The notes below the pieces were generated by a model. The model was not told the DNA's origin, did no database searches, and saw only the letters and a list, made by a program, of their open reading frames with translations. The position numbers and the translations under genes were made by a program. Shown in pieces: positions 1-64,000 of a DNA stretch of 64,000 nt (the stretch's first letter is position 1; every line of letters begins with the position of its first letter). This DNA is from an uncultured cyanobacterium. GTDB lineage: Bacteria; Cyanobacteriota; Cyanobacteriia; Pseudanabaenales; Pseudanabaenaceae. The stretch spans positions 544,001-608,000 of the forward strand of contig OY969811.1 of NCBI GenBank assembly GCA_963703315.1, written 5' to 3'.

Positions 1-390
1 GTTGAAGCAGCGATCGCTTGGACAAGTAGTAAAGGTGTAGATCTTGCCTTTGATACTGTTGGCGGCAAGCTGATCGAACAAACCTTTCCCGCCGTCAAAA
101 TCTATGGTGATCTGGTTACGATTCTCGAACCACCTGCCGATATAAGCTGGAAAGTGGCGCGGACTCGCAATCTGAGGTTTAGCTTTGAATTAATGCTGAC
201 ACCGATGTTGCTCGGACAAACTGATCTCCAAATCCAACAAGCGCACATTCTCACTGAAAGCGCTAAGTTATTTGACTCAGGCAAGCTTAAAATCCATGTG
301 AGCGAAGTCTTTCCACTTGCCGATGCTGCAAAAGCACATCAATTACTAGAAACAGGCTCTATGACAGGAAAGTTGGTGCTAAGCATCTGA
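1..390 (+). CDS. Zinc-binding alcohol dehydrogenase / quinone oxidoreductase (MDR) family, 5'-truncated by the window edge
   Basis: Frame 1 is open from base 1 (VEAAIAWTSSKGVDLAFDTVGG...) to a typical MDR C-terminus (VFPLADAAKAHQLLETGSMTGKLVL). Confidence 0.85.
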   Translation, partial: VEAAIAWTSSKGVDLAFDTVGGKLIEQTFPAVKIYGDLVTILEPPADISWKVARTRNLRFSFELMLTPMLLGQTDLQIQQAHILTESAKLFDSGKLKIHVSEVFPLADAAKAHQLLETGSMTGKLVLSI

Positions 391-426
391 TATAGCTGTC
401 CCAGAACGAATAGCGTTGCTATGCGT

Positions 427-472
427 TAAAGCAATAAAAAAGCTCCCACAAGGGAGCTTTTTTATTGCTTTA
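427..472. terminator. Bidirectional intrinsic terminator between convergent genes
   Basis: 21-bp inverted repeat taaagcaataaaaaagctccc / gggagcttttttattgcttta with A and T tracts. Confidence 0.75.
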
Positions 473-1153
473 GCGAAATGTTGCTAGTTGCAACATTTGC
501 TTTTCGTTAGCAATACTCATGACTTGTCGCTTAGGATCAACCACAAGCCAACCTTTTTCTTTTAGTTTATCCAGTACCTTCGTAGCATCTTCAGGACTGA
601 CTTCTGAGAGATCGGCAATATCTTGAACAGGCAAATTGAAAATATCAATACCTCCATCATGCTTATTGCCATAGGTCTCTGCCAAACCAGTCAAAATCGT
701 AGCAATTCGCACCGCAGGTACTTGTTGGCGTAACTGAGTACGCTGATTAGTTTTGCGTAAGCGGCGTACCATTAGCTGCAACATACGGTGATGCAACTGC
801 GGATCTTTAAATAAAAATTGAATAAACTTTTGGGCAGGAATGCTCAGGACACGTACTGGGGTGAAAGCAACTACATCCGTAGAGCGAGGCGATTCGTCAA
901 GAATCGCCATTTCTCCAAAAAAGTCACCATTACCCAGTACGGCAAGCGTCGTCGCATCTTGACTTCGCAAAAACCTAACTTTGAGCCAGCCAGAGAGAAT
1001 GAAATATACAGCATTGCCCCAAGCATCTTCCATAAGCACTGCCCGCCCCGCAGGATATTCACGCTCTACTGCTTCAGAGAGGAGCCACTCCAAAGTTTCG
1101 ACGCTAGCAGCATCAAATAGTGGAAATAGCTCTTTGAAGATATCCGTTTGCAT
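470..1153 (-). CDS. Crp/Fnr family transcriptional regulator (SyCRP2-like)
   Basis: cNMP-binding domain (FFGEMAILDESPRS) and C-terminal HTH. Confidence 0.9.
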   Translation of the reverse strand: MQTDIFKELFPLFDAASVETLEWLLSEAVEREYPAGRAVLMEDAWGNAVYFILSGWLKVRFLRSQDATTLAVLGNGDFFGEMAILDESPRSTDVVAFTPVRVLSIPAQKFIQFLFKDPQLHHRMLQLMVRRLRKTNQRTQLRQQVPAVRIATILTGLAETYGNKHDGGIDIFNLPVQDIADLSEVSPEDATKVLDKLKEKGWLVVDPKRQVMSIANEKQMLQLATFR

Positions 1154-1227
1154 GGGGATTTTTTTAAAGACTGAATCTGATGGAAATTAGGCAGAATATT
1201 TAAGAAAATTGGCACTAGTCAAACAGA

Positions 1228-2013
1228 CTAAGCACCCATGACTTCGTAGCCAGCATCTACATAAATAATTTGCCCAGTTATCGCACTAGACAAATCACTA
1301 CCTAAGAAAGTTGCCACATTACCAACATCATCGGGAGTGACTAGACGACGTAAAGGCGCAGTTTCTTCATAGTGGTGCAGCATTTTGTGGAAGTCCCCGA
1401 TCGCTGCCGATGCAAGAGTACGGATGGGACCTGCGGAAATGGCATTAACTCGAATATTATCGGGACCTAAGTCGGAAGCGAGATAGCGTACATTCATCTC
1501 TAGGGCAGCCTTAGCCGTACCCATCACGTTGTAATTTGGTACAACTTTTGCCCCACCAATATAAGTAAGGGTAATCACGCTACCACCATCTTTTAGTAAA
1601 GGCTTGGCAGCACGGCAAAGATGAATTAATGAATAAGCACTCACATCGAGGGCTAGTTGAAAACCTGCACGGGAAATATCGGTAAAATTGCCAGATAAGT
1701 CTTCTTTATTGGCAAATGCTAGACAATGTACCAAAATATCGATCTTTTCCCACTGCTCCGCCACTGATGCAAACAGTGCATCCACTTGAGCATCATCTTG
1801 AACATTGCAAGGCAACAAAAAGCTTGGTGTCAAGGGATCGGTCAACTCAGCAACCTTACCTTTGTTACGATCGCGATCATCGGGCAAATAGGTGATCCCT
1901 AGCTTTGCACCAGCTTGATGTAACTTTTGGGCAATGCCCCAAGCGATCGAGCGATTGTTGGCGATCCCAGTCACAAGAGCAGTTTTCCCGCTCAAATCTA
2001 ACAAACCCGTCAT
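1228..2013 (-). CDS. fabI: Enoyl-ACP reductase FabI
   Basis: GIANNRSIAWGIA, YNVMGTAKAALE and NAISAGPIRTLA motifs. Confidence 0.96.
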   Translation of the reverse strand: MTGLLDLSGKTALVTGIANNRSIAWGIAQKLHQAGAKLGITYLPDDRDRNKGKVAELTDPLTPSFLLPCNVQDDAQVDALFASVAEQWEKIDILVHCLAFANKEDLSGNFTDISRAGFQLALDVSAYSLIHLCRAAKPLLKDGGSVITLTYIGGAKVVPNYNVMGTAKAALEMNVRYLASDLGPDNIRVNAISAGPIRTLASAAIGDFHKMLHHYEETAPLRRLVTPDDVGNVATFLGSDLSSAITGQIIYVDAGYEVMGA

Positions 2014-2059
2014 GTATATTTCCTAACGTGAACCCAGCGTAATTAGAAATAAGCTTACA

Positions 2060-2335
2060 TTAAAAGCCCATACTCATGCTTGCTGCCAATGGCGCAAGGG
2101 CGCGTTGCAAAAAGCTCAGTGCTAGAAAGGCAAGCATTGGTGAAAAATCCATGCCACCTAGAGGGGGAATAATTGAGCGAAATAAATTGAGATAAGGATC
2201 AGTAATTTGACTCAGTGCAGCAAAGGGCTGGTTGTACCAATCAATATTTGGGAACCAAGTTAATAACACACGAATAAATAGTAAGCCCAAATAAATTGAG
2301 ATAAAGGAGCTAACTGTACCAAGAATAACTGCCAT
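2060..2335 (-). CDS. YggT/Ycf19 family membrane protein
   Basis: LTWFPNIDW...ITDPYLNLFRSIIPPLGGMDFSP signature. Confidence 0.9.
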   Translation of the reverse strand: MAVILGTVSSFISIYLGLLFIRVLLTWFPNIDWYNQPFAALSQITDPYLNLFRSIIPPLGGMDFSPMLAFLALSFLQRALAPLAASMSMGF

Positions 2336-2512
2336 AATTTAATTTGTGGGGTTGTAGAACAATTAGAGAAAATATCTACCATCATTCTACTGAATCTAGT
2401 AAAAATCAGGATTTTTTGTAATTACTTGTACTATATAGCGCTTTTCCTGCCTGTGAGGTACAAGGTGGAGACACAAACCCGTACTTCAATAAGCTGGAAA
2501 ACCGTAAAGCTC

Positions 2513-2827
2513 TTATTTATCATCAATGTTTAAGTCACGCAATGACTCAACGGTTTGTTTGCGTCCATTTTTGCCTTCAGCCGTAGCCAGTTCTTGACTC
2601 ACTGAATCGATCGCTGCATTAAGTTGAGCAATTTTCTTCTCCAGATTACGACGCGCAAACTCATTAGAAGTCTGAGGCTTATCAATTAGGCGATCGCTGT
2701 CGGATTGGCGATCGTCAGTTTCATCTTCTGGCTCAGTGATCTTAATTGCCACTAATGCGCCAACTACGCCACCAATAGCAGCCCCGAAGAGAAAGCCTCC
2801 CCAAAAATTACCTGAATTATCTGCCAT
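2513..2827 (-). CDS. Conserved cyanobacterial membrane-anchored protein (YtxH-like)
   Basis: Gly-rich N-terminal helix GGFLFGAAIGGVVG and coiled coil ARRNLEKKIAQLNAAID; lies upstream of yggT. Confidence 0.7.
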   Translation of the reverse strand: MADNSGNFWGGFLFGAAIGGVVGALVAIKITEPEDETDDRQSDSDRLIDKPQTSNEFARRNLEKKIAQLNAAIDSVSQELATAEGKNGRKQTVESLRDLNIDDK

Positions 2828-2916
2828 AGCTTTGCCCTAACGATCTCAACAATCTGAAATACCGAGACTTTTGGGACATCATATCATTTTGGTTTGCGTT
2901 ACAGCATAGCGAACTC

Positions 2917-2996
2917 AAAAAGCAGATGGAGCGCAAAGCGCTCCATCTGCTTTTTAAATAGATGAAGGCGGCGCTTTGCGCCGCCTTCATCTATTT
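2917..2996. repeat. Two adjacent palindromic repeats with GCGC-N3-GCGC cores
   Basis: aaaaagcagatggagcgc-aaa-gcgctccatctgcttttt and aaatagatgaaggcggcgc-ttt-gcgccgccttcatctattt. Confidence 0.9.
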
Positions 2997-3033
2997 GGGT
3001 TGCAAAACTTATCATTGTGGTAAGCACTGTAGC

Positions 3034-3147
3034 TATAGTTGTCGCCATTTGTATTATGACAAATCAAAACCCCAGAAGCGAGTGGCGGCGCTTCGCGCCG
3101 CCACTCGCTTCTGGTTTTGTGTCCTAACAAGACTGGCGGCAGCTATA
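3034..3147. mobile_element. MITE-like element, family C (TATAG...CTATA ends, internal GC hairpin)
   Basis: Imperfect terminal inverted repeats tatagttgtcgcca / tggcggcagctata around cagaagcgagtggcggcgc-ttc-gcgccgccactcgcttctg; related partial copies near 4159, 16995, 28025 and 57429. Confidence 0.65.
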
Positions 3148-3150
3148 AAA

Positions 3151-4041
3151 CTATAGCGGTGCTTTTGTGACAATTTTAGGCTTCAGTACCATAGAGGTAG
3201 CACTTTTACTTTCATCAAGCTTGGTGAGAAAGCTTGACAATATCTTGGGATCTAATTCTGCGGGGAGAATGAGTTTACCTTGTTCATCTCTTTTCATAAA
3301 AGCTGAATTGTTACTTAGACCCGCTTTGATAACATTACTCCGCTCGGTAAGGGCGACATCATCCTTAGGATTTTTTGATAGCCAACTAGTATAAGCATCG
3401 ATCGCATCATACCAATATGCATTTTTTGCATATATTCTTGCTTTTTCTAAATCATTTTTGGCGGCGGCGATCGCCTTTAAAGTTATCGCATCGTCATCAC
3501 GTCGGATTGGAGCATTAATATCGACTTGCATAGCTCCACCAATTGCTTGCCAACGAATCTGCCAACGCTGTACTTTTCCTTTAACTAACTCAGGCGCATT
3601 TTCGGGCAAAGTAAACTTGTACAGACCAGAGCCTTCTGCTTTGCCTTCGGCAACAAAAACAGACTTTGCAGATCTATCGTTGCTATCGCGTAAAAAGAAA
3701 GTAATCTTGGAAGAAGTTTTGTCACCTTCAACCTTAGGAATAGTTGTTGAAGGTGTGGCAGTGTCTTCAGGCGCAATGTACCAATAAAATGTAGGGCGAG
3801 AAGCTAAAGTCTTTGCTCCATCTTCTGGCGAAAGGATGGTAATCGGCGGCAAGTTACCTCTGGTTGCACCACCTGTACCTGCGGACTTAGGCAAGCCCAA
3901 TCCATATTGAGCAAACGCCGTAGGTACAAAAGTAAGCGAAGTTGCGACAGAAGATATACATAAAGTAGCGATCGCTGTTGTGCCAAGAGCGATCATCTTT
4001 TGTTTTGCAAGTTTGCTTGAAATCTTAGATATTGAAGTCAT
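3151..4041 (-). CDS. DUF928 domain-containing exported protein
   Basis: Signal peptide, GGATRG, TLASRPTFYWYI and YAKNAYWYDA motifs typical of DUF928. Confidence 0.8.
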   Translation of the reverse strand: MTSISKISSKLAKQKMIALGTTAIATLCISSVATSLTFVPTAFAQYGLGLPKSAGTGGATRGNLPPITILSPEDGAKTLASRPTFYWYIAPEDTATPSTTIPKVEGDKTSSKITFFLRDSNDRSAKSVFVAEGKAEGSGLYKFTLPENAPELVKGKVQRWQIRWQAIGGAMQVDINAPIRRDDDAITLKAIAAAKNDLEKARIYAKNAYWYDAIDAYTSWLSKNPKDDVALTERSNVIKAGLSNNSAFMKRDEQGKLILPAELDPKILSSFLTKLDESKSATSMVLKPKIVTKAPL

Positions 4042-4158
4042 TTGTGTAATGATCCAAGTTGTTTTTACTAGTCTTGGTAGAGTGATGCTAACAAGACCTA
4101 ATTTATGATTTCAGGTCGATAAACTGGGCTAACAAGTTCCCTTTTATAAGAATCTTTA

Positions 4159-4240
4159 TATAGATGTCGTCATTTGTATCAAAACAAATCACAACCCCTT
4201 AAGCGAGTTGCGGCACAAAGCGCCGCAACTCGCTTAAGGG
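4159..4240. repeat. Partial family C element with GC hairpin
   Basis: tatagatgtcgtcatttgtat...cccttaagcgagttgcggcac-aaa-gcgccgcaactcgcttaaggg; matches the left part of 3034-3147. Confidence 0.7.
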
Positions 4241-4260
4241 AAGCGTAGATATAAAAGCTA

Positions 4261-4497
4261 TTATGGCGCAACTTTAGAAGCGATCGCCTCAGCCATTTCT
4301 TGAGTACCCACAGTTTTTCGCACGGACTCCAATACGCGATCGGGCAAAGGTGTACCGTGAGTTGCCATCACATCTACACCAGCATCTTCAATAGTCCAAT
4401 CAATCTTTACACCCGTTGCGTCAATAACTGTTTGCGTAGCTTTTGCTACTTCAGGTCTAATGCCATCACCACGAATCAACGTAACTGAGTAAGCCAC
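4261..4497 (-). pseudogene. Isocitrate/isopropylmalate dehydrogenase family remnant with large in-frame internal deletion
   Basis: Family N-terminus (VTLIRGDGIRPEV...DAGVDVMATHGTPLP) is joined directly to the family C-terminus (VGTQEMAEAI); only 78 aa, and GDGIGPE has become GDGIRPE. Confidence 0.8.
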
Positions 4498-5570
4498 AAA
4501 TCGTTTCCCTAAATTCTTCTAAATGGTTTTACAAAATGATTCACATACAAATTACATCAAATCAATTTCATGGCATCAATAAAGATCAATAAAGTTAGAT
4601 TTGATCCATTTATTTTGATAATTGACTTCACCCAGATGAATGATTACATTTAGCAGTTTTGGTCTAGACATCAAGGCTATCAAACTATGCAATCACGCAA
4701 ATGAAACATTTGTGACAATTAATCATAAAACTAATCCATATAATTTGCTGACCATCAGCCACAAGCTCATCTCTAATTTTCTTAAACAAAATTAAAGATG
4801 AGCAACAGCAATTGCAGGGAATAATTACTGTAAGGTCACCATTGGTTCATCCTATCCTCAGTAAAGTTTATCGTGAACTCTAAGAAAATGACTGTAGGGA
4901 ACCTCTAGTTTCTGATCACCGTCTTCGTTAGTCTGGCAGTCAATCAGGCTCAGTAAATACATTTAGCAGTCAGTATTGCTCAGAACTTGTGAGTATTCAC
5001 ATCACAGATTCTTAGTTCTAAAGTAGAAAATTCAGTTTCTTATCTATCGAAATCTTTATACCTAGACAATTACTTTAACAGTTGTATTCTTTAATATTTA
5101 CTAAATCTAATTTAGTCGCCATATAGGTAAATTTATAAGAAATTAATTAGGAAATTACATCTGTAGTTGCGAGCTATTTTTTACATTAAGGCTTTCTATT
5201 TTCATTTCTAACAATAGGTAGTAATCTCAATGTCATTAAAAGCCAAAAGTGATGAGTGTAAATACTTAGTTGAATTCTAGTTAAACCTTTAGAGAGATAG
5301 TGATAGCCGTCCTTTGACTTTTCTAATTAACTTGTAATAATATGTAACTCTAGACGCAAGAGATAAAAAGGTTGATCCTGTATTATACAAAGTCACTGTA
5401 GAGCAAGCGCTACGTTAGTCGCTTAATCTTACAAAACTTAAAGATTGTGATTTTAAGCTGTTAATCAAAATAAATTTAATTTTCAAGTTATGGGGTCTTC
5501 CTTGTCTCAGCCTTCTGGTCTTAGAGAAGCACTCTTTAAAAAACGCTTAGTTTAAAAAATTAGGAGCGAT

Positions 5571-6581
5571 ATGTCTGAAGAACCATTGACCCAACCCACA
5601 CCAAAAGCAGTGGATAGGCAAGCTAACAAGCAGGTCGGTCTGTCTGCTGACATGGTTCGCACGTATTTGCATGAAATCGGCAAGATTCCTCTACTTAGCA
5701 ATGAGGAGGAGATTATTTACGGTAAGCAAGTACAGCAGATGATGGCACTGTTTGAGGTGCAAGAAAAACTTGCCCAAAATAGCGATCGCTTACCAACTGA
5801 GCAAGAATGGGCTGAAGCTGTCGGCTTAGCTCCAGAGCTTTTACATAGCCATATTCGCATCGGTACAAGAGCTAAACGCAAAATGATTGAGGCGAATCTC
5901 CGTTTGGTCGTCTCCGTAGCAAAGAAATATCAAAAACGGAATCTAGAACTTCTAGACTTAGTACAGGAGGGAACGCTCGGATTAGAACGTGCCGTAGATA
6001 AGTTCGACCCAACTAAAGGCTTTAAGTTTTCGACCTATGCCTATTGGTGGATTCGTCAAGCGATTACGAGAGCGATCGCGCAGCAAGCACGGACTATTCG
6101 TCTGCCAGTTCACATCACCGAAAAGCTCAATAAAATCAAAAAAGCTCAGCGCCAACTATCGCAAGATTTAGGTCGGGTAGCTACTGTGGCGGAAATCGCT
6201 TATGAGCTAAATATCAAGACCGATCAAGTTCGTGAATGTCTATCCCTATCACGTCAGCCAATTTCCCTTGATTTACGCATTGGTGATAATCAAGATACGG
6301 AACTGGCGGAACTTTTAGAAGATACAGGACGTTCTCCTGATAATTATGTAGAACGGGAGTCTTTGCGAACAGATATTCAAAGTTTGCTGAAGGAGCTACC
6401 CGAAAAGCAACGTCAAGTTATGATTTTGCGTTACGGGCTAGAGGATGGTCAAGAGATGTCGTTAGCTAGCATTAGCAAGCGGATGGATCTTAGCCGTGAG
6501 CAAGTAAGGCAATTAGAACGTCAAGCGATGGATTATCTTCGCAAGCGTAAAGCGAGAATGCAGGAATATCTAGCTAGCTAA
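5571..6581 (+). CDS. Group 2 RNA polymerase sigma-70 factor (SigB-like)
   Basis: DMVRTYLHEIG region 1.2, ANLRLVVSVAKKY, KFSTYAYWWIRQAITRA; lacks region 1.1. Confidence 0.92.
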   Translation: MSEEPLTQPTPKAVDRQANKQVGLSADMVRTYLHEIGKIPLLSNEEEIIYGKQVQQMMALFEVQEKLAQNSDRLPTEQEWAEAVGLAPELLHSHIRIGTRAKRKMIEANLRLVVSVAKKYQKRNLELLDLVQEGTLGLERAVDKFDPTKGFKFSTYAYWWIRQAITRAIAQQARTIRLPVHITEKLNKIKKAQRQLSQDLGRVATVAEIAYELNIKTDQVRECLSLSRQPISLDLRIGDNQDTELAELLEDTGRSPDNYVERESLRTDIQSLLKELPEKQRQVMILRYGLEDGQEMSLASISKRMDLSREQVRQLERQAMDYLRKRKARMQEYLAS

Positions 6582-6726
6582 TACCAAAACTAAAAATGGC
6601 TACGCCATTTTTAGTTTTGAAAACCCTTACTGGGTTTTGTTTATACCAATTCACGAAAGTGTGACCACACTTTCGTGAATTGGTATAAACAACAAAGGCA
6701 ACGCATTGCGTTGCCTTTGTTATTTG
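6581..6726. repeat. Family D composite repeat with three tandem hairpins
   Basis: caaaactaaaaatggc-tac-gccatttttagttttg; ataccaattcacgaaagtgtg-ac-cacactttcgtgaattggtat; aacaaaggcaacgc-att-gcgttgcctttgtt. Related copies near 19363, 19820, 21450, 26393 and 34990. Confidence 0.85.
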
Positions 6727-6773
6727 AAAGATTGTTTCTCCGCAGAAGTCGGGAAACAATCCGTCTCTTTTTG

Positions 6774-7421
6774 CTAAAAAATACCAGATAGTTCGTAGAG
6801 ATGACGTAAAATCGCGAGAATTTTCTTGTCATAGTTAGCATCCTCCGCCCATTGCCCTGCAAGCTGACCTAATAAAGGTGCTGTTCCCCGCTTGACGAGT
6901 TTAAAGCGCGGGTCAACTAGTGGCTGGACTAAAGGCTTGGTGGTTGCATAAGCCTTTAGATGTTGAATTTGCGCTCTTACCCCAATACGGCGATCGCTAA
7001 AACTATCACCACGTACTCCATTACCGATCGCTCCAATACCCCCAAAATTATTTTGTTCTGGTTTCACATCCCCATCAAATTGCAAAAAACCTGTTTCTAA
7101 ACACATCTGACAAAAGGCGATGTCATAGTTCACATTTTCGATCGCTGCCTCCTCTCGATAGATGGTAGGCAAGTCTCCATAGATATTTAATGGTGCATTA
7201 TTGAGTTGTAATAGCCGTAATAATTGGACTTCTGAAGTAATTCCATCACCCATAATCCGATCAATTCTGCCAGTTAGGACTTGAGAACAGATTTTCTCTT
7301 TCCGCGCACTTGTGGACAAAGGTAAAAAGTCTTGAGCTTGAACAGTATTTTGGTATAGGCGATCAAAGGTAAATATAGCGATCGCACCAACTCCCATTTG
7401 AAGAAACTGCTTTCTTCTCAT
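6774..7421 (-). CDS. Glucosaminidase-domain (GH73-like) peptidoglycan hydrolase with Tat-like signal
   Basis: N-terminal RRKQFL twin-arginine motif; AFCQMCLETGFL, QNNFGGIG, GVRAQIQHLKAYA and LVDPRF. Confidence 0.8.
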   Translation of the reverse strand: MRRKQFLQMGVGAIAIFTFDRLYQNTVQAQDFLPLSTSARKEKICSQVLTGRIDRIMGDGITSEVQLLRLLQLNNAPLNIYGDLPTIYREEAAIENVNYDIAFCQMCLETGFLQFDGDVKPEQNNFGGIGAIGNGVRGDSFSDRRIGVRAQIQHLKAYATTKPLVQPLVDPRFKLVKRGTAPLLGQLAGQWAEDANYDKKILAILRHLYELSGIF

Positions 7422-7450
7422 AACTGTTTCACTTTATCTAGCTGCAAATC

Positions 7451-7621
7451 CTAATCTTTATAGACGTTAAATAAATTTTGCTGTTTCTGACAAGGGGGAT
7501 TTGACGGATATTGAGTTCTGGGGTCACTGCAACTGCGAGGGTCTTGAGAGTAGGCAGAGGCAGTACCTGCAAAGGGAATCAGCAAAGCAGATGCAGAAAT
7601 AACTGATAGCAAAAATTTCAT
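7451..7621 (-). CDS. Small secreted peptide, 56 aa (below the ORF-track cutoff)
   Basis: Manual translation MKFLLSVISASALLIPFAGTASA-YSQDPRSCSDPRTQYPSNPPCQKQQNLFNVYKD*; Sec-type signal with ASA cleavage site; AAGG upstream of the ATG. Confidence 0.65.
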   Translation of the reverse strand: MKFLLSVISASALLIPFAGTASAYSQDPRSCSDPRTQYPSNPPCQKQQNLFNVYKD

Positions 7622-7764
7622 GATGTTGACCTTTGATATAAGTGATTAAGTTAAGAATTTTTCAGGCTAAAAATATTTATATGCAATTAAGTGGGCTTTG
7701 TGCAGATTTGCACGATTTTTGAGCCATTTAGCCTAGTTTTGAGAGAAGAAAATATTGCAGAACC

Positions 7765-8145
7765 TTAACAAGCCTTTTTTTCAAGCAATCTGGGACGATC
7801 AAGCTGAACCAGAGAATTACTTTGAGATTGCCTTGTATAGAGAAGACCTGTGGAAATAGCGTCGATTAAGTCTGGATTTTGGGTTGACTCGATCGCTAAA
7901 TCTAGAAATAAGCTCTCAATTTTTTGCATTGAGGCGATGATTTGATGTCTAATTTTGATGCGTGTGGTGGCTAACCAAAAAGATTGAGACTCTGCGGCAG
8001 AGCAATCTGTCATCAATAGTGCAATCTCATCTAGCAAAGAAGTGAGGTGATGCTCATCCTCTTGCGGCTGGACTGGCTGATGTCCTAAACGCGGCTGGAA
8101 TTGATGAGCAAAAATCGGCGGTGTGGGGAAAGCATCGCTTTGCAT
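7765..8145 (-). CDS. Hypothetical protein, paralog of 8155..8580
   Basis: AGGAGG RBS next to the upstream stop codon; shares an L-xx-I...C-xxx-E-xxx-FW-x-A motif with its neighbour. Confidence 0.7.
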   Translation of the reverse strand: MQSDAFPTPPIFAHQFQPRLGHQPVQPQEDEHHLTSLLDEIALLMTDCSAAESQSFWLATTRIKIRHQIIASMQKIESLFLDLAIESTQNPDLIDAISTGLLYTRQSQSNSLVQLDRPRLLEKKAC

Positions 8146-8154
8146 AGATCCTCC

Positions 8155-8580
8155 TTATTTCTGGATTGCTAAGTGAGGATGGGCAAAAGCACTGGATGAA
8201 AATCGAGATTGGCTTGACTTGAGATCGCTTGAGCGTTCAGACAAATGGTTGGATAAATGCAGTTGAGGGTAGGTCAAGTCTGCTAATACCTCCAAAATAC
8301 GGCAAAAATCTCGATGCTTTTTGCGATCAGTCAAAAATCTCGGTACTTCCAAATATTGTGAGCGTTTTTGGACTGCTTGTCGCAGATTGGCGATCGCCGC
8401 CCAAAAATTAGACATCTCCTCATAGGTACAAGCTAATAAAAATACTTCAATGTCATGAAGCACTTGCGAAAAGCGATCGGCAATGCTCGGACGCACATTT
8501 GGATACAACGATGATGTTTTGTACGGTGGACTAGGTAATAAATTAAGGTGACGTTGGGGCAAATGATGGGGGGCGCTCAT
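8155..8580 (-). CDS. Hypothetical protein, paralog of 7765..8145
   Basis: AGAGG RBS; contains HIP1 sites; shared motif with the downstream ORF. Confidence 0.7.
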   Translation of the reverse strand: MSAPHHLPQRHLNLLPSPPYKTSSLYPNVRPSIADRFSQVLHDIEVFLLACTYEEMSNFWAAIANLRQAVQKRSQYLEVPRFLTDRKKHRDFCRILEVLADLTYPQLHLSNHLSERSSDLKSSQSRFSSSAFAHPHLAIQK

Positions 8581-9442
8581 GTTTCAATGCCTCTAATTGT
8601 GAGGATATATGAGGAAAAGTCGTTTTTTGTCATAAAACCTTGTCTTTCTCTTGCCATAAGCACTTGCCAGTGATAAAAGAAGTACATATTTCTTTAAGTG
8701 AGGGTAAGTGAGCTTAATGGCTGAGGCAAAAGGCTTAAGAGGTGAATAAATCAACTTGATGACCTTTGTTGGAAATCAGCATACGATCTAAAACTTGATT
8801 TGCACACCAGAAAAAATAGTATTTTTTGTCAGTAAATGTATGAATAAAACTAAGCAAATATTGAATGTAATATCAAATCAAATGTATAAATCTTGGAATT
8901 TAATTTAATGTCTCATTAATTTAAAAACTCATAAATTCAATTGACATTAATCTTGGTTTGAATCTTTGATAATTCTGTCAATATATTGCAAATAATTTCA
9001 AAACATTGTTTTTAATTATTTTGTTGGCAAAAACAGTGATTTATGCTTTTATTGACTGACTTGATAGATGGATTGATGATTTGTAAAGCTTTGCCAGTAA
9101 TGAATTATCAGAAAAAACAAGAAAAAATTGCTATATCAAAAAGCCAATGTCTGACTAAATCAGGATCTAGATAAAAGTTAAGAAAATCTATTGCAAATCC
9201 CCAAATATATGTTATTTATCTAACGTGAAAAAACAAGAATATGTTGATTAAGATATCCATCGCTATCGTGATTAGTCATTATTTAAGGTTGATTAGAAAG
9301 ATTGTCATTCAAACTTAAATCTCAAAACAATTTGCAATAGGTATCTACTATTTATTGCAATTGCAAAAACAAGACTAACTTGACTATTAATTAAGACAAG
9401 ACTGAGACATTTACAGAGACATTACTAAGAGGAATTAAAACC

Positions 9443-11542
9443 ATGACTATTGAAGACGCGATCGCCATCGTTGATGCTGCCCTTGAGGGCAAGCGCCTCA
9501 GCAATATTCAAGAGCAACTATTTCGCCAAACATGGGAGGGTAAGACTTACTCTGAGATTGCAGAGAGATGTGGCTACGATTCTTCCTATATTCGTGATGT
9601 GGGCTATCGTTTATGGAAAACTCTGTCCGATGGCTTTGGTGAGCGCGTCACTAAGCACAATTTACAAGTTGTGATTCGCGCTCAAGCCAAGCGATTTCAA
9701 GGTAATGGCTCGATTAATGAGATTAACCAGCCGATCGCCCATCATCCTTTAATGGCAATCACAAATCCTAATCATGCTGATGTGAGTGATATGAAGCGTT
9801 GTGATTGGGGCAATGCGATCGACACTTCGATTTTTTATGGACGAACAGAAGAACTCGCAACTGTGAAGAATTGGGTGATTGGCGATCGCTGCCGTCTGCT
9901 CGGTGTATTTGGTATGGGTGGCATTGGTAAAACTGCTTTTGCAACCAAGTTAGCAGAACAGGTGCAAGGTGAATTTACATTGATTGCTTGGCGATCGCTC
10001 CGTAATGCGCCCACAGTGGAAACGATGTTGTCAGAATTGGTCAGCTTCTTAACCAATCAAGCGATCGCCAATTTGCCACAAGACTTTGATCGGTTGCTAG
10101 TTATGTTTATGCAATGCCTGAAACAATCACGCTGCTTAATTGTGATGGACAATGTGGAATCAATCTTACGCAGTGGTGAAACGGCAGGACATTACAGTGA
10201 AGGCTATGAAGGTTATGGTGAACTATTCCGTCAGGTTGGTGAAGTGCGTCATCAAAGCTGCTTGATTTTGACCAGCCGCGAAAAGCCTAATGACGTGTTG
10301 CCTCCCGATAGTAGCGATCGCATGGTACGTTCTCTGCAATTGACTGGTTTAAAAGAAGAAGCCCGTCAAATGTTTCGTGAAGAATTGGCGATCGCTCCAG
10401 AAACTCGCAAATTAATCGACTTCTATTGTGGTAATCCCCTCGCACTAACGGTGGTATCGCGTTCCATCTACAGTATGTTCGATGGCAATGTACAAGAATT
10501 TCTCGATCAAGATGCCAATGTCTTTGGTGATATCCGCAATCTCATCGATCAGCAATATTCGCGCCTTTCTGACCTAGAGCAGCAGATTATGTATTGGCTA
10601 GCGATCGAGCGTGAACCGATCACCACCGACAATCTCCGTCAAGACATTGTGCCGATGGTTTCCAAATCGCAAATTCTGGAATCGGTGATTTCCCTGCGTT
10701 GGCGATCGCTGATTGAGAAGAATGCCAATAGCTTCACACAGCAACCTGTGGTGATGGAATATATGACTGATCGCCTCATCGACACAGCTTATAGCTCCAC
10801 TATTGATCGCAATCCCGAATTCCTCATGAGCTATGCTTTGGTGCAGCCTCGTGCCGAAGACTACATTCGTGAGACGCAGATTCGTCAAGTTGTCCAACCC
10901 CTTACCAATCGCTTGCTTGCCCACTATGGCAGTGCGGAGATTTTGCAGCGTGAATTACAGAGCTTGCTGGAAACTCTGCGCGATCGCCAAACGGCGATCG
11001 GCTATGCACAGGGCAATATCATGAATCTGCTCCGAGCTTCGCAAACCGATCTCACCAAGAAATTTTGCCGCTTTCCTGAACGAGTGACGGAGCATTCCGA
11101 TTTGCAAATTTTAGAGAGATTGTTAGAAAGCGATCGCGCTGGTGGGCTAGCCACATGGGATCATCGTATTCCTTGGGCAAACAATCCTCTCGCTCAACAA
11201 ACTTCCGAATCCAAAACCCAAATCCGCAGCAAAAATCTCTACTACCAATGGACAGAAGGTTCCCTAGAACAGTTGCACCAAGAACTCAAGCAACAGCCCA
11301 AACTTCGTAAGAAATATCATGCATGGTTAAATGAGACCGAATTTGCAGCGATCGATGCGGATTTTGAAGCTGTCAAAATCACCGATACTCTCAATCAACC
11401 CGTTGATGCGAGATTGGTATTTATCAATGAAGTCAATGTGATTGAGCCGCCTGTGGGTTTACCAACTCCAAGCGATCGCCGCAGTCAAGATCGTAAGAGA
11501 AAGCAAGAGTTGCAAGCAAATCGGGCTAAAAAGCTAGGCTAA
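9443..11542 (+). CDS. HTH + NB-ARC (STAND) NTPase with atypical C-terminal domain
   Basis: N-terminal HTH (TWEGKTYSEIAERCGY...LWKTLS); FYGRTEEL; Walker A GMGGIGKT; Walker B LIVMDNVE; LTSRE; GNPLAL; no WD40 repeats. Confidence 0.9.
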   Translation: MTIEDAIAIVDAALEGKRLSNIQEQLFRQTWEGKTYSEIAERCGYDSSYIRDVGYRLWKTLSDGFGERVTKHNLQVVIRAQAKRFQGNGSINEINQPIAHHPLMAITNPNHADVSDMKRCDWGNAIDTSIFYGRTEELATVKNWVIGDRCRLLGVFGMGGIGKTAFATKLAEQVQGEFTLIAWRSLRNAPTVETMLSELVSFLTNQAIANLPQDFDRLLVMFMQCLKQSRCLIVMDNVESILRSGETAGHYSEGYEGYGELFRQVGEVRHQSCLILTSREKPNDVLPPDSSDRMVRSLQLTGLKEEARQMFREELAIAPETRKLIDFYCGNPLALTVVSRSIYSMFDGNVQEFLDQDANVFGDIRNLIDQQYSRLSDLEQQIMYWLAIEREPITTDNLRQDIVPMVSKSQILESVISLRWRSLIEKNANSFTQQPVVMEYMTDRLIDTAYSSTIDRNPEFLMSYALVQPRAEDYIRETQIRQVVQPLTNRLLAHYGSAEILQRELQSLLETLRDRQTAIGYAQGNIMNLLRASQTDLTKKFCRFPERVTEHSDLQILERLLESDRAGGLATWDHRIPWANNPLAQQTSESKTQIRSKNLYYQWTEGSLEQLHQELKQQPKLRKKYHAWLNETEFAAIDADFEAVKITDTLNQPVDARLVFINEVNVIEPPVGLPTPSDRRSQDRKRKQELQANRAKKLG

Positions 11543-11592
11543 ACAAAATGAATAAACTCGCCGCTAGCGGCGAGTTTATTCATTTTGTTTAG
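11539..11592. repeat. Perfect 54-bp palindrome spanning the stop codons of two convergent genes (probable terminator)
   Basis: ctaaacaaaatgaataaactcgccgct|agcggcgagtttattcattttgtttag. Confidence 0.9.
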
Positions 11593-12544
11593 TCTTTGTG
11601 TTGCGCTGTAAAAGAATACTCAGATATTCCTGAGCTTCTACCCAGTTAGGTACAAGCTCAACTGCTGATTGAAAACAGGCGATCGCTTCTTCAGGCTTAC
11701 CAATATTGTTTAAGAGAATTCCAAGATTGAAATAGGGCTGAGCAAAATTAGGGTCAATCTCGATCGCTTCTTTATAAGACAAAATTGCATCTTTAAGTTG
11801 ATCGCGACGAATGAAGGTACTTCCAAGATTGCAGTGAGCATCGGCATAGGTGGGGTCAATTTGGATTGCTCGTTCAAAACAGGCGATCGCTTGATTTTCT
11901 AGAGATTCTTTTAAAGATTCTTGATCCCCATTAATGGAAGTAATTTTTTGTAAATAGGCGACACCCAAGGCATTGTAATCTTTAGCTTGGAGCAGATCCG
12001 AATTATAGTTATTTGCACGCTCATAGATCGCATTGACGGCTTCAGGATCATTCTGCTGGAAATATACCTGCGCGATCGCTCGATAAGCATCGAGATAATT
12101 AGGATCTGTAGAAATTGCCCGTTCATAACTAACTAATGCTTCTGCAATTCTGCCCCTTTCCTTAAGATTATCCCCCAATTTGCAATGATATTCTGGTAAG
12201 AAGCGATCAGGAGCTAGTTCTAAAGCTTTCTGAAAATGGGCGATCGCTAACTCACTCCATCCCATTTGTTGGTAAGCATTACCGATTCCTAATTGAGCAG
12301 CTAGAGATTGCGGATCAAGTTCAATCGCTTTACTAAAACAGGCGATCGCCTCCATGACATTGCCTTGGAGTTGATAAATTGTGCCAATGCGCTCATGGGC
12401 GGTCGCAAAATTAGGATCGATCGCTAAGGCGCGTTGGTAATTTTTAAGGGCGAGGGGGATATTGCCTGAAGGCTGATAGCGATCGCCAAATTGAATATAG
12501 GTCTCAGGCGATTCAACGGTTGATGGATTAATAACATCAGTCAT
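11576..12544 (-). CDS. Tetratricopeptide repeat protein
   Basis: About eight TPR units of the type AIACF.KAI.LDP..A.A..NLG; no catalytic domain seen. Confidence 0.92.
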   Translation of the reverse strand: MTDVINPSTVESPETYIQFGDRYQPSGNIPLALKNYQRALAIDPNFATAHERIGTIYQLQGNVMEAIACFSKAIELDPQSLAAQLGIGNAYQQMGWSELAIAHFQKALELAPDRFLPEYHCKLGDNLKERGRIAEALVSYERAISTDPNYLDAYRAIAQVYFQQNDPEAVNAIYERANNYNSDLLQAKDYNALGVAYLQKITSINGDQESLKESLENQAIACFERAIQIDPTYADAHCNLGSTFIRRDQLKDAILSYKEAIEIDPNFAQPYFNLGILLNNIGKPEEAIACFQSAVELVPNWVEAQEYLSILLQRNTKTKQNE

Positions 12545-12672
12545 GGCGATAAAAGTCTGTTATGGTATGGGGTTTCTGGTACAGTGCTTGACGCTATATC
12601 TCAAAAAGTTGATCACATATTTCCCCAAAACATCGCCGCAATTTCAATTAGCCGCAATATCACCGTTTTCCT

Positions 12673-14208
12673 ATGACAGTAAACATTGCCATTCGGATCT
12701 TTTCCCTTACTCTATGCACTGTGATGGGAATTGTGACTCAGCCAGCTTCTGCTCAAGTTGGTGAATATTGTCAATTTGAGAATGAAGCGATCGCGAATAA
12801 AGACAATTTACGTTTAGCCGCTTTTCCAGACAGTTCCAGTAAAAGCGTCAATTTAACTGCTACCAAAGCATATCAAGAGCTTGTCAAACAACATAGCCAA
12901 AAACTAAATACCTGTCGTCAACAATCTTGGCTGAAAACGCAAGGAATTTGGCTGCGGTTATATCCCTGTGATTTGCAGTCTGGAAAGCTCGATGAAGTGA
13001 TGGATCGGATTGTCAATCGTGGCTATAACCAAGTATTTGTGGAAGTTCTTTCCGATGGTAAGATTCTCTTACCGCAGTCAGAAAATATGACGGCTTGGGA
13101 TTCCCTTGTGCAGTCAGAGAAATATAAAAATGCTGACCTGTTGAAACTGGCGATCGCGAAAGGGAGAGAACGAGGACTAAAGGTTCACGCTTGGGTCTTT
13201 ACGATGAATGTGGGTAAAGGCTATGGACAAGGCTTTGATCGTGATGGATTGTCACGACAAACGGCAGCACGACAACAGGCGATCGCCCGTAATGCTAATA
13301 GGGACAGCACTATTTCTATAGTTGAGAACTTGGGTAAAAATAGCGAAGGAGAAGTTTCAACTCAGGATCAGCTATTTATCGATCCCTATAATTATCAAGC
13401 CCAAAGTGATTTGTATTTAGCCGTTAATGAGGTCGTCAAGCGGAATCCCGATGGCGTAGTATTTGACTATGTGCGTTACAAGCGCGGTGCAGGGGCGGCT
13501 TCGGTGGTGAGTAACGTTCGTTATCTATGGATTTATGGTGAAGCCTCTTTGCAAGCATTACGCGATCGTGCCGAAAATTTACAAGGACGAGAAATTATTA
13601 ATCGCTTTCTCAAACAGGGCTATATCACACCCACAGATCTCCAAACCGTGAAAAAGCTCTATCCTCAAGAACTAGAACCACTGTGGCAAGGTCGTCAACC
13701 ATCTAACCAAGCAAATCCTGCGATCGCCTATTGGCAAGCAGAACTGTGGCGTTTAGCGATTGGTCATGCTTTTATCGGTGTCACCCATTATCTCGGTATT
13801 GTCTCAAAACCAGTTTTGCGACAAGGGATTCCTGCAAGTATTGCCTTTTTCTCCGATGGCAATCAACCTGTGGGCAATGGTTTTGATTCGAGAATGCAGC
13901 CTTGGCATTTATTTCCGAGTACCTATGAATTTCAGCCGATGGCGTATGCAGTCTGTGGCAAACCTGACTGCATCGTTTCCCAAGTTCGTCGAGTTGTGCA
14001 GTATGCATCTGAAGGCGCGAAGATTTCGCCAATTTTAGTCGGTCAATGGAACGAACCCTTCAGCAATCGTCCATCTTTGGAATTACAAATGCAATCCATC
14101 CATTCCGCATTTCCAGACATTAACTCCATAAGTCATTTCGCTTTCGGTTGGCAAATGAGAGAGTTAGCTTTTACGCGATCGCGCCAATTTTGTACCCTAA
14201 AAGATTGA
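12673..14208 (+). CDS. Glycosyl hydrolase-like 10 (DUF187/GHL10) family exported protein
   Basis: Signal peptide; IWLRLYPCD, GYNQVFVEV, GLKVHAW, FIDPY and DGVVFDYVRY. Confidence 0.8.
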   Translation: MTVNIAIRIFSLTLCTVMGIVTQPASAQVGEYCQFENEAIANKDNLRLAAFPDSSSKSVNLTATKAYQELVKQHSQKLNTCRQQSWLKTQGIWLRLYPCDLQSGKLDEVMDRIVNRGYNQVFVEVLSDGKILLPQSENMTAWDSLVQSEKYKNADLLKLAIAKGRERGLKVHAWVFTMNVGKGYGQGFDRDGLSRQTAARQQAIARNANRDSTISIVENLGKNSEGEVSTQDQLFIDPYNYQAQSDLYLAVNEVVKRNPDGVVFDYVRYKRGAGAASVVSNVRYLWIYGEASLQALRDRAENLQGREIINRFLKQGYITPTDLQTVKKLYPQELEPLWQGRQPSNQANPAIAYWQAELWRLAIGHAFIGVTHYLGIVSKPVLRQGIPASIAFFSDGNQPVGNGFDSRMQPWHLFPSTYEFQPMAYAVCGKPDCIVSQVRRVVQYASEGAKISPILVGQWNEPFSNRPSLELQMQSIHSAFPDINSISHFAFGWQMRELAFTRSRQFCTLKD

Positions 14209-14239
14209 TAGCGGCGCGAAGCGCCGCTATCAATCTTTT
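14199..14239. repeat. Palindromic repeat whose left arm includes the GHL10 gene end
   Basis: aaaagattgatagcggcgc-gaa-gcgccgctatcaatctttt. Confidence 0.85.
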
Positions 14240-14248
14240 GCGTACATC

Positions 14249-15694
14249 TTAATCTTTTTTCACAACAAGAATCGTTTCGAGGCTGTCATCACTCGCACCA
14301 TTGATCACACCACCCGATCGCACAATAGCTTGCAACATCTCCACCACTTCCCTCGTAATTTCCTCACCAATACAAATCAAGGGAATCCCTGGGGGATAGG
14401 GACAAAGAGATTCTGCGCTAATTTTCCCAATCGCTTGCTCTAGAGGAAGGCGATCGCTTTTAGCAAAATAAACATCACGCGGAGAGAGATGAGATTGGTA
14501 ATTCGTAATTCGTAATTCGTAATTCACAATTGCATCCCTTTTCCCTTTTCCCTTGACGATCTGTTGAAATCCATCAACTAACCGATTAATATCCCCTTGA
14601 GTATTGCCAATACTGACCGCAAAAACTAGCTGACTCAGAGTGGGCATTTCTGCCATGACATTAAATTGGGAATATAGCAATTCATCGACTTCAAAGCCTG
14701 TAGTTTCCAGTTGATTAACCATTACCGTGAGGCGAGTAGGATCGAGAGTAGGAACTTCTACTTGACTAAAGGTTCTTAAGTTAGGAACTTGATTTAATTG
14801 CGATCGCGCTTCCTTTGCTAATCTCAAAGTCTCTGTTAATAGTTGTTTCCCCTCAACCGCCATTTGTCGTCTTGCCACATCAAGGGATAGCAGCAGCAAT
14901 AAATTAGGACTACTTGAGCGCAATATTTGCAAAGCTCGATCCACTTGTTCAGGATCAATGCGATCGCCTTGTAAATGTAAAATCGAAGACTGGGTAAGAC
15001 TACCTGCCACTTTGTGGGTTGATTGCACCACCAGATCTGCCCCAGCCTGTAATGCTGAAATTGGGAGATCGGGATGGAAGCCTAAATGTGCGCCGTGAGC
15101 AGCATCGACTAGTAAGGGAACATGGTATGCATGGGCGATCGCCGCTAGTTTCTCAATCTCACCGCAGACTCCAAAATAATTGGGACTGACTAGTAGCACG
15201 GCTTTCGCATCAGGATACTTTTTGAGAAAAAATTCTAACGTCTCAGGACTCACGCCCAAATCCAAATCAAATTCTGGTAAATAATCGGTCGGCAAATAAA
15301 TCGGAGTCGCACCGTTGAGAACTAATCCCGCGATCGCGGCCTTGTGACAATTACGCCCAATCAGAACCTGATCGCCCTGTCCACAGGTTGCCAAAAGCAT
15401 TGCCTGTACGCCGCAAGTGGAGCCATTAGTCAGAAACCATGCGCGATCGCTCCCGTAGGCATCCGCCGCAAGTAATTCTGCTGCCGTAATTGCATCTTCT
15501 AGTTTAGGTAATTCAGGCAAATCTAGACGAAATATCGTCTCCCCCATCAGCGCCGCTAATTCGCGATCAATGCCTTGACCACGTTTATGTCCCGGCATAT
15601 AAAACGGTGCATGATCAATGTTTAGATAGCGCTTGGCAGCTTCTAATAACGGAGTGGAATTTTGATTTGTCAAAGTTTTTGAGGACTTACACAT
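14249..15694 (-). CDS. Orn/Lys/Arg decarboxylase (PLP-dependent, fold type I)
   Basis: FYMPGHKRG, NGSTCG, RNCHKA, VDAAHGAH, QSTHK (PLP lysine) and PYPPGIP; start moved downstream because the track start at 15733 lies inside a palindromic repeat. Confidence 0.88.
   Translation of the reverse strand: MCKSSKTLTNQNSTPLLEAAKRYLNIDHAPFYMPGHKRGQGIDRELAALMGETIFRLDLPELPKLEDAITAAELLAADAYGSDRAWFLTNGSTCGVQAMLLATCGQGDQVLIGRNCHKAAIAGLVLNGATPIYLPTDYLPEFDLDLGVSPETLEFFLKKYPDAKAVLLVSPNYFGVCGEIEKLAAIAHAYHVPLLVDAAHGAHLGFHPDLPISALQAGADLVVQSTHKVAGSLTQSSILHLQGDRIDPEQVDRALQILRSSSPNLLLLLSLDVARRQMAVEGKQLLTETLRLAKEARSQLNQVPNLRTFSQVEVPTLDPTRLTVMVNQLETTGFEVDELLYSQFNVMAEMPTLSQLVFAVSIGNTQGDINRLVDGFQQIVKGKGKRDAIVNYELRITNYQSHLSPRDVYFAKSDRLPLEQAIGKISAESLCPYPPGIPLICIGEEITREVVEMLQAIVRSGGVINGASDDSLETILVVKKD
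14498..14525. repeat. STRR-type heptamer tandem repeat (GTAATTC x4) inside a CDS
   Basis: Four exact copies; they encode NYELRITNY in the decarboxylase linker. Confidence 0.9.
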
Positions 15695-15701
15695 TAGGCA
15701 A

Positions 15702-15740
15702 TATTTGTATGAGCAGCGCTTCGCGCTGCTCATACAAATA
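15702..15740. repeat. Palindromic repeat (GCGC-TTC-GCGC core)
   Basis: tatttgtatgagcagcgc-ttc-gcgctgctcatacaaata. Confidence 0.85.
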
Positions 15741-15742
15741 CT

Positions 15743-16939
15743 TTAAACTTTAGGTAACTGATACTGAGCGATAATCCGTTTGGCAAACTCAGGAACATGA
15801 GCCTCTAGCTTTTTAGGATAGTTACGACGCACGTAGAGATAATTGCGGACAAAGTGGGAATCGAGCGAAAATCTGCCATACTCCAAGCCTTTGGGACCAA
15901 TCTTATTCACCACAAAGCTAATAATCCAAGCTAGCCAAATTGGTAAAGTCACCGCTTGATCATAAGCCGAAATACCTTGTTGCACCGCCGCACGGCGATC
16001 GCCACTAGAAATGACAGGTTGAGTCTGTAATTGATCCTTAATCAGTTCCAGCATCTCTTTGCCCGTCTCATTACGCACCACGATCCATTGCCAACCAAAG
16101 GTTGCACCCATATAGCCCACGACAATATCTGCGAGAGCATTGGTATAGTCAAAACAGGTCATGCAAGAGGGAGCAAACACATCCTTGAGTTCCTTAGTAT
16201 TTAGCCCAAAGAATGGGACTAACTCAGTGGAGCCATCGGAATGTTTGAAATGCACGTTGAAGTCTTGCATAAATTCGTAATGCACCACTGTTTCAGGCGA
16301 TCGGCTGGTGGTGTCGAGGAATTTCTGTAAACCTGATCGCGTCACGTTATCGGTGCAAGGTGTCCCCAATACATAGAGCTTTTCTAAACCAAGTTCTTTC
16401 TCAACGGTGCGTAATGCTTGAATTTGGCAACCCACACCGATCGCTAATAGTCTCTTGATACCCGATTGCTCGATCTGTTCTAAAACTGAAAGATTTGGCG
16501 AAAGAGTCGGTTTATTCACCCGTGCAGCTAGAATTTCTTCACGGTTACGGGCAATCACAGGCTGAGGTTTGAAGCGATCGTCTTTGCTCGACTGCACACA
16601 TACCACGCCTTCGACTAAGCCCTTCTCTAACATGGCGATCGCCAGCGTGGATACAATTCCTGTCCATTGCGCCCCTTCAATCGGTTCAGTTTTGCGGGCG
16701 GCGATCATTTCTTGATGCACACCAAAATATAGTTCTTTTTCGTTATCAAGATCTCGCGATCGCCCATGAGACTGTGTTTCCAGTTCATCAATATGCTGCG
16801 TGATAAATGCACAAGCCTCTTTGACGTAATGAATGTAATAGGTATCGCAGAGACCACATTCACTGCACAATTCTTTAGCAGGGCGACGTTGAGGATCTGC
16901 TAGTCCTTTTGCCTTGCGATGGGATGGGACAACCGACAT
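15743..16939 (-). CDS. bciB: Ferredoxin-dependent 8-vinyl (divinyl chlorophyllide) reductase, FrhB family
   Basis: RPAKELCSECGLCDT, GAQWTGIVS, GVGCQIQALR and PSCMTCFDY Fe-S motifs typical of cyanobacterial BciB/CvrA. Confidence 0.82.
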   Translation of the reverse strand: MSVVPSHRKAKGLADPQRRPAKELCSECGLCDTYYIHYVKEACAFITQHIDELETQSHGRSRDLDNEKELYFGVHQEMIAARKTEPIEGAQWTGIVSTLAIAMLEKGLVEGVVCVQSSKDDRFKPQPVIARNREEILAARVNKPTLSPNLSVLEQIEQSGIKRLLAIGVGCQIQALRTVEKELGLEKLYVLGTPCTDNVTRSGLQKFLDTTSRSPETVVHYEFMQDFNVHFKHSDGSTELVPFFGLNTKELKDVFAPSCMTCFDYTNALADIVVGYMGATFGWQWIVVRNETGKEMLELIKDQLQTQPVISSGDRRAAVQQGISAYDQAVTLPIWLAWIISFVVNKIGPKGLEYGRFSLDSHFVRNYLYVRRNYPKKLEAHVPEFAKRIIAQYQLPKV

Positions 16940-17133
16940 TTTGCTATTTCTTATTATATAGATCTAGCTAGATCATAGCTTTTTTGGGTCAAACCCAAAA
17001 GAGAGGGGCGGCGCAAAGCGCCGCCACTCTCTTGGGGGTTTGGATTTGTCCTAACATCACTGACTACCGCCATAACTGTGCAAATGTACAAAGTACTGAG
17101 ATTCTGACTGAGATCGCCAACTCATAGAAAAAA

Positions 17134-17571
17134 TCAAATGTAAAACATTACATCTGTCTGTTGCTTTTTCTCCTCACATTTTCTCAAGAGATCTTCAAGG
17201 GTATGATTATGCAAAACATTAAAAGATGCGCCCTTCGCAGTTTCCCATATATCAATAACTGCGGCTTTTTCGGCAGTGAGGGCATCAAAACTTTTGGTTT
17301 CTTGTGGACTTTCGCCATCCAGAGCAACTACCACATCAGTGAGCTTAATCTGCCAAGGTTCACGGGCAAGATGATAACCACCTTTTGCGCCACGTTGACT
17401 GATGATGATACCTGAACGTCTCAGCATTGCCATCACTTGATCGAGATAACGAATGGGAATGCTTTGGCTGATGGCAATTTCGTTAACAGAGGTCGGTTTA
17501 CCCTGTTTGTGGCGCATGGCTAGCTCCAATAGAGCAATGCAAGCATAATCAACCTTACAAGATAGTTCCAT
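17134..17571 (-). CDS. Rrf2 family transcriptional regulator (CymR-like)
   Basis: IPIRYLDQV...SQRGAKGGYHLA wHTH; directly downstream of cysK. Confidence 0.9.
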   Translation of the reverse strand: MELSCKVDYACIALLELAMRHKQGKPTSVNEIAISQSIPIRYLDQVMAMLRRSGIIISQRGAKGGYHLAREPWQIKLTDVVVALDGESPQETKSFDALTAEKAAVIDIWETAKGASFNVLHNHTLEDLLRKCEEKKQQTDVMFYI

Positions 17572-17638
17572 AAAATTTAAAAAGTAGCAGGATTTTGGTT
17601 TTTAGTATGGGCAACGCAAAGCGCTGCCCATATTGCCT

Positions 17639-18610
17639 TTAGGAATTAGTAGAAGTTGCAGATGCGGGAACAAGATCGATATTTTGAAATAGGGGTGTAC
17701 TGAGATATCTCTCTCCAAAACTTGGTTGGATCACTACGATCAGGCGATCTCGATTTTCTTCCCGTTTTCCGACGGCGATCGCCGCCGCAAGAGCCGCACC
17801 TGAAGAAATTCCCGATAGCAATCCTTCTTCACGGGCGAGACGACGACCATAGATCATGGCTTGTTCATCGGAAATCCCAATCACTTCATCAATCAAATCT
17901 GTGCGTAATACTTGAGGAACAAAGCCTGCGCCAATTCCCTGAATCTTGTGAGCGCCCGCAACTCCACCCGCCAACACAGGACTATTAAACGGCTCAACGG
18001 CGATCGCTTTAAAACTAGGTTTACGTTGTTTGATCACTTCCGCTACCCCTGTAATCGTGCCACCAGTCCCCACACCCGCAATCACAATATCCACTGCTCC
18101 ATCGGTATCATTCCAGATTTCTTCCGCCGTAGTATGGCGATGGATTTCAGGGTTAGCGGGATTGTTAAACTGTTGCAGCATATAGGCATTACTGGTGGAA
18201 TCTGCGATTTCACCTGCTCGCCGAATTGCGCCGCGCATTCCTTCTGTTGCAGGAGTTAGTTCAAGTTCCGCGCCGTAAGCTCGGAGCATCGCACGACGCT
18301 CTAAACTCATGGTTTCAGGCATTGTTAAAATCAAGCGATAGCCCTTAGCAGCCGCAACCATTGCCAAGGCAATACCCGTATTACCTGAAGTTGGTTCGAC
18401 CAAAATTGTTTTAGCAGGACTGATTAAGCCCTTCTTTTCAGCATCTTCAATCATCGCTAAGCCAATCCGATCTTTGACCGATGAAGAAGGATTCAGGCTT
18501 TCTAGTTTGACGACAATTTTTGCCAAAGAACCATCTCTTTTGGGAATATTATTCAGGGCTACCAGTGGAGTACTACCAATTAACTGAGTAATGCTTTGCG
18601 CGATTTTCAT
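17639..18610 (-). CDS. cysK: Cysteine synthase A
   Basis: SVKDRIG (PLP lysine), [22 protein letters not shown] and [10 protein letters not shown]. Confidence 0.97.
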
Positions 18611-18650
18611 GGGGAGCTAAATGTTGTAAAAAGACATTAGAAATAAAAAA

Positions 18651-18739
18651 TACGGTATCTTGGTGGGAATACCGTACTTAGTAAGATACAATACTTTTCA
18701 ACGTAATACAAATAAATCTACGGTTTCTCGACTGGGTAT
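18651..18739. promoter_or_regulatory. Putative operator in the divergent cysK/cysR promoter
   Basis: Inverted repeat TACGGTAT-N10-ATACCGTA (18651-18676) and a second similar box TACGGTTTCTCGACTGGGTAT (18719-18739). Confidence 0.5.
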
Positions 18740-19312
18740 GTGATGATTTATCTCGAAACAACGACTTCTCGTATTTATAAGCGTCGCGAAATGCTGATAA
18801 GACGTGACAACTTTATCTGGAAAATTGAGTCTGGAGTGGTGCGATCGCTGACTTGGACAGAGGATGGACAGGTAATCTGCTCAGGGTTGTGGGCTGATGG
18901 CGATGTGATTGGCAGTGAGCTATCCAACTTGCATCCCTACGAAATGGAGTGTTTAACAGATGTGCAATTAACCGAAGTTCCGCGATCGCAGTGGGGCGAT
19001 TATGTCGATGAAATTATTCGCCACAATCAAACGAGTGAGTTTTTATTAAAGATTTCCCATTGCCGTGCAAAGGATGATGCGTTGCGACAATTATTAGGTT
19101 GGTTAACTAATCGTTTCGGTGAAGAAGATCGTCATGGTCGCTTAATTGGTTTGCAATTAACGCATCAAGAACTAGCCGAATTAATTGGTTCAACTCGTGT
19201 GACCGTGACAAGGATTATTAATGATTTAGAAAGGGTTGGGTTTCTATCACGTAAAGGACGGAAGTTACTATTTCTTGCTGATAGTGCTGACCAATGGCAC
19301 TATGAAATCTAA
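18740..19312 (+). CDS. Crp/Fnr family regulator, CysR-like
   Basis: WKIESGVVRSLTW, LTHQELAELIGSTRVTVTR HTH and WHYEI end; divergent from cysK. Confidence 0.85.
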   Translation: MMIYLETTTSRIYKRREMLIRRDNFIWKIESGVVRSLTWTEDGQVICSGLWADGDVIGSELSNLHPYEMECLTDVQLTEVPRSQWGDYVDEIIRHNQTSEFLLKISHCRAKDDALRQLLGWLTNRFGEEDRHGRLIGLQLTHQELAELIGSTRVTVTRIINDLERVGFLSRKGRKLLFLADSADQWHYEI

Positions 19313-19315
19313 ACC

Positions 19316-19341
19316 AAAAAGCACCCGTAAGGGTGCTTTTT
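19316..19341 (+). terminator. Intrinsic terminator
   Basis: aaaaagcaccc-gtaa-gggtgcttttt immediately after the stop codon. Confidence 0.75.
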
Positions 19342-19362
19342 CTAAGTAAGCAAAAATTGGAA

Positions 19363-19421
19363 GAATCTCATACCAAAAGCTAAAAATGGCAACGCCATTT
19401 TTAGCTTTTGGTATGAGATTC
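19363..19421. repeat. Family D palindrome with 28-bp perfect arms
   Basis: gaatctcataccaaaagctaaaaatggc-aac-gccatttttagcttttggtatgagattc. Confidence 0.88.
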
Positions 19422-19427
19422 AAGTAA

Positions 19428-19443
19428 TGTGAGCCAGATCACA
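19428..19443. promoter_or_regulatory. Consensus CRP-type binding site
   Basis: TGTGA-gccaga-TCACA, about 135 bp upstream of the 62-aa ORF. Confidence 0.6.
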
Positions 19444-19578
19444 ACTTTGTAGAGATTTGAAGCCCTTGATCCTTTGCCTACAATCACTTAACGGCACAGA
19501 TATCAGTCACATCTATATCTTGAGTTTTGGAGGAAGCTAATCATAGTAGAACTATGCTCCTAGTAAAGCCTCAAGCTA

Positions 19579-19767
19579 ATGAATAATAAAAGTGTTATCA
19601 GAAACTTAGTTAATCGCGCTCTCCTTGTTAAACGGCTTACTCCTGAGCTAGAAAACTTAATCAATCAAGAACTGTCTGCTCAAGGATACATTACCGATCC
19701 CGACTATGAAGCACTGGAATATCTTATGCAAGCTGTTGATCAGGGGAAAGTACGTCAAGTTAGCTAA
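19579..19767 (+). CDS. Small conserved hypothetical protein (62 aa)
   Basis: Clean helical ORF in its own intergenic slot; DYEALEYLMQAVDQGKV resembles small cyanobacterial proteins. Confidence 0.7.
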   Translation: MNNKSVIRNLVNRALLVKRLTPELENLINQELSAQGYITDPDYEALEYLMQAVDQGKVRQVS

Positions 19768-19910
19768 ATTGAAAAGAGAGTGGCGGTGTTTTGCACCGCC
19801 ACTCTCTTTTGGATTTACGAAAGGGTTTTCAAAACTAAAAATGTCATAGCCGTTTTTAGTTTTGGTATAAGACTGTAGACTAGGATTGCAAAATTTGAAG
19901 TCTTGCTTGT

Positions 19911-21392
19911 ATGGGTTCTTTGACCTATTCGGGGTTCCGTCATCAACTTCGATCGCGATCGCGTCAGTTAGTTAATTGGTTGCTGTTTTTTAGCGCCATC
20001 ATGCTAGTTGTATTCACTGTTAATAGTTGTCAGTCTAGTACAGGCATATTACCAGCGTTACCACAGCATCCAAATATTCAAGTATTTTTTAACCAAAATC
20101 AAGCCAACCGCTACACCGATCCCTACCGCAATATTGAGCGCCTCGGCGACAACCTCGAAAGAGTACTCGTCGATAATGTTAATCAAGCTAAGGTCAGTCT
20201 TGATGTTGCTGTCCAAGAGTTACGCTTACCCAACATTGCCAAGGCGATCGTTGATGCGAAATTGCGTGGGGTGAATGTCCGCCTGATTCTCGAAAATAAC
20301 TATAGTCGTGCTTGGAGTGAGTTTACGCCTGAGCAGATTGAGAAACTCAGTGAACGCGATCGCGATCGCTATAAAGAATTTAAAAAATTTGCCGATATTA
20401 ATAACGATGGTCGTTTAACTGAAGATGAACTAGACCGTCGTGATGGTTTACGGTTAATCAAAGTCACAGGTGTTCCTTGGATTGACGATACTGCTGATGG
20501 TTCTAAGGGCAGTGGACTGATGCATCATAAGTTTATGGTGATCGATGATCAGGTAGTTGTATTTGGCTCTGCCAATTTTACGATGAGCGATATTCATGGT
20601 GACTTCACTAAGCCTGATACTAGAGGTAACGCCAATAATCTGGTACGGATTGAGAGCAAAGAACTAGCTAAAAGATTTAAGCAAGAGTTCAACCTGATGT
20701 GGGGCGATGGACCTAATGGAAAACCTGATAGCAGATTTGGAACTAAAAAGCCTTCCCGTAAAATTGACTACCTCATCGTTGGCGGCGCACAAATTCGCCT
20801 TAAATTTTCTCCAGATATTGTCGATACATCCCGTGAACAGACTAGTAATGGACTAATTGCTACAGCGATCGCAGGCGCACAAAAAACTATCGATATGGCT
20901 CTATTTGTTTATTCTGAGCAGTTTATCTCGACTATTCTCGAAGAGCGTCAACAGCAAAATGTGCAGATTCGCGCTTTAGTAGAGCCACAATTTGCCTATC
21001 GAGATTATTCCGCCACTCTTGATATGTGGGGATTACAGTCCACTCAGGATTGTAAAACAGGGACAAGTAGTGCATGGAAACAACCACTTAAAACGGTAGG
21101 AATCCCTAATCTTGCTTCTGGGGATATGTTGCACCATAAGTTTGCAATTCTCGATCGCAATCTCATTCTTACAGGCTCACATAATTGGACAAATGCGGCA
21201 AATCATATCAATGATGAAGCTTTAGTCGCAATTCAAAACGAAACTGTTGCTGCCCATTACCAAAGAGAGTACGATCGCCTCTATCAAAATGCCACCCTTG
21301 GCGCTCCCGCAAAATTAGTGCAAGCTAGTTCTCAAAGTTGCGCTGAGCGCAGTAAGAGCAAGGCTGCCCCAATGATTGAAGAGTCCGAATAA
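19911..21392 (+). CDS. Phospholipase D-like (Nuc-type) nuclease, ComA/Slr0197-like competence protein
   Basis: Two HKD motifs (HHKFMVID...GSANF and HHKFAILD...GSHNW); N-terminal membrane anchor. Confidence 0.8.
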   Translation: MGSLTYSGFRHQLRSRSRQLVNWLLFFSAIMLVVFTVNSCQSSTGILPALPQHPNIQVFFNQNQANRYTDPYRNIERLGDNLERVLVDNVNQAKVSLDVAVQELRLPNIAKAIVDAKLRGVNVRLILENNYSRAWSEFTPEQIEKLSERDRDRYKEFKKFADINNDGRLTEDELDRRDGLRLIKVTGVPWIDDTADGSKGSGLMHHKFMVIDDQVVVFGSANFTMSDIHGDFTKPDTRGNANNLVRIESKELAKRFKQEFNLMWGDGPNGKPDSRFGTKKPSRKIDYLIVGGAQIRLKFSPDIVDTSREQTSNGLIATAIAGAQKTIDMALFVYSEQFISTILEERQQQNVQIRALVEPQFAYRDYSATLDMWGLQSTQDCKTGTSSAWKQPLKTVGIPNLASGDMLHHKFAILDRNLILTGSHNWTNAANHINDEALVAIQNETVAAHYQREYDRLYQNATLGAPAKLVQASSQSCAERSKSKAAPMIEESE

Positions 21393-21398
21393 TTTTAA

Positions 21399-21489
21399 CC
21401 AAGAAGTGAGTTGCGGCGCGAAGCGCCGCAACTCACTTCTTGGGTTTTATGTCACAAAAGTGTGTCAGCACTTTTGTGAATTGGGATAA
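21399..21489. repeat. GC-core palindrome followed by a family D half-element
   Basis: ccaagaagtgagttgcggcgc-gaa-gcgccgcaactcacttcttgg, then tcacaaaagtg...cacttttgtgaattgg. Confidence 0.8.
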
Positions 21490-21572
21490 CTGGCGATCGC
21501 AGGACACTAAAGTTTTGTTAAGCTAGACTTGCTGAAATATTGTGCATCTCTACAAACTGCGTCATTACAAAT

Positions 21573-22910
21573 ATGGTCAATCTGGTTCAAAACGTCAAAC
21601 CCACGATCGCCTTCTCCCACTTGGGTTGTGAAAAGAACCGCGTCGATACCGAACATATGCTGGGCTTGTTAGTACAAGCTGGCTATCAAGTCGATAGCAA
21701 CGAGGAATTAGCCGACTATGTGATCGTCAATACCTGTAGCTTCATTGAAGATGCCCGCCGCGAATCGGTGCGAACTTTAGTAGAACTTGCGGAAATGGGC
21801 AAACGCATCGTCATTGCAGGATGTATGGCACAACACTTTCAGCAAGAACTACTTGATGAAATTCCTGAAGCAGTTGCCCTCGTCGGTACGGGTGACTATC
21901 AAAAAATTGTCGATGTGATCGAACGTGCCGAGACAGGGGAAAGAGTCAAGGAAATTACGGCAGTTCCTACCTACATTGCCGATGACACGATCCCACGCTA
22001 TCGCACCACCAATGAAGCCGTAGCCTACGTGCGCGTGGCTGAAGGCTGTGATTATCGCTGTGCCTTTTGCATTATTCCTCACTTGCGCGGGGATCAGCGA
22101 TCGCGCTCCATTGAGTCGATTGTCACCGAATGCGATCGCCTCGCCTCGGAAGGGGTCAAAGAAATTATCTTAATTTCCCAAATCACCACCAACTACGGAC
22201 AGGATATTTACGGTCAGCCGCGTCTTGCGGAGCTATTAACCGCTCTCGGTCAAGTCGATGTGCCTTGGGTGAGAATGCACTACGCCTACCCCACAGGCTT
22301 GACCCCCAAAGTAATTAATGCCATGAAGTCCACGCCCAACGTGGTTCCCTATCTTGATTTGCCTTTACAACACTCGCATCCTGATGTCCTCCGCGCTATG
22401 AACCGTCCTTGGCAAGGACGCATCAATGACAAGATTATGGAGCAACTAAAAGCTTCATTGCCTGATGCCGTTACTCGGACTACCTTTATTGTCGGCTTTC
22501 CGGGAGAAACTGAGGAAAATTTCGAGCATTTATTAGAGTTTGTCCAGCGCCACGAGTTTGATCATGTTGGCGTATTTACTTTCTCTGCCGAGGAGGGTAC
22601 TCCCGCATTTGATTTACCCGACCAATTACCTGAAGAAGTCAAACAAGAGCGCCGCGATCGCATCATGGCAGCCCAACAGGAAATTTCCTTCAAGAAAAAC
22701 CAGTTAGAAATTGGTAAAACCGTTGATGTTTTAATCGAGCAGGAAAATCCTGATACTGGTGAACTCATCGGGCGATCGGCAAGATTTGCTCCTGATGTCG
22801 ATGGTGTGGTCTATGTGCGTGATCCGCTTGGCAAAGCTACTCTTGGCTCCATGTTTTCTGTCAAAATTACCGCCGCCGATCATTACGACCTATTTGGTGA
22901 AATAGTCTAA
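21573..22910 (+). CDS. rimO: Ribosomal protein S12 methylthiotransferase RimO
   Basis: [17 protein letters not shown], radical-SAM motif CDYRCAFC and C-terminal TRAM domain; ATG at 21573 preferred as start. Confidence 0.95.
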
Positions 22911-22925
22911 GTCGCAGCGATTCCA

Positions 22926-22974
22926 AACCCACAAAAGAGGTGCGGCGCTGTGCGCCGCACCTCTTTTGTGGGTT
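22926..22974. repeat. GC-core palindrome / terminator
   Basis: aacccacaaaagaggtgcggcgc-tgt-gcgccgcacctcttttgtgggtt. Confidence 0.85.
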
Positions 22975-23260
22975 ATAACTAGCTCTGTTGCGCTCACAAC
23001 CTAGATTTGGTATCTCACACTACACAATTTTAGTAAATTTATAGCAAGATGAGAAAAACTAACTTTTATATAACTTTTTAACTTCTTTTTACTAACCTTT
23101 GTATATCTCTGAGGGGTTTCATAAGTTAGAAAAAAGTGAATAATGGAACACATAAAGCAAGACCACAATTTAACCTACCAATTAAAAAGTAGTTTTTGTT
23201 CCAAGTCTCGTAATCAGAAATCAGACTGTTATTCACTGAAAGAAATTAAAAGGAAGAAAC

Positions 23261-23686
23261 ATGGATACTATTACTAAAGTTAATCATTTGTCCTTTGGTC
23301 AAGATTTAAATACTGAATCTACTTTCATGATCAAACTTGCAAGTGGCAAACTCGACAGCATCACAGGTTCTGATCTACTTGGCAAGATTCAGTCATGGAT
23401 TTCCGCAAACATGATGATGAACAATAAAAATGTACCTGCTTTGATTGTTGACATGGAAAACGTTGAATTTATCGACAGTCAAGGCTTACAAAAACTGTTA
23501 GCTTGCCTCAAGCTAATGCAATCACAAAACAGCAGCTTATTGCTTTGCTCTCAACAACCATCTGTTCGCCTCGTATTTGAAATCAGCAGAATGGATCAGA
23601 TGTTTGCTGTTTTACCAAGTGCTGACTTTTTTATGAATCAAGCAAGTCTAGATTATCAAAACTCTAACTATTTAGTAGCAGCCTAA
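23261..23686 (+). CDS. STAS domain protein (anti-sigma factor antagonist)
   Basis: LIVDMENVEFIDSQGL and VRLVFEISRMDQMF. Confidence 0.9.
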   Translation: MDTITKVNHLSFGQDLNTESTFMIKLASGKLDSITGSDLLGKIQSWISANMMMNNKNVPALIVDMENVEFIDSQGLQKLLACLKLMQSQNSSLLLCSQQPSVRLVFEISRMDQMFAVLPSADFFMNQASLDYQNSNYLVAA

Positions 23687-23883
23687 ATATAGATCTGTTC
23701 CATGAGTAAAAACAAGGTAGTTCTAATTATCTTGTTCTAAGAGGCAAAGTGTACATTATATGTTTGAAAAATGTCATATTACATACAAAAGAGGGAGTGC
23801 TTAGCACTCCCTCTTTTGTATGTAAAGTTAGTTATGGTGCGGCGAAGCTGCTACATAATTAAATCGTAAAACTCTAATGTCTT

Positions 23884-23957
23884 TAAGTAGCTGGGCGCAA
23901 TGAAATATAAAACCCTAAAACCTGTGGCGCACGCTGCGCGTGCGCCACAGGTTTTGG
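23884..23957. mobile_element. Truncated family B MITE-like element
   Basis: taagtagctgggcgcaat...cctgtggcgcacgc-tgc-gcgtgcgccacagg; left end matches the copies at 35126 and 37090. Confidence 0.7.
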
Positions 23958-23958
23958 A

Positions 23959-24528
23959 TTAGTAAAACAATAACTTTCTAGAAATTGTGGCGATCACAAT
24001 AGTTGCACAAACAACTAAAAACTGACCCGATAAAACTTGTACAGAATATTGCCAGAATGAAGTCTGAATGGCACTGAAGTTAGGAATTTGAATTGCTACT
24101 AAATAAACGATACCAACCAAGTGAATCGCCAATAATCCACCAAAACAACTAATTGCCATTCGTCCTAAACTTGGGGGTCTTAAAAAAGCGAGAAACCCAC
24201 AGAGCCATCCACCCGCAAGAAATCCTAACAAATACCCAAAAGCAGGGGATTTGAGGTATCCCAATCCACCACCTTGATAAAATACGCCAAACCCACTTAA
24301 GCCCAAAGTAATGTAGGTGATCTGCGATAAAAGTGCGGCATTGCGTCCACCGAGACATCCTGTTAGCAGAACTGCACCAATCTGCATAGTGACACTGATC
24401 GATTCGATCGCAATATTATTTCCCTGACCTGTGAGGGATGGCAAAAGCATGGAGGGTTGAATGAACGTGCTAGCAATTGTCAGCAGTAGTCCAGACAAAG
24501 CCCACATTAGCTGTAACGATTTTGGCAC
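23959..24528 (-). CDS. bioY: Biotin transporter BioY
   Basis: SVTMQIGAVLL, GLSGFGVFYQGGG and FGYLLGF; multi-pass hydrophobic profile. Confidence 0.88.
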   Translation of the reverse strand: MPKSLQLMWALSGLLLTIASTFIQPSMLLPSLTGQGNNIAIESISVTMQIGAVLLTGCLGGRNAALLSQITYITLGLSGFGVFYQGGGLGYLKSPAFGYLLGFLAGGWLCGFLAFLRPPSLGRMAISCFGGLLAIHLVGIVYLVAIQIPNFSAIQTSFWQYSVQVLSGQFLVVCATIVIATISRKLLFY

Positions 24529-24614
24529 AAGCGTCTCAGGCAGAAATTAGATGCAATATAAAATCGTACATGAATTTCGGTCAAGAATTATAGAGGTGAT
24601 GCGAAGCATCACCT

Positions 24615-25808
24615 CTATAATTCTTGACCGAAAGCTAAAATTGCATTTTGTCCGCCAAAGCCAAAACTGAAATTAAGGGCGTATTGGAGATCTGGCGATC
24701 GCACAGCTTGTTGAATCATCTGAATATCAAAGGCAGGAGTTTGCATTCCCACTGAAGGCGGCAAAAGGCGATCGCGTAAAGCCAATAAACAAAATGCCGC
24801 TTCAATCATCCCCGTTGCTCCCAACGTATGTCCTGTTGCTCCTTTGGTGGCACTGACTACACTATCAGGAAAAAATTTTGTGATTAATTCGGCTTCACGG
24901 GCATCATTAATTTTCGTAGCCGTGCCATGTACATTAATATAACCAACTTGATCCGCCGTAATTGGCGATCGCCTGAGACAATCTTTAATGGCGATCGCTG
25001 CCATCAAGTTATCAGGATGAGGACTAGTGGCATGATACGCATCATTGGTAATGCCCCAGCCTAAAACCCTGCCGTAAATTTGACAATTTCTCTGTTTCGC
25101 TGATTCCCAAGATTCCAGCACTAATGTGGCGGCTCCTTCACCAAGAGCAAAACCTTGACGCTCTTTACTAAAAGGATATACACCTGACTCTGCTAACACG
25201 CCAATTTTCTGAAACCCTGCGATCGTTAATGGCGTAATCGCGGCATCGGTTGCCCCTGCGATCGCCATGTCACATTGTCCAGAGCGAATTAATTCACAAG
25301 CTTGAGCGATCGCCCAATTTCCTGTGGCACAGGCTGCCATTGGTGCAATTACAGGAGATTGGCTTTGTAATAAACTAGCGATTTGGGCTGATAGGTTAGC
25401 AGATTGACAATTCCACCAATAATTCTGAATCAATTTTCTATCAGGATGATCAAGTAATAGTTCTAATTCTCTCTGATTGCTGCGACTTGAACCAATGACA
25501 ACACCACAGTTAATTAAGGGAAGTTCGAGATTTGCATCGGCGATCGCTTCTAAAACTGTCTTTTGTAAAAAATATTGCGCTCTGGACTGAGCTTTAGATT
25601 GATCTGGAAATTGTGAATCTTCTATTTCATCAATTCGAGCAGTAGGAATTTGGAATTGCTGATCAAATTTAATTCCAGACTTGCCTTGTAGAAGTTGCTG
25701 CCAAGTATTTTCGCGATTACTGGCGATCGCGGTAGTCATGCCAATACCTGTAACAACAACTGTTGTTTGCTCAGATGTTTGCTCAGATTCTCTATCCCAA
25801 GATTTCAT
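24615..25808 (-). CDS. Beta-ketoacyl-ACP synthase (FabF-like)
   Basis: Cys-His-His triad: AACATG, NVHGTAT and KGATGHTLGA; NFSFGFGG. Confidence 0.88.
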   Translation of the reverse strand: MKSWDRESEQTSEQTTVVVTGIGMTTAIASNRENTWQQLLQGKSGIKFDQQFQIPTARIDEIEDSQFPDQSKAQSRAQYFLQKTVLEAIADANLELPLINCGVVIGSSRSNQRELELLLDHPDRKLIQNYWWNCQSANLSAQIASLLQSQSPVIAPMAACATGNWAIAQACELIRSGQCDMAIAGATDAAITPLTIAGFQKIGVLAESGVYPFSKERQGFALGEGAATLVLESWESAKQRNCQIYGRVLGWGITNDAYHATSPHPDNLMAAIAIKDCLRRSPITADQVGYINVHGTATKINDAREAELITKFFPDSVVSATKGATGHTLGATGMIEAAFCLLALRDRLLPPSVGMQTPAFDIQMIQQAVRSPDLQYALNFSFGFGGQNAILAFGQEL

Positions 25809-26352
25809 CGACAGTAATATTTACATCGGGGAACGCAAGAATCGATAAATTTTGTCCACGATAGAATTTGTAATTTTCTTGATAACCTTCAGGATTTGGT
25901 GAGCGATAAACTTCGATACAAGCACTATTAATGTCAACTAACCAAACTTCAGTAATACCATCTTCAGCATACAGAGGAATCTTTAACTCGCGATCGCTAT
26001 CAATCGTACTATCAGCAACCTCAATTAAAAGCAATACATCGGTCGGTTGTGGATGTCCAGATTCATAAAAATCATTTTTATATCTCAGTAACATAACATC
26101 AGGCTCAGGTTCAGATGTATTGTCTAAAGCTAAGGGATTCTGAATCCGAATTACAACCTTACCTGCAAGTTTTACTGCAAATACATAATTACAACGATCT
26201 ACACAAGCGGCGTGTCTTCGACCAATTGATGCCATTTTAATAATTTCTCCTCTAATTAGTTCTACACGCTCATGATCAAATAGCCCAGCCTCAGCCATTT
26301 GATCATATTCTTTGACAGTGAAGAGGCGCTTGAGTAGTGATGTCGCTGGCAT
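25792..26352 (-). CDS. Uma2 family endonuclease
   Basis: SEPEPDV, LLIEVADST and KIPLYA.DGITEVWLVD. Confidence 0.92.
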   Translation of the reverse strand: MPATSLLKRLFTVKEYDQMAEAGLFDHERVELIRGEIIKMASIGRRHAACVDRCNYVFAVKLAGKVVIRIQNPLALDNTSEPEPDVMLLRYKNDFYESGHPQPTDVLLLIEVADSTIDSDRELKIPLYAEDGITEVWLVDINSACIEVYRSPNPEGYQENYKFYRGQNLSILAFPDVNITVDEILG

Positions 26353-26475
26353 ATTGACCTCCGTAGAACTAGTTGTATTTTAGCTTTGATTTTATCCCAA
26401 AGCTAAAAATGGCAACGCCATTTTTAGCTTTGAAAACCCTTGATGATGTCCCGTGCGAAGAACGGGACATCATTA

Positions 26476-27969
26476 TTATGGAAACCATCGTGGAAATTTA
26501 CCAAACATCGGTAGTACTTCAGGTTGCGGAGAAGTGTTGCTATTAGCGTTATTAATCGGCAGCACAATTAATTGAGTGGGAGATTGTGGAGTCTGAGAAC
26601 CTCTAGTGGCTTTAGCAGAATCTTCGGGAATAGTTTGAGAAATAGCAGAATCGCTACTGGGAGTTGCAGAATTTAGGAGAATGGATTGACCATCAGGAGA
26701 GATATTAAATTGAATTTCTCTTTGCGCTGGGAGTTCGAGAATTCGCTTAAGTTGCGTAGATGCTAGATCGATCGCGGCAAGATAGGGCTTCTCCCGAAAG
26801 ATGTTTTTAGCAGGATCTTGCTCAACATCGGTAAATAAACAATAAAGACTCTTCTCTTGAGGATCGAACTGAGCGCCTAAAATAGAACCGCTAATTTTGG
26901 TAAGTTCCTTCTGTATGCCTTGGTTAGTTACCAAATAGAGCGATCGCGTATAGTCTTTATTAAATTTAATAGTCGCCGCCTGTGTGCCGCTTCTGCCAAA
27001 ACTTAAAACCGTGCCGAATCTGGGGAGAAAGTCCAACGGTGGGGCTTGCGGCTCAAGAGGCAAAATCGCAACTCCTTCGCCTTGAGCGATCGCCACCGAT
27101 GCACTGTCGGGCGTGAACATAAAATCGCCCCCTGGTTGATTTTCCAAGGCTTTGGCTGGTTGATTGTCTTTAATAAGCCAGAGTCCATAGCGTCCAACTT
27201 GTTGACGGCTGAGACGCTGCACCAAGATGTTTTTGCCATCGGGAGAGAGATCGAATTTAAAGTTTTGATAGTCATCGCTACCGAGAATAGGTTTAATTTC
27301 AGGTGGATTTAACGTTAAACGATCTTCGCGATCAATTCCCGTTGTCACCACATAGAGTTTTTGGTCAATTAAGCTCTGCCCTACCCCTTCGATCGCCCCA
27401 AAGAGTATCTTTTGGCGATCTGGATAAATCCGAAAATCTAAAACTGTCAGATTAGGAGGTGTTAAAACTCGCTTTTCCTTTTGCAACACATTGTAAAGGA
27501 AAAGTCGTCCTTTTTCCTCACCCTGTGATCCGATGTAAGCAAAATAGGGACTGGGGGTGGTAAAACTGCCTGTAAAAGGATCGATCGCAATTTTTCTGCC
27601 CGACTCACTGGCAAAGCGATCGTAGGCATTTTCTAGTTTCACGGTATAGGATTTGCCATAGGTCGCAGGGGCTAAGGGTGTGTAGGACATCCGTCGTGAT
27701 GACCAACTGATTTTGCCTGCGAGGGGTGGCTCAAATTTGAGATTCTGCTCCACACTTTCACGATTCATCGGGCGATTGAAGGTCAAGGCAAAGGAGATAT
27801 TGGTAGCATCAATTTTCTGACCTTGCCAACTAAAGTCTCTCACCTGTGGTGCGGTGCGATCTCCAACCCACAGTAGTACAGCGATCGCGACACTCAGCAC
27901 TGCCACTAAACCAATAGCATAGCGATCGAGTGGCTGCGAAAACCATTTAAAGCGAGGACTAAGTTGCAT
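26476..27969 (-). CDS. Membrane-anchored Ig-like (SbsA/Big_5) + TolB-like beta-propeller protein
   Basis: N-terminal TM helix, LTFNRPMNRESVE Ig-like motif and SPDG-type repeats; start set to MQLS because the track start lies in a palindrome. Confidence 0.7.
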   Translation of the reverse strand: MQLSPRFKWFSQPLDRYAIGLVAVLSVAIAVLLWVGDRTAPQVRDFSWQGQKIDATNISFALTFNRPMNRESVEQNLKFEPPLAGKISWSSRRMSYTPLAPATYGKSYTVKLENAYDRFASESGRKIAIDPFTGSFTTPSPYFAYIGSQGEEKGRLFLYNVLQKEKRVLTPPNLTVLDFRIYPDRQKILFGAIEGVGQSLIDQKLYVVTTGIDREDRLTLNPPEIKPILGSDDYQNFKFDLSPDGKNILVQRLSRQQVGRYGLWLIKDNQPAKALENQPGGDFMFTPDSASVAIAQGEGVAILPLEPQAPPLDFLPRFGTVLSFGRSGTQAATIKFNKDYTRSLYLVTNQGIQKELTKISGSILGAQFDPQEKSLYCLFTDVEQDPAKNIFREKPYLAAIDLASTQLKRILELPAQREIQFNISPDGQSILLNSATPSSDSAISQTIPEDSAKATRGSQTPQSPTQLIVLPINNANSNTSPQPEVLPMFGKFPRWFP

Positions 27970-27982
27970 ATCAAGGTCATAA

Positions 27983-28093
27983 ATAATCAAGAACAAAGAG
28001 GCTATAGCCTCTTTGTTCTTGATTATAGCGATCGCCAGTGCAAATCAAAACACCAAAGAGAGTTGTGACGCTTTGCGTCATAACTCTCTTTGG
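27983..28093. repeat. Perfect 44-bp palindrome followed by a family C-like element
   Basis: ataatcaagaacaaagaggcta|tagcctctttgttcttgattat, then accaaagagagttgtgacgc-ttt-gcgtcataactctctttggt. Confidence 0.8.
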
Positions 28094-28098
28094 TACTG

Positions 28099-29196
28099 TT
28101 ATAAAAACGATCGCTTAGTTACTGTGGCAGGAAATTCCTGATTGCGAATTTTTACTTGCACAATTTGTCCATTTTTTGCCAAATGTGATGGTACATATCC
28201 AAAGGCGATCGGTTTTCCTAACGTTGGCGACATCGTGCCACTAGTTACAATCCCCACAGGTTCACCTTCAAACAGAATTGGATAATCATGACGAGCAATA
28301 TTCCGACCTTCCAATTCTAAACCAACTAATTTACGAGAGGTTCCATTCTGTCGTTGTTCCTCTAAAATCTCGCGTCCCATAAAATCACCTTTCTCTTTGA
28401 GATGCACAATCCAATTAAGATCTGCTTCAATGGGAGTGATGGTGTCATTCATATCTTGTCCATAGAGATGCATTCCTGCTTCCAAACGCAAGGTATCGCG
28501 ACAACCTAAACCACAAGGAACAACACCTAAATCGAGCAGTTTTTGCCATAATGCTTTACCTGTGTCGATATCGGTCATGATTTCACAACCATCCTCGCCT
28601 GTATAGCCTGTTCGCGCAATGAAGCTAGATGCTCCTAAAATATCTGTGCGCGTATGCCCAAACCTTAAGCGAGGCAGCTTTAAAAGATCGGTCGTTACTA
28701 GTCCCTGTAAAGTGGCGATCGCCGTTTTACCCTGCACAGCAATCAAGGTTTGGGAAGCAGAATGATCAATCAGGCGATCGCCTAAATGCTGCTGCAACCA
28801 AGCTTTATCTTTGTCAGTGGTTGAGGCGTTGACGATGAGCGTCCAGTTTTCAGAATTACCATCAGACTCATGGCGATAAAAAATCACATCATCAATAATT
28901 CCTGCTTGTTCATTGAGCAGCACTGTATATAAAGCTTGTCCTACCTTTAAGCGCCCTAAGTTCGATGGCACAAGTTTGTTGATAGTTTCTAACACCCCTT
29001 CACCTGCGATCGCAAATTTACCCATGTGCGACACATCAAACATTCCCACCTGCGATCGGACGGCATTGTGTTCGGCAACTAGTCCTGTGTATTGAACGGG
29101 CATTTCCCACCCACCAAATTCTACTAATCGCGCACCAGAGCTAACGTGAAGGTCGTACAGAGGGGTGCGCTTGAGAGAGTTGCTCATGATTGCCAT
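28099..29196 (-). CDS. gcvT: Glycine cleavage system aminomethyltransferase T
   Basis: FGGWEMPVQY, FDVSHMG, ARTGYTGEDG and GLGCRDTLRLEAG. Confidence 0.96.
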   Translation of the reverse strand: MAIMSNSLKRTPLYDLHVSSGARLVEFGGWEMPVQYTGLVAEHNAVRSQVGMFDVSHMGKFAIAGEGVLETINKLVPSNLGRLKVGQALYTVLLNEQAGIIDDVIFYRHESDGNSENWTLIVNASTTDKDKAWLQQHLGDRLIDHSASQTLIAVQGKTAIATLQGLVTTDLLKLPRLRFGHTRTDILGASSFIARTGYTGEDGCEIMTDIDTGKALWQKLLDLGVVPCGLGCRDTLRLEAGMHLYGQDMNDTITPIEADLNWIVHLKEKGDFMGREILEEQRQNGTSRKLVGLELEGRNIARHDYPILFEGEPVGIVTSGTMSPTLGKPIAFGYVPSHLAKNGQIVQVKIRNQEFPATVTKRSFL

Positions 29197-29248
29197 TCAA
29201 AAGTTATTACAACTATTAATTATGCGATCTGGTTTGTATTGTTGAGAG

Positions 29249-29341
29249 TATAGCAATGCAAGTTTTGCTGAGGACATAACACCAAAAAACTGTGGCGCAC
29301 GCAGCGCGTGCGCCACAGTTTTTTGGTGTTATGCCCAGCTA
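29249..29341. mobile_element. Chimeric repeat element (family C-like left end, family B core and right end)
   Basis: tatagcaatgcaagttttgctgaggaca + cataacaccaaaaaactgtggcgcacgc-agc-gcgtgcgccacagttttttggtgttatg + cccagcta. Confidence 0.6.
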
Positions 29342-29422
29342 ATTAGAATTAAAACTACTAGTTCATTTTCGCAAAGTCTTACTAGGCAAGCTTTTGTCAA
29401 AATAAAGTAGTATAGATACATT

Positions 29423-31177
29423 ATGGCGCGATCGCAATTTCAACATCTCACAAATTATCTCCGTCCTTACTGGGGTAACTTAGCCGTCGGCACAATTGCT
29501 TTGTTATTGGCAAATGTCCTTGGTACATATATTCCTTGGCTGATCAGGATGGCAGTTGACGATCTCAGCAAGATTACGGCTATTGATTTTCAGCATCTGA
29601 TGGGATATGTATGGCTAATCATTGGCTTATCGTCATTGATGTGGGCGATTCGGATGGTATCCCGCGTCTGGATTTTTGGGATTGGACGTAATGTTGAGAA
29701 TAGTCTCAAGCAAAAAATCTTTGAACATTTATTAAAGCTACCACCCAGCTACTTTGCCAATAATTCCGCAGGACAGACGATCAGCATTGTCACTAGTGAT
29801 GTAGAAAATATTCGCCGTCTGTTGGGATTTGCGGTACTCAGCATCATCAACTCAATTTTTGTCTATGCTCTGACACTACCAGCCATGATCGCCATTGATC
29901 CGATGCTGACTTTGCTATCAATTTCTGTTTATCCCATGATGTTAGCGATCGTGCAGAGATTTAGCGCTCAGTTGCGTGATGAACAGATGAGATCTCAAGA
30001 AGAATTATCAAATGTGAGTTCTCTTCTACAAGAAGATCTCAATGGCATCTCACTGATTAAAACTTACGCACAGGAAGAGAATGAACTCAATGCTTTTAGT
30101 AAGTTGAATAATCGATTGCTAGATGCAAACTTACAAATGGCACGAAGCCGTAATATTTTATTTCCGTTATTGGGCGGTATCGCCAGTATTAGCTTTTTAG
30201 TATTGGTTTGGTTCGGTGGCGAAAAACTGGCTAATCCTGCCAATACAACTTTTAAAATTGGTGATTTGCTGACACTAATTATTTATGTAGAACGATTGAT
30301 TTTCCCGACCGCAATTTTAGGATTTGTGATGGTGACTTATCAACGAGGATTAGTGAGTATTGGACGGATTCAAGGGATTCTCGATATACCACCCGCCATT
30401 GTCGATGACCCCGATGCGATCGCAATCGACAAATCCCAAACTAAAGGCGAAATTGAAGTCCGTAATCTTAGTTTTACCTATCCCAATGCAAATATTCCTG
30501 CGCTTAACCAAGTAAGTTTTTCAATTAATTCAGGGGAAATTGTAGCGATTTTAGGGACAATTGGTTCTGGAAAATCGACTTTTGCCAATGCCTTAATGCG
30601 GTTAGTCGAAGTTCCATCCCATCAAATTTTTATTGACGATCGCGATATTACCAAAATTAAGATTGAGGATCTGCGATCGCTGATTTCCTTTGTACCTCAA
30701 GATAGCTTCCTCTTTAGTGCGACGATACGTGACAATATTCGCTATGGCAAGCCGCAAGCTCTTGATCATGAGGTGGAGTACTTTGCAAATCAAGCGCGGA
30801 TTGAGCAAGAGATTCTCAAATTTCCACGGAAGTATGACACTTTAGTTGGTGAGCGTGGTATTACTCTATCTGGAGGGCAGCGTCAGCGCACTGCTCTAGC
30901 TAGAGCTTTACTGGTTGATGCACCAATTTTAGTTTTAGATGATGCTCTCTCTAGTGTCGATAATCAAACTGCTGTCGGCATTTTAGGAAATCTACCTCGT
31001 GATAAAACCGTCTTATTTATTACCCATAATCTATCGGCGGCGGCAACCTGCGATCGCCTGATTTTGATGGATAGCGGTAAAATCGTCCAAGTGGGAACCC
31101 ATGAGGAGTTGCTTGCAAATTCACTCCTTTATCAAAAACTTTGGAATCAGCACAAACTGGAAGCCGTGCTTAAGTAA
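29423..31177 (+). CDS. ABC exporter, fused permease/ATP-binding (MdlA/MsbA-like)
   Basis: TM domain; Walker A GTIGSGKS, signature LSGGQRQR and Walker B ILVLDD. Confidence 0.93.
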   Translation: MARSQFQHLTNYLRPYWGNLAVGTIALLLANVLGTYIPWLIRMAVDDLSKITAIDFQHLMGYVWLIIGLSSLMWAIRMVSRVWIFGIGRNVENSLKQKIFEHLLKLPPSYFANNSAGQTISIVTSDVENIRRLLGFAVLSIINSIFVYALTLPAMIAIDPMLTLLSISVYPMMLAIVQRFSAQLRDEQMRSQEELSNVSSLLQEDLNGISLIKTYAQEENELNAFSKLNNRLLDANLQMARSRNILFPLLGGIASISFLVLVWFGGEKLANPANTTFKIGDLLTLIIYVERLIFPTAILGFVMVTYQRGLVSIGRIQGILDIPPAIVDDPDAIAIDKSQTKGEIEVRNLSFTYPNANIPALNQVSFSINSGEIVAILGTIGSGKSTFANALMRLVEVPSHQIFIDDRDITKIKIEDLRSLISFVPQDSFLFSATIRDNIRYGKPQALDHEVEYFANQARIEQEILKFPRKYDTLVGERGITLSGGQRQRTALARALLVDAPILVLDDALSSVDNQTAVGILGNLPRDKTVLFITHNLSAAATCDRLILMDSGKIVQVGTHEELLANSLLYQKLWNQHKLEAVLK

Positions 31178-31191
31178 TGATGCATCGTAAT

Positions 31192-31331
31192 AACCCCTCC
31201 CTAGCCCTCCCCTTGCAAAAGTGAGGGAACGTTTCATTGGGAACAATCGTATTAGTTCTATATCCCCTTGCAAAGGTGAGGGAACGAGATTTCTAGTTTT
31301 CCCCCTTTGCAAGGGGGAATTAAAGGGGGTT
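31192..31331. repeat. Cyanobacterial CCCCTTGCAAGGGG-type dispersed repeat cluster
   Basis: tccccttgcaaa(a/g)gtgagggaacg occurs twice, plus ttccccctttgcaagggggaa. Confidence 0.7.
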
Positions 31332-31394
31332 TTAAACCTTGTGTGTACATGGTAGACGCTGAAATGCGGCTTTCAATTCATTGTTGCGTAAGTC

Positions 31395-34025
31395 CTAGGT
31401 CGTTTGAAAGATCGTTTCGATCGCAACTACCTCAAGGGGGCGAAACAGGAAAAATCCTTGACCATCGCCTTCTCTGCTAAGTAGATCTTGGAGATAATTT
31501 AACTGCTCTAAGTTCTCAATACCTTCGGCGACAATGTGAGCTTTAACACTTTGCGCCAAAGAGACAATTGCTTGCAGGATTTCTGCACCACTGGAATTAG
31601 CATGAATATTGTTGACAAACGAGCGATCTATTTTCAATCCGTCAAAAGGAAACTTATGTAAATAGGCGAGAGAAGAGTAGCCCGTACCAAAATCATCAAT
31701 ATAAATCTTAATTCCTGCTTCACGCATTTTCTGCAAGACACTGACTGCAAAATCAGGATTTTCCATCAGAGAACTTTCTGTCAATTCAATTTTGAGATAT
31801 TCCGCCGATAGCTTAGTCTCTTGGAGAATGTTGAGACATTTTTCTAATACATCATCTTGTGCTAGTTGCTTTGGTGAGAGATTGACACTGATGGTAATAT
31901 CCTTAGCCTTTTCAAAGTTTTGATGCCAAGACTTAATCTGTAAGCAAGCATTTCGCATAATCCAATCCCCAATCGGAATAATCAGTCCTGTTTCTTCAGC
32001 AAGGGGAATGAAATAGGTTGGTGATACTAAACCACGCTCAGGTTGTTGCCAGCGAATTAGCGCTTCTAATCCGACAATTTGCATATCATTTAGAGAGAGA
32101 ATTGGTTGATAGTAAATTAGAAATTCTTGCTGAGTTTGATGAGGGTCTTGAAGTAACGCGACCGCTTTGCGTAAGTCCTTTTCGAGTTGTAACCGTTCTA
32201 GAACTCGCTCTCGCATCGCAACATGGAAGATCTTGATACATGAATTACCTGTTTTTTGGGCATAAAACATGGCTGTATCGGCATCTCTAAGTAGTAGATC
32301 AGGCGAAATCTCTAGAGGATCGGTTTCTGGATCTGCATTGATTTGATGGAACTTGATGCCAATATTAGTAGCAATCCCGATTTCATGTCCTGCGATCAAA
32401 AATGGTTTTTGTAACCTATTTTGAATTTGCTCAGCGATGTTAGTTGCTGTTTGCTCATCGACTAAATTTTCTAGCAAGATCACAAACTCAGCGCCACCAA
32501 AACGCGCCATGGATGCATTAGTACGCACAACATCGCGCAAACATTTGCTGACTTCAATTAGGAGCAAATTCCCAGTCGGACGACCAAAAGTATCATTAAT
32601 AGTTTTGAAACGATCTATGTTAACCCAGATCACTGCTAGCAGAGGAGATAACGTTTCACAGTCTAGGGAAGTAGGGGACTGTTTCGCTGCTGAGTTCGGA
32701 GAAACAGTCCTTTGTACTTCGCTTGCTTGAAAAGCACTATAGCGATCGGTCGTAGATACATCTTGGGGATTGAGAAGGTTTCGGAGTTTTGCTTCCATGA
32801 AAGAACGATTAAATAACCCTGTTAAACGGTCATGGGTAACTTCATATTGAATTTGAGCATCAGCAATATGCAGCGATCTCTGCATTTGCCAGCGCTCTTG
32901 AATTGCGATCACAAAACCTGTGATCAGAAACATCAACATCGGAATAGCGATCTTAAGCCAGTAGTTGTTGCTAAAAGCGATAAAAGCGATCGCTAGCCAT
33001 AGTCCAGATAACACAAACGCACTAATGCTCCCCAGCCATAGATTACGTCTTGGTAAGATCAAACTAATCAACAGACTTCCCAATAGAGCAAAGCTCCAGA
33101 TATCCTGATTGCCAATTACCGAAAGCGAACTTTTTTGCAGGAGATTTTGCAAAACCATAGCGTGTAAATGGACTCCATTTGCAGGAGGATTGCGATCGAA
33201 GGGAGTCACTAAACTATCTAGACCTGATGCGGTTACGCCCACTAAAACAATTTTGTTGCGAAACTCAGAAACAGCAACTTTGCCATCGATGACATCACTA
33301 AATGAGAAGTGAGGGATATTATTGACTCGTTGTGTCCAATTAATGGTTACAGTCTGGTTTAAGTCTGGTAATAGAGTTATAGATTTGGAAGTTAAGTTAT
33401 AGGTTTGCAATATTGACACTGCTAAGGATGGAACATCTTGGATCTGCAAATCCATTTGACGGACAATGCCATCGCCTTCTTCTCGTTTGAGAATATGCCC
33501 AACCGCTACACCTGCATTACTAAGGGGGGAGATCGGCAAAAGTGGCTGTCCCGAATTGTCCCAAGCCATTGATAGAACTACTCTCTGATATTTGCCGATC
33601 GCTTCTGCTAGTTGTTGATCTTCGGCACTGGCTTCAGACCAGAGAATGTCAAAGCCGATCACACTAGTTTCAGTTTGAGCGAGTTTTTGCAAAAGTTGGA
33701 CATAATAATCGCGTGTCCAAGGGAATCTACCGATTTTACGAATGCTCACATCATCGATCGCCACGATTACTAAGCGTTCATCCCAAGGGCGATCGCCACG
33801 CCAGTTCGTAAAACTATTGTATGCCCACAATTCGATGGGTTGTAATGCTCCCAAATACACCATCGCGATGATGATGATCGAGGCAAATGCAGTGGGTACA
33901 GCTCGCCAAACTAAATCAACTAGAAGCGATCGCCATCTTTGAATGCGATGATTTGCGAACAGTCGAGAACATAGTTGCGTAATCGATTCAGAGAATGGGG
34001 ATCTCATAAGCTTGTACTTTCCCAA
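31395..34025 (-). CDS. CHASE2-GGDEF-EAL signalling protein, probably a c-di-GMP phosphodiesterase
   Basis: CHASE2 (VAIDDVS...GRFPW, GVHLHA), TM helices, degenerate GGAEF, intact EAL and DDFGTGYSSL. Confidence 0.9.
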   Translation of the reverse strand: MGKYKLMRSPFSESITQLCSRLFANHRIQRWRSLLVDLVWRAVPTAFASIIIIAMVYLGALQPIELWAYNSFTNWRGDRPWDERLVIVAIDDVSIRKIGRFPWTRDYYVQLLQKLAQTETSVIGFDILWSEASAEDQQLAEAIGKYQRVVLSMAWDNSGQPLLPISPLSNAGVAVGHILKREEGDGIVRQMDLQIQDVPSLAVSILQTYNLTSKSITLLPDLNQTVTINWTQRVNNIPHFSFSDVIDGKVAVSEFRNKIVLVGVTASGLDSLVTPFDRNPPANGVHLHAMVLQNLLQKSSLSVIGNQDIWSFALLGSLLISLILPRRNLWLGSISAFVLSGLWLAIAFIAFSNNYWLKIAIPMLMFLITGFVIAIQERWQMQRSLHIADAQIQYEVTHDRLTGLFNRSFMEAKLRNLLNPQDVSTTDRYSAFQASEVQRTVSPNSAAKQSPTSLDCETLSPLLAVIWVNIDRFKTINDTFGRPTGNLLLIEVSKCLRDVVRTNASMARFGGAEFVILLENLVDEQTATNIAEQIQNRLQKPFLIAGHEIGIATNIGIKFHQINADPETDPLEISPDLLLRDADTAMFYAQKTGNSCIKIFHVAMRERVLERLQLEKDLRKAVALLQDPHQTQQEFLIYYQPILSLNDMQIVGLEALIRWQQPERGLVSPTYFIPLAEETGLIIPIGDWIMRNACLQIKSWHQNFEKAKDITISVNLSPKQLAQDDVLEKCLNILQETKLSAEYLKIELTESSLMENPDFAVSVLQKMREAGIKIYIDDFGTGYSSLAYLHKFPFDGLKIDRSFVNNIHANSSGAEILQAIVSLAQSVKAHIVAEGIENLEQLNYLQDLLSREGDGQGFFLFRPLEVVAIETIFQTT

Positions 34026-34881
34026 GAGGTGTTTCCACCAATACTTTCACTTTGAGGCTTGAGGGTACTGGCAATTGAATGGAAAACTTGCCACTGCGAT
34101 CTAAAGATTGTTCCTGTCCATCTACCTTAACAGTATTGAAAGGATTCGTGTAACCTATTAGTAAAATGGAGCGCCCTGCCCCTAATGCTTGTTTATTAAT
34201 TAAATATTTCAAACTTGCATCGTTACTGATTGGGACTGGAGTTGATGGAGGAGAACCAACAACCGTAATATTTTGAAATCCTCCATTCACCATTTTGGTT
34301 TGCTTTTGAGCATTTGTGGCGACACTTCCCTCCAAGGTTGTCAGCAACATATTGCCATTGGGTCTGGTATGCACGACAAATTTAGTCCCTCGTACACCAC
34401 TGATACCCGCAGGGGTCTGGATATTAAGCTGAGAACCACGATTGGTAAATTTGCGAATCTGTAATCTTGCCTTGCCACGTGGTACAAACAAATTAGTGAT
34501 GCGACCACTATCGGCAGCAATCTGAAAAGAACGAATTTGAACAGTGGTATTTTCCGATAAGTAAATCGAACCGACACCTGTATCAACACTTAAAACTGCG
34601 GAGCCATTTGCGCCTGTGGAAATTTCATCGCTAGCGGATTGTAAGCGATCGCCTACTCGTGCAGGGCGACTAGCATAGTTGTACAAATTGCGATAAGTGA
34701 CGGCTCCTGATACTTGGTCAACTTTCAACCATTGATCAGCTCGAACTTGGATACTTCCTTGAGCCGCCGCCTTTTGAGCATCTTGATACAACAAAGTAAA
34801 ATTTGAGGTATCAATGAGAATACCTAAGCAAGTTACAAAAATTAGTTTTAGGCTTCCACAGACTTTTCGCTTTTGTGGCAT
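33988..34881 (-). CDS. FecR domain-containing exported protein
   Basis: IQTPAGISGVRGTKF and TLEGSV; overlaps the start of the CHASE2 gene. Confidence 0.85.
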   Translation of the reverse strand: MPQKRKVCGSLKLIFVTCLGILIDTSNFTLLYQDAQKAAAQGSIQVRADQWLKVDQVSGAVTYRNLYNYASRPARVGDRLQSASDEISTGANGSAVLSVDTGVGSIYLSENTTVQIRSFQIAADSGRITNLFVPRGKARLQIRKFTNRGSQLNIQTPAGISGVRGTKFVVHTRPNGNMLLTTLEGSVATNAQKQTKMVNGGFQNITVVGSPPSTPVPISNDASLKYLINKQALGAGRSILLIGYTNPFNTVKVDGQEQSLDRSGKFSIQLPVPSSLKVKVLVETPLGKVQAYEIPIL

Positions 34882-34989
34882 TTCGATAGATGTTAAAAAA
34901 TCATTTGAATAAAGTAAAGGTAAAACACAAGGTCAATTGTGATAGGTCTAACTTTTACTGTTTTATATCGTAAACCCTATAGACGACAT

Positions 34990-35209
34990 AATACCAAAGC
35001 CCAAAATAGCTACGCCATTTTGGGCTTTGCAAACCCTTGCTGGGTTTGGTTTTCAATTCACAAAAGTATCGGCACACTAAAATTAGAGTTGCGGTGCAAA
35101 GCGCCGCAACTCTAATTTGGGGTTTTAAGTAGTTGGGCATAATTAAAAAACATAACCAAAACCTATGGCGCACGCGCAGCGTGCGCCATAGGTTTTGGTT
35201 AGCTACTTA
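34990..35209. mobile_element. Stacked repeat cluster: family D + GC hairpin + family B element
   Basis: ataccaaagcccaaaatagctacgccattttgggctttg...; aaattagagttgcggtgc-aaa-gcgccgcaactctaattt; taagtagttgggcataatt...agctactta (35126-35209), which supplies the stop codon of the NurA-like gene. Confidence 0.75.
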
Positions 35210-36283
35210 TAGCAGTTCATAATTAGCTGATTGGGCTAGAAAATCTCGTAAACGCCGTGAAATTAATTCGCGGCTACCCATTCTGCGCCCAAGCTCTTTT
35301 TCTAATGCCCCAACAGGAGTAAGGTTTTGTGGCGCACGGGGATCGCGGGTCGGATGGGAGGCATATTGGGGAATTAAATAGGTGCTTTGATCGGCGATCG
35401 CCTTAGCCCGATTTAGATCAAGACCACCATCAAGGTCAATGCGAATAATCCCGTGTAAGTCGTGATAGCCCAGTTTTTTGTAATTTATATCTTTACTTCC
35501 CGATCGCAAATACCAACTGAGATTCGAGCCATGAGTATTAGAAATCCGAAAAATCGGGGTGCGTTCTCCCAATTTTAGCGATCGCATGACTTGGGCATTG
35601 TCACCTTTAAGATAGGCTTTACCCATTGTTTTGACATAGCCAATCGTATCGTAGGGAGTTTGATAAACGCGATAGAGCAGAGGACCATCCCGCACAATCA
35701 GCGTATTTTCTTGAATCAATTCCTTATTTAAAGAAAGCTCATTCGCTATTCTTAACTCCTCATCGAGCATGGCACTCTGGACTATTTGCGAAGGGGTATC
35801 AGGATCGTTGTTACTACTCGTGAGGCAATAGTCATATTTCAAATCGCCTCGACCACTGACAGGACAAGGGATTACCGTCGGTGGAGCCGTGAGATTACCT
35901 CCCAAAGCGATAATTCTTCTTACTTTCGTCGCAATACATTTAGCACGACTGATGGTTCGATCAACTAATACTGCACCAACGGCGATCGTAGCAAAGGCTC
36001 CGTATAAAATGTCATCATCACTGCGTCCCAAAAACCTTGCATCCAGCCGTAAGCGCCCATCAATAAACAAAATTTGATGAGGAAGTTCTGGGGCGATCGC
36101 CGCACGGATCGGTTGCCATTCCCCATTGCTAACTTCAAATTCGGTATTTACCTTGTCACTAGTGGGGATTTCTTCAGGATTGATACTGACTGGAGCATCG
36201 TAACCAATGCTCCAAGGTTCGAGTCGAATATTGTATTCACTCCAAAAGTTTTTTGCTATAGGTGTTGCAAGGTTAGTCATCAT
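35207..36283 (-). CDS. NurA-family nuclease (RNase H-like fold)
   Basis: FIDG, RDGPL, IGYVKT, GERTPIF, SWYLR and DPRAPQNL.PVGALEKEL motifs of bacterial NurA homologues. Confidence 0.75.
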   Translation of the reverse strand: MMTNLATPIAKNFWSEYNIRLEPWSIGYDAPVSINPEEIPTSDKVNTEFEVSNGEWQPIRAAIAPELPHQILFIDGRLRLDARFLGRSDDDILYGAFATIAVGAVLVDRTISRAKCIATKVRRIIALGGNLTAPPTVIPCPVSGRGDLKYDYCLTSSNNDPDTPSQIVQSAMLDEELRIANELSLNKELIQENTLIVRDGPLLYRVYQTPYDTIGYVKTMGKAYLKGDNAQVMRSLKLGERTPIFRISNTHGSNLSWYLRSGSKDINYKKLGYHDLHGIIRIDLDGGLDLNRAKAIADQSTYLIPQYASHPTRDPRAPQNLTPVGALEKELGRRMGSRELISRRLRDFLAQSANYELL

Positions 36284-37056
36284 TTGAGTTTTACTTCCGA
36301 TGATTGATGTAATGGCAACTGTGTAGTTACCGAAGTTCCATCAGTATTAAACAAATCACAGGAAATGGGAAGACGACTAATATTTTTATTGCTACCAATC
36401 ACCACGATCGCCGCTCCTTTGACTAGCTTTTGATTGGGATCGGGATTAATCTCAAACTTTTGATCGTGACTAACGGCAATCACATTCACACCATAGTGAG
36501 CGCGGAGCTTTAGATCTAAAATCGTTTTACCATCAAACTCTTCAGGAACCATGACTTCGACAATGCTATTGTCAGGATCGAGTTCAAAGCGTTCTAAAAT
36601 GCCACGTTGGGTTAGCGATCGCGCTAACGCTCTTCCCATTTCGGCTTCAGGATAAACGACCAGATCTGCACCAACTTTTTTGAGCAATGTGCCATGTACC
36701 TCCGATGAAGCCTTGGCAACGACATGGTTAACCCCTGCTTCTTTCACATTGAGGGTGGTGATAATACTCTCTTCCAAAAAGTTACCGATCGCCACAATCA
36801 CTGTATCAATTTCGAGAATGCCTGATTCTTTAAGGGCGAGGGGATTAGTGGAATCTAACTGAATGCAATGGGCAGCAAGGTTATGCGCTCGTACATAGCT
36901 AACACTCTCTTCATCTTTGTCTACGGCTAAAACTTCATATCCCAATCGATCAAGGGTAGAGCATACTGAGCGCCCAAAACGCCCTAAACCAATGACCGCA
37001 AATTGTTTGTTCTCAGTGCGAAGACTACGAAAAAAGCTTAAAGAAGATATATCCAC
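36280..37056 (-). CDS. ktrA: Ktr/Trk potassium uptake regulatory subunit
   Basis: VIGLGRFG RCK_N domain, GADLVVYPE and TrkA_C domain. Confidence 0.9.
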   Translation of the reverse strand: MDISSLSFFRSLRTENKQFAVIGLGRFGRSVCSTLDRLGYEVLAVDKDEESVSYVRAHNLAAHCIQLDSTNPLALKESGILEIDTVIVAIGNFLEESIITTLNVKEAGVNHVVAKASSEVHGTLLKKVGADLVVYPEAEMGRALARSLTQRGILERFELDPDNSIVEVMVPEEFDGKTILDLKLRAHYGVNVIAVSHDQKFEINPDPNQKLVKGAAIVVIGSNKNISRLPISCDLFNTDGTSVTTQLPLHQSSEVKLK

Positions 37057-37089
37057 AAAATTTTCCTTTCCTAATTATTAAATTTTCTG

Positions 37090-37193
37090 TAAGTAACTGG
37101 GCATAATTAAAACCCAGATCCAAAACCTGTGGCGCACGCTGCGCGTGCGCCACAGGTTTTGGGGTTTTATATTTAATTGCGCCTAGCTACTTA
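37090..37193. mobile_element. Complete family B MITE-like element (104 bp)
   Basis: Terminal inverted repeats taagtaactgggcataattaaa / tttaattgcgcctagctactta around ccaaaacctgtggcgcacgc-tgc-gcgtgcgccacaggttttgg. Confidence 0.75.
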
Positions 37194-37197
37194 ATGA

Positions 37198-38532
37198 TTA
37201 TCCGACCAACATTGACTCTTGGGGATATTTAAGCAAACTAGGTTTGGTATCAGTAAATATCGCTGCCATCAATAGTAATATTCCCACCCGACCGATATAC
37301 ATGGTGGCAATAATTACTAGTCGTCCTGCTACCGATAATGAGCCTGTAATACCTGTGGATAAACCCACTGTCGCAAAAGCGGAAGTTGATTCAAAGAGGA
37401 TACTGATAAAGCTCATATTGCGATCGGTTATTGACAATAAACCTGTTGAACAAATCACCGTAAATAATGAACCTACGGCAACACCTACTGCTTTTAAAAT
37501 TAGTCCATTGGGTACTTGTAATTTATACAAATTGACTTGATCTCGACCTTGCAAAGCGGCTCCAGTACAACTCGCTAAGATCCTTGTGGTTGTGGTTTTG
37601 ATGCCGCCGCCTGTACTGCCGGGGCTTGCACCGATAAACATCAAGGCGATCGTGATAAATAGCCCAGTTACATTCATTTTGCCATTATCAATTGTATTGA
37701 ATCCAGCCGTGCGCGTGGTGACCGACTGAAACCATGCCGCTACAATCTGATCAAACAGGGATAGATTGCCCAGAGTGTCATTATTTTGAAATTCCGTAAA
37801 CCAGAACAATATCGTTCCCAATAGGAGTAAGGCGATCGTGGTACTGGTGACTACGCAAAAGGTCAAGCTAAAGGAAATGTATTCATTATTACGTGAAAAC
37901 TTTGTCCGCAACCATAGATATCCCTCTAAAATCACCTGATAGCCAATGCCACCAAATATAATCAATAAGCCAATAATGATACTGACTATCGGCGTATTCA
38001 CGTAGCCCATTAAGTTATCGGTGAACAGGCTAAAGCCTGCATTATTAAAAGCATTGACACTATGAAAGATTGCTTGCCAAACACTGTCGGTAAAGCTCAT
38101 CTTTTGATTAAAGATGGGAATTAGGGCAAATACCCCAGTCAATTCAAATAGCAGTGTCACGGCAATGATGGACTTCACTAATTGCAAACCGCCACGAATG
38201 CCTGTGGTATCTAGGGATTGCTGCAAAGTTACTTTGTCGCGCAGACTAAATTTACGTCCAATTAGTAACATCAGAACGGAGGTGGCTGTCATATAGCCCA
38301 AGCCGCCCACTTGGACTAAGAGCATTAAAAATAGCTGTCCCCAAAAGGAATAAAACTTACCGACATCTACCACGGATAGCCCTGTGACACATACGGCAGA
38401 AGTAGATGTAAATAAAGCGGTGATGGGGTCTGTCCATGTGCCATTGCTAGAGGATAGGGGCAGCATTAATAAAAATGCGCCTAGGGAGATAACCGCAAAA
38501 AAGCCGAGACAGATGGTTCTAGCAGGGTTCAC
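37198..38532 (-). CDS. ktrB: Ktr/TrkH potassium uptake membrane subunit
   Basis: SAVCVTGL, FNNAGFS, TRTAGFN, GSTGGGIK and SAFATVGLS pore loops. Confidence 0.92.
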   Translation of the reverse strand: MNPARTICLGFFAVISLGAFLLMLPLSSSNGTWTDPITALFTSTSAVCVTGLSVVDVGKFYSFWGQLFLMLLVQVGGLGYMTATSVLMLLIGRKFSLRDKVTLQQSLDTTGIRGGLQLVKSIIAVTLLFELTGVFALIPIFNQKMSFTDSVWQAIFHSVNAFNNAGFSLFTDNLMGYVNTPIVSIIIGLLIIFGGIGYQVILEGYLWLRTKFSRNNEYISFSLTFCVVTSTTIALLLLGTILFWFTEFQNNDTLGNLSLFDQIVAAWFQSVTTRTAGFNTIDNGKMNVTGLFITIALMFIGASPGSTGGGIKTTTTRILASCTGAALQGRDQVNLYKLQVPNGLILKAVGVAVGSLFTVICSTGLLSITDRNMSFISILFESTSAFATVGLSTGITGSLSVAGRLVIIATMYIGRVGILLLMAAIFTDTKPSLLKYPQESMLVG

Positions 38533-38633
38533 ATTTATTTCCGTTTTATATCTCTAAGGTACAAAGTCAATCTTATAGCGATCGCCTATAACAATAACTG
38601 AGGACAGATTAAAAAAGGAACAAATTTCGCCAG

Positions 38634-38981
38634 TCATAAAGGAAGATAGTAGATCTGACCTTCCAATTCTCCTTCGAGACTGCAATCTAAGATGAATAAC
38701 AGATCTTCAATTACTCGCCCAATAGGAGCATCAAAAGTAACTTCAATAACTCCTGTCATGGATTTACCTGCTGCCATTCGCTCATAGGCATAGCGCGTTA
38801 TGGTAGCAACATCATGAGTTAAAAGTACACGATTTTCTTGAGCTGCCCACTCTAGTACAGTTGGATCGTCCTTTCCTGCTAATCCAACATCTCGAACACT
38901 AACTACATCAACATCTGGCTTACGACGTAATACCCCTCTGATAATTGTGTTATCGAAGTTTTCATCAGCTAGAAACTTCAT
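38634..38981 (-). CDS. DUF5615 PIN-like protein (VapC45-type toxin)
   Basis: MKFLADEN...D..VLEWA..ENRVLLTHD; ATGA overlap with the DUF433 gene. Confidence 0.88.
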   Translation of the reverse strand: MKFLADENFDNTIIRGVLRRKPDVDVVSVRDVGLAGKDDPTVLEWAAQENRVLLTHDVATITRYAYERMAAGKSMTGVIEVTFDAPIGRVIEDLLFILDCSLEGELEGQIYYLPL

Positions 38982-39313
38982 GAAGCTTGCTCTACCTGAC
39001 GCGCAACTAATCTGTCGCGTAATCCTTGAGGATCAAATTTTGCCTCGTTCATTTTGCGGATTGTTTGTGCTTGATTTTGCCTTTGCTGTAAATATGTTTC
39101 GACTTCTTGCTGATGATTGAGGTAAAAGCTAATTGTGGTGTAGATATCGGCTAGTTTTAGTGATGGATAACGATAAACAATTTCTTCAGCCGTTGCACCA
39201 TTCTGAAAGGTTTTGATGACTGTATCAAGGGTGACACGGGTTTTGCCAACGCGCACTACGCCATCGATGTCGGTTTGGAGTGGAACTGGTTCGGCAGTAA
39301 CTACTAATGTCAT
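38978..39313 (-). CDS. DUF433 protein (VapB45-type antitoxin)
   Basis: GKTRVTLDTV...GATAEEI..RYPSL.LADIY. Confidence 0.9.
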   Translation of the reverse strand: MTLVVTAEPVPLQTDIDGVVRVGKTRVTLDTVIKTFQNGATAEEIVYRYPSLKLADIYTTISFYLNHQQEVETYLQQRQNQAQTIRKMNEAKFDPQGLRDRLVARQVEQAS

Positions 39314-39520
39314 AATGGTTTTAGGACTTACTACTATTCATAATAATGCGAATACTTGATAAGTAATCATCTTCTAAATATTATGCCTTCCTAAATCAAA
39401 CAATGATTTAATTTACCAAACCTGTTGCGTACTTGTGAATAAGATCAGCTAATATTCGATCAAGCAATCTAAAACAGATAAATTATTGTATCAATGAATG
39501 TAAAAAAGAAGTAAAAAGCC

Positions 39521-41512
39521 ATGGATAATATTCAGATTACATCTTCAGGCATCAAAAAAGCACTTAAGAGATATGACTGTGCACATATGTCTATTGCAGA
39601 GTACATATGGAATGGATTTGATGCACAAGCTACTCAAGTATCTATATATTTTCAAGCTAATGAAATTGGGAATATATCACAGCTAAAAATAGTAGATAAT
39701 GGATATGGCATTCCTGATTCAACTAGATTTAAACCTTTTCTAGAATCAGCCAAAGAAATTGACCCTAAGTCCCCAAAGAACTCCTCAGCTATTCACGGGA
39801 AAAATGGCGTAGGTAGATTAACATTTTTTACTTTTGCTTATTCTGCCAATTGGGAAACTGTTTATGAGGAAGATGGCAAAAGATATAAATATAGTATATT
39901 GGTTGACTCTACAAGCTTAGATAAATATAAAGCATCAGATTTGACTGAGACTTTAGAACCAACAGGTACGACTGTCTTATTTAAAGGTATCTATGAAATT
40001 ACTTCTGATAATTTTGAGGCTGATATTCAAGAGTTTTTATGTAGAGATTTTTGTTGGTTTCTTGAACTCAACTCATTCCGAAGATTCTCAGTAAGAATAA
40101 ATAATGTAGAATTGAATTACAAGGAAACTATGATTGGTGAACAAGAAATTATTCATCATGATATTGAGGGTAATTCATTTAAAATAAAATTTGTAAGATG
40201 GATCCAAAGCTTAAACAGAGAATATTCAAGGTACTATTTTATAGATTCTAATGGAAACGAAATATTAAAAAATACTACCACTTTAAATAATAAAGGGGAT
40301 GGTTTCTTTCATAGCATATATATCAGCAGTGATTTTTTTGACAAGCAGAACAATGTTAATGTATATGAAACGTCTCTTTTTAAGACTACAGATGAGGGTA
40401 AAGTTTATAAAGACTTGATGGTTTTTGTCGATTGTTTACTTAAAGATAAAAGAAAACCGTTTCTTAGAAAAGCTTCTGACAAGATTATTGATAACTTTGA
40501 AAAAACTGGAGTATTTCCAAACTTTAAAAAAAATCCTTGGGAACAGTATAGAAAAGATGAACTAGAAAACTTTATCAAGGATTTATATCAGGTTGAGCCT
40601 AAAATATTCAGTGAATTGAAGATAGAACAAAAAAAAGTGTTTGTTCACTTCCTAAATCTAATAATTGACTCAGGTGAACGAGATAAACTAATTGAAGTTT
40701 TAAGTGAAATAATAACTCTTTCACATTCTGAAATAGAGCATCTAGCTGAATCATTAAAGACCTCTAAACTTTCAAATATTATCAAAACCGTTAGATTAAT
40801 AGAAGATCGATATAAGGCTATTGATCAGCTTAAAAATTTAGTTTTTAACCCTAATTTAAAAGCTAACGAACGAGATCATGTACAGAAGTTTGTCGAGAAT
40901 CACTACTGGATTTTGGGCGAACAATATCATCTTGTAACTGCTGCTGAGCCTAAATTTGATGAAGCATTGCGTCGTTTTATTTATCTTCTGAGAGGAGAAA
41001 AACCTGTCGTATCAATTGATCATCCAGACAAAAACAAAGAAATGGATATATTTATGGTTAGACAACTTTTTCATGACTCATCTATAAGTAATGTAGTTGT
41101 TGAACTAAAACATCCTAAAATCAAGCTTGGGGCAAAGGAATTAGAACAGGTAAAGACATATATGGGAGTCATATTAGAACAAGATGAATTTAATGCTCCA
41201 AATATGAACTGGGACTTTTATCTGATTGGAAATGATTTTGCTCAGTCTGGTTATATTGATCGAGAGATAAAGAATCTTAAAATGTATGGAGAAAAATCAT
41301 TGGTTTACTCTGTTGACAATTATAAAATATATGTCAAAAAGTGGAGTGAAATATTTACTGATTTTGAATTAAGACACAAATTTTTATATGAAAAACTTGA
41401 ATTAGAAAGAGCAAAACTTACTGTAACTAGTGGAAGTGCAAATACTATAGTAGCTAATATTCCCCAAAATACTGCTGTACAATCTCCACAATTTAATGTT
41501 CCAGATTATTAA
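39521..41512 (+). CDS. GHKL (HATPase_c/MORC-like) ATPase fused to a PD-(D/E)xK nuclease
   Basis: EYIWNGFDA, DNGYG, GKNGVG and GTTV ATPase boxes; C-terminal DIF...VELK...QVKTY; AT-rich with no HIP1 seen. Confidence 0.8.
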   Translation: MDNIQITSSGIKKALKRYDCAHMSIAEYIWNGFDAQATQVSIYFQANEIGNISQLKIVDNGYGIPDSTRFKPFLESAKEIDPKSPKNSSAIHGKNGVGRLTFFTFAYSANWETVYEEDGKRYKYSILVDSTSLDKYKASDLTETLEPTGTTVLFKGIYEITSDNFEADIQEFLCRDFCWFLELNSFRRFSVRINNVELNYKETMIGEQEIIHHDIEGNSFKIKFVRWIQSLNREYSRYYFIDSNGNEILKNTTTLNNKGDGFFHSIYISSDFFDKQNNVNVYETSLFKTTDEGKVYKDLMVFVDCLLKDKRKPFLRKASDKIIDNFEKTGVFPNFKKNPWEQYRKDELENFIKDLYQVEPKIFSELKIEQKKVFVHFLNLIIDSGERDKLIEVLSEIITLSHSEIEHLAESLKTSKLSNIIKTVRLIEDRYKAIDQLKNLVFNPNLKANERDHVQKFVENHYWILGEQYHLVTAAEPKFDEALRRFIYLLRGEKPVVSIDHPDKNKEMDIFMVRQLFHDSSISNVVVELKHPKIKLGAKELEQVKTYMGVILEQDEFNAPNMNWDFYLIGNDFAQSGYIDREIKNLKMYGEKSLVYSVDNYKIYVKKWSEIFTDFELRHKFLYEKLELERAKLTVTSGSANTIVANIPQNTAVQSPQFNVPDY

Positions 41513-41547
41513 ATCTATTCCTCATCTATTGTTGCCATAAATAAAAA

Positions 41548-41808
41548 CTAAAATTGAGATTTAGAACGATTTTCTCGCACAAAATCAAGACATTCAGCCA
41601 AATCATCACATTGCCAAGTTCCCGCATGACGCAACAAATCACTGGCTTTTTTATTGCGCTTCAGAGGCGGAATACGGCGAAACTGCTTATTATTCGCATC
41701 GTCTTTAGCCTCAATCGAATCAATAAAACTGCTAACCAAGAAAAGGCGTTCTAGTGGCAATTGAGCTATTTGATGTTCAACTTTTTCTCGTAACTTAGAG
41801 TAAGTCAT
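41548..41808 (-). CDS. Small antitoxin-like hypothetical protein (DUF2281-like)
   Basis: AAGGAGG RBS before MTYSK; LP.ERL..V..FI and LLRHAGTW.CDD; no toxin partner follows. Confidence 0.6.
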   Translation of the reverse strand: MTYSKLREKVEHQIAQLPLERLFLVSSFIDSIEAKDDANNKQFRRIPPLKRNKKASDLLRHAGTWQCDDLAECLDFVRENRSKSQF

Positions 41809-41945
41809 ACACACCTCCTTTGGTTAGGTAAAATAATAGCAAAGCTATTCTAATCATTATGTCATAGCTTATTTGATTGCATTAGCATGGTACATCGATC
41901 GCCTAAAAGCTATAATCAACCGCAAGTCTATAAATTTTTGTAAAT

Positions 41946-42932
41946 ATGTCGTCCCCAACCCCTGACGTACCAGCGAGCGAGTCTCGCGATGCCCGTACCC
42001 GCCAAATGCTCGGAATGAAAGGTGCGGACATTAAAGAAGCTTCGATCTGGAAGATCCGCTTGCAATTAATGAAACCGATTACGTGGATACCCCTGATGTG
42101 GGGCGTACTCTGCGGTGCTGCCTCCTCTGGTGATTTTACATGGTCAATTGAAAACGTATTGCGATCGCTACTTTGTATGCTCATGTCAGGACCTTTACTG
42201 ACAGGCTATACCCAGACGATTAACGATTACTACGATCGCGAAATTGACGCAATTAACGAACCCTATCGTCCGATTCCATCAGGAGCAATTCCCCTCAATC
42301 AAGTAATTATTCAGATTTTTGTCTTATTGCTAGGTGGTATCGGTGTTGCGGCAATCCTTGATGTGACTGCTGGGCATACTGATTTCATCATGACCAAGTT
42401 AGCGATCGGTGGCTCATTAGTTGCCTATATCTACTCTGCGCCACCTTTGAAGCTCAAGCAGAATGGTTGGCTCGGTAACTATGCTCTTGGAGCTAGCTAT
42501 ATCGCGCTTCCTTGGTGGGCTGGTCACGCGCTTTATGGCACTCTCAACTGGACAATTGTAGTTGTAACGCTGTTCTATAGTCTGGCAGGTTTAGGGATTG
42601 CCGTAGTTAACGACTTTAAGAGCGTGGAAGGCGATCGCGAATTGGGATTGAAATCTCTACCTGTGATGTTTGGAGTGCAGAAAGCTGCATTACTCTCAGC
42701 AACGGCGATCGATGTCTTCCAAATTGGCATCGCTGTTTATCTAGTTACCGTTGGTGAGCAATTACTAGCGAGTTTGATCGTGCTGTTAGTAATTCCGCAG
42801 ATTACATTCCAAGATATGTATTTCCTACGCGATCCCCTCAAGAATGATGTCAAATATCAAGCTAGCGCTCAACCATTTCTAGTAATTGGAATGCTCGTAG
42901 CAGGGATTGCGATGGGACACGCAGGTATCTAG
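41946..42932 (+). CDS. chlG: Chlorophyll synthase
   Basis: RLQLMKPITWIPL, NDYYDREIDAINEPYRPIPSG and NDFKSVEGDR. Confidence 0.97.
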   Translation: MSSPTPDVPASESRDARTRQMLGMKGADIKEASIWKIRLQLMKPITWIPLMWGVLCGAASSGDFTWSIENVLRSLLCMLMSGPLLTGYTQTINDYYDREIDAINEPYRPIPSGAIPLNQVIIQIFVLLLGGIGVAAILDVTAGHTDFIMTKLAIGGSLVAYIYSAPPLKLKQNGWLGNYALGASYIALPWWAGHALYGTLNWTIVVVTLFYSLAGLGIAVVNDFKSVEGDRELGLKSLPVMFGVQKAALLSATAIDVFQIGIAVYLVTVGEQLLASLIVLLVIPQITFQDMYFLRDPLKNDVKYQASAQPFLVIGMLVAGIAMGHAGI

Positions 42933-43066
42933 ACATTACTAAACACAAAGGAGGCACATTGTGCCTCCTTTGTGTTTGAAGGGAAATAGCTCCTAAAGGG
43001 TGATTTAGTGATCCTGAATGTTGCTTATTATCTATAGGCAAAGAGAACCGATCCATCAGAGAAAAT

Positions 43067-44353
43067 TTGCCAATATTCATGATTAAACATAAAGTCCGAA
43101 GACAACAATTGTCGAACAACCGATTAGATAAATCATTGAGCAAGGGCTTAGTCGCTGTAATCGGTGCTTTGCTAGTTTCTTGCTCCGCGAATGCTCCTCA
43201 AGGTGGCGGATTTGGTGCTATTCCTGTACCGATCGCCCCCGTAGAATCAGGGACAGTCTCTGATAGTTCTGATTACGTGGCAAATTTGCAATCGCGCCAA
43301 TCGGTGACGCTGCAACCGCGAGTCGATGGCTATGTGCAGGAAATTTATGTCAAGGCAGGCGATCGCGTAGAAGCAGGTACGCCCATCTTGCGGATTGATC
43401 CTGCTAGACAACAGGCAGCAGTCCAACAATCAGTAGCCGTTGTGGCAAGTTCACAGGCTGACTTTGAGAGTGCCAGAGCCACCCTTGCTCAACTACAAGC
43501 CGCTAAGGAATCGACTTTATCCAGTCTCGATTTTAATCAAAAAGAATATAAACGCTATGCCGATTTAGCATCACAAGGAGCGATCGCTAAGCAAAAGCTT
43601 GATGAAGTTTCTAATAATCTGAGAAATGCAAGGGCGGATTTAGGGAAAATCGATGCTCAAATCACCGCTCAGCAAGCCAATATTAATAGTGCTGCCACAA
43701 GGATTGAAGCATCTCGCGCAGGTGCAGTTCAACAGGAAGTGCAGTTAGATTTCTATACCGTAACGGCTCCTTTTGCGGGAATTGTTGGTGATATTCCAAT
43801 TAAGGTTGGTGATAACGTCAATAGTACTTCGCAACTCACGACCATAACCCAAAATCAAGTATTGGAAGTACAAATTTCGGTTCCTGTTGAGAGTGCGCCG
43901 CGATTGAAAATGGGAATGCCTGTAGAGTTACTAGATGCTCAGGATAAACCTCTTGTAAAAGGTAATGTGGCATTTATCTCGCCAAATATTAATCCACAAA
44001 CTCAATCCGTTTTAGTGAAGGCTAATTTTAATAATGGCAACAATCAACTAAAAGTAAATCAGTTTGTGAGAGCAAGATTGATTTGGTCATCTCGTGCGGG
44101 TGTGCTAGTACCAACTTCCGCGATTTCACGTCTTGGTGGTCAGGATTTTATATTTGTCGCTGAGGAGAGTTCTGTAAATGGAAAGTCTCAATTAATTGCT
44201 AAGCAAAAATCAATTAAGTTAGGAAAAATTACTGGTAATAAGCAAGAGGTTATAGAAGGTTTAACTCCTAAAGATAAGATTGTAGTTGCTGGAATTCTCC
44301 AGTTAAGGGACAATGCCGCGATCGCTCCATTACCTGAAACCCCCAAAAAATAA
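43067..44353 (+). CDS. RND efflux periplasmic adaptor (membrane fusion lipoprotein)
   Basis: Lipobox LVSC, lipoyl half-motifs (PRVDGYV...GDRV; APFAGIVG) and a long coiled coil; true start may be downstream. Confidence 0.9.
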   Translation: MPIFMIKHKVRRQQLSNNRLDKSLSKGLVAVIGALLVSCSANAPQGGGFGAIPVPIAPVESGTVSDSSDYVANLQSRQSVTLQPRVDGYVQEIYVKAGDRVEAGTPILRIDPARQQAAVQQSVAVVASSQADFESARATLAQLQAAKESTLSSLDFNQKEYKRYADLASQGAIAKQKLDEVSNNLRNARADLGKIDAQITAQQANINSAATRIEASRAGAVQQEVQLDFYTVTAPFAGIVGDIPIKVGDNVNSTSQLTTITQNQVLEVQISVPVESAPRLKMGMPVELLDAQDKPLVKGNVAFISPNINPQTQSVLVKANFNNGNNQLKVNQFVRARLIWSSRAGVLVPTSAISRLGGQDFIFVAEESSVNGKSQLIAKQKSIKLGKITGNKQEVIEGLTPKDKIVVAGILQLRDNAAIAPLPETPKK

Positions 44354-44383
44354 CTTGTGGAACTTTTACAGCGCTTTGCGCTA

Positions 44384-44547
44384 AAACCTAAGAAGCGAGT
44401 GGCGGCGCATCGCGCCGCCACTCGCTTCTTAGGTTTGCTTTGCTAAGTAGCTATGCATAAGTAAACTTAAAACCTAGAAGCTTGTGCCGCCCGCTACGCG
44501 GGCGGCACAAGCTCTGGTTTCGGTTTTTAACTATGCTGAGCTACTTA
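44384..44547. mobile_element. GC palindrome plus a family B-type element with a different core
   Basis: aaacctaagaagcgagtggcggcgc-atc-gcgccgccactcgcttcttaggttt; then taagtagct...agcttgtgccgcccgc-tac-gcgggcggcacaagct...agctactta (44444-44547). Confidence 0.75.
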
Positions 44548-44567
44548 CTAAACAAGATTTGGCATAA

Positions 44568-46736
44568 TTAGAATTTCGTGGAAGCATTGAGATTACTAGA
44601 CTGCTGCAAATTTGCTACCTGTTGTTGGACAGAAGGAGAATACAACCGCAAATAGTTCCAATAGTTACCCAACACCTTGGAAACGTAATCTCTAGTTTCA
44701 TCGTAGGGAATGCTATTCACAAACTCATCGGGATCATTGATGCGCCGTTCTTCTACCCATCGACCTACTGCCCCAGGTCCCGCATTGTAGCTAGCCACTG
44801 CCAGCATCGAGTTATTACCATATCGACTATGCGTATAGTCTAGATACCAAGTTCCAAAATTGATGTTATCTTCTGGTCGATCAAGATTGTAGTTATTCAC
44901 GCCCTTTTTGCTAGCAATCCATGAGCCAGTATCTGGCATGATTTGCATCAACCCGATCGCCCCAGAGCGAGAACGAATTTGCGCCTCAAAGCGTGATTCT
45001 TGGCGCATTAAACCAATCACAAGGGCTGGGGAAAGTTTGCGTTCATTTGCCCAGTTAGAAATCAAATCCCAATAATGGAATGGATAGAGAGAATGGATGT
45101 AAGCAGGGTGCTGCTTCAGTTTAACTATCTCCGCTTTTTGAGTATTGGAGACATCAATCCAATCAAGGCTTTCAAGAGTTCTGATACCCATCAGGTTATC
45201 TTGATTGGCAACCCGTAATACACCATCAGTAAAGATTTCCTTTGGTTCCAAAGTTCGCTTGCCACGCAATTCCGTTAACCATTGCGATCTCGCATCCCGA
45301 TCTAGACCGAGAATATATAGCTCTTGCAGTTTGGCTGATCCCGCAGGCAAAGTCTGTCTGGCACTGGGTAAAGCGATCGCGGGAGTAGTATACCGTGCTG
45401 TAGTAAAAGTACCGACATTCCAACCGAGAGAACTTGCCGATCGCCACGCATAGTAAGAATCAGGATGTTGACGGATGGTGAATTCAAATAACGTTTTGGC
45501 TTTAGCTTTATCACCAATTTGATTAGCCCATTTACCAGCCCAGAAGCTAGCTTCGGCAGTAAAAGTACTATCAGGACTATTAGCAATTAATCCGTCAACT
45601 GTGGCGATCGCCTTCTGGATTTGTCCACCGCGTGCTTGACCTTTGGCAATGCGCCAACGCAATTCCCCCGCATCGTTGCTACTGCCATAGCGACTTAACA
45701 ATAGATTGCGAACATCACTAGCTGCTTTGGGACTATCAAGTTTATCTTGCAAAATTGCAGCCTTAATCCCTAGTGCTTCCCCTGCGGTATCAGGATAATT
45801 GGCGACAATCCGATCAGTGGCAGCGATCGCCGCTTGGGGCGAGTCAATCTGGGTAATCCGAATTAAAGCGCGAGGGGCTTGGGGACTCTGGGGAAATTGC
45901 TGAACAACGCGATTGTAAGCGACGATCGCTGCATCAATTTGTTTGCCACGATGGAGGCTACGGGCGTAATTGTAAGCAGTGCTGGGATTGACTGTAGCGC
46001 GACTGTAAGCATTAGCAGCTTTGCCAAATTCAAAATTATTGTAATAGCCCTCCGCGATCGCCCACCATTGATCGGCTGTGAGTGATGGTGAACTCGCCAC
46101 CAGACGATTTAAAATCGGTACAATCTCTTTAGAATCACTAAAATAAGTCGCCAGATGCGCCATCAGATCCACTCGATTTGGCGTTTGCGCGAGTAGACGC
46201 AATGCGACTTGCTGCGATCGGGGATGAGCAGGAAATTTTTGTAAAAGCTGTTGATTTTGTCCAAGGGCAAACATCGCTTCGGCAGACGCAGGACTATCAG
46301 GGAATTTAGATAAAATCTGTTGCCAAGTTGCAGTTGCCGATTGCCGATCACTAAGTTGAGTTTGTGCCTGTGCGCGTTTGAGCAGAACGTAATCAGCTAA
46401 AATTGGATATTCTGTTTCCAATTTATCAAGAGCGGCGATCGCTTCACGGGGCTTGCGGTTGTTGAGATGAATATCTGCAATTACCAAACGAGCGCGAACA
46501 CGATTTGTATCGGGAATACTAGAGTTTTGCTGTTTGGCTTGAGTTTCTAACTGGGCAATTCTTTGATTGATCGGAGCATAGGTCAGTGGATCAAAGGATT
46601 TACCATCTCCACTACTAGCTAGGCTTGCATTCAGATTCAGATTAGATTCAGAAGAAGCAGTGATTATTGGGGTACTAGCTCCTGCTAATGTAGCACTGAG
46701 CATAAGCACGATTGACCAACGCATTAATTTTCTCAT
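44568..46736 (-). CDS. slt: Soluble lytic murein transglycosylase (Slt70-like, TPR + SLT)
   Basis: RQES, GAIGLMQIMP, ASYNAGPG and IPYDETRDYV. Confidence 0.9.
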   Translation of the reverse strand: MRKLMRWSIVLMLSATLAGASTPIITASSESNLNLNASLASSGDGKSFDPLTYAPINQRIAQLETQAKQQNSSIPDTNRVRARLVIADIHLNNRKPREAIAALDKLETEYPILADYVLLKRAQAQTQLSDRQSATATWQQILSKFPDSPASAEAMFALGQNQQLLQKFPAHPRSQQVALRLLAQTPNRVDLMAHLATYFSDSKEIVPILNRLVASSPSLTADQWWAIAEGYYNNFEFGKAANAYSRATVNPSTAYNYARSLHRGKQIDAAIVAYNRVVQQFPQSPQAPRALIRITQIDSPQAAIAATDRIVANYPDTAGEALGIKAAILQDKLDSPKAASDVRNLLLSRYGSSNDAGELRWRIAKGQARGGQIQKAIATVDGLIANSPDSTFTAEASFWAGKWANQIGDKAKAKTLFEFTIRQHPDSYYAWRSASSLGWNVGTFTTARYTTPAIALPSARQTLPAGSAKLQELYILGLDRDARSQWLTELRGKRTLEPKEIFTDGVLRVANQDNLMGIRTLESLDWIDVSNTQKAEIVKLKQHPAYIHSLYPFHYWDLISNWANERKLSPALVIGLMRQESRFEAQIRSRSGAIGLMQIMPDTGSWIASKKGVNNYNLDRPEDNINFGTWYLDYTHSRYGNNSMLAVASYNAGPGAVGRWVEERRINDPDEFVNSIPYDETRDYVSKVLGNYWNYLRLYSPSVQQQVANLQQSSNLNASTKF

Positions 46737-46930
46737 CCCGATACGTTCTTGATGCTGAGCATCCTAACATTTTTCACAGGTTGACTTATAGCACTTTTAG
46801 TATGAAAAGAAACGACGCTTTGCGTCGCTTCTTTTTTATTTTATGTTTTTATGCTTTGGGTTTCTCAAGCACAAAGTTACTAAGCGATCGCTGTACCGAC
46901 ACAATCGAAATTTGAGCGATCGCTTCTACT

Positions 46931-47533
46931 TTAATTATTACTAACTAGCCATACTTTAATATTTGTTTCTAAATTCCCAATATCTTCAGGGCATAGTTTC
47001 CGAATGCGATCATAACGATTAGCCGCTTCTTCTGCGAGAATTCCTCTACCTTGACATCTTGCTGTTAATAGCGATCGCTGTTCGGCAAACTGCACGAAAT
47101 ATCCTTTTTTAGATTTCCTTTCAGCACGAATGTCTGACCAATTCCAATTTCTGGGAAGATCGCTACATCCTGCTAAAACCCATACTTCTAACTCTTGCCA
47201 AGCATTTTCGCCTATAAATTTTTTCGGACTTTGATAGTTCTCAGCTAAAAATTCTTGCGCTCGTTTTTCAAGTCCATCAAGTTTTGCCCGTCTATCTTCA
47301 TTACCATCGCGATCAACACATACCAAGAACAAGTCGGTCATACCGCCATATCTTTGCAAAATTTCTTGAATCTTTTCCCATCGCAGGGCTTCAGCATGAC
47401 CTCGGAGGCGTGGATTTTTACAGACGGTAATTTTTGCTTTTGGCTTACCGATCGCTGTCATCATCGCTCTGACAATCGGTAGCACCATACTCTCATCATT
47501 GACAAAATCCTCAAGAATAATCAGAACATTCAT
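46931..47533 (-). CDS. TOPRIM-like (DUF4276/RloB-type) protein, partner of the AAA_21 ATPase
   Basis: hhhhED at the N-terminus, VDRDG (DxD) and ELEVW; ATGA overlap with the ATPase gene. Confidence 0.6.
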   Translation of the reverse strand: MNVLIILEDFVNDESMVLPIVRAMMTAIGKPKAKITVCKNPRLRGHAEALRWEKIQEILQRYGGMTDLFLVCVDRDGNEDRRAKLDGLEKRAQEFLAENYQSPKKFIGENAWQELEVWVLAGCSDLPRNWNWSDIRAERKSKKGYFVQFAEQRSLLTARCQGRGILAEEAANRYDRIRKLCPEDIGNLETNIKVWLVSNN

Positions 47534-48855
47534 GCGTTCTGCACCTCTTCATCTTCGAGAAAATACATCGCATCTTCTAGCCATCCTGAATCTAGTAAAC
47601 TCGATAAGCCTTCATTAGCCACAAGTTTTCTAGCGTTGGGAATGTCCATAATTTTAGTTATGCGTGACTCGGTGCGATCGCCGATTCGATACATTAAAGA
47701 AGCATATTCAAGGCTTTCAGGGCTTAAGAAATTCAACAAAAGTGGCGAATGGGTTGTGATCACAATTTGCATTGAGCCATTTGAGACTTCTTGTTCCATT
47801 AGTTGCAGCAGCAAGCTTAAACGATTGGGATGGATGCCATTTTCGGGTTCTTCAAAAAAGTAAAAGCGCGATCGCTGATTACCCAAAAGCGCCGCCAATA
47901 GTCCCAAAAATCGTAAAGTTCCATCGGATGCGCTATAAGCAGTTGTTTTCTGACCACTTGCCTCTTCGATTCTCAGTAGAACTTTGCCAGTAAAGTCTTC
48001 GGGAAAATCGAAATCTTTTGCATCCATTGGCGTTAAAGATTGCAACCAATCTAATAAGATCGCCTTGCGGATTTCATCCCTACAAATATCTAACATGACC
48101 GACGATAAATTTTCACCGCGATCACCTAAAACATTTTGACCAGCTAAAGTTGGCAGCCTCATTACTTCTGGACTAAGATCCAGAAATCTCATTTCACTTA
48201 TAGCAGTTACCGCAAGCTCACAAAATTTTTTTGCAATTGAACTATCAAAGTTTTCCCTACCCGCTTGTCCATGTGGCTTAACTCCTTTAGACACCTGAGA
48301 AATTACAGGTATGTAATTTGCTATGTAGTCATATCTTTCTATGGTTATAGGATTAGCATACACATTATAACTTTCCCAATAGTCATAAAAATGAACACCA
48401 TTAGAATTAGAAAAAGCTAATGTGTATGCTGATTGAGATTCAAAAATCGGATATTCTTTTTGCGTGCATTTCAAACTCTCTGAAATGATATATGGAACAG
48501 GATTTGCTAATCTCACTTCAATGTGGTAATCCATGTCATATTGTGTGTCGCCGTCATGAACAGAAAAAGAAATAGCGATCGTAAAAGAATCAGCCCCACA
48601 ATAAGTTATTTCCTTTGTACCGCCGCGAATACCACGCCATTGCAGCACACCACCTTCACCATATTTCTCACCAATGATTTCGGCAATACTATAGCCTCGC
48701 GAAATGCCGTGCAAAAAACGAAATGCATCACGAATATTGCTTTTGCCTGAAGCATTTGTCCCGACTAAAATTGTCAAATCTCCAAGCGAAAGCTCGGCAT
48801 TTTTAAAACTTTTAAAATTTTCTAAACGCAAACTCTTTAGCATTGAAATACTCAA
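47530..48855 (-). CDS. AAA_21/AAA_15 ABC-type ATPase (AbiEii/OLD-like)
   Basis: LENFKSF, Walker A GTNASGKS, signature SDGT, Walker B FEEPENGIHP and TTHSP. Confidence 0.9.
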   Translation of the reverse strand: MSISMLKSLRLENFKSFKNAELSLGDLTILVGTNASGKSNIRDAFRFLHGISRGYSIAEIIGEKYGEGGVLQWRGIRGGTKEITYCGADSFTIAISFSVHDGDTQYDMDYHIEVRLANPVPYIISESLKCTQKEYPIFESQSAYTLAFSNSNGVHFYDYWESYNVYANPITIERYDYIANYIPVISQVSKGVKPHGQAGRENFDSSIAKKFCELAVTAISEMRFLDLSPEVMRLPTLAGQNVLGDRGENLSSVMLDICRDEIRKAILLDWLQSLTPMDAKDFDFPEDFTGKVLLRIEEASGQKTTAYSASDGTLRFLGLLAALLGNQRSRFYFFEEPENGIHPNRLSLLLQLMEQEVSNGSMQIVITTHSPLLLNFLSPESLEYASLMYRIGDRTESRITKIMDIPNARKLVANEGLSSLLDSGWLEDAMYFLEDEEVQNA

Positions 48856-48878
48856 TAAGTAAGTTGTTGGAATTAAAA

Positions 48879-48956
48879 GTAGGATGGGTTAGCGATAGCG
48901 TAACCCATCATTGCCAACTAATAATTGATGCGTTACGTTTCACTAACGCATCCTAC
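48879..48956. repeat. GTAG-type REP doublet in inverted orientation (REPIN-like)
   Basis: GTAGGATGGGTTAGCGATAGCGTAACCCATC and, on the opposite strand, GTAGGATGCGTTAGTGAAACGTAACGCATC. Confidence 0.75.
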
Positions 48957-48962
48957 ATTTAA

Positions 48963-50363
48963 TTAAGCCTTCGTTTTCTCCAACACAAAGTTACTCAGCG
49001 ATCGCTGTACTGACACAACGGGAATTTGCGAAATTGCCTCCGTTGCAAAGGCATAAGTCAGTAAGTTTGCTGCACTCTCCGCATCAATCGCTCGACTTTG
49101 GAGATAGAAGATTTCTTCAGCATCCAATTGGCTAACCGTTGCACCATGAGCGCACTTGACATTATCCGCAAAAATCTCTAACTGTGGCTTAGTATCCACT
49201 CGTGCTTTGCCCGATAGCAATAGATTACGGCTTAGCTGTGCCGAATCAGTCTGTTGAGCTAACTTTGCCACTTGGATTTTGCCATTAAAAACTGCATGAG
49301 AACGCCCATCGGCGATACACTTGTGCAACTGCTTACTGGAACCATGAGGATAGTTATGAGCAATCACCGAATGGGTATCCGCAAGCTGTTCACCATCGAT
49401 AAATGCCAGCCCTGTTAACGAAGTCTCTGTTTGCGATGCCATCTGCTGCACAATCAAGTTTTGACGCGAAATCTTAGCACCGAAATTGATGGATTGATTT
49501 TTATAGACACTATTCTGTGCTTGGGCGATCGCTGTTGTACTAATATGCACAGACTCATTACCTTGCCACTGCACATTAGTCTGATTGACCTGTGCGCCTT
49601 CCGCTAGCCAAACTTCCGTAACCGAGTTTGTGAAGTAGATTTGATTATCTTCCCCGACAAAGGTTTGGAAGAAGGTCAAATCACTATGGTTTTCGGCAAT
49701 TACTAAACAACGAGGTTGACTGATTAAGGTCGTATTTCCTGCCTGTGGAGCCGAGATAAACAGTAATTGAATCGGATTCTCAACTACAAGATTTTTGGGT
49801 ACAAGAATAATTGCTACATCTGACATACAAGCTGTATTCAGACTTGCAAAATAATCATTTGCATCGGGATGTTGGGCGAGGTGCGATCGCAACTTTGGCA
49901 AAATGCGATCGCCAAGAGTTGATAGCGTACCGAGGACTAAGCCCTCGGTGACATCGCTAATATCCGATAGATCCTTGCGATATTTCCCATTCACAAATAC
50001 AAGGCAATTACCTAGGGATTCTGGTGCAATATTGCGTGCTATTAATGCTTCAATATTTGCGTTACGAGAAGCGATCGCTTCTTGATTAGCAAATGTCAAA
50101 CTCCCTAAAGATGAAACATCGGTATATTTCCATTCTTCATCTTTGGTGGTGGGGAAAGAAAGACTGGATAGGCGATCGCTAGCCAATTGTCGCAAATTGC
50201 CCACAAATTCGCTTGTCTCTTGATCAAGACTAGCCAGATCAGCACGTAAGCTCACAACTTGATTAGTAAACTGTTTGCTATTAACCACCAATTTACTACG
50301 GGTACTCAATGCGCCCTTAAATTCTGATTGATCTTCCAATTGTTCCGAAACTTGAATAGCCAT
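48963..50363 (-). CDS. sufD: Fe-S cluster assembly protein SufD
   Basis: PTTKDEEWKYT, KPQLEIFADNVKCAHGATV and FYLQSRAI. Confidence 0.95.
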   Translation of the reverse strand: MAIQVSEQLEDQSEFKGALSTRSKLVVNSKQFTNQVVSLRADLASLDQETSEFVGNLRQLASDRLSSLSFPTTKDEEWKYTDVSSLGSLTFANQEAIASRNANIEALIARNIAPESLGNCLVFVNGKYRKDLSDISDVTEGLVLGTLSTLGDRILPKLRSHLAQHPDANDYFASLNTACMSDVAIILVPKNLVVENPIQLLFISAPQAGNTTLISQPRCLVIAENHSDLTFFQTFVGEDNQIYFTNSVTEVWLAEGAQVNQTNVQWQGNESVHISTTAIAQAQNSVYKNQSINFGAKISRQNLIVQQMASQTETSLTGLAFIDGEQLADTHSVIAHNYPHGSSKQLHKCIADGRSHAVFNGKIQVAKLAQQTDSAQLSRNLLLSGKARVDTKPQLEIFADNVKCAHGATVSQLDAEEIFYLQSRAIDAESAANLLTYAFATEAISQIPVVSVQRSLSNFVLEKTKA

Positions 50364-51145
50364 TATGCCAACACCGCCTCTTCTTCTTTGAGCCAGTCAT
50401 AGCCCTTCTCTTCTAGTTCTAGGGCTAATTCCTTACCACCCGTAAGAATGATCCTGCCATTTTCCATTACATGAATGAAGTCAGGAATGATGTAATTGAG
50501 CAAGCGCTGATAGTGAGTAATCACCAGTGAAGAATTTTGAGGCGTTGAGAGTTTATTCACACCACCTGCCACAATCCGCAATGCATCAATATCTAAGCCA
50601 GAATCAGTCTCGTCAAGAATGGCAAGGGTCGGATCGAGAATTGCCATCTGCAAAATCTCATTGCGTTTCTTTTCACCACCCGAAAATCCTTCGTTGACGC
50701 TACGGCTCAAGAATGATGGATTCATTTCCACAATTTCCAACTTTTCTTGAATGAAGTCATCAAAATCAATAATATCTAACTCTTCTAAACCCTTATGCTT
50801 TCGCAAATTGTTATAGGACAATCTCAAGAAGTCAGAATTTGTCACCCCTGGAATTTCCAGTGGATATTGAAAAGCTAAAAATATTCCTTCTCTAGATCTA
50901 ATTTCAGGTTCTAAATCTAAGAGATTTTTGCCCTTATACCAAATCTCGCCACCTGTGACGGTATAGGCAGGATGTCCCGCTAATACTTTGGAGAAGGTGC
51001 TTTTACCAGAGCCATTAGGACCCATAATTGCATGGACTTCACCAGCCTTAATTTCGAGATTTAGCCCTTTAAGAATCTGGACTCCATCCACTTCCGCAGT
51101 CAAATCCTTGACCGATAAAATTACTTCACTATTTTCGACAATCAT
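50363..51145 (-). CDS. sufC: Fe-S cluster assembly ATPase SufC
   Basis: [33 protein letters not shown] and ITHYQRLL. Confidence 0.97.
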
Positions 51146-51219
51146 CTCTTTTCTTTTAACAGTTACTTAATATTGTAATATGTAGTGGACAGATATTGGC
51201 ATTAGAAGAGTGAGAAACT

Positions 51220-51834
51220 ATGTCTTACAGTGCTTTTACGTTACGCAAAGCGAAGGAAGAACTAAATCTCAATTTTGTCGAAGGTGTAAGGTTTTTACCT
51301 GATTTAGATGTAATTACTCCTAGCACCAACCTGACTGAATTTTTACAAGAAAGTATCCCGCTAGCGATCGCTATGGGATCGGAAAAAGCGCGATCAGAAC
51401 TAATTATTTCGCCAATTCTATTTGAAGTTAGAAAACAGCTTAATCGCCAAATTAGTTTCTTTTCGGGGGAAGAGTTTAATGTTGATGAAAGCATTGGCTT
51501 AAATGGGGTTTGCGACTTCTTGATTAGTCGTTCAACTGAGCAACTTTTTGTAGAATCACCTGTGGTTGCGATCGTGGAAGCAAAAAAGGATGACTTGAAA
51601 TCTGGTTTAGGTCAATGTATTGCCGAAATGGTTGCTGCACAAAGATTTAACTTGAGTCGAGAGAATACTATTGACAAGATTTTTGGCTGTGTGACTAGTG
51701 GGAATCGTTGGATATTTTTGCAACTAAAAGAACAAACTTTAACTATAGACTTAGAAGAATATGTAGTTCCTCCTGTAGATTGGTTGCTTAATGTCCTAGC
51801 TTGGATGTGTAGACCAGATTTATTATTGCTGTAG
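51220..51834 (+). CDS. Cyanobacterial PD-(D/E)xK restriction-endonuclease-like protein
   Basis: SEKARSELII.PIL, GVCDFLI, VEAKK, GQCIAEM.AA and GCVTSG..W. Confidence 0.75.
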   Translation: MSYSAFTLRKAKEELNLNFVEGVRFLPDLDVITPSTNLTEFLQESIPLAIAMGSEKARSELIISPILFEVRKQLNRQISFFSGEEFNVDESIGLNGVCDFLISRSTEQLFVESPVVAIVEAKKDDLKSGLGQCIAEMVAAQRFNLSRENTIDKIFGCVTSGNRWIFLQLKEQTLTIDLEEYVVPPVDWLLNVLAWMCRPDLLLL

Positions 51835-51897
51835 GCTATAACTATTAATATAATTAGTTATAAAGTAGTTGATTAATCTTGCTTGTTATAAATATTT

Positions 51898-52605
51898 TTA
51901 TGCAGAAATATTTTGATTTTGTGTGTCTGGATTATTAATCTTTTCTAATTTATCTAAAAATTCTTCTCCTAATTTTGTAATTTCACAACATTGAGTCAAA
52001 TCAATAAAATCATTTTCTCCTTTAGCATAATTAGAGGTTTTCTCCAATTCTCCAACACTTTTGTAAGGGAGTTTAATCTTGATTAAATTAAGGTTTCTTA
52101 ATCGTCTCAATTCTACTGCGGCAAGTTGCGTAACATAGAACTTAAATTCGGTTTTATTTTCACTATGTTGTTTAAGTTCTTTTAGCTTGTCAGCTTCCTG
52201 AAAAGTCAGAAGAAAACGATACATAAACTGTTGAAGTTTATCTATTTCGTCAATTTGCTTTTGTTGAAGTCTATTAATTTCTTCTTCGTTTTGAGCTACT
52301 TTGCTTTCTAAAACTCTAAATTTAGCTTTGAATCCTTGAGGTGACAAATCCAGACTTTCAAATATCTTTGATGCTTGTGGTTGAAACAGAAAAACAATTA
52401 CAATTAATGTGATATCAGAAAATGTAAAGTCGGGAGATTTAATGCTGTCAATATAAGTTTTTTCTTTGTTACTTAGATGTAAGTTAACATTTATTCCTGT
52501 TTGAACTATGGGGAAAACTATAAATTTAACAGCCAAATAGCTTAATATGAACAAAGAACTAATCTTTGAAAAACTTGAAATTTCTTTTGGAGTCTTTTGA
52601 TGCAT
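51898..52605 (-). CDS. Hypothetical membrane protein with two TM segments, coiled coil and wHTH-like C-terminus
   Basis: Two hydrophobic segments; ELRRLRNLNLI...EITKLGEEFL; very AT-rich with no HIP1. Confidence 0.65.
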   Translation of the reverse strand: MHQKTPKEISSFSKISSLFILSYLAVKFIVFPIVQTGINVNLHLSNKEKTYIDSIKSPDFTFSDITLIVIVFLFQPQASKIFESLDLSPQGFKAKFRVLESKVAQNEEEINRLQQKQIDEIDKLQQFMYRFLLTFQEADKLKELKQHSENKTEFKFYVTQLAAVELRRLRNLNLIKIKLPYKSVGELEKTSNYAKGENDFIDLTQCCEITKLGEEFLDKLEKINNPDTQNQNISA

Positions 52606-52862
52606 TGATTATTAGCTCTTCAGTGTCTTCTTTTCCCTGCTTTTGTTATGTGAATCGAGGATTTGATGTTCAATCATCTATTTTGGATTGTATGACATCT
52701 CTATTAATACTACTAGAAGTAATAAAAATTAGTGATTTCATCGCTAACTATTCCCTCAAATGATGATTAATATAGATGCCTTACAGTCTTTATTGTCAAG
52801 GAAAAATTATAAGTTATCGTTAAAACTATTTTCAGGAAACCTCTTCCTGACTTGATAGATCC

Positions 52863-54299
52863 TTAACCAACACTATTTTCTAACTTCAAAGCCAAAAGCT
52901 TGTCCGCCTCAACTGCAAACTCCATCGGCAAAGCGTTAAATACTTCCTTACAGAAGCCGCTAATGATCATGGAGACAGCATCTTCTACCGCGATACCGCG
53001 TTGTTGAAAATAGAAGAGTTGCTCTTCGCCAATCTTAGAAGTAGAGGCTTCATGCTCAACTCTAGCGGTATTATTTTGAACTTGGATATAGGGGAAAGTA
53101 TTCGCCTGTGAGCAATCACCGATTAGCATCGAGTCACATTGAGAATAATTTCTCGCGCCTTCAGCTTTCGGTGAAATCTTCACTAATCCGCGATAGCTAT
53201 TTTGAGAGCCACCTGCGGAAATACCTTTGGAAACGATTTTACTGCGGGTATTTTTGCCGATATGCACCATTTTGGAGCCTGTATCAGCTTGCTGCTTATT
53301 GTTAGTCAGTGCAACTGAATAAAACTCACCAACGGAATTTTCGCCAACTAATACACAGCTAGGATATTTCCATGTAATTGCTGAACCTGTTTCTACTTGT
53401 GTCCAAGAGATTTTCGAGTTTTTGCCTTGGCATAAACCGCGCTTGGTTACAAAGTTATAAATTCCGCCTTTGCCATTTTTATCGCCAGCGTACCAGTTCT
53501 GCACGGTGGAATATTTGACTTCCGCATCATCGAGGGCGACTATTTCCACTACAGCAGCGTGCAGTTGATTGGTATCAAACATCGGTGCAGTACAGCCTTC
53601 GAGATAGCTCACGTAGCTACCTTCTTCAGCAACGATCAGGGTACGCTCAAACTGTCCAGAATCGCCGTTATTAATACGGAAATAGGTGGACAAGTCCATT
53701 GGACATTTCACACCTTTAGGGATGTAAACGAAGGAACCATCGCTAAATACGGCGGCGTTGAGTGCCGAGAAATAGTTATCGGCGATCGGGACGACACTGG
53801 CTAAATATTTTTTGATTAGTTCGGGATATTCATGCATCGCTTCCGAGATCGAGCAGAAGATTACGCCAACTTTGGCTAAATCTTTTTTAAATGTGGTGGC
53901 GACGGAAACGCTGTCAAAAATCGCATCTACAGCGACATTAGCGAGACGTTTTTGTTCATTAAGGGAAATACCTAGTTTCTCGAAGGTGTCCAGCAATTCG
54001 GGATCGACTTCATCAAGGCTTGCCTTTTTCTTAGACTGCTTGGGTGCGGAATAGTAAACGATATCTTGATAATTAATCGCAGGATAATCAACGTGCGCCC
54101 AAGTCGGTTCTTGCATCTTTAACCATTGGCGATACGCTTTGAGGCGAAATTCCAGCATATATTCTGGCTCATTTTTCTTAGCCGAAATCATGCGAACGAC
54201 ATCTTCGCTAAGCCCGCGAGGAATCGTGTCCGACTCAATAGACGTAACAAATCCGTATTTATATGGTTGGTTGACAAGTGCTTGAACCGTTGCAGTCAT
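52863..54299 (-). CDS. sufB: Fe-S cluster assembly protein SufB
   Basis: [29 protein letters not shown] and EHEASTSKI. Confidence 0.97.
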
Positions 54300-54361
54300 G
54301 TCAGTTGATGCTCCTGATGGTTTATGTGTAAAGGTATTGCTTCGCGATACTTTTACTGGAA

Positions 54362-54422
54362 TAAAACAACTTACTTGTTTCTTTACTAATTGTAGGTTAC
54401 ATTAACAACATACAAGTTGTCA
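54362..54422. promoter_or_regulatory. Two SufR operator sites in the divergent sufB-sufR promoter
   Basis: TAAAACAAC-ttactt-GTTTCTTTA (54362-54385) and CAAC-atacaa-GTTG (54406-54419) match the known cyanobacterial SufR CAAC-N6-GTTG operator pair. Confidence 0.85.
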
Positions 54423-54474
54423 AAGTCATTTTTCTCGGCTTGAGCAAAGTCTACTGCCATCAGGAGCTGATTCC

Positions 54475-55188
54475 ATGAAAACTCCCATCGGCGTTACTGA
54501 GATGATTACGCCAGACTTAAAGCTAGATATTAAAGTCGATGCGAAGCATGAATCTAAGCATGACACTAAGCAAGATATTTTGCAGCATTTGCTAAAGCGT
54601 GGCGAAGTGACCGCCCAAGATTTGGCAGAAAGACTGGATATTAGTCCCCAAGCGATTCGTAAGCATTTAAAGGATTTGGAGACTGAGGGGCTAATCTATC
54701 ACACTGCCGAGCAGGTGGGCATGGGTCGTCCGCAATTTATTTATGCTTTGACAGTGGCGGGACGCGATCGCTTTCCTGATAGCTACAACCAGTTTGCCGT
54801 AAATTTCTTAGATACGCTGATTGATACCTTAGGCAAAGAGCAAGTATCTGAGGTGTTGCAAAAGCAATGGCAACGCAAGGCACAAAACTATAAGTCGCAA
54901 TTGGGAGGGATTTCGCTAAAACAAAGACTAGAAAAATTAGCTGAAATTCGCCGTTCCGAAGGATATGTAACGGAGTGGTTTCCTGTAGAAGGTAAAACTC
55001 AAAGTTTTATTTTTACAGAATATAACTGTGCGATCGCCCATGTTGCAGAGTCTTTCCCCAGTGTATGTGGACATGAATTAGAGATGTTTGCTACTGTTCT
55101 CGATTGCTCTGTAAAGCGTACGCATTGGATGGTTGATGGCGAACATCGTTGTGGATATTTAATTCAGGAGCAAGATCTTAGTGGTTAG
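54475..55188 (+). CDS. sufR: Iron-sulfur cluster biosynthesis regulator SufR
   Basis: HTH (ISPQAIRKHLKDL, GMGRP) and Cys ligands EYNCAI, VCGHEL and EHRCGY; divergent from sufB. Confidence 0.95.
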   Translation: MKTPIGVTEMITPDLKLDIKVDAKHESKHDTKQDILQHLLKRGEVTAQDLAERLDISPQAIRKHLKDLETEGLIYHTAEQVGMGRPQFIYALTVAGRDRFPDSYNQFAVNFLDTLIDTLGKEQVSEVLQKQWQRKAQNYKSQLGGISLKQRLEKLAEIRRSEGYVTEWFPVEGKTQSFIFTEYNCAIAHVAESFPSVCGHELEMFATVLDCSVKRTHWMVDGEHRCGYLIQEQDLSG

Positions 55189-55322
55189 CTATTAGCTGTT
55201 AGCTTCACAAATAGAGATGATTTCGATTAGCATAGGTATTAGTAGTTATAGTTTTTAGGGAATGTGATGCAAAGCGTCACATTCCCTAATCCTAGTAGTT
55301 TTGATCTAAATCAAGGAAAAAT

Positions 55323-55559
55323 ATGAGTTTAACTTTAACCAGAGATAATGTTGAGAATGTTCTTGATGAATTGCGTCCTTATCTAATGTCAGATGGTGGC
55401 AATGTGGAACTTGTCGAAATCGAAGGTCCAATTGTGAGATTACGATTGCAAGGTGCTTGTGGATCTTGTCCTAGTTCGGCGATGACGTTGAGAATGGGAA
55501 TTGAGCGCAAATTAAAGGAAGAAATTCCTGAAATTGACGAAATCGAGCAGGTCTATTAA
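55323..55559 (+). CDS. nfuA: NifU-like/NfuA Fe-S carrier
   Basis: [12 protein letters not shown] and [11 protein letters not shown]. Confidence 0.92.
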
Positions 55560-55588
55560 CAAAAAGACTAAAGGTCGTTTGATTTAAC

Positions 55589-55643
55589 CAAGAACCGATT
55601 TTTATTGGTGCGGCTTCGCCGCACCAATAAAAATCGGTTCTTG
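55589..55643. repeat. Palindromic repeat
   Basis: caagaaccgatttttattggtgcggc-ttc-gccgcaccaataaaaatcggttcttg. Confidence 0.85.
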
Positions 55644-55767
55644 ATCTTAAAATATTTGAAGAAGTATTGCGATCGCGCTCAAAAGCAGTATTCCTTCGCG
55701 GTACTTCGCAATACTTGGCAGTATAATAGCGATCGCTATCTCCTACCTTGTAAGTATAAATACTCTC

Positions 55768-56730
55768 TTGATTTCCCTTGAATCTGTCACCGCAATTTAT
55801 CATCAGCCTTTGCTGTCTCTAATATTTGAGGCACAGTCCATCCATCGTCAGCATCACCAGAATGATACGGTGCAGATGTGTACACTCTCTAATATCAAGT
55901 CGGGGCGTTGTCCTGAAGATTGTAAATATTGTCCTCAAAGTGCGCGTTATCCTACGGGAGTAGAGACTTATCCTCTATTGCCACTAGAGGAAGTAATCAG
56001 TCAAGCAAATGACGCTAAGCAGCATGGGGCGACTCGGTTCTGTATGGGGGCGGCATGGCGCAATGCTCCTGACGGAGAAGAGTTTGAGAGGGTGTTGCAA
56101 ATGGTGGAAGCCGTAGCAGGAATGGGAATGGAAGCCTGTGTAACAATGGGAATGTTGCGTCCAGAGCAAGCCCAACGTTTAGCCAAAGCGGGTTTAACTG
56201 CCTATAACCATAACCTCGATACTTCCGAAAGTTTCTATCCTGAAATTATTACGACTCGTACCTATCGCGATCGCCTTGAGACAATTCAGTATGTTGCTGA
56301 AGCAGGGATTCAAGTCTGTTGTGGTGGTATCGTTGGCATGGGGGAAACTGACAGCGATCGCATTGATCTTTTGCATACTCTGGCAAATCTTCATCCTCAA
56401 CCAGAATCGGTTCCAATTAATGCTCTTTCTCCTGTTGAGGGAACTCCATTTGGAGATGTCCCAGTGATCGATCCTTTGGTTTTAGTACGAATGGTAGCTA
56501 CGGCGAGGATTCTGATGCCAAAGGCAGTTGTGAGACTTTCCGCAGGACGCGATCGCCTCAGTGTTTCCGATCAGGCTTTATGCTTTCTTGCAGGAGCAAA
56601 TTCAATATTTTCCAGTGAGAAGTTATTGACTACGGCTAATCCCGATTGGCAAGACGATGCAGAAATGTTCCAAAAACTAGGTGTTAAACCCAAAGAATTA
56701 GCTTTAGATAATGAGCTTGCAGTGAAATAA
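55768..56730 (+). CDS. bioB: Biotin synthase
   Basis: CPEDCKYCPQS, RFCMGAAWR, YNHNLDTS, VPIN and RLSAGR. Confidence 0.96.
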   Translation: MISLESVTAIYHQPLLSLIFEAQSIHRQHHQNDTVQMCTLSNIKSGRCPEDCKYCPQSARYPTGVETYPLLPLEEVISQANDAKQHGATRFCMGAAWRNAPDGEEFERVLQMVEAVAGMGMEACVTMGMLRPEQAQRLAKAGLTAYNHNLDTSESFYPEIITTRTYRDRLETIQYVAEAGIQVCCGGIVGMGETDSDRIDLLHTLANLHPQPESVPINALSPVEGTPFGDVPVIDPLVLVRMVATARILMPKAVVRLSAGRDRLSVSDQALCFLAGANSIFSSEKLLTTANPDWQDDAEMFQKLGVKPKELALDNELAVK

Positions 56731-56784
56731 GGAATCAGAATTTTGTGGCGCGGCGAAGCCGCGCCACAAAATTCTGATTCCTTA
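56728..56784. repeat. Palindromic repeat starting at the bioB stop codon
   Basis: taaggaatcagaattttgtggcgcggc-gaa-gccgcgccacaaaattctgattcctta. Confidence 0.85.
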
Positions 56785-56827
56785 CCAGCAGGTTATACTG
56801 AAAATATTCAGCAGCAAAGGTAAAGCG

Positions 56828-57415
56828 ATGATCCAAACTTTAGCTAAGGCAGAAAATCAATATTTGGTTAAATGGGCGGTCACTTGGGAGCAGTTTAAAA
56901 CTTTGCAATCCGCCTTTGATGAGATTGGTGGGGTGCGGCTTAGTTATTGCGAAGGAATAGTGGAAATTATGGGCATTGGGTTACAGCATGAAAAGATTTG
57001 TGTTTTGTTAACTTTATTGCTTGGACAATATTTTTTGATAAATCGTATCCGCTTCATCGCCACAGGTGCTTATACCCAAAAAATTGAACCTAATGTTGAA
57101 TATCAGGCTGACTTATCCTATTGCTTTGATACGGAGAAAGAGGTATCTGATCTCTGTATTGAAGTGGTGATTACTAGCGGCAATGTGAAGAAGTTGCGGA
57201 AGTATCAGTTGCGCGGTGTCCCTGAAGTTTGGTTTTGGGAAGATGGCAAAATTAGTATTTATCGCTTAGAGAATAATGAGTATATAGAAGTTGAAACCAG
57301 TATCTGTTTGCCTGAGTTAGATATTGCTCATTTAGAACAATGCTTATTAATGGATTCACAGTTGGATGCAATGACCGCTTTTGAAGAAAAATATGCTAGT
57401 AAGTTCACCTCTTAA
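56828..57415 (+). CDS. Uma2 family endonuclease
   Basis: QADLSYCF, DLCIEVVITSG and KYQLRGVPEVWFW. Confidence 0.9.
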   Translation: MIQTLAKAENQYLVKWAVTWEQFKTLQSAFDEIGGVRLSYCEGIVEIMGIGLQHEKICVLLTLLLGQYFLINRIRFIATGAYTQKIEPNVEYQADLSYCFDTEKEVSDLCIEVVITSGNVKKLRKYQLRGVPEVWFWEDGKISIYRLENNEYIEVETSICLPELDIAHLEQCLLMDSQLDAMTAFEEKYASKFTS

Positions 57416-57428
57416 TGTCCTACCTTAT

Positions 57429-57489
57429 ACAAAACCCCAGAAAGAGAGTGGCGGCGCTCCGCGCCGCCACTCTCTTTCTGGGGTTTTGT
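57429..57489. repeat. Family C-type palindrome
   Basis: acaaaaccccagaaagagagtggcggcgc-tcc-gcgccgccactctctttctggggttttgt followed by cctaagcaaaact. Confidence 0.85.
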
Positions 57490-57542
57490 CCTAAGCAAAA
57501 CTTTTAAAGAAGAGTTGCACCGCAACTCTTCTTTTGGCATTA

Positions 57543-59750
57543 CTATGCAAACTCAGGTCTACCCTGCGACATAAAGTGTTTTTGAGAACTCATCTCAGGC
57601 TCACCCTCCTTCGGAGTTCTTTGCGTATATGTACCATCAGACTTAAGATCCCACGCTTGGCGATTGTCTGCGAGGACAATTTCTAAAATCTGTTTGAGTT
57701 CCTTGACTAGAGATGCATCTTCGATGGGAGTAATCACTTCTACACGGGCATCAAGATTGCGAGGCATCCAGTCAGCACTGCCGATATATACCTCCTCTTG
57801 TCCGCCATTACTAAAGTAAAAGATGCGCGAATGTTCTAAAAAGCGACCAATCACACTAATGACCCGAATGCGATCGCTTAAGCCTTTGACCTTAGGACGC
57901 AGACAGCACATCCCGCGAATAATCAGGTCAATATTCACACCTTCTTGCGAAGCCTCATAAAGAGCCGAGATAATTTCAGGATCAACTAGTGAATTCATCT
58001 TCGCAATGATATAAGAGGGATAGCCTTGCTTTTGATGTTCGATTTCCCGTTCAATCAACTTCAAAAACTTCTCACGCATATTTACAGGCGCAACTAGCAG
58101 CTTGCGATATTCGCGTTGACGAGAATATCCAGTCAAATAGTTGAACAAATCTGTCAAATCTGCACCCAAATCATTACTACTGCTAAATATGCCGAGATCA
58201 CTATAAAATCTGGCGGTTTTGGGATTGTAGTTACCAGTACCGATATGCACATACCGTACTAAGCGATCGCCTTCTTGACGGACTACCAATGCTGTTTTTG
58301 TATGGGTCTTAAGGTTCTTCAATCCATAAACTACGTGTACACCAGCATTCTCTAATTTCTTTGCCCAGAGAATATTATTTGCTTCATCAAACCTTGCCTT
58401 TAGTTCCACCAGCACAGCTACCTGCTTACCATTTTCGGCGGCGCGAATCAGTGCATGGACAATCGGTGAGTCTCCAGAGGTGCGGTATAGAGTTTGCTTG
58501 ATCGCCAGCACATTAGGATCAAGTGCTGCTTCTTCGATAAATCGCTGGACTGTCGTTGTAAAAGATTGATAGGGATGATGTACGAGAAAGTCACCTTCAC
58601 TAATAATATCAAAGATGTTTTTTTCATCATCTGTTGCCTTGAGTCTGGGATGGGTCACTGATTTCCAAGGTTGATCTTGATGCTCAGGAATGGGCAAAAA
58701 AGCGATCGCCATCAGATCGCCTAAGCCAATCAGCCCCGGAATATCATAGACATCGGCTTCGGTGATACTCAACTGCTCAATTAACTTTTTGCGAATCTCC
58801 TTCGGTACATTGTTAGCAATTTCCATCCGAACGACCGAGCCGAATTTCTGCTTGCGTAACTCTTCTTGCAACGCGGAGATTAAATCATCGGCTTCCTCTT
58901 CTTCGATATCTAGTTCTGCATCACGGGTAATCCGAAATGGATAATAATTGAGAATCTCCATACCTGGAAATAAGGCTTCGAGATTATGGGCGATTACTTG
59001 TTCTAAAGGTACAAAGGTATGCCCTTTAGTCTCAGGGATTTTGACAAAACGCGGTAAAACATTCGGAACTTTAACCCGCGCAAAATTTTCTTCGCCTGTT
59101 TCGCGATCGCGCACAATTACAACTAAACTCAAACTGAGATTAGAGATGTAGGGAAATGGATGGGCAGGATCGACGGCGAGGGGCGTAAGTACGGGAAATA
59201 ATTTGTCTTGAAAATAGGTCTTAAGATAATGCTGATGCTTCTTATCAATGTCTTTATAATCGAGTAACTTCACTCCATGCTTATGCAATTCTGGACGGAG
59301 TGTATTCTCAAAGAACTCATGTTGCATCGTCACTAATGGCAAAAGCGCTTTGCGAATCACTTTTAATTGTTTATCTGGATTCAGACCATCATCGGTGATG
59401 ATATCCATCTGCTCAGCAAACTTTTTCTTGACGCGAGCCACTCTCACCATAAAGAACTCATCAAGGTTTGTACTAAAAATCGCAAAAAACTTAGCACGTT
59501 CTAGTAGTGATGTGCGCGAGTCAATTCCTTCACTCAAGACCCTCTTATTAAAGGCAATCCAACTTAATTCGCGATTGAAAAAATACAGTGATCGGTCAAC
59601 GGAGCTTTCTAATTTGGGATCGGTTTGGGCGATCGCCAATGCATCTTGGCTCAACTGCGGCTCCATAGAAGAAATATCTAATGGTGCGACTGGTGTCTCT
59701 ACAATATTTTCTGAATTTTTCGTGGTTAAATCTTTTTTAGTTCTAGTCAT
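57543..59750 (-). CDS. ppk1: Polyphosphate kinase 1
   Basis: FNRELSW, NLDEFFMVRVA, HPFPYISN, HHPY, TLYRTSG, ELKARFDE and RFLEHSR. Confidence 0.97.
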   Translation of the reverse strand: MTRTKKDLTTKNSENIVETPVAPLDISSMEPQLSQDALAIAQTDPKLESSVDRSLYFFNRELSWIAFNKRVLSEGIDSRTSLLERAKFFAIFSTNLDEFFMVRVARVKKKFAEQMDIITDDGLNPDKQLKVIRKALLPLVTMQHEFFENTLRPELHKHGVKLLDYKDIDKKHQHYLKTYFQDKLFPVLTPLAVDPAHPFPYISNLSLSLVVIVRDRETGEENFARVKVPNVLPRFVKIPETKGHTFVPLEQVIAHNLEALFPGMEILNYYPFRITRDAELDIEEEEADDLISALQEELRKQKFGSVVRMEIANNVPKEIRKKLIEQLSITEADVYDIPGLIGLGDLMAIAFLPIPEHQDQPWKSVTHPRLKATDDEKNIFDIISEGDFLVHHPYQSFTTTVQRFIEEAALDPNVLAIKQTLYRTSGDSPIVHALIRAAENGKQVAVLVELKARFDEANNILWAKKLENAGVHVVYGLKNLKTHTKTALVVRQEGDRLVRYVHIGTGNYNPKTARFYSDLGIFSSSNDLGADLTDLFNYLTGYSRQREYRKLLVAPVNMREKFLKLIEREIEHQKQGYPSYIIAKMNSLVDPEIISALYEASQEGVNIDLIIRGMCCLRPKVKGLSDRIRVISVIGRFLEHSRIFYFSNGGQEEVYIGSADWMPRNLDARVEVITPIEDASLVKELKQILEIVLADNRQAWDLKSDGTYTQRTPKEGEPEMSSQKHFMSQGRPEFA

Positions 59751-59886
59751 AGCCGCAAATTTGAGATCCTGATCACCAGATTACAGAAATATAGTTTATT
59801 CCTGTGTGAGCTTAAACACGATCGCTTCCAAACAAAAGATGGCGGCGTTTAGTACCGCCATCTTTTGCTAGCGAGTATCGCGATCG

Positions 59887-60357
59887 CTATAGCAAAGCAT
59901 CAATATCTTTGCGTAGACCCGCATCTTCAGGGCTGACGCTAGATGCATAATATTTCACGACTTTACCTTCCTTATCGACAAGAAACTTATTAAAGTTCCA
60001 TTGCACTTGATTGCCTGTGGTGTCAGTGAGATATTTGTAAATATCAACCATTTCACTACCTTTGACCTTGACCTTGCTGAATAGATCAAAGGTAACGTCA
60101 TAGGTGAGTGAGCAGAAGCTTTTGATTTCTGCTTCAGTACCAGGTTCTTGTGCGCCAAAATCATTGCTAGGAAAACCGAGAATCTCAAAGCCCTTGTCTT
60201 TGTACTCACGATAGAGAGCTTCTAGACCCGCATATTGCTTGGTATAGCCACATTTAGAAGCAAGGTTGACAACTAGGGCAACTTTGCCTTTGTACTGAGC
60301 GAGATCAACTGGCTGACCATCGATATTAGTGATCTTGAAATCGTAAAGTGTGGACAT
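59887..60357 (-). CDS. Glutathione peroxidase family protein (Cys-type)
   Basis: VNLASKCGYTKQY, GFPSNDFG.QEPG and WNFNKFLV. Confidence 0.93.
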   Translation of the reverse strand: MSTLYDFKITNIDGQPVDLAQYKGKVALVVNLASKCGYTKQYAGLEALYREYKDKGFEILGFPSNDFGAQEPGTEAEIKSFCSLTYDVTFDLFSKVKVKGSEMVDIYKYLTDTTGNQVQWNFNKFLVDKEGKVVKYYASSVSPEDAGLRKDIDALL

Positions 60358-60514
60358 ATTTTAGGTTTACTCTAGTTTTTTTGAGGTTTGGTCTAGGTTG
60401 TTTTGATGGGGTTGCTATAGTTAATTAAAGAACCCGATTTTTTGTGGCGTGGCTTTGCCGTGCCACAAGACTAAGACTGATTTAGCAATTATCTGAGGTT
60501 GTGCAGCAACTTAA

Positions 60515-61036
60515 ATGGCAAGTGTAATTATCCTGATTGGTGTACCTGCAAGTGGCAAATCAACCCTTGCGGAGCAGATGTTACGAGCTTCTACACAAAA
60601 TGTTGGCTCACAGCATGGGTTAACCTATGGGCAAACCCAGTTAATCAGTCCCGATCGCATTCGTGAATCGCTATACGGATCAGCCGCCACGCAAGGAGAT
60701 TGGGCAGAAATCTGGGTGCAATTACAACAGGAATTTGCAAATGCATCTAAATCGCAACAATCTGTAATATATGATGCCACAAACTATAAGCGCGAACATC
60801 GTAAAAATATTATTACCCTTGCAAGAGAGTATGGTTTTAGACCAATTACAGGGATTTGGCTAAATGTCCCCCTCTGGATCTGTTTATCGAGGAACGATCA
60901 TCGCGATCGCATTGTTCCTGAAGATACTGTTGTCGATATGTATCGTCAGCTTTCTTATACGCCACCAAGCCTAAGTGAAGGGTTTGATCGCATCCTGTTT
61001 CGCGATGAAAAGGCAGAAAATGAATGGATTGATTAA
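60515..61036 (+). CDS. AAA_33 family P-loop kinase
   Basis: GVPASGKST, ISPDRIR, YDATN and R..R.VP...PP.LSEGFD. Confidence 0.85.
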   Translation: MASVIILIGVPASGKSTLAEQMLRASTQNVGSQHGLTYGQTQLISPDRIRESLYGSAATQGDWAEIWVQLQQEFANASKSQQSVIYDATNYKREHRKNIITLAREYGFRPITGIWLNVPLWICLSRNDHRDRIVPEDTVVDMYRQLSYTPPSLSEGFDRILFRDEKAENEWID

Positions 61037-61042
61037 AAATTT

Positions 61043-61933
61043 GTGGCGTGCGCTACAGGTTCTTATATGCTGAAAATTTTAGAAAAGTTCTTATTACGAT
61101 TTCCTATGTTAAATGCCACCTTAGCCGACAAACTTCATCGCCTCCGTCAAATTTTTAGTGAATCAACCAAAATCCTCATAGCCTACTCAGGTGGTATAGA
61201 TAGCACCCTCGTTGCTAAGGTTGCCTTTGATGTTTTAGGCGATCGCGCCTTAGCCATTACCGCTAACTCACCGTCATTACTCCCTGCTGATCTGGCGGCG
61301 GCTCAAGTTCAAGCCGAATTTATTGGGATCAAACATCAAATCGTCCAAACCGATGAGATGAATAACCCCAATTACACCTCAAATCCGATTAATCGCTGCT
61401 ATTTCTGCAAAAGTGAACTGCACGATACCTTGAAGCCTTTAGCAAAAAGTATGGGCTATGAATACGTTGTCGATGGTTTAAATGCCGACGATTTGCAAGA
61501 CTATCGCCCCGGCATTCAAGCAGCTAAAGAACGAGGGGTGCGATCGCCCCTCGCGGAAGTGAGTATTAGCAAAATCGAAGTACGGATGTTATCGCAATAC
61601 TTAGGAATGCCTTGGTGGGACAAACCCTCACAACCCTGCCTAAGTTCTCGATTTCCTTATGGTGAAGAGATTACAGTGGAGAAATTGCGGCGAGTGGGCA
61701 ATGCCGAACAATATCTTCGCGATCGCGGTTGGAAAGGTGACATTAGAGTGCGCTCAATTGGGGATACTGCCAAAATCGAAGTGCCAAGCGATCGCCTCAA
61801 TGAGTTTATGGCTATGATCGCGACTTCCGAAATTACCAATGCTTTTCGTGAGTATGGTTTCACCTCAATTACTCTAGACCTAGAGGGCTTTCGGAGTGGC
61901 AAGTTAAATGATGCGATCTCCCGATCAGCATAA
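61043..61933 (+). CDS. larE: ATP-dependent sacrificial sulfur transferase LarE (PP-loop)
   Basis: AYSGGIDS, NRCYFCK, DYRPG and PCLSSRFPYG; true start probably downstream (MLNAT). Confidence 0.88.
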   Translation: MACATGSYMLKILEKFLLRFPMLNATLADKLHRLRQIFSESTKILIAYSGGIDSTLVAKVAFDVLGDRALAITANSPSLLPADLAAAQVQAEFIGIKHQIVQTDEMNNPNYTSNPINRCYFCKSELHDTLKPLAKSMGYEYVVDGLNADDLQDYRPGIQAAKERGVRSPLAEVSISKIEVRMLSQYLGMPWWDKPSQPCLSSRFPYGEEITVEKLRRVGNAEQYLRDRGWKGDIRVRSIGDTAKIEVPSDRLNEFMAMIATSEITNAFREYGFTSITLDLEGFRSGKLNDAISRSA

Positions 61934-62630
61934 TCTGAATTTTTTAAGATTTTTGAAAAAGTTTCTGTTTATTGATTAGAAATTCTTATAGCTTGTCTTT
62001 AAATGTTTTGCTTAACTTCTGAGTGATTCCTATCTAGTTACGATTTTTTTCAAGGCAAAAATCTAAATTGAGTTCAAATTGGATAAATTTACTAAAATGT
62101 TTTTAAATAATGGGAATAAATTTGATTTTAGTATCTATCTAAGGATTGATTTATTGTTATTTATGGCATTTTGTTTCTGGGATCACTGCTTTATAAGGTT
62201 TACAAGTGAACAAAACTGAAGATCGATAACGATCTAAGCCGAAATTTTCTGGTTTGTTGATGTGTGATGCATATAAAAATTTTTTGAGTACAAAAATGCC
62301 TACTCCTAAAGGCATACTTTTGTAGATGTTTTTATGTGATTATTGGCACAAAGTTCCATTTTTATAAACAATTCTAATGAGAAAGAAGCAAAATTTAGAT
62401 TTTTAATGAGAAAGAAACCCTAAAAAGCTTGTCTGGAAATGGTTTGACTTCTAAATTATGGCTATTTCAAATAACCATGTTAATCTGAACGACATGAACA
62501 AAACATCAAACAGTTTGTTCCCAAATCACCAAAACTATTTGTCTGCGATTTAGCTTGTAAGTATGTAATGCAAGCCAAATCAAGCTCTCATGTTTAATCT
62601 AGTCGTTTATCTTCATTTTCTGCTTTACCT

Positions 62631-63767
62631 ATGCTTAATTGGAACTGGAGCTATACTCTCTCTACCTCAGTAGTAGCTCTTGCTATCATCTCAAGTCTCG
62701 CTAGCCATAGCGCACAGGCACAAACAGGATCTGCATCAGAAGTCCAAGCAACCAACGCTTCTACTTCTCTCTCTAATTCACCAAAATCTCCATCTACTTC
62801 TTTGAAAATTGGTGAAACGCGATCGCAATCGCTAGTTAAAACCAAAGACGATTCGATCGCTCGGATTCACACCCATAAGTTAAACGGCAAAAATGCAGCT
62901 ACAGTATACGTTCGAGGTATTCCTGTAGTTACTTACATTGAGTCCGAAGAAACCACAAAATCAACATTAGAAAATACTCAACTCGAAGCATCAAGCTCAT
63001 CAAAAGTCAAAAGTGAGCCTAAAGGTGCAATTAAAAAGAATTCTGAATCAGTTAAGTTACCTGCAAGCAATATTAATTTAGAAACTAGCAGTTCAAATAG
63101 TCCATCAAAGTCCGCCGAAGATAGCTCTGAAAGTCTGCTAACGTCCCCAAATCCTATTGAACGGGCAACTGCTGCCGCTGCCTTAATTAATCAACTCAAT
63201 CGTGATGGTCTAGACGCGAGTAAGATTATTCCTGCTTGGAAAAATGGTAATTATGTAATTAACCTTGGCGATCGCGCCACGCTGAAGTTTGATCAGCAAT
63301 CGGTTTTCCCAGAGTCCCAGCAAAACTCAACTCAAGACGTTTTAGAATCAGCCAATCTTTTACGTCGTCTGTTAGGTGGTGCTAACCCAGTATCTGAAGT
63401 TATTAATGCACCGAAACCTAAAGCTTCTTCAGCTAATACTGCTTTTAGTCCTACTTTAAACAACAGCATCGTCGGTGTAATGTCAGGCATGGCATCATGG
63501 TATGGACCTGGTTTTGATGGCAACTATAGCGCTAGTGGGGAAATTTTTAGAGCTAGTGAGTTAACTGCGGCTCATCCCAGCTTGCCCTTTGGTACTTTGG
63601 TGCGCGTTGTCAATATGGATAACGGTCAGTCAGTGGTGGTACGCATTAACGATCGTGGTCCCTATGCTCATGGTCGAGTCATTGATATCTCCACAGCAGC
63701 AGCTAATGTTATTGGTTTGGTTTCTTCGGGAGTAGCACCTGTCAGACTAGAAGTTTTGTCAAAGTGA
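62631..63767 (+). CDS. rlpA: Septal ring lytic transglycosylase RlpA family protein
   Basis: C-terminal DPBB domain: ASWYG, TAAHPSLPFGT, VRINDRGPY and IDIS. Confidence 0.92.
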   Translation: MLNWNWSYTLSTSVVALAIISSLASHSAQAQTGSASEVQATNASTSLSNSPKSPSTSLKIGETRSQSLVKTKDDSIARIHTHKLNGKNAATVYVRGIPVVTYIESEETTKSTLENTQLEASSSSKVKSEPKGAIKKNSESVKLPASNINLETSSSNSPSKSAEDSSESLLTSPNPIERATAAAALINQLNRDGLDASKIIPAWKNGNYVINLGDRATLKFDQQSVFPESQQNSTQDVLESANLLRRLLGGANPVSEVINAPKPKASSANTAFSPTLNNSIVGVMSGMASWYGPGFDGNYSASGEIFRASELTAAHPSLPFGTLVRVVNMDNGQSVVVRINDRGPYAHGRVIDISTAAANVIGLVSSGVAPVRLEVLSK

Positions 63768-63895
63768 TTAATAAGTTTGTGGGGATTTGCGCCACAAACT
63801 TATTAATCCCAAAATGCTGTAATTTAAAGAAAAATTAGTCGTCTCTGTCAGGAGGCGGCTATGCTTTTTGATGACAGTTTTATCGAGGTGATGAC

Positions 63896-64000
63896 TTGAC
63901 ACAGCTATTTACCACGATCGCTTCTTTGCGTAAATATTTGACTGCTCAGAAATCAAAAGGGGCATTAGGACAAGTATCAGTGGGGCTTGTTCCGACGATG
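63896..64000 (+). CDS. panC: N-terminus of pantoate-beta-alanine ligase (probably bifunctional PanC/Cmk), truncated by the window edge
   Basis: GAGGTG RBS, then TTG-start (M)TQLFTTIASLRKYL...VGLVPTM, matching the PanC VGxVPTMG motif. Confidence 0.75.
   Translation, partial: MTQLFTTIASLRKYLTAQKSKGALGQVSVGLVPTM

Follow-up and report, generated by a model that had tools for sequence, protein, structure and literature searches.

Comparison of a 64,000-nucleotide stretch of DNA from an uncultured Pseudanabaenaceae cyanobacterium (the window) with related genomes leads us to conclude that five genes, encoding an HTH-NB-ARC regulator, the small proteins HypA and HypB, a secreted peptide and a glucosaminidase, are a real module that is inherited as one block. 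Our reading of the module, to which we give about an even chance (roughly 0.5), is that it is a conditionally expressed division and wall-remodelling operon of filamentous Pseudanabaenales, in which mimicry of the FtsZ tail would be directed toward ZipN and SepF.

The block of all five genes is intact in 25 of 30 loci of the genus, with scrambled flanks; the commonest flanking gene family is common to just 5 of 20 loci. Homologues of the five genes do co-occur across genomes, and the locus comparison supports the proposal of the initial annotation that a regulator of the STAND type and a small, divergently oriented operon related to the envelope form a conserved module. The six ORFs listed there, with their coordinates and orientations, were all confirmed in the window, but the sixth, a stand-alone TPR gene suggested there as a possible sensor in trans, does not belong to the module: it is adjacent in 0/30 loci, and its orthologues (70-78% identical) lie at least 0.86 Mb away in 5/5 genomes. 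The sigma factor, GHL10 and the remaining genes nearby in the window were likewise rejected as members, not being syntenic; only ntcA-like and fabI-like genes and one small gene recur elsewhere, in 1/20 loci. HIP1 sites, cited earlier as a sign of long residence, are indeed dense in the NB-ARC (4.8/kb) and TPR (6.2/kb) genes but absent from hypB and the peptide gene (genome, 1.8/kb); with densities so uneven across these genes, HIP1 says little on residence.

Table 1. Positions in the window of the module genes, their sequence features and the adjoining TPR gene.
Feature	Coordinates	Strand	Remarks
GH73-type glucosaminidase, twin-arginine-like N-terminus; paralogue of TftA C-terminal domain	6774..7421	-	
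56-aa secreted peptide: signal sequence, then two-cysteine mature part	7451..7621	-	signal read from sequence
hypB, helical-hairpin member of hypA family; C-terminal FtsZ-tail-like motif, degenerate in this genome	7765..8145	-	
hypB degenerate FtsZ-tail-like motif, residues 115-124	7774..7803	-	aligns with orthologues' intact motif; PWM 5.7
hypA, three-helix protein with internal FtsZ-tail-like motif	8155..8580	-	
hypA FtsZ-tail-like motif, residues 77-88	8317..8352	-	loop-Pro-helix in model
AT-rich divergent promoter region with conserved islands	8581..9442	.	conserved blocks
Direct repeats upstream of hypA, candidate operator	8599..8631	-	CTCA(C/T) pair 8599-8613; GACA-N5-CGACT 8618-8631
Second CTCAC direct repeat, conserved, candidate operator	8698..8712	-	in 26/30 loci
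Tandem GAGACATT repeat 5' of NB-ARC ribosome-binding site, candidate autoregulatory site	9404..9423	+	
Regulator: N-terminal NarL/LuxR-like HTH, NB-ARC, helical region, PAS-like tail instead of WD40 repeats	9443..11542	+	
PAS-like candidate sensor tail, residues 544-670	11072..11452	+	
30-nt inverted repeat, bidirectional terminator-like, closes module	11536..11595	.	
Stand-alone TPR gene	11576..12544	-	neighbour only, outside module

The divergent region, estimated earlier at about 860 bp, measures 862 bp with 28.3% GC, as compared with 42.2% for the genome. The repeats nearest hypA are non-coding and conserved in an alignment of 29 intergenic regions; the GACA-N5-CGACT motif lies upstream of only 3 of 3669 genome ORFs, and a similar motif is found upstream of hypA in genus g20. 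Repeats resembling the second CTCAC pair are present in the divergent gap of locus L088. The GAGACATT tandem has no other such tandem in the genome, and orthologues have one to four copies. A sigma-70 promoter scan gave fewer sites than were found in shuffles. We infer that the regulator would control the operon. An unlikely alternative is that the HTH-NB-ARC gene regulates only itself, that the four other genes are an operon independent of it, and that the two units are neighbours by inheritance alone, as divergent gene pairs resist rearrangement because their promoters overlap, and the regulator is unlinked in G061, g26 and g28. Against this, the regulator is linked to the operon in 29/30 genus loci while the outer neighbours change, the divergent linkage recurs outside the genus in g25 and g20, and both ends of the gap carry related repeats. 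The NB-ARC gene linked to the operon in g20 is without the tail; in G082 and G085, as in G061, hypA and the regulator with the tail are unlinked, and G081 and G083 yielded no such regulator.

The regulator has the make-up of a STAND protein. Its NB-ARC domain (PF00931, 37 bits against a cut-off of 23.5) has intact Walker A and B sites and conserved motifs, and the P-loop NTPase is followed by helical and winged-helix domains, with which the fold matches agree. A search for C-terminal superstructure repeats (WD40, TPR, LRR) gave no repeat family match. Fold searches that used the model of the whole regulator, and whose matches covered its HTH/STAND part, indicate that the N-terminal domain is a DNA-binding fold, a NarL/LuxR-like HTH. 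The tail is modelled as a compact alpha/beta domain with a helix and three strands at residues 607-667, and is the most constrained part of the whole module (dN/dS 0.03). It is probably PAS-like: the ESM neighbours of a stand-alone tail homologue are PAS clusters (cosine 0.93-0.94, with just 120-134 shared features), and the match of the tail to the genome PAS profile has an HH E-value of 0.0047, but a probability of 7%. No Pfam PAS-clan match was obtained for the tail, an ESM Atlas search with the window's tail gave no usable match, and PDB sequence searches with the tail and with the hypA/hypB family profiles returned nothing convincing. The PAS-like tail is likely the built-in candidate sensor of the regulator.

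Residues 1-538 are 41% identical to a 1242-aa paralogue in the same genome, one of the cyanobacterial PF26355-HTH + NB-ARC proteins of about 1200 aa with long C-terminal repeats; the regulator shares their N-terminal HTH and NB-ARC, but is single-copy and has a 130-aa PAS-like tail in place of the repeats. MalT/AfsR-type regulators similarly join a DNA-binding domain to a STAND NTPase with a TPR sensor. The regulator resembles them in this combination and in its candidate direct-repeat operators; in contrast, its LuxR-like HTH is N-terminal, its sensor is PAS-like rather than TPR, and some HTH-tail relatives have lost the NTPase. The fold search also returned 7dwm, of VqmA / phage VqmA (PAS + LuxR HTH). 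Like these, the NTPase-less relatives are HTH + PAS-like one-component proteins, and phage-like elements hold parts of the circuit; however, the domain order is opposite and the homology seen is limited to the HTH fold.

An NLR-like anti-phage or programmed-death system was also considered, in which the STAND protein senses infection and the cell is killed or detached by HypA, HypB and the hydrolase. The closeness of the STAND fold to those of NLRs and Apaf-1, a weak MLKL_N match on hypA (E=0.022, below the cut-off) and the peptide copies in prophage-like elements described below could be read in its favor. However, the module is core rather than patchy in distribution (hypA in 46/47 genus genomes by profile search; NB-ARC orthologue in 24/24, at 72-89% conservation), its five genes are under purifying selection (dN/dS 0.03-0.2), the NTPase is dispensable in some lineages, the N-terminal domain is a DNA-binding fold, and PADLOC gave no match for the five genes. 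We consider such a system, including the bacterial Avs/NACHT type, distinctly improbable, and a defence role for the module unlikely. Of the two STAND roles named in the initial annotation, the NarL/LuxR-like HTH, the NTPase-less relatives and the single-copy core gene under purifying selection favor a regulator over an immune sensor. A VMAP ternary conflict system (PMC7159879), with linked MoxR, vWA and VMAP genes, was also rejected: the 15 window ORFs scanned had no MoxR/vWA match and there is no conserved flank.

HypA and HypB are, on the evidence of profile comparison, distant paralogues of one unannotated family. The paralogy noted earlier is invisible to BLASTP (E=2.6) and holds by HH alignment over 37 columns (probability 92%, E=6e-7); in whole-genome searches with the hypA profile, hypB is the second match. 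The family is present in 56 of 71 Pseudanabaenales genomes, and hypB has a dN/dS of 0.15. The hypA model (pTM 0.32) has helices at 33-50, 53-76 and 81-101, and Foldseek gave no match to it at E<=0.001. Identity with the HetP, HetZ or PatU3 families was rejected, as neither protein matched them in NCBIfam or Pfam. A G028 match to the hypA profile, inside an unrelated 687-aa ORF, was set aside, and P0198, a repeat protein with no matched stretch, was dropped.

The FtsZ tail is a hub that anchors the division ring. Both HypA and HypB have a P-x-F-L-basic motif that resembles this C-terminal peptide, with a (D/E)(I/L/V)P-x-F-L core, an acidic/hydrophobic lead-in and a basic tail, the window copies being moderate. 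The motif is borne on 90-160-aa helical proteins without a tubulin domain, sometimes in two to three copies, as in P0204, P0207 and P0209 (tandem). It is found in 19/19 genus orthologues of hypA, where it is internal and may, judging from the model, pack on the protein's own helices; P80, F82 and L83 are invariant in 16 diverse members. In hypB it follows a variable linker within the last 22 residues in 9/18 genus orthologues, the other half having lost it. The motif was first noticed by eye and the statistical test came after. A PWM built from 30 cyanobacterial FtsZ tails and scored against 4373 genome ORFs ranked the window's own copies moderately (hypA 69, hypB 152), and the median genus hypA score is 3.8 versus 4.0 for the 95th percentile of shuffles. 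The PWM chose the P-x-F-L site in 16/16 diverse hypA rows and 106/108 hypA matches, and 7 of 33 aligned family rows score above every non-FtsZ ORF of the genome, the motif of distant members being nearly identical to that of cyanobacterial FtsZ. According to passages of PMC11285052, the cyanobacterial motif has the core IPDFL and binds ZipN/Ftn2, and SepF also binds the FtsZ tail (passages of PMC8178401); both partners are encoded in this genome.

It is doubtful that the P-x-F-L motif has nothing to do with the partners of FtsZ and is instead a structural helix cap, membrane anchor or degron, with HypA and HypB serving the regulator as an anti-activator or the hydrolase as an export chaperone. 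Its loss from half of the hypB orthologues, a chance occurrence of a similar hexapeptide in S100A4 and the membrane binding also described for cyanobacterial FtsZ tail motifs in PMC11285052 are consistent with that view, whereas the tandem multiplication on flexible linkers, the position at the C-terminus with basic residues after it, which is that of the motif in FtsZ, and the convergence of distant members on the cyanobacterial FtsZ sequence argue for tail mimicry.

The hydrolase is a second TftA paralogue, probably exported by Tat. It matches PF01832 (E=1.3e-10) with the conserved glutamate of GH73 present, is 59% identical to the full TftA encoded elsewhere in the genome, and has a dN/dS of 0.08; an RR leader, read by eye, is present in 15/16 orthologues, with no Tat model match at E<=0.1. 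It shares with TftA (Npun_F3584; NF050040; PMC10710843) a homologous glucosaminidase domain with a conserved Glu-containing motif. It is not a TftA equivalog, for which both an amidase_3 and a glucosaminidase domain and a score above 500 are required: its NF050040 match (4e-76, 256 bits, below cut-off) covers model positions 278-449, the glucosaminidase part only, the amidase having been lost in this genus. In other genera, where the same genes recur, full-length TftA-like amidase + glucosaminidase proteins occupy the same position (NF050040 scores of 580-618 for g25 and g26). A tree of glucosaminidase domains did not resolve monophyly of the module copies. Nostoc tftA is monocistronic, unlike the module copy in its apparent operon, and TftA hydrolysis results are inconclusive even in Nostoc (PMC10710843).

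The mature peptide is under strong constraint (residues 24-45, 95% identical, dN/dS 0.05) and is present in 28/30 genus loci. Seven extra near-identical copies lie mostly in prophage-like elements, six of them adjoining phage-type repressor, primase, replication-initiator or integrase genes, and the stand-alone tail homologues likewise lie in elements of this kind, next to genes for an HTH protein and a primase or initiator. These observations suit a circuit in which the peptide is a cell-cell signal feeding back, directly or by uptake, on the PAS-like tail, with HypA, HypB and the hydrolase as outputs and prophage-like elements using it to manipulate the host or to listen in on it; the peptide is also retained without the hydrolase in 3/30 loci and in g20. 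However, no tail homologue was found in the DNA examined around the seven peptide-bearing elements and no peptide near the two stand-alone tail genes, no transporter is linked, and the hydrolase never occurs without the peptide (0/30 genus loci), which fits an enzyme inhibitor or cofactor equally well. We regard this circuit as unlikely. The peptide had no match among GenBank phages. Arbitrium and Rap-Phr systems link a TPR receptor to a secreted peptide, and such an assignment was rejected, the TPR gene being unlinked in 30/30 loci.

In the division and wall-remodelling operon that we propose, the HTH-NB-ARC-PAS protein would be a one-component transcription switch whose tail senses a cytoplasmic signal and whose binding sites are the direct repeats of the promoter region between the two units. 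HypA and HypB would be small helical oligomers displaying copies of the FtsZ-like motif, which could sit in the pockets where ZipN/Ftn2 or SepF take up the FtsZ tail and either displace FtsZ, as a division brake, or ride to the septum as adaptors. The exported TftA paralogue would concurrently trim septal or terminal peptidoglycan, and the two-cysteine peptide exported alongside would either modulate it or be a signal, so that septation might be paused or reshaped in coordination, e.g. in filament breakage or end-cell shaping. A bolder and rather unlikely version has host-encoded, sometimes multivalent, FtsZ-tail decoys titrating ZipN/SepF under a peptide-responsive HTH-STAND-PAS switch whose secreted signal was captured by resident prophage-like elements. 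It is similarly speculative that septation is thereby paused or repositioned in a multicellular bacterium, with the elements steering host division or wall turnover.

Anabaena PatA, PatD and PatU3 restrain the Z-ring via FtsZ, ZipN, SepF or ZipS during development, according to passages of PMC12288457; HypA and HypB differ in having no family match to them, and tail mimicry is not described in those passages. A literature search found no small-protein family copying the FtsZ tail as a division regulator. The comparison suggests that division and wall remodelling are switched by the module in a manner not described before. Natural small proteins with one to three imitations of the FtsZ tail would be a kind of division regulator that this literature search did not turn up, and could readily serve to probe the function of ZipN/SepF in cyanobacteria and of ARC6, their relative in plastids. 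In addition, the module gives a cyanobacterial HTH-NB-ARC protein a non-immune role that can be tested, and a secreted peptide common to host and prophage-like elements is directly testable by synthesis. Furthermore, it bears on the question of how wall hydrolysis stays confined in the filament (PMC10710843). For P0204, as for the NB-ARC protein with the tail P0076, the longest contig measures 7430 bases, which only hints that they are linked; a metagenome scan with P0209 gave no locus. At one locus in another genus, a gene for an M23 peptidase lies upstream of hypA and in its orientation, and all 10 genomes of the order without TftA are also without the hypA/hypB family.

The conserved unit in this region is a block of five genes, to which the neighbouring TPR gene does not belong. 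All six ORFs of the initial annotation were recovered as described, at G000:C1:544001-608000 of a 4.57 Mb genome (G000; 42.2% GC, 1.8 HIP1 octamers per kb); nearly all named homologues come from Pseudanabaena or Pseudanabaenaceae. Thirty-two genus loci were fetched, picked for an NB-ARC orthologue (20) or for hypA (12), so that the NB-ARC and hypA counts arise partly from selection; two lacked sufficient flank and 30 were counted. The hypA and hypB genes were each present in 30/30, the NB-ARC gene in 29/30, the secreted peptide gene in 28/30, the glucosaminidase gene in 25/30, and the complete five-gene set in 25/30. Outer neighbours are unconserved, as the most frequent flanking family occurred at only 5/20 loci. 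Co-occurrence across genomes thus held for five of the proposed genes and failed for the TPR gene, which was rejected as a member since it was found at 0/30 loci and its orthologues (70-78% identity) lie at least 0.86 Mb from the module in 5/5 genomes checked. Purifying selection acts on each of the five (dN/dS medians: hydrolase 0.08, regulator 0.09, peptide 0.13, hypB 0.15, hypA 0.21).

Coordinates of the features discussed (window positions unless a contig or fetched locus is named)
Feature	Position	Strand
Isocitrate/isopropylmalate dehydrogenase remnant	4261-4497	-
Three inverted repeats	6585-6725	
Glucosaminidase (hydrolase)	6774-7421	-
Secreted peptide	7451-7621	-
hypB	7765-8145	-
hypA	8155-8580	-
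Mid-gap islands	9106-9250	
HTH-NB-ARC regulator	9443-11542	+
Regulator tail (probably PAS-like)	11072-11452	+
TPR gene	11576-12544	-
553-aa NB-ARC	G000:C1:1583238-1584899	+
172-aa HTH protein	G000:C1:2229723-2230241	-
405-aa coiled-coil-like protein	G000:C1:4321082-4322299 (L166:583-1800)	-
687-aa ORF	L167:2724-4787	-
Stand-alone PAS-like proteins	L222:5642-6334; L223:6198-6857	

Alignment of 29 intergenic regions revealed conserved islands in the gap between hypA and the regulator gene. Upstream of hypA these comprise two direct repeats of CTCA(C/T) plus one GACA-N5-CGACT element; the regulator gene is preceded by GAGACATT in one to four copies. Such patterns lie upstream of just 3-4 of 3669 ORFs in the genome, and the GAGACATT tandem occurs once in G000. 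We infer that the regulator HTH binds these repeats, which are candidate operators. That regulator and operon are independent neighbours seems rather improbable to us. In other genera of the order, g20 (L225) has a tailless NB-ARC divergent from hypA, hypB and the peptide, and g28 (L090, L091) the hypA-hypB pair alone. Further conserved non-coding islands in mid-gap, with a repeated AAAAACAAGA, were assigned to neither promoter. Elsewhere in G000, a 172-aa protein without an NTPase has an N-terminal HTH 67% identical to that of the regulator and is a possible co-regulator of, or competitor for, the same operators. A 553-aa NB-ARC has another N-terminus and no repeats, with matches of 560-600 aa in many genus genomes. 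Stand-alone PAS-like proteins, from an unnamed cyanobacterial ESM Atlas cluster of 112 members, occur in mobile elements adjoining HTH and primase or replication-initiator genes.

The proposed paralogy of hypA and hypB had no BLASTP link, but was upheld by profile comparison, which aligned a helical hairpin of 37 columns (probability 92%, E=6e-7). Both proteins bear (D/E)(I/L/V)P-x-F-L followed by basic residues (spotted by eye), in hypB C-terminally behind a variable linker. The motif resembles the C-terminal end of the genome's FtsZ, LDIPDFLQRRRPPK. The core of the cyanobacterial FtsZ motif, IPDFL, binds ZipN/Ftn2 and membranes (PMC11285052), and the FtsZ tail is bound by SepF (PMC8178401); G000 encodes both ZipN and SepF. 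Pro80, Phe82 and Leu83 of hypA are unchanged across 16 diverse rows. A 10-column PWM built from 30 cyanobacterial FtsZ tails selected the P-x-F-L site in 16/16 of these rows and the same site in 106/108 hypA matches, and 7/33 aligned family rows outscored all non-FtsZ ORFs in a set of 4373 called mechanically in G000.

It is unlikely, in our judgement, that the P-x-F-L motif serves another function. Several observations do speak against FtsZ mimicry: the window's hypA comes no higher than 69th and its hypB 152nd among the 4373 ORFs, the 108 hypA matches have a median score of 3.8 against 4.0 for the 95th percentile of shuffled sequences, the motif persists in only 9/18 hypB orthologues of the genus, a comparable hexapeptide occurs by chance in S100A4, and the hypA model (three helices, motif as loop-Pro-helix) has a pTM of 0.32. 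Remote family members nevertheless strengthen the FtsZ likeness: the last residues of P0199 nearly reproduce the FtsZ tail, and two to three motif copies joined by short linkers occur in each of P0204, P0207 and P0209. Within the last 20 residues, an FtsZ-tail-like motif occurs in only 2/4373 G000 ORFs, FtsZ and an unannotated 405-aa coiled-coil-like protein; the latter matched no family at cut-off and is possibly a second tail mimic.

The hydrolase shares 59% identity with the C-terminal domain in the canonical, leaderless TftA (amidase plus glucosaminidase, NF050040) of G000, retains the Glu-containing motif, and has a twin-arginine-like leader in 15/16 orthologues (read by eye). It was found without the peptide at 0/30 genus loci, and the peptide without it at 3/30. 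Three neighbouring near-perfect inverted repeats (arms 16, 27 and 19 nt) separate its gene from a convergent sigma-factor gene. A family profile search found hypA/hypB in 56/71 genomes of the order (g1, the window's genus, 46/47 besides G000; g20 2/2; g25 1/1; g26 2/2; g27 2/2; g28 2/2) and in 0/14 genomes of six other genera, some incomplete. Among 301 genomes drawn from the class, the hypA profile matched 23 that have the family and, weakly, a single unrelated ORF. This 687-aa ORF, from outside the order, has a stretch like the helical hairpin (E=2e-4), possibly by chance. The order in g25 (L088) is M23 peptidase, hypA, peptide, hypB-like and full-length TftA-like gene, with a divergent 928-aa NB-ARC bearing the same tail. 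A full-length TftA-like gene follows hypA-hypB in g26 (L086, L087), and in g27 (L092) a TftA-like match comes after one 107-aa protein in which the hairpin motif is present twice. TftA occurs in 61/71 order genomes; the family is absent from all 10 without it, and TftA stands without the family in g23 (3 genomes), in G018 and in G043, which is 74% complete. Because kin are not independent, this co-distribution is a pattern, not a test. Among filamentous strains ~94% are reported to have TftA, against 4% of those that are unicellular (PMC10710843).

The data establish that the block and the motif are conserved, which domains the proteins contain and that the genes are under selection. Taken together, we favour, at a probability of about one half, an operon under regulation that serves division and wall remodelling through mimicry of the FtsZ tail. 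The HTH protein would control the operon, its PAS-like tail would sense a signal, the hypA/hypB motif would bind ZipN/SepF, and the peptide would have some role. In mostly non-subscription literature, searches on Pseudanabaena NB-ARC and division genes, FtsZ tail mimicry and Ftn2/ARC6/SepF found no published account of this module or of an FtsZ-tail decoy.

A peptide-signalling circuit, compatible in part with this division and wall-remodelling operon, appears quite unlikely. A search of 201 class genomes found seven additional peptide copies in six genus genomes. All seven loci were fetched: five copies adjoin primase/helicase or replication-initiator genes, one adjoins a phage-type repressor gene, and the L239 copy has a phage-associated PAPS-reductase family gene as its sole phage-like neighbour. 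Compared with the host peptides of g25 and g20, these copies have a mature part closer to that of the genus host peptide, which suggests that they were captured from genus hosts or are matched to them. The DNA fetched for the seven elements yielded no homologue of the regulator tail. A defence system is very unlikely in our estimate. At cut-off, hypA and hypB matched nothing in Pfam, NCBIfam, PHROG or PADLOC. Integrated elements of roughly 20 kb (L242-L248; G062, G002, G005, G068) share a repressor pair, primase/helicase, integrase and a common block of unannotated genes, with the secreted peptide gene in the early region. The window also holds a 78-aa isocitrate/isopropylmalate dehydrogenase remnant, of which G068 (L247) has a complete 358-aa copy in the same context.
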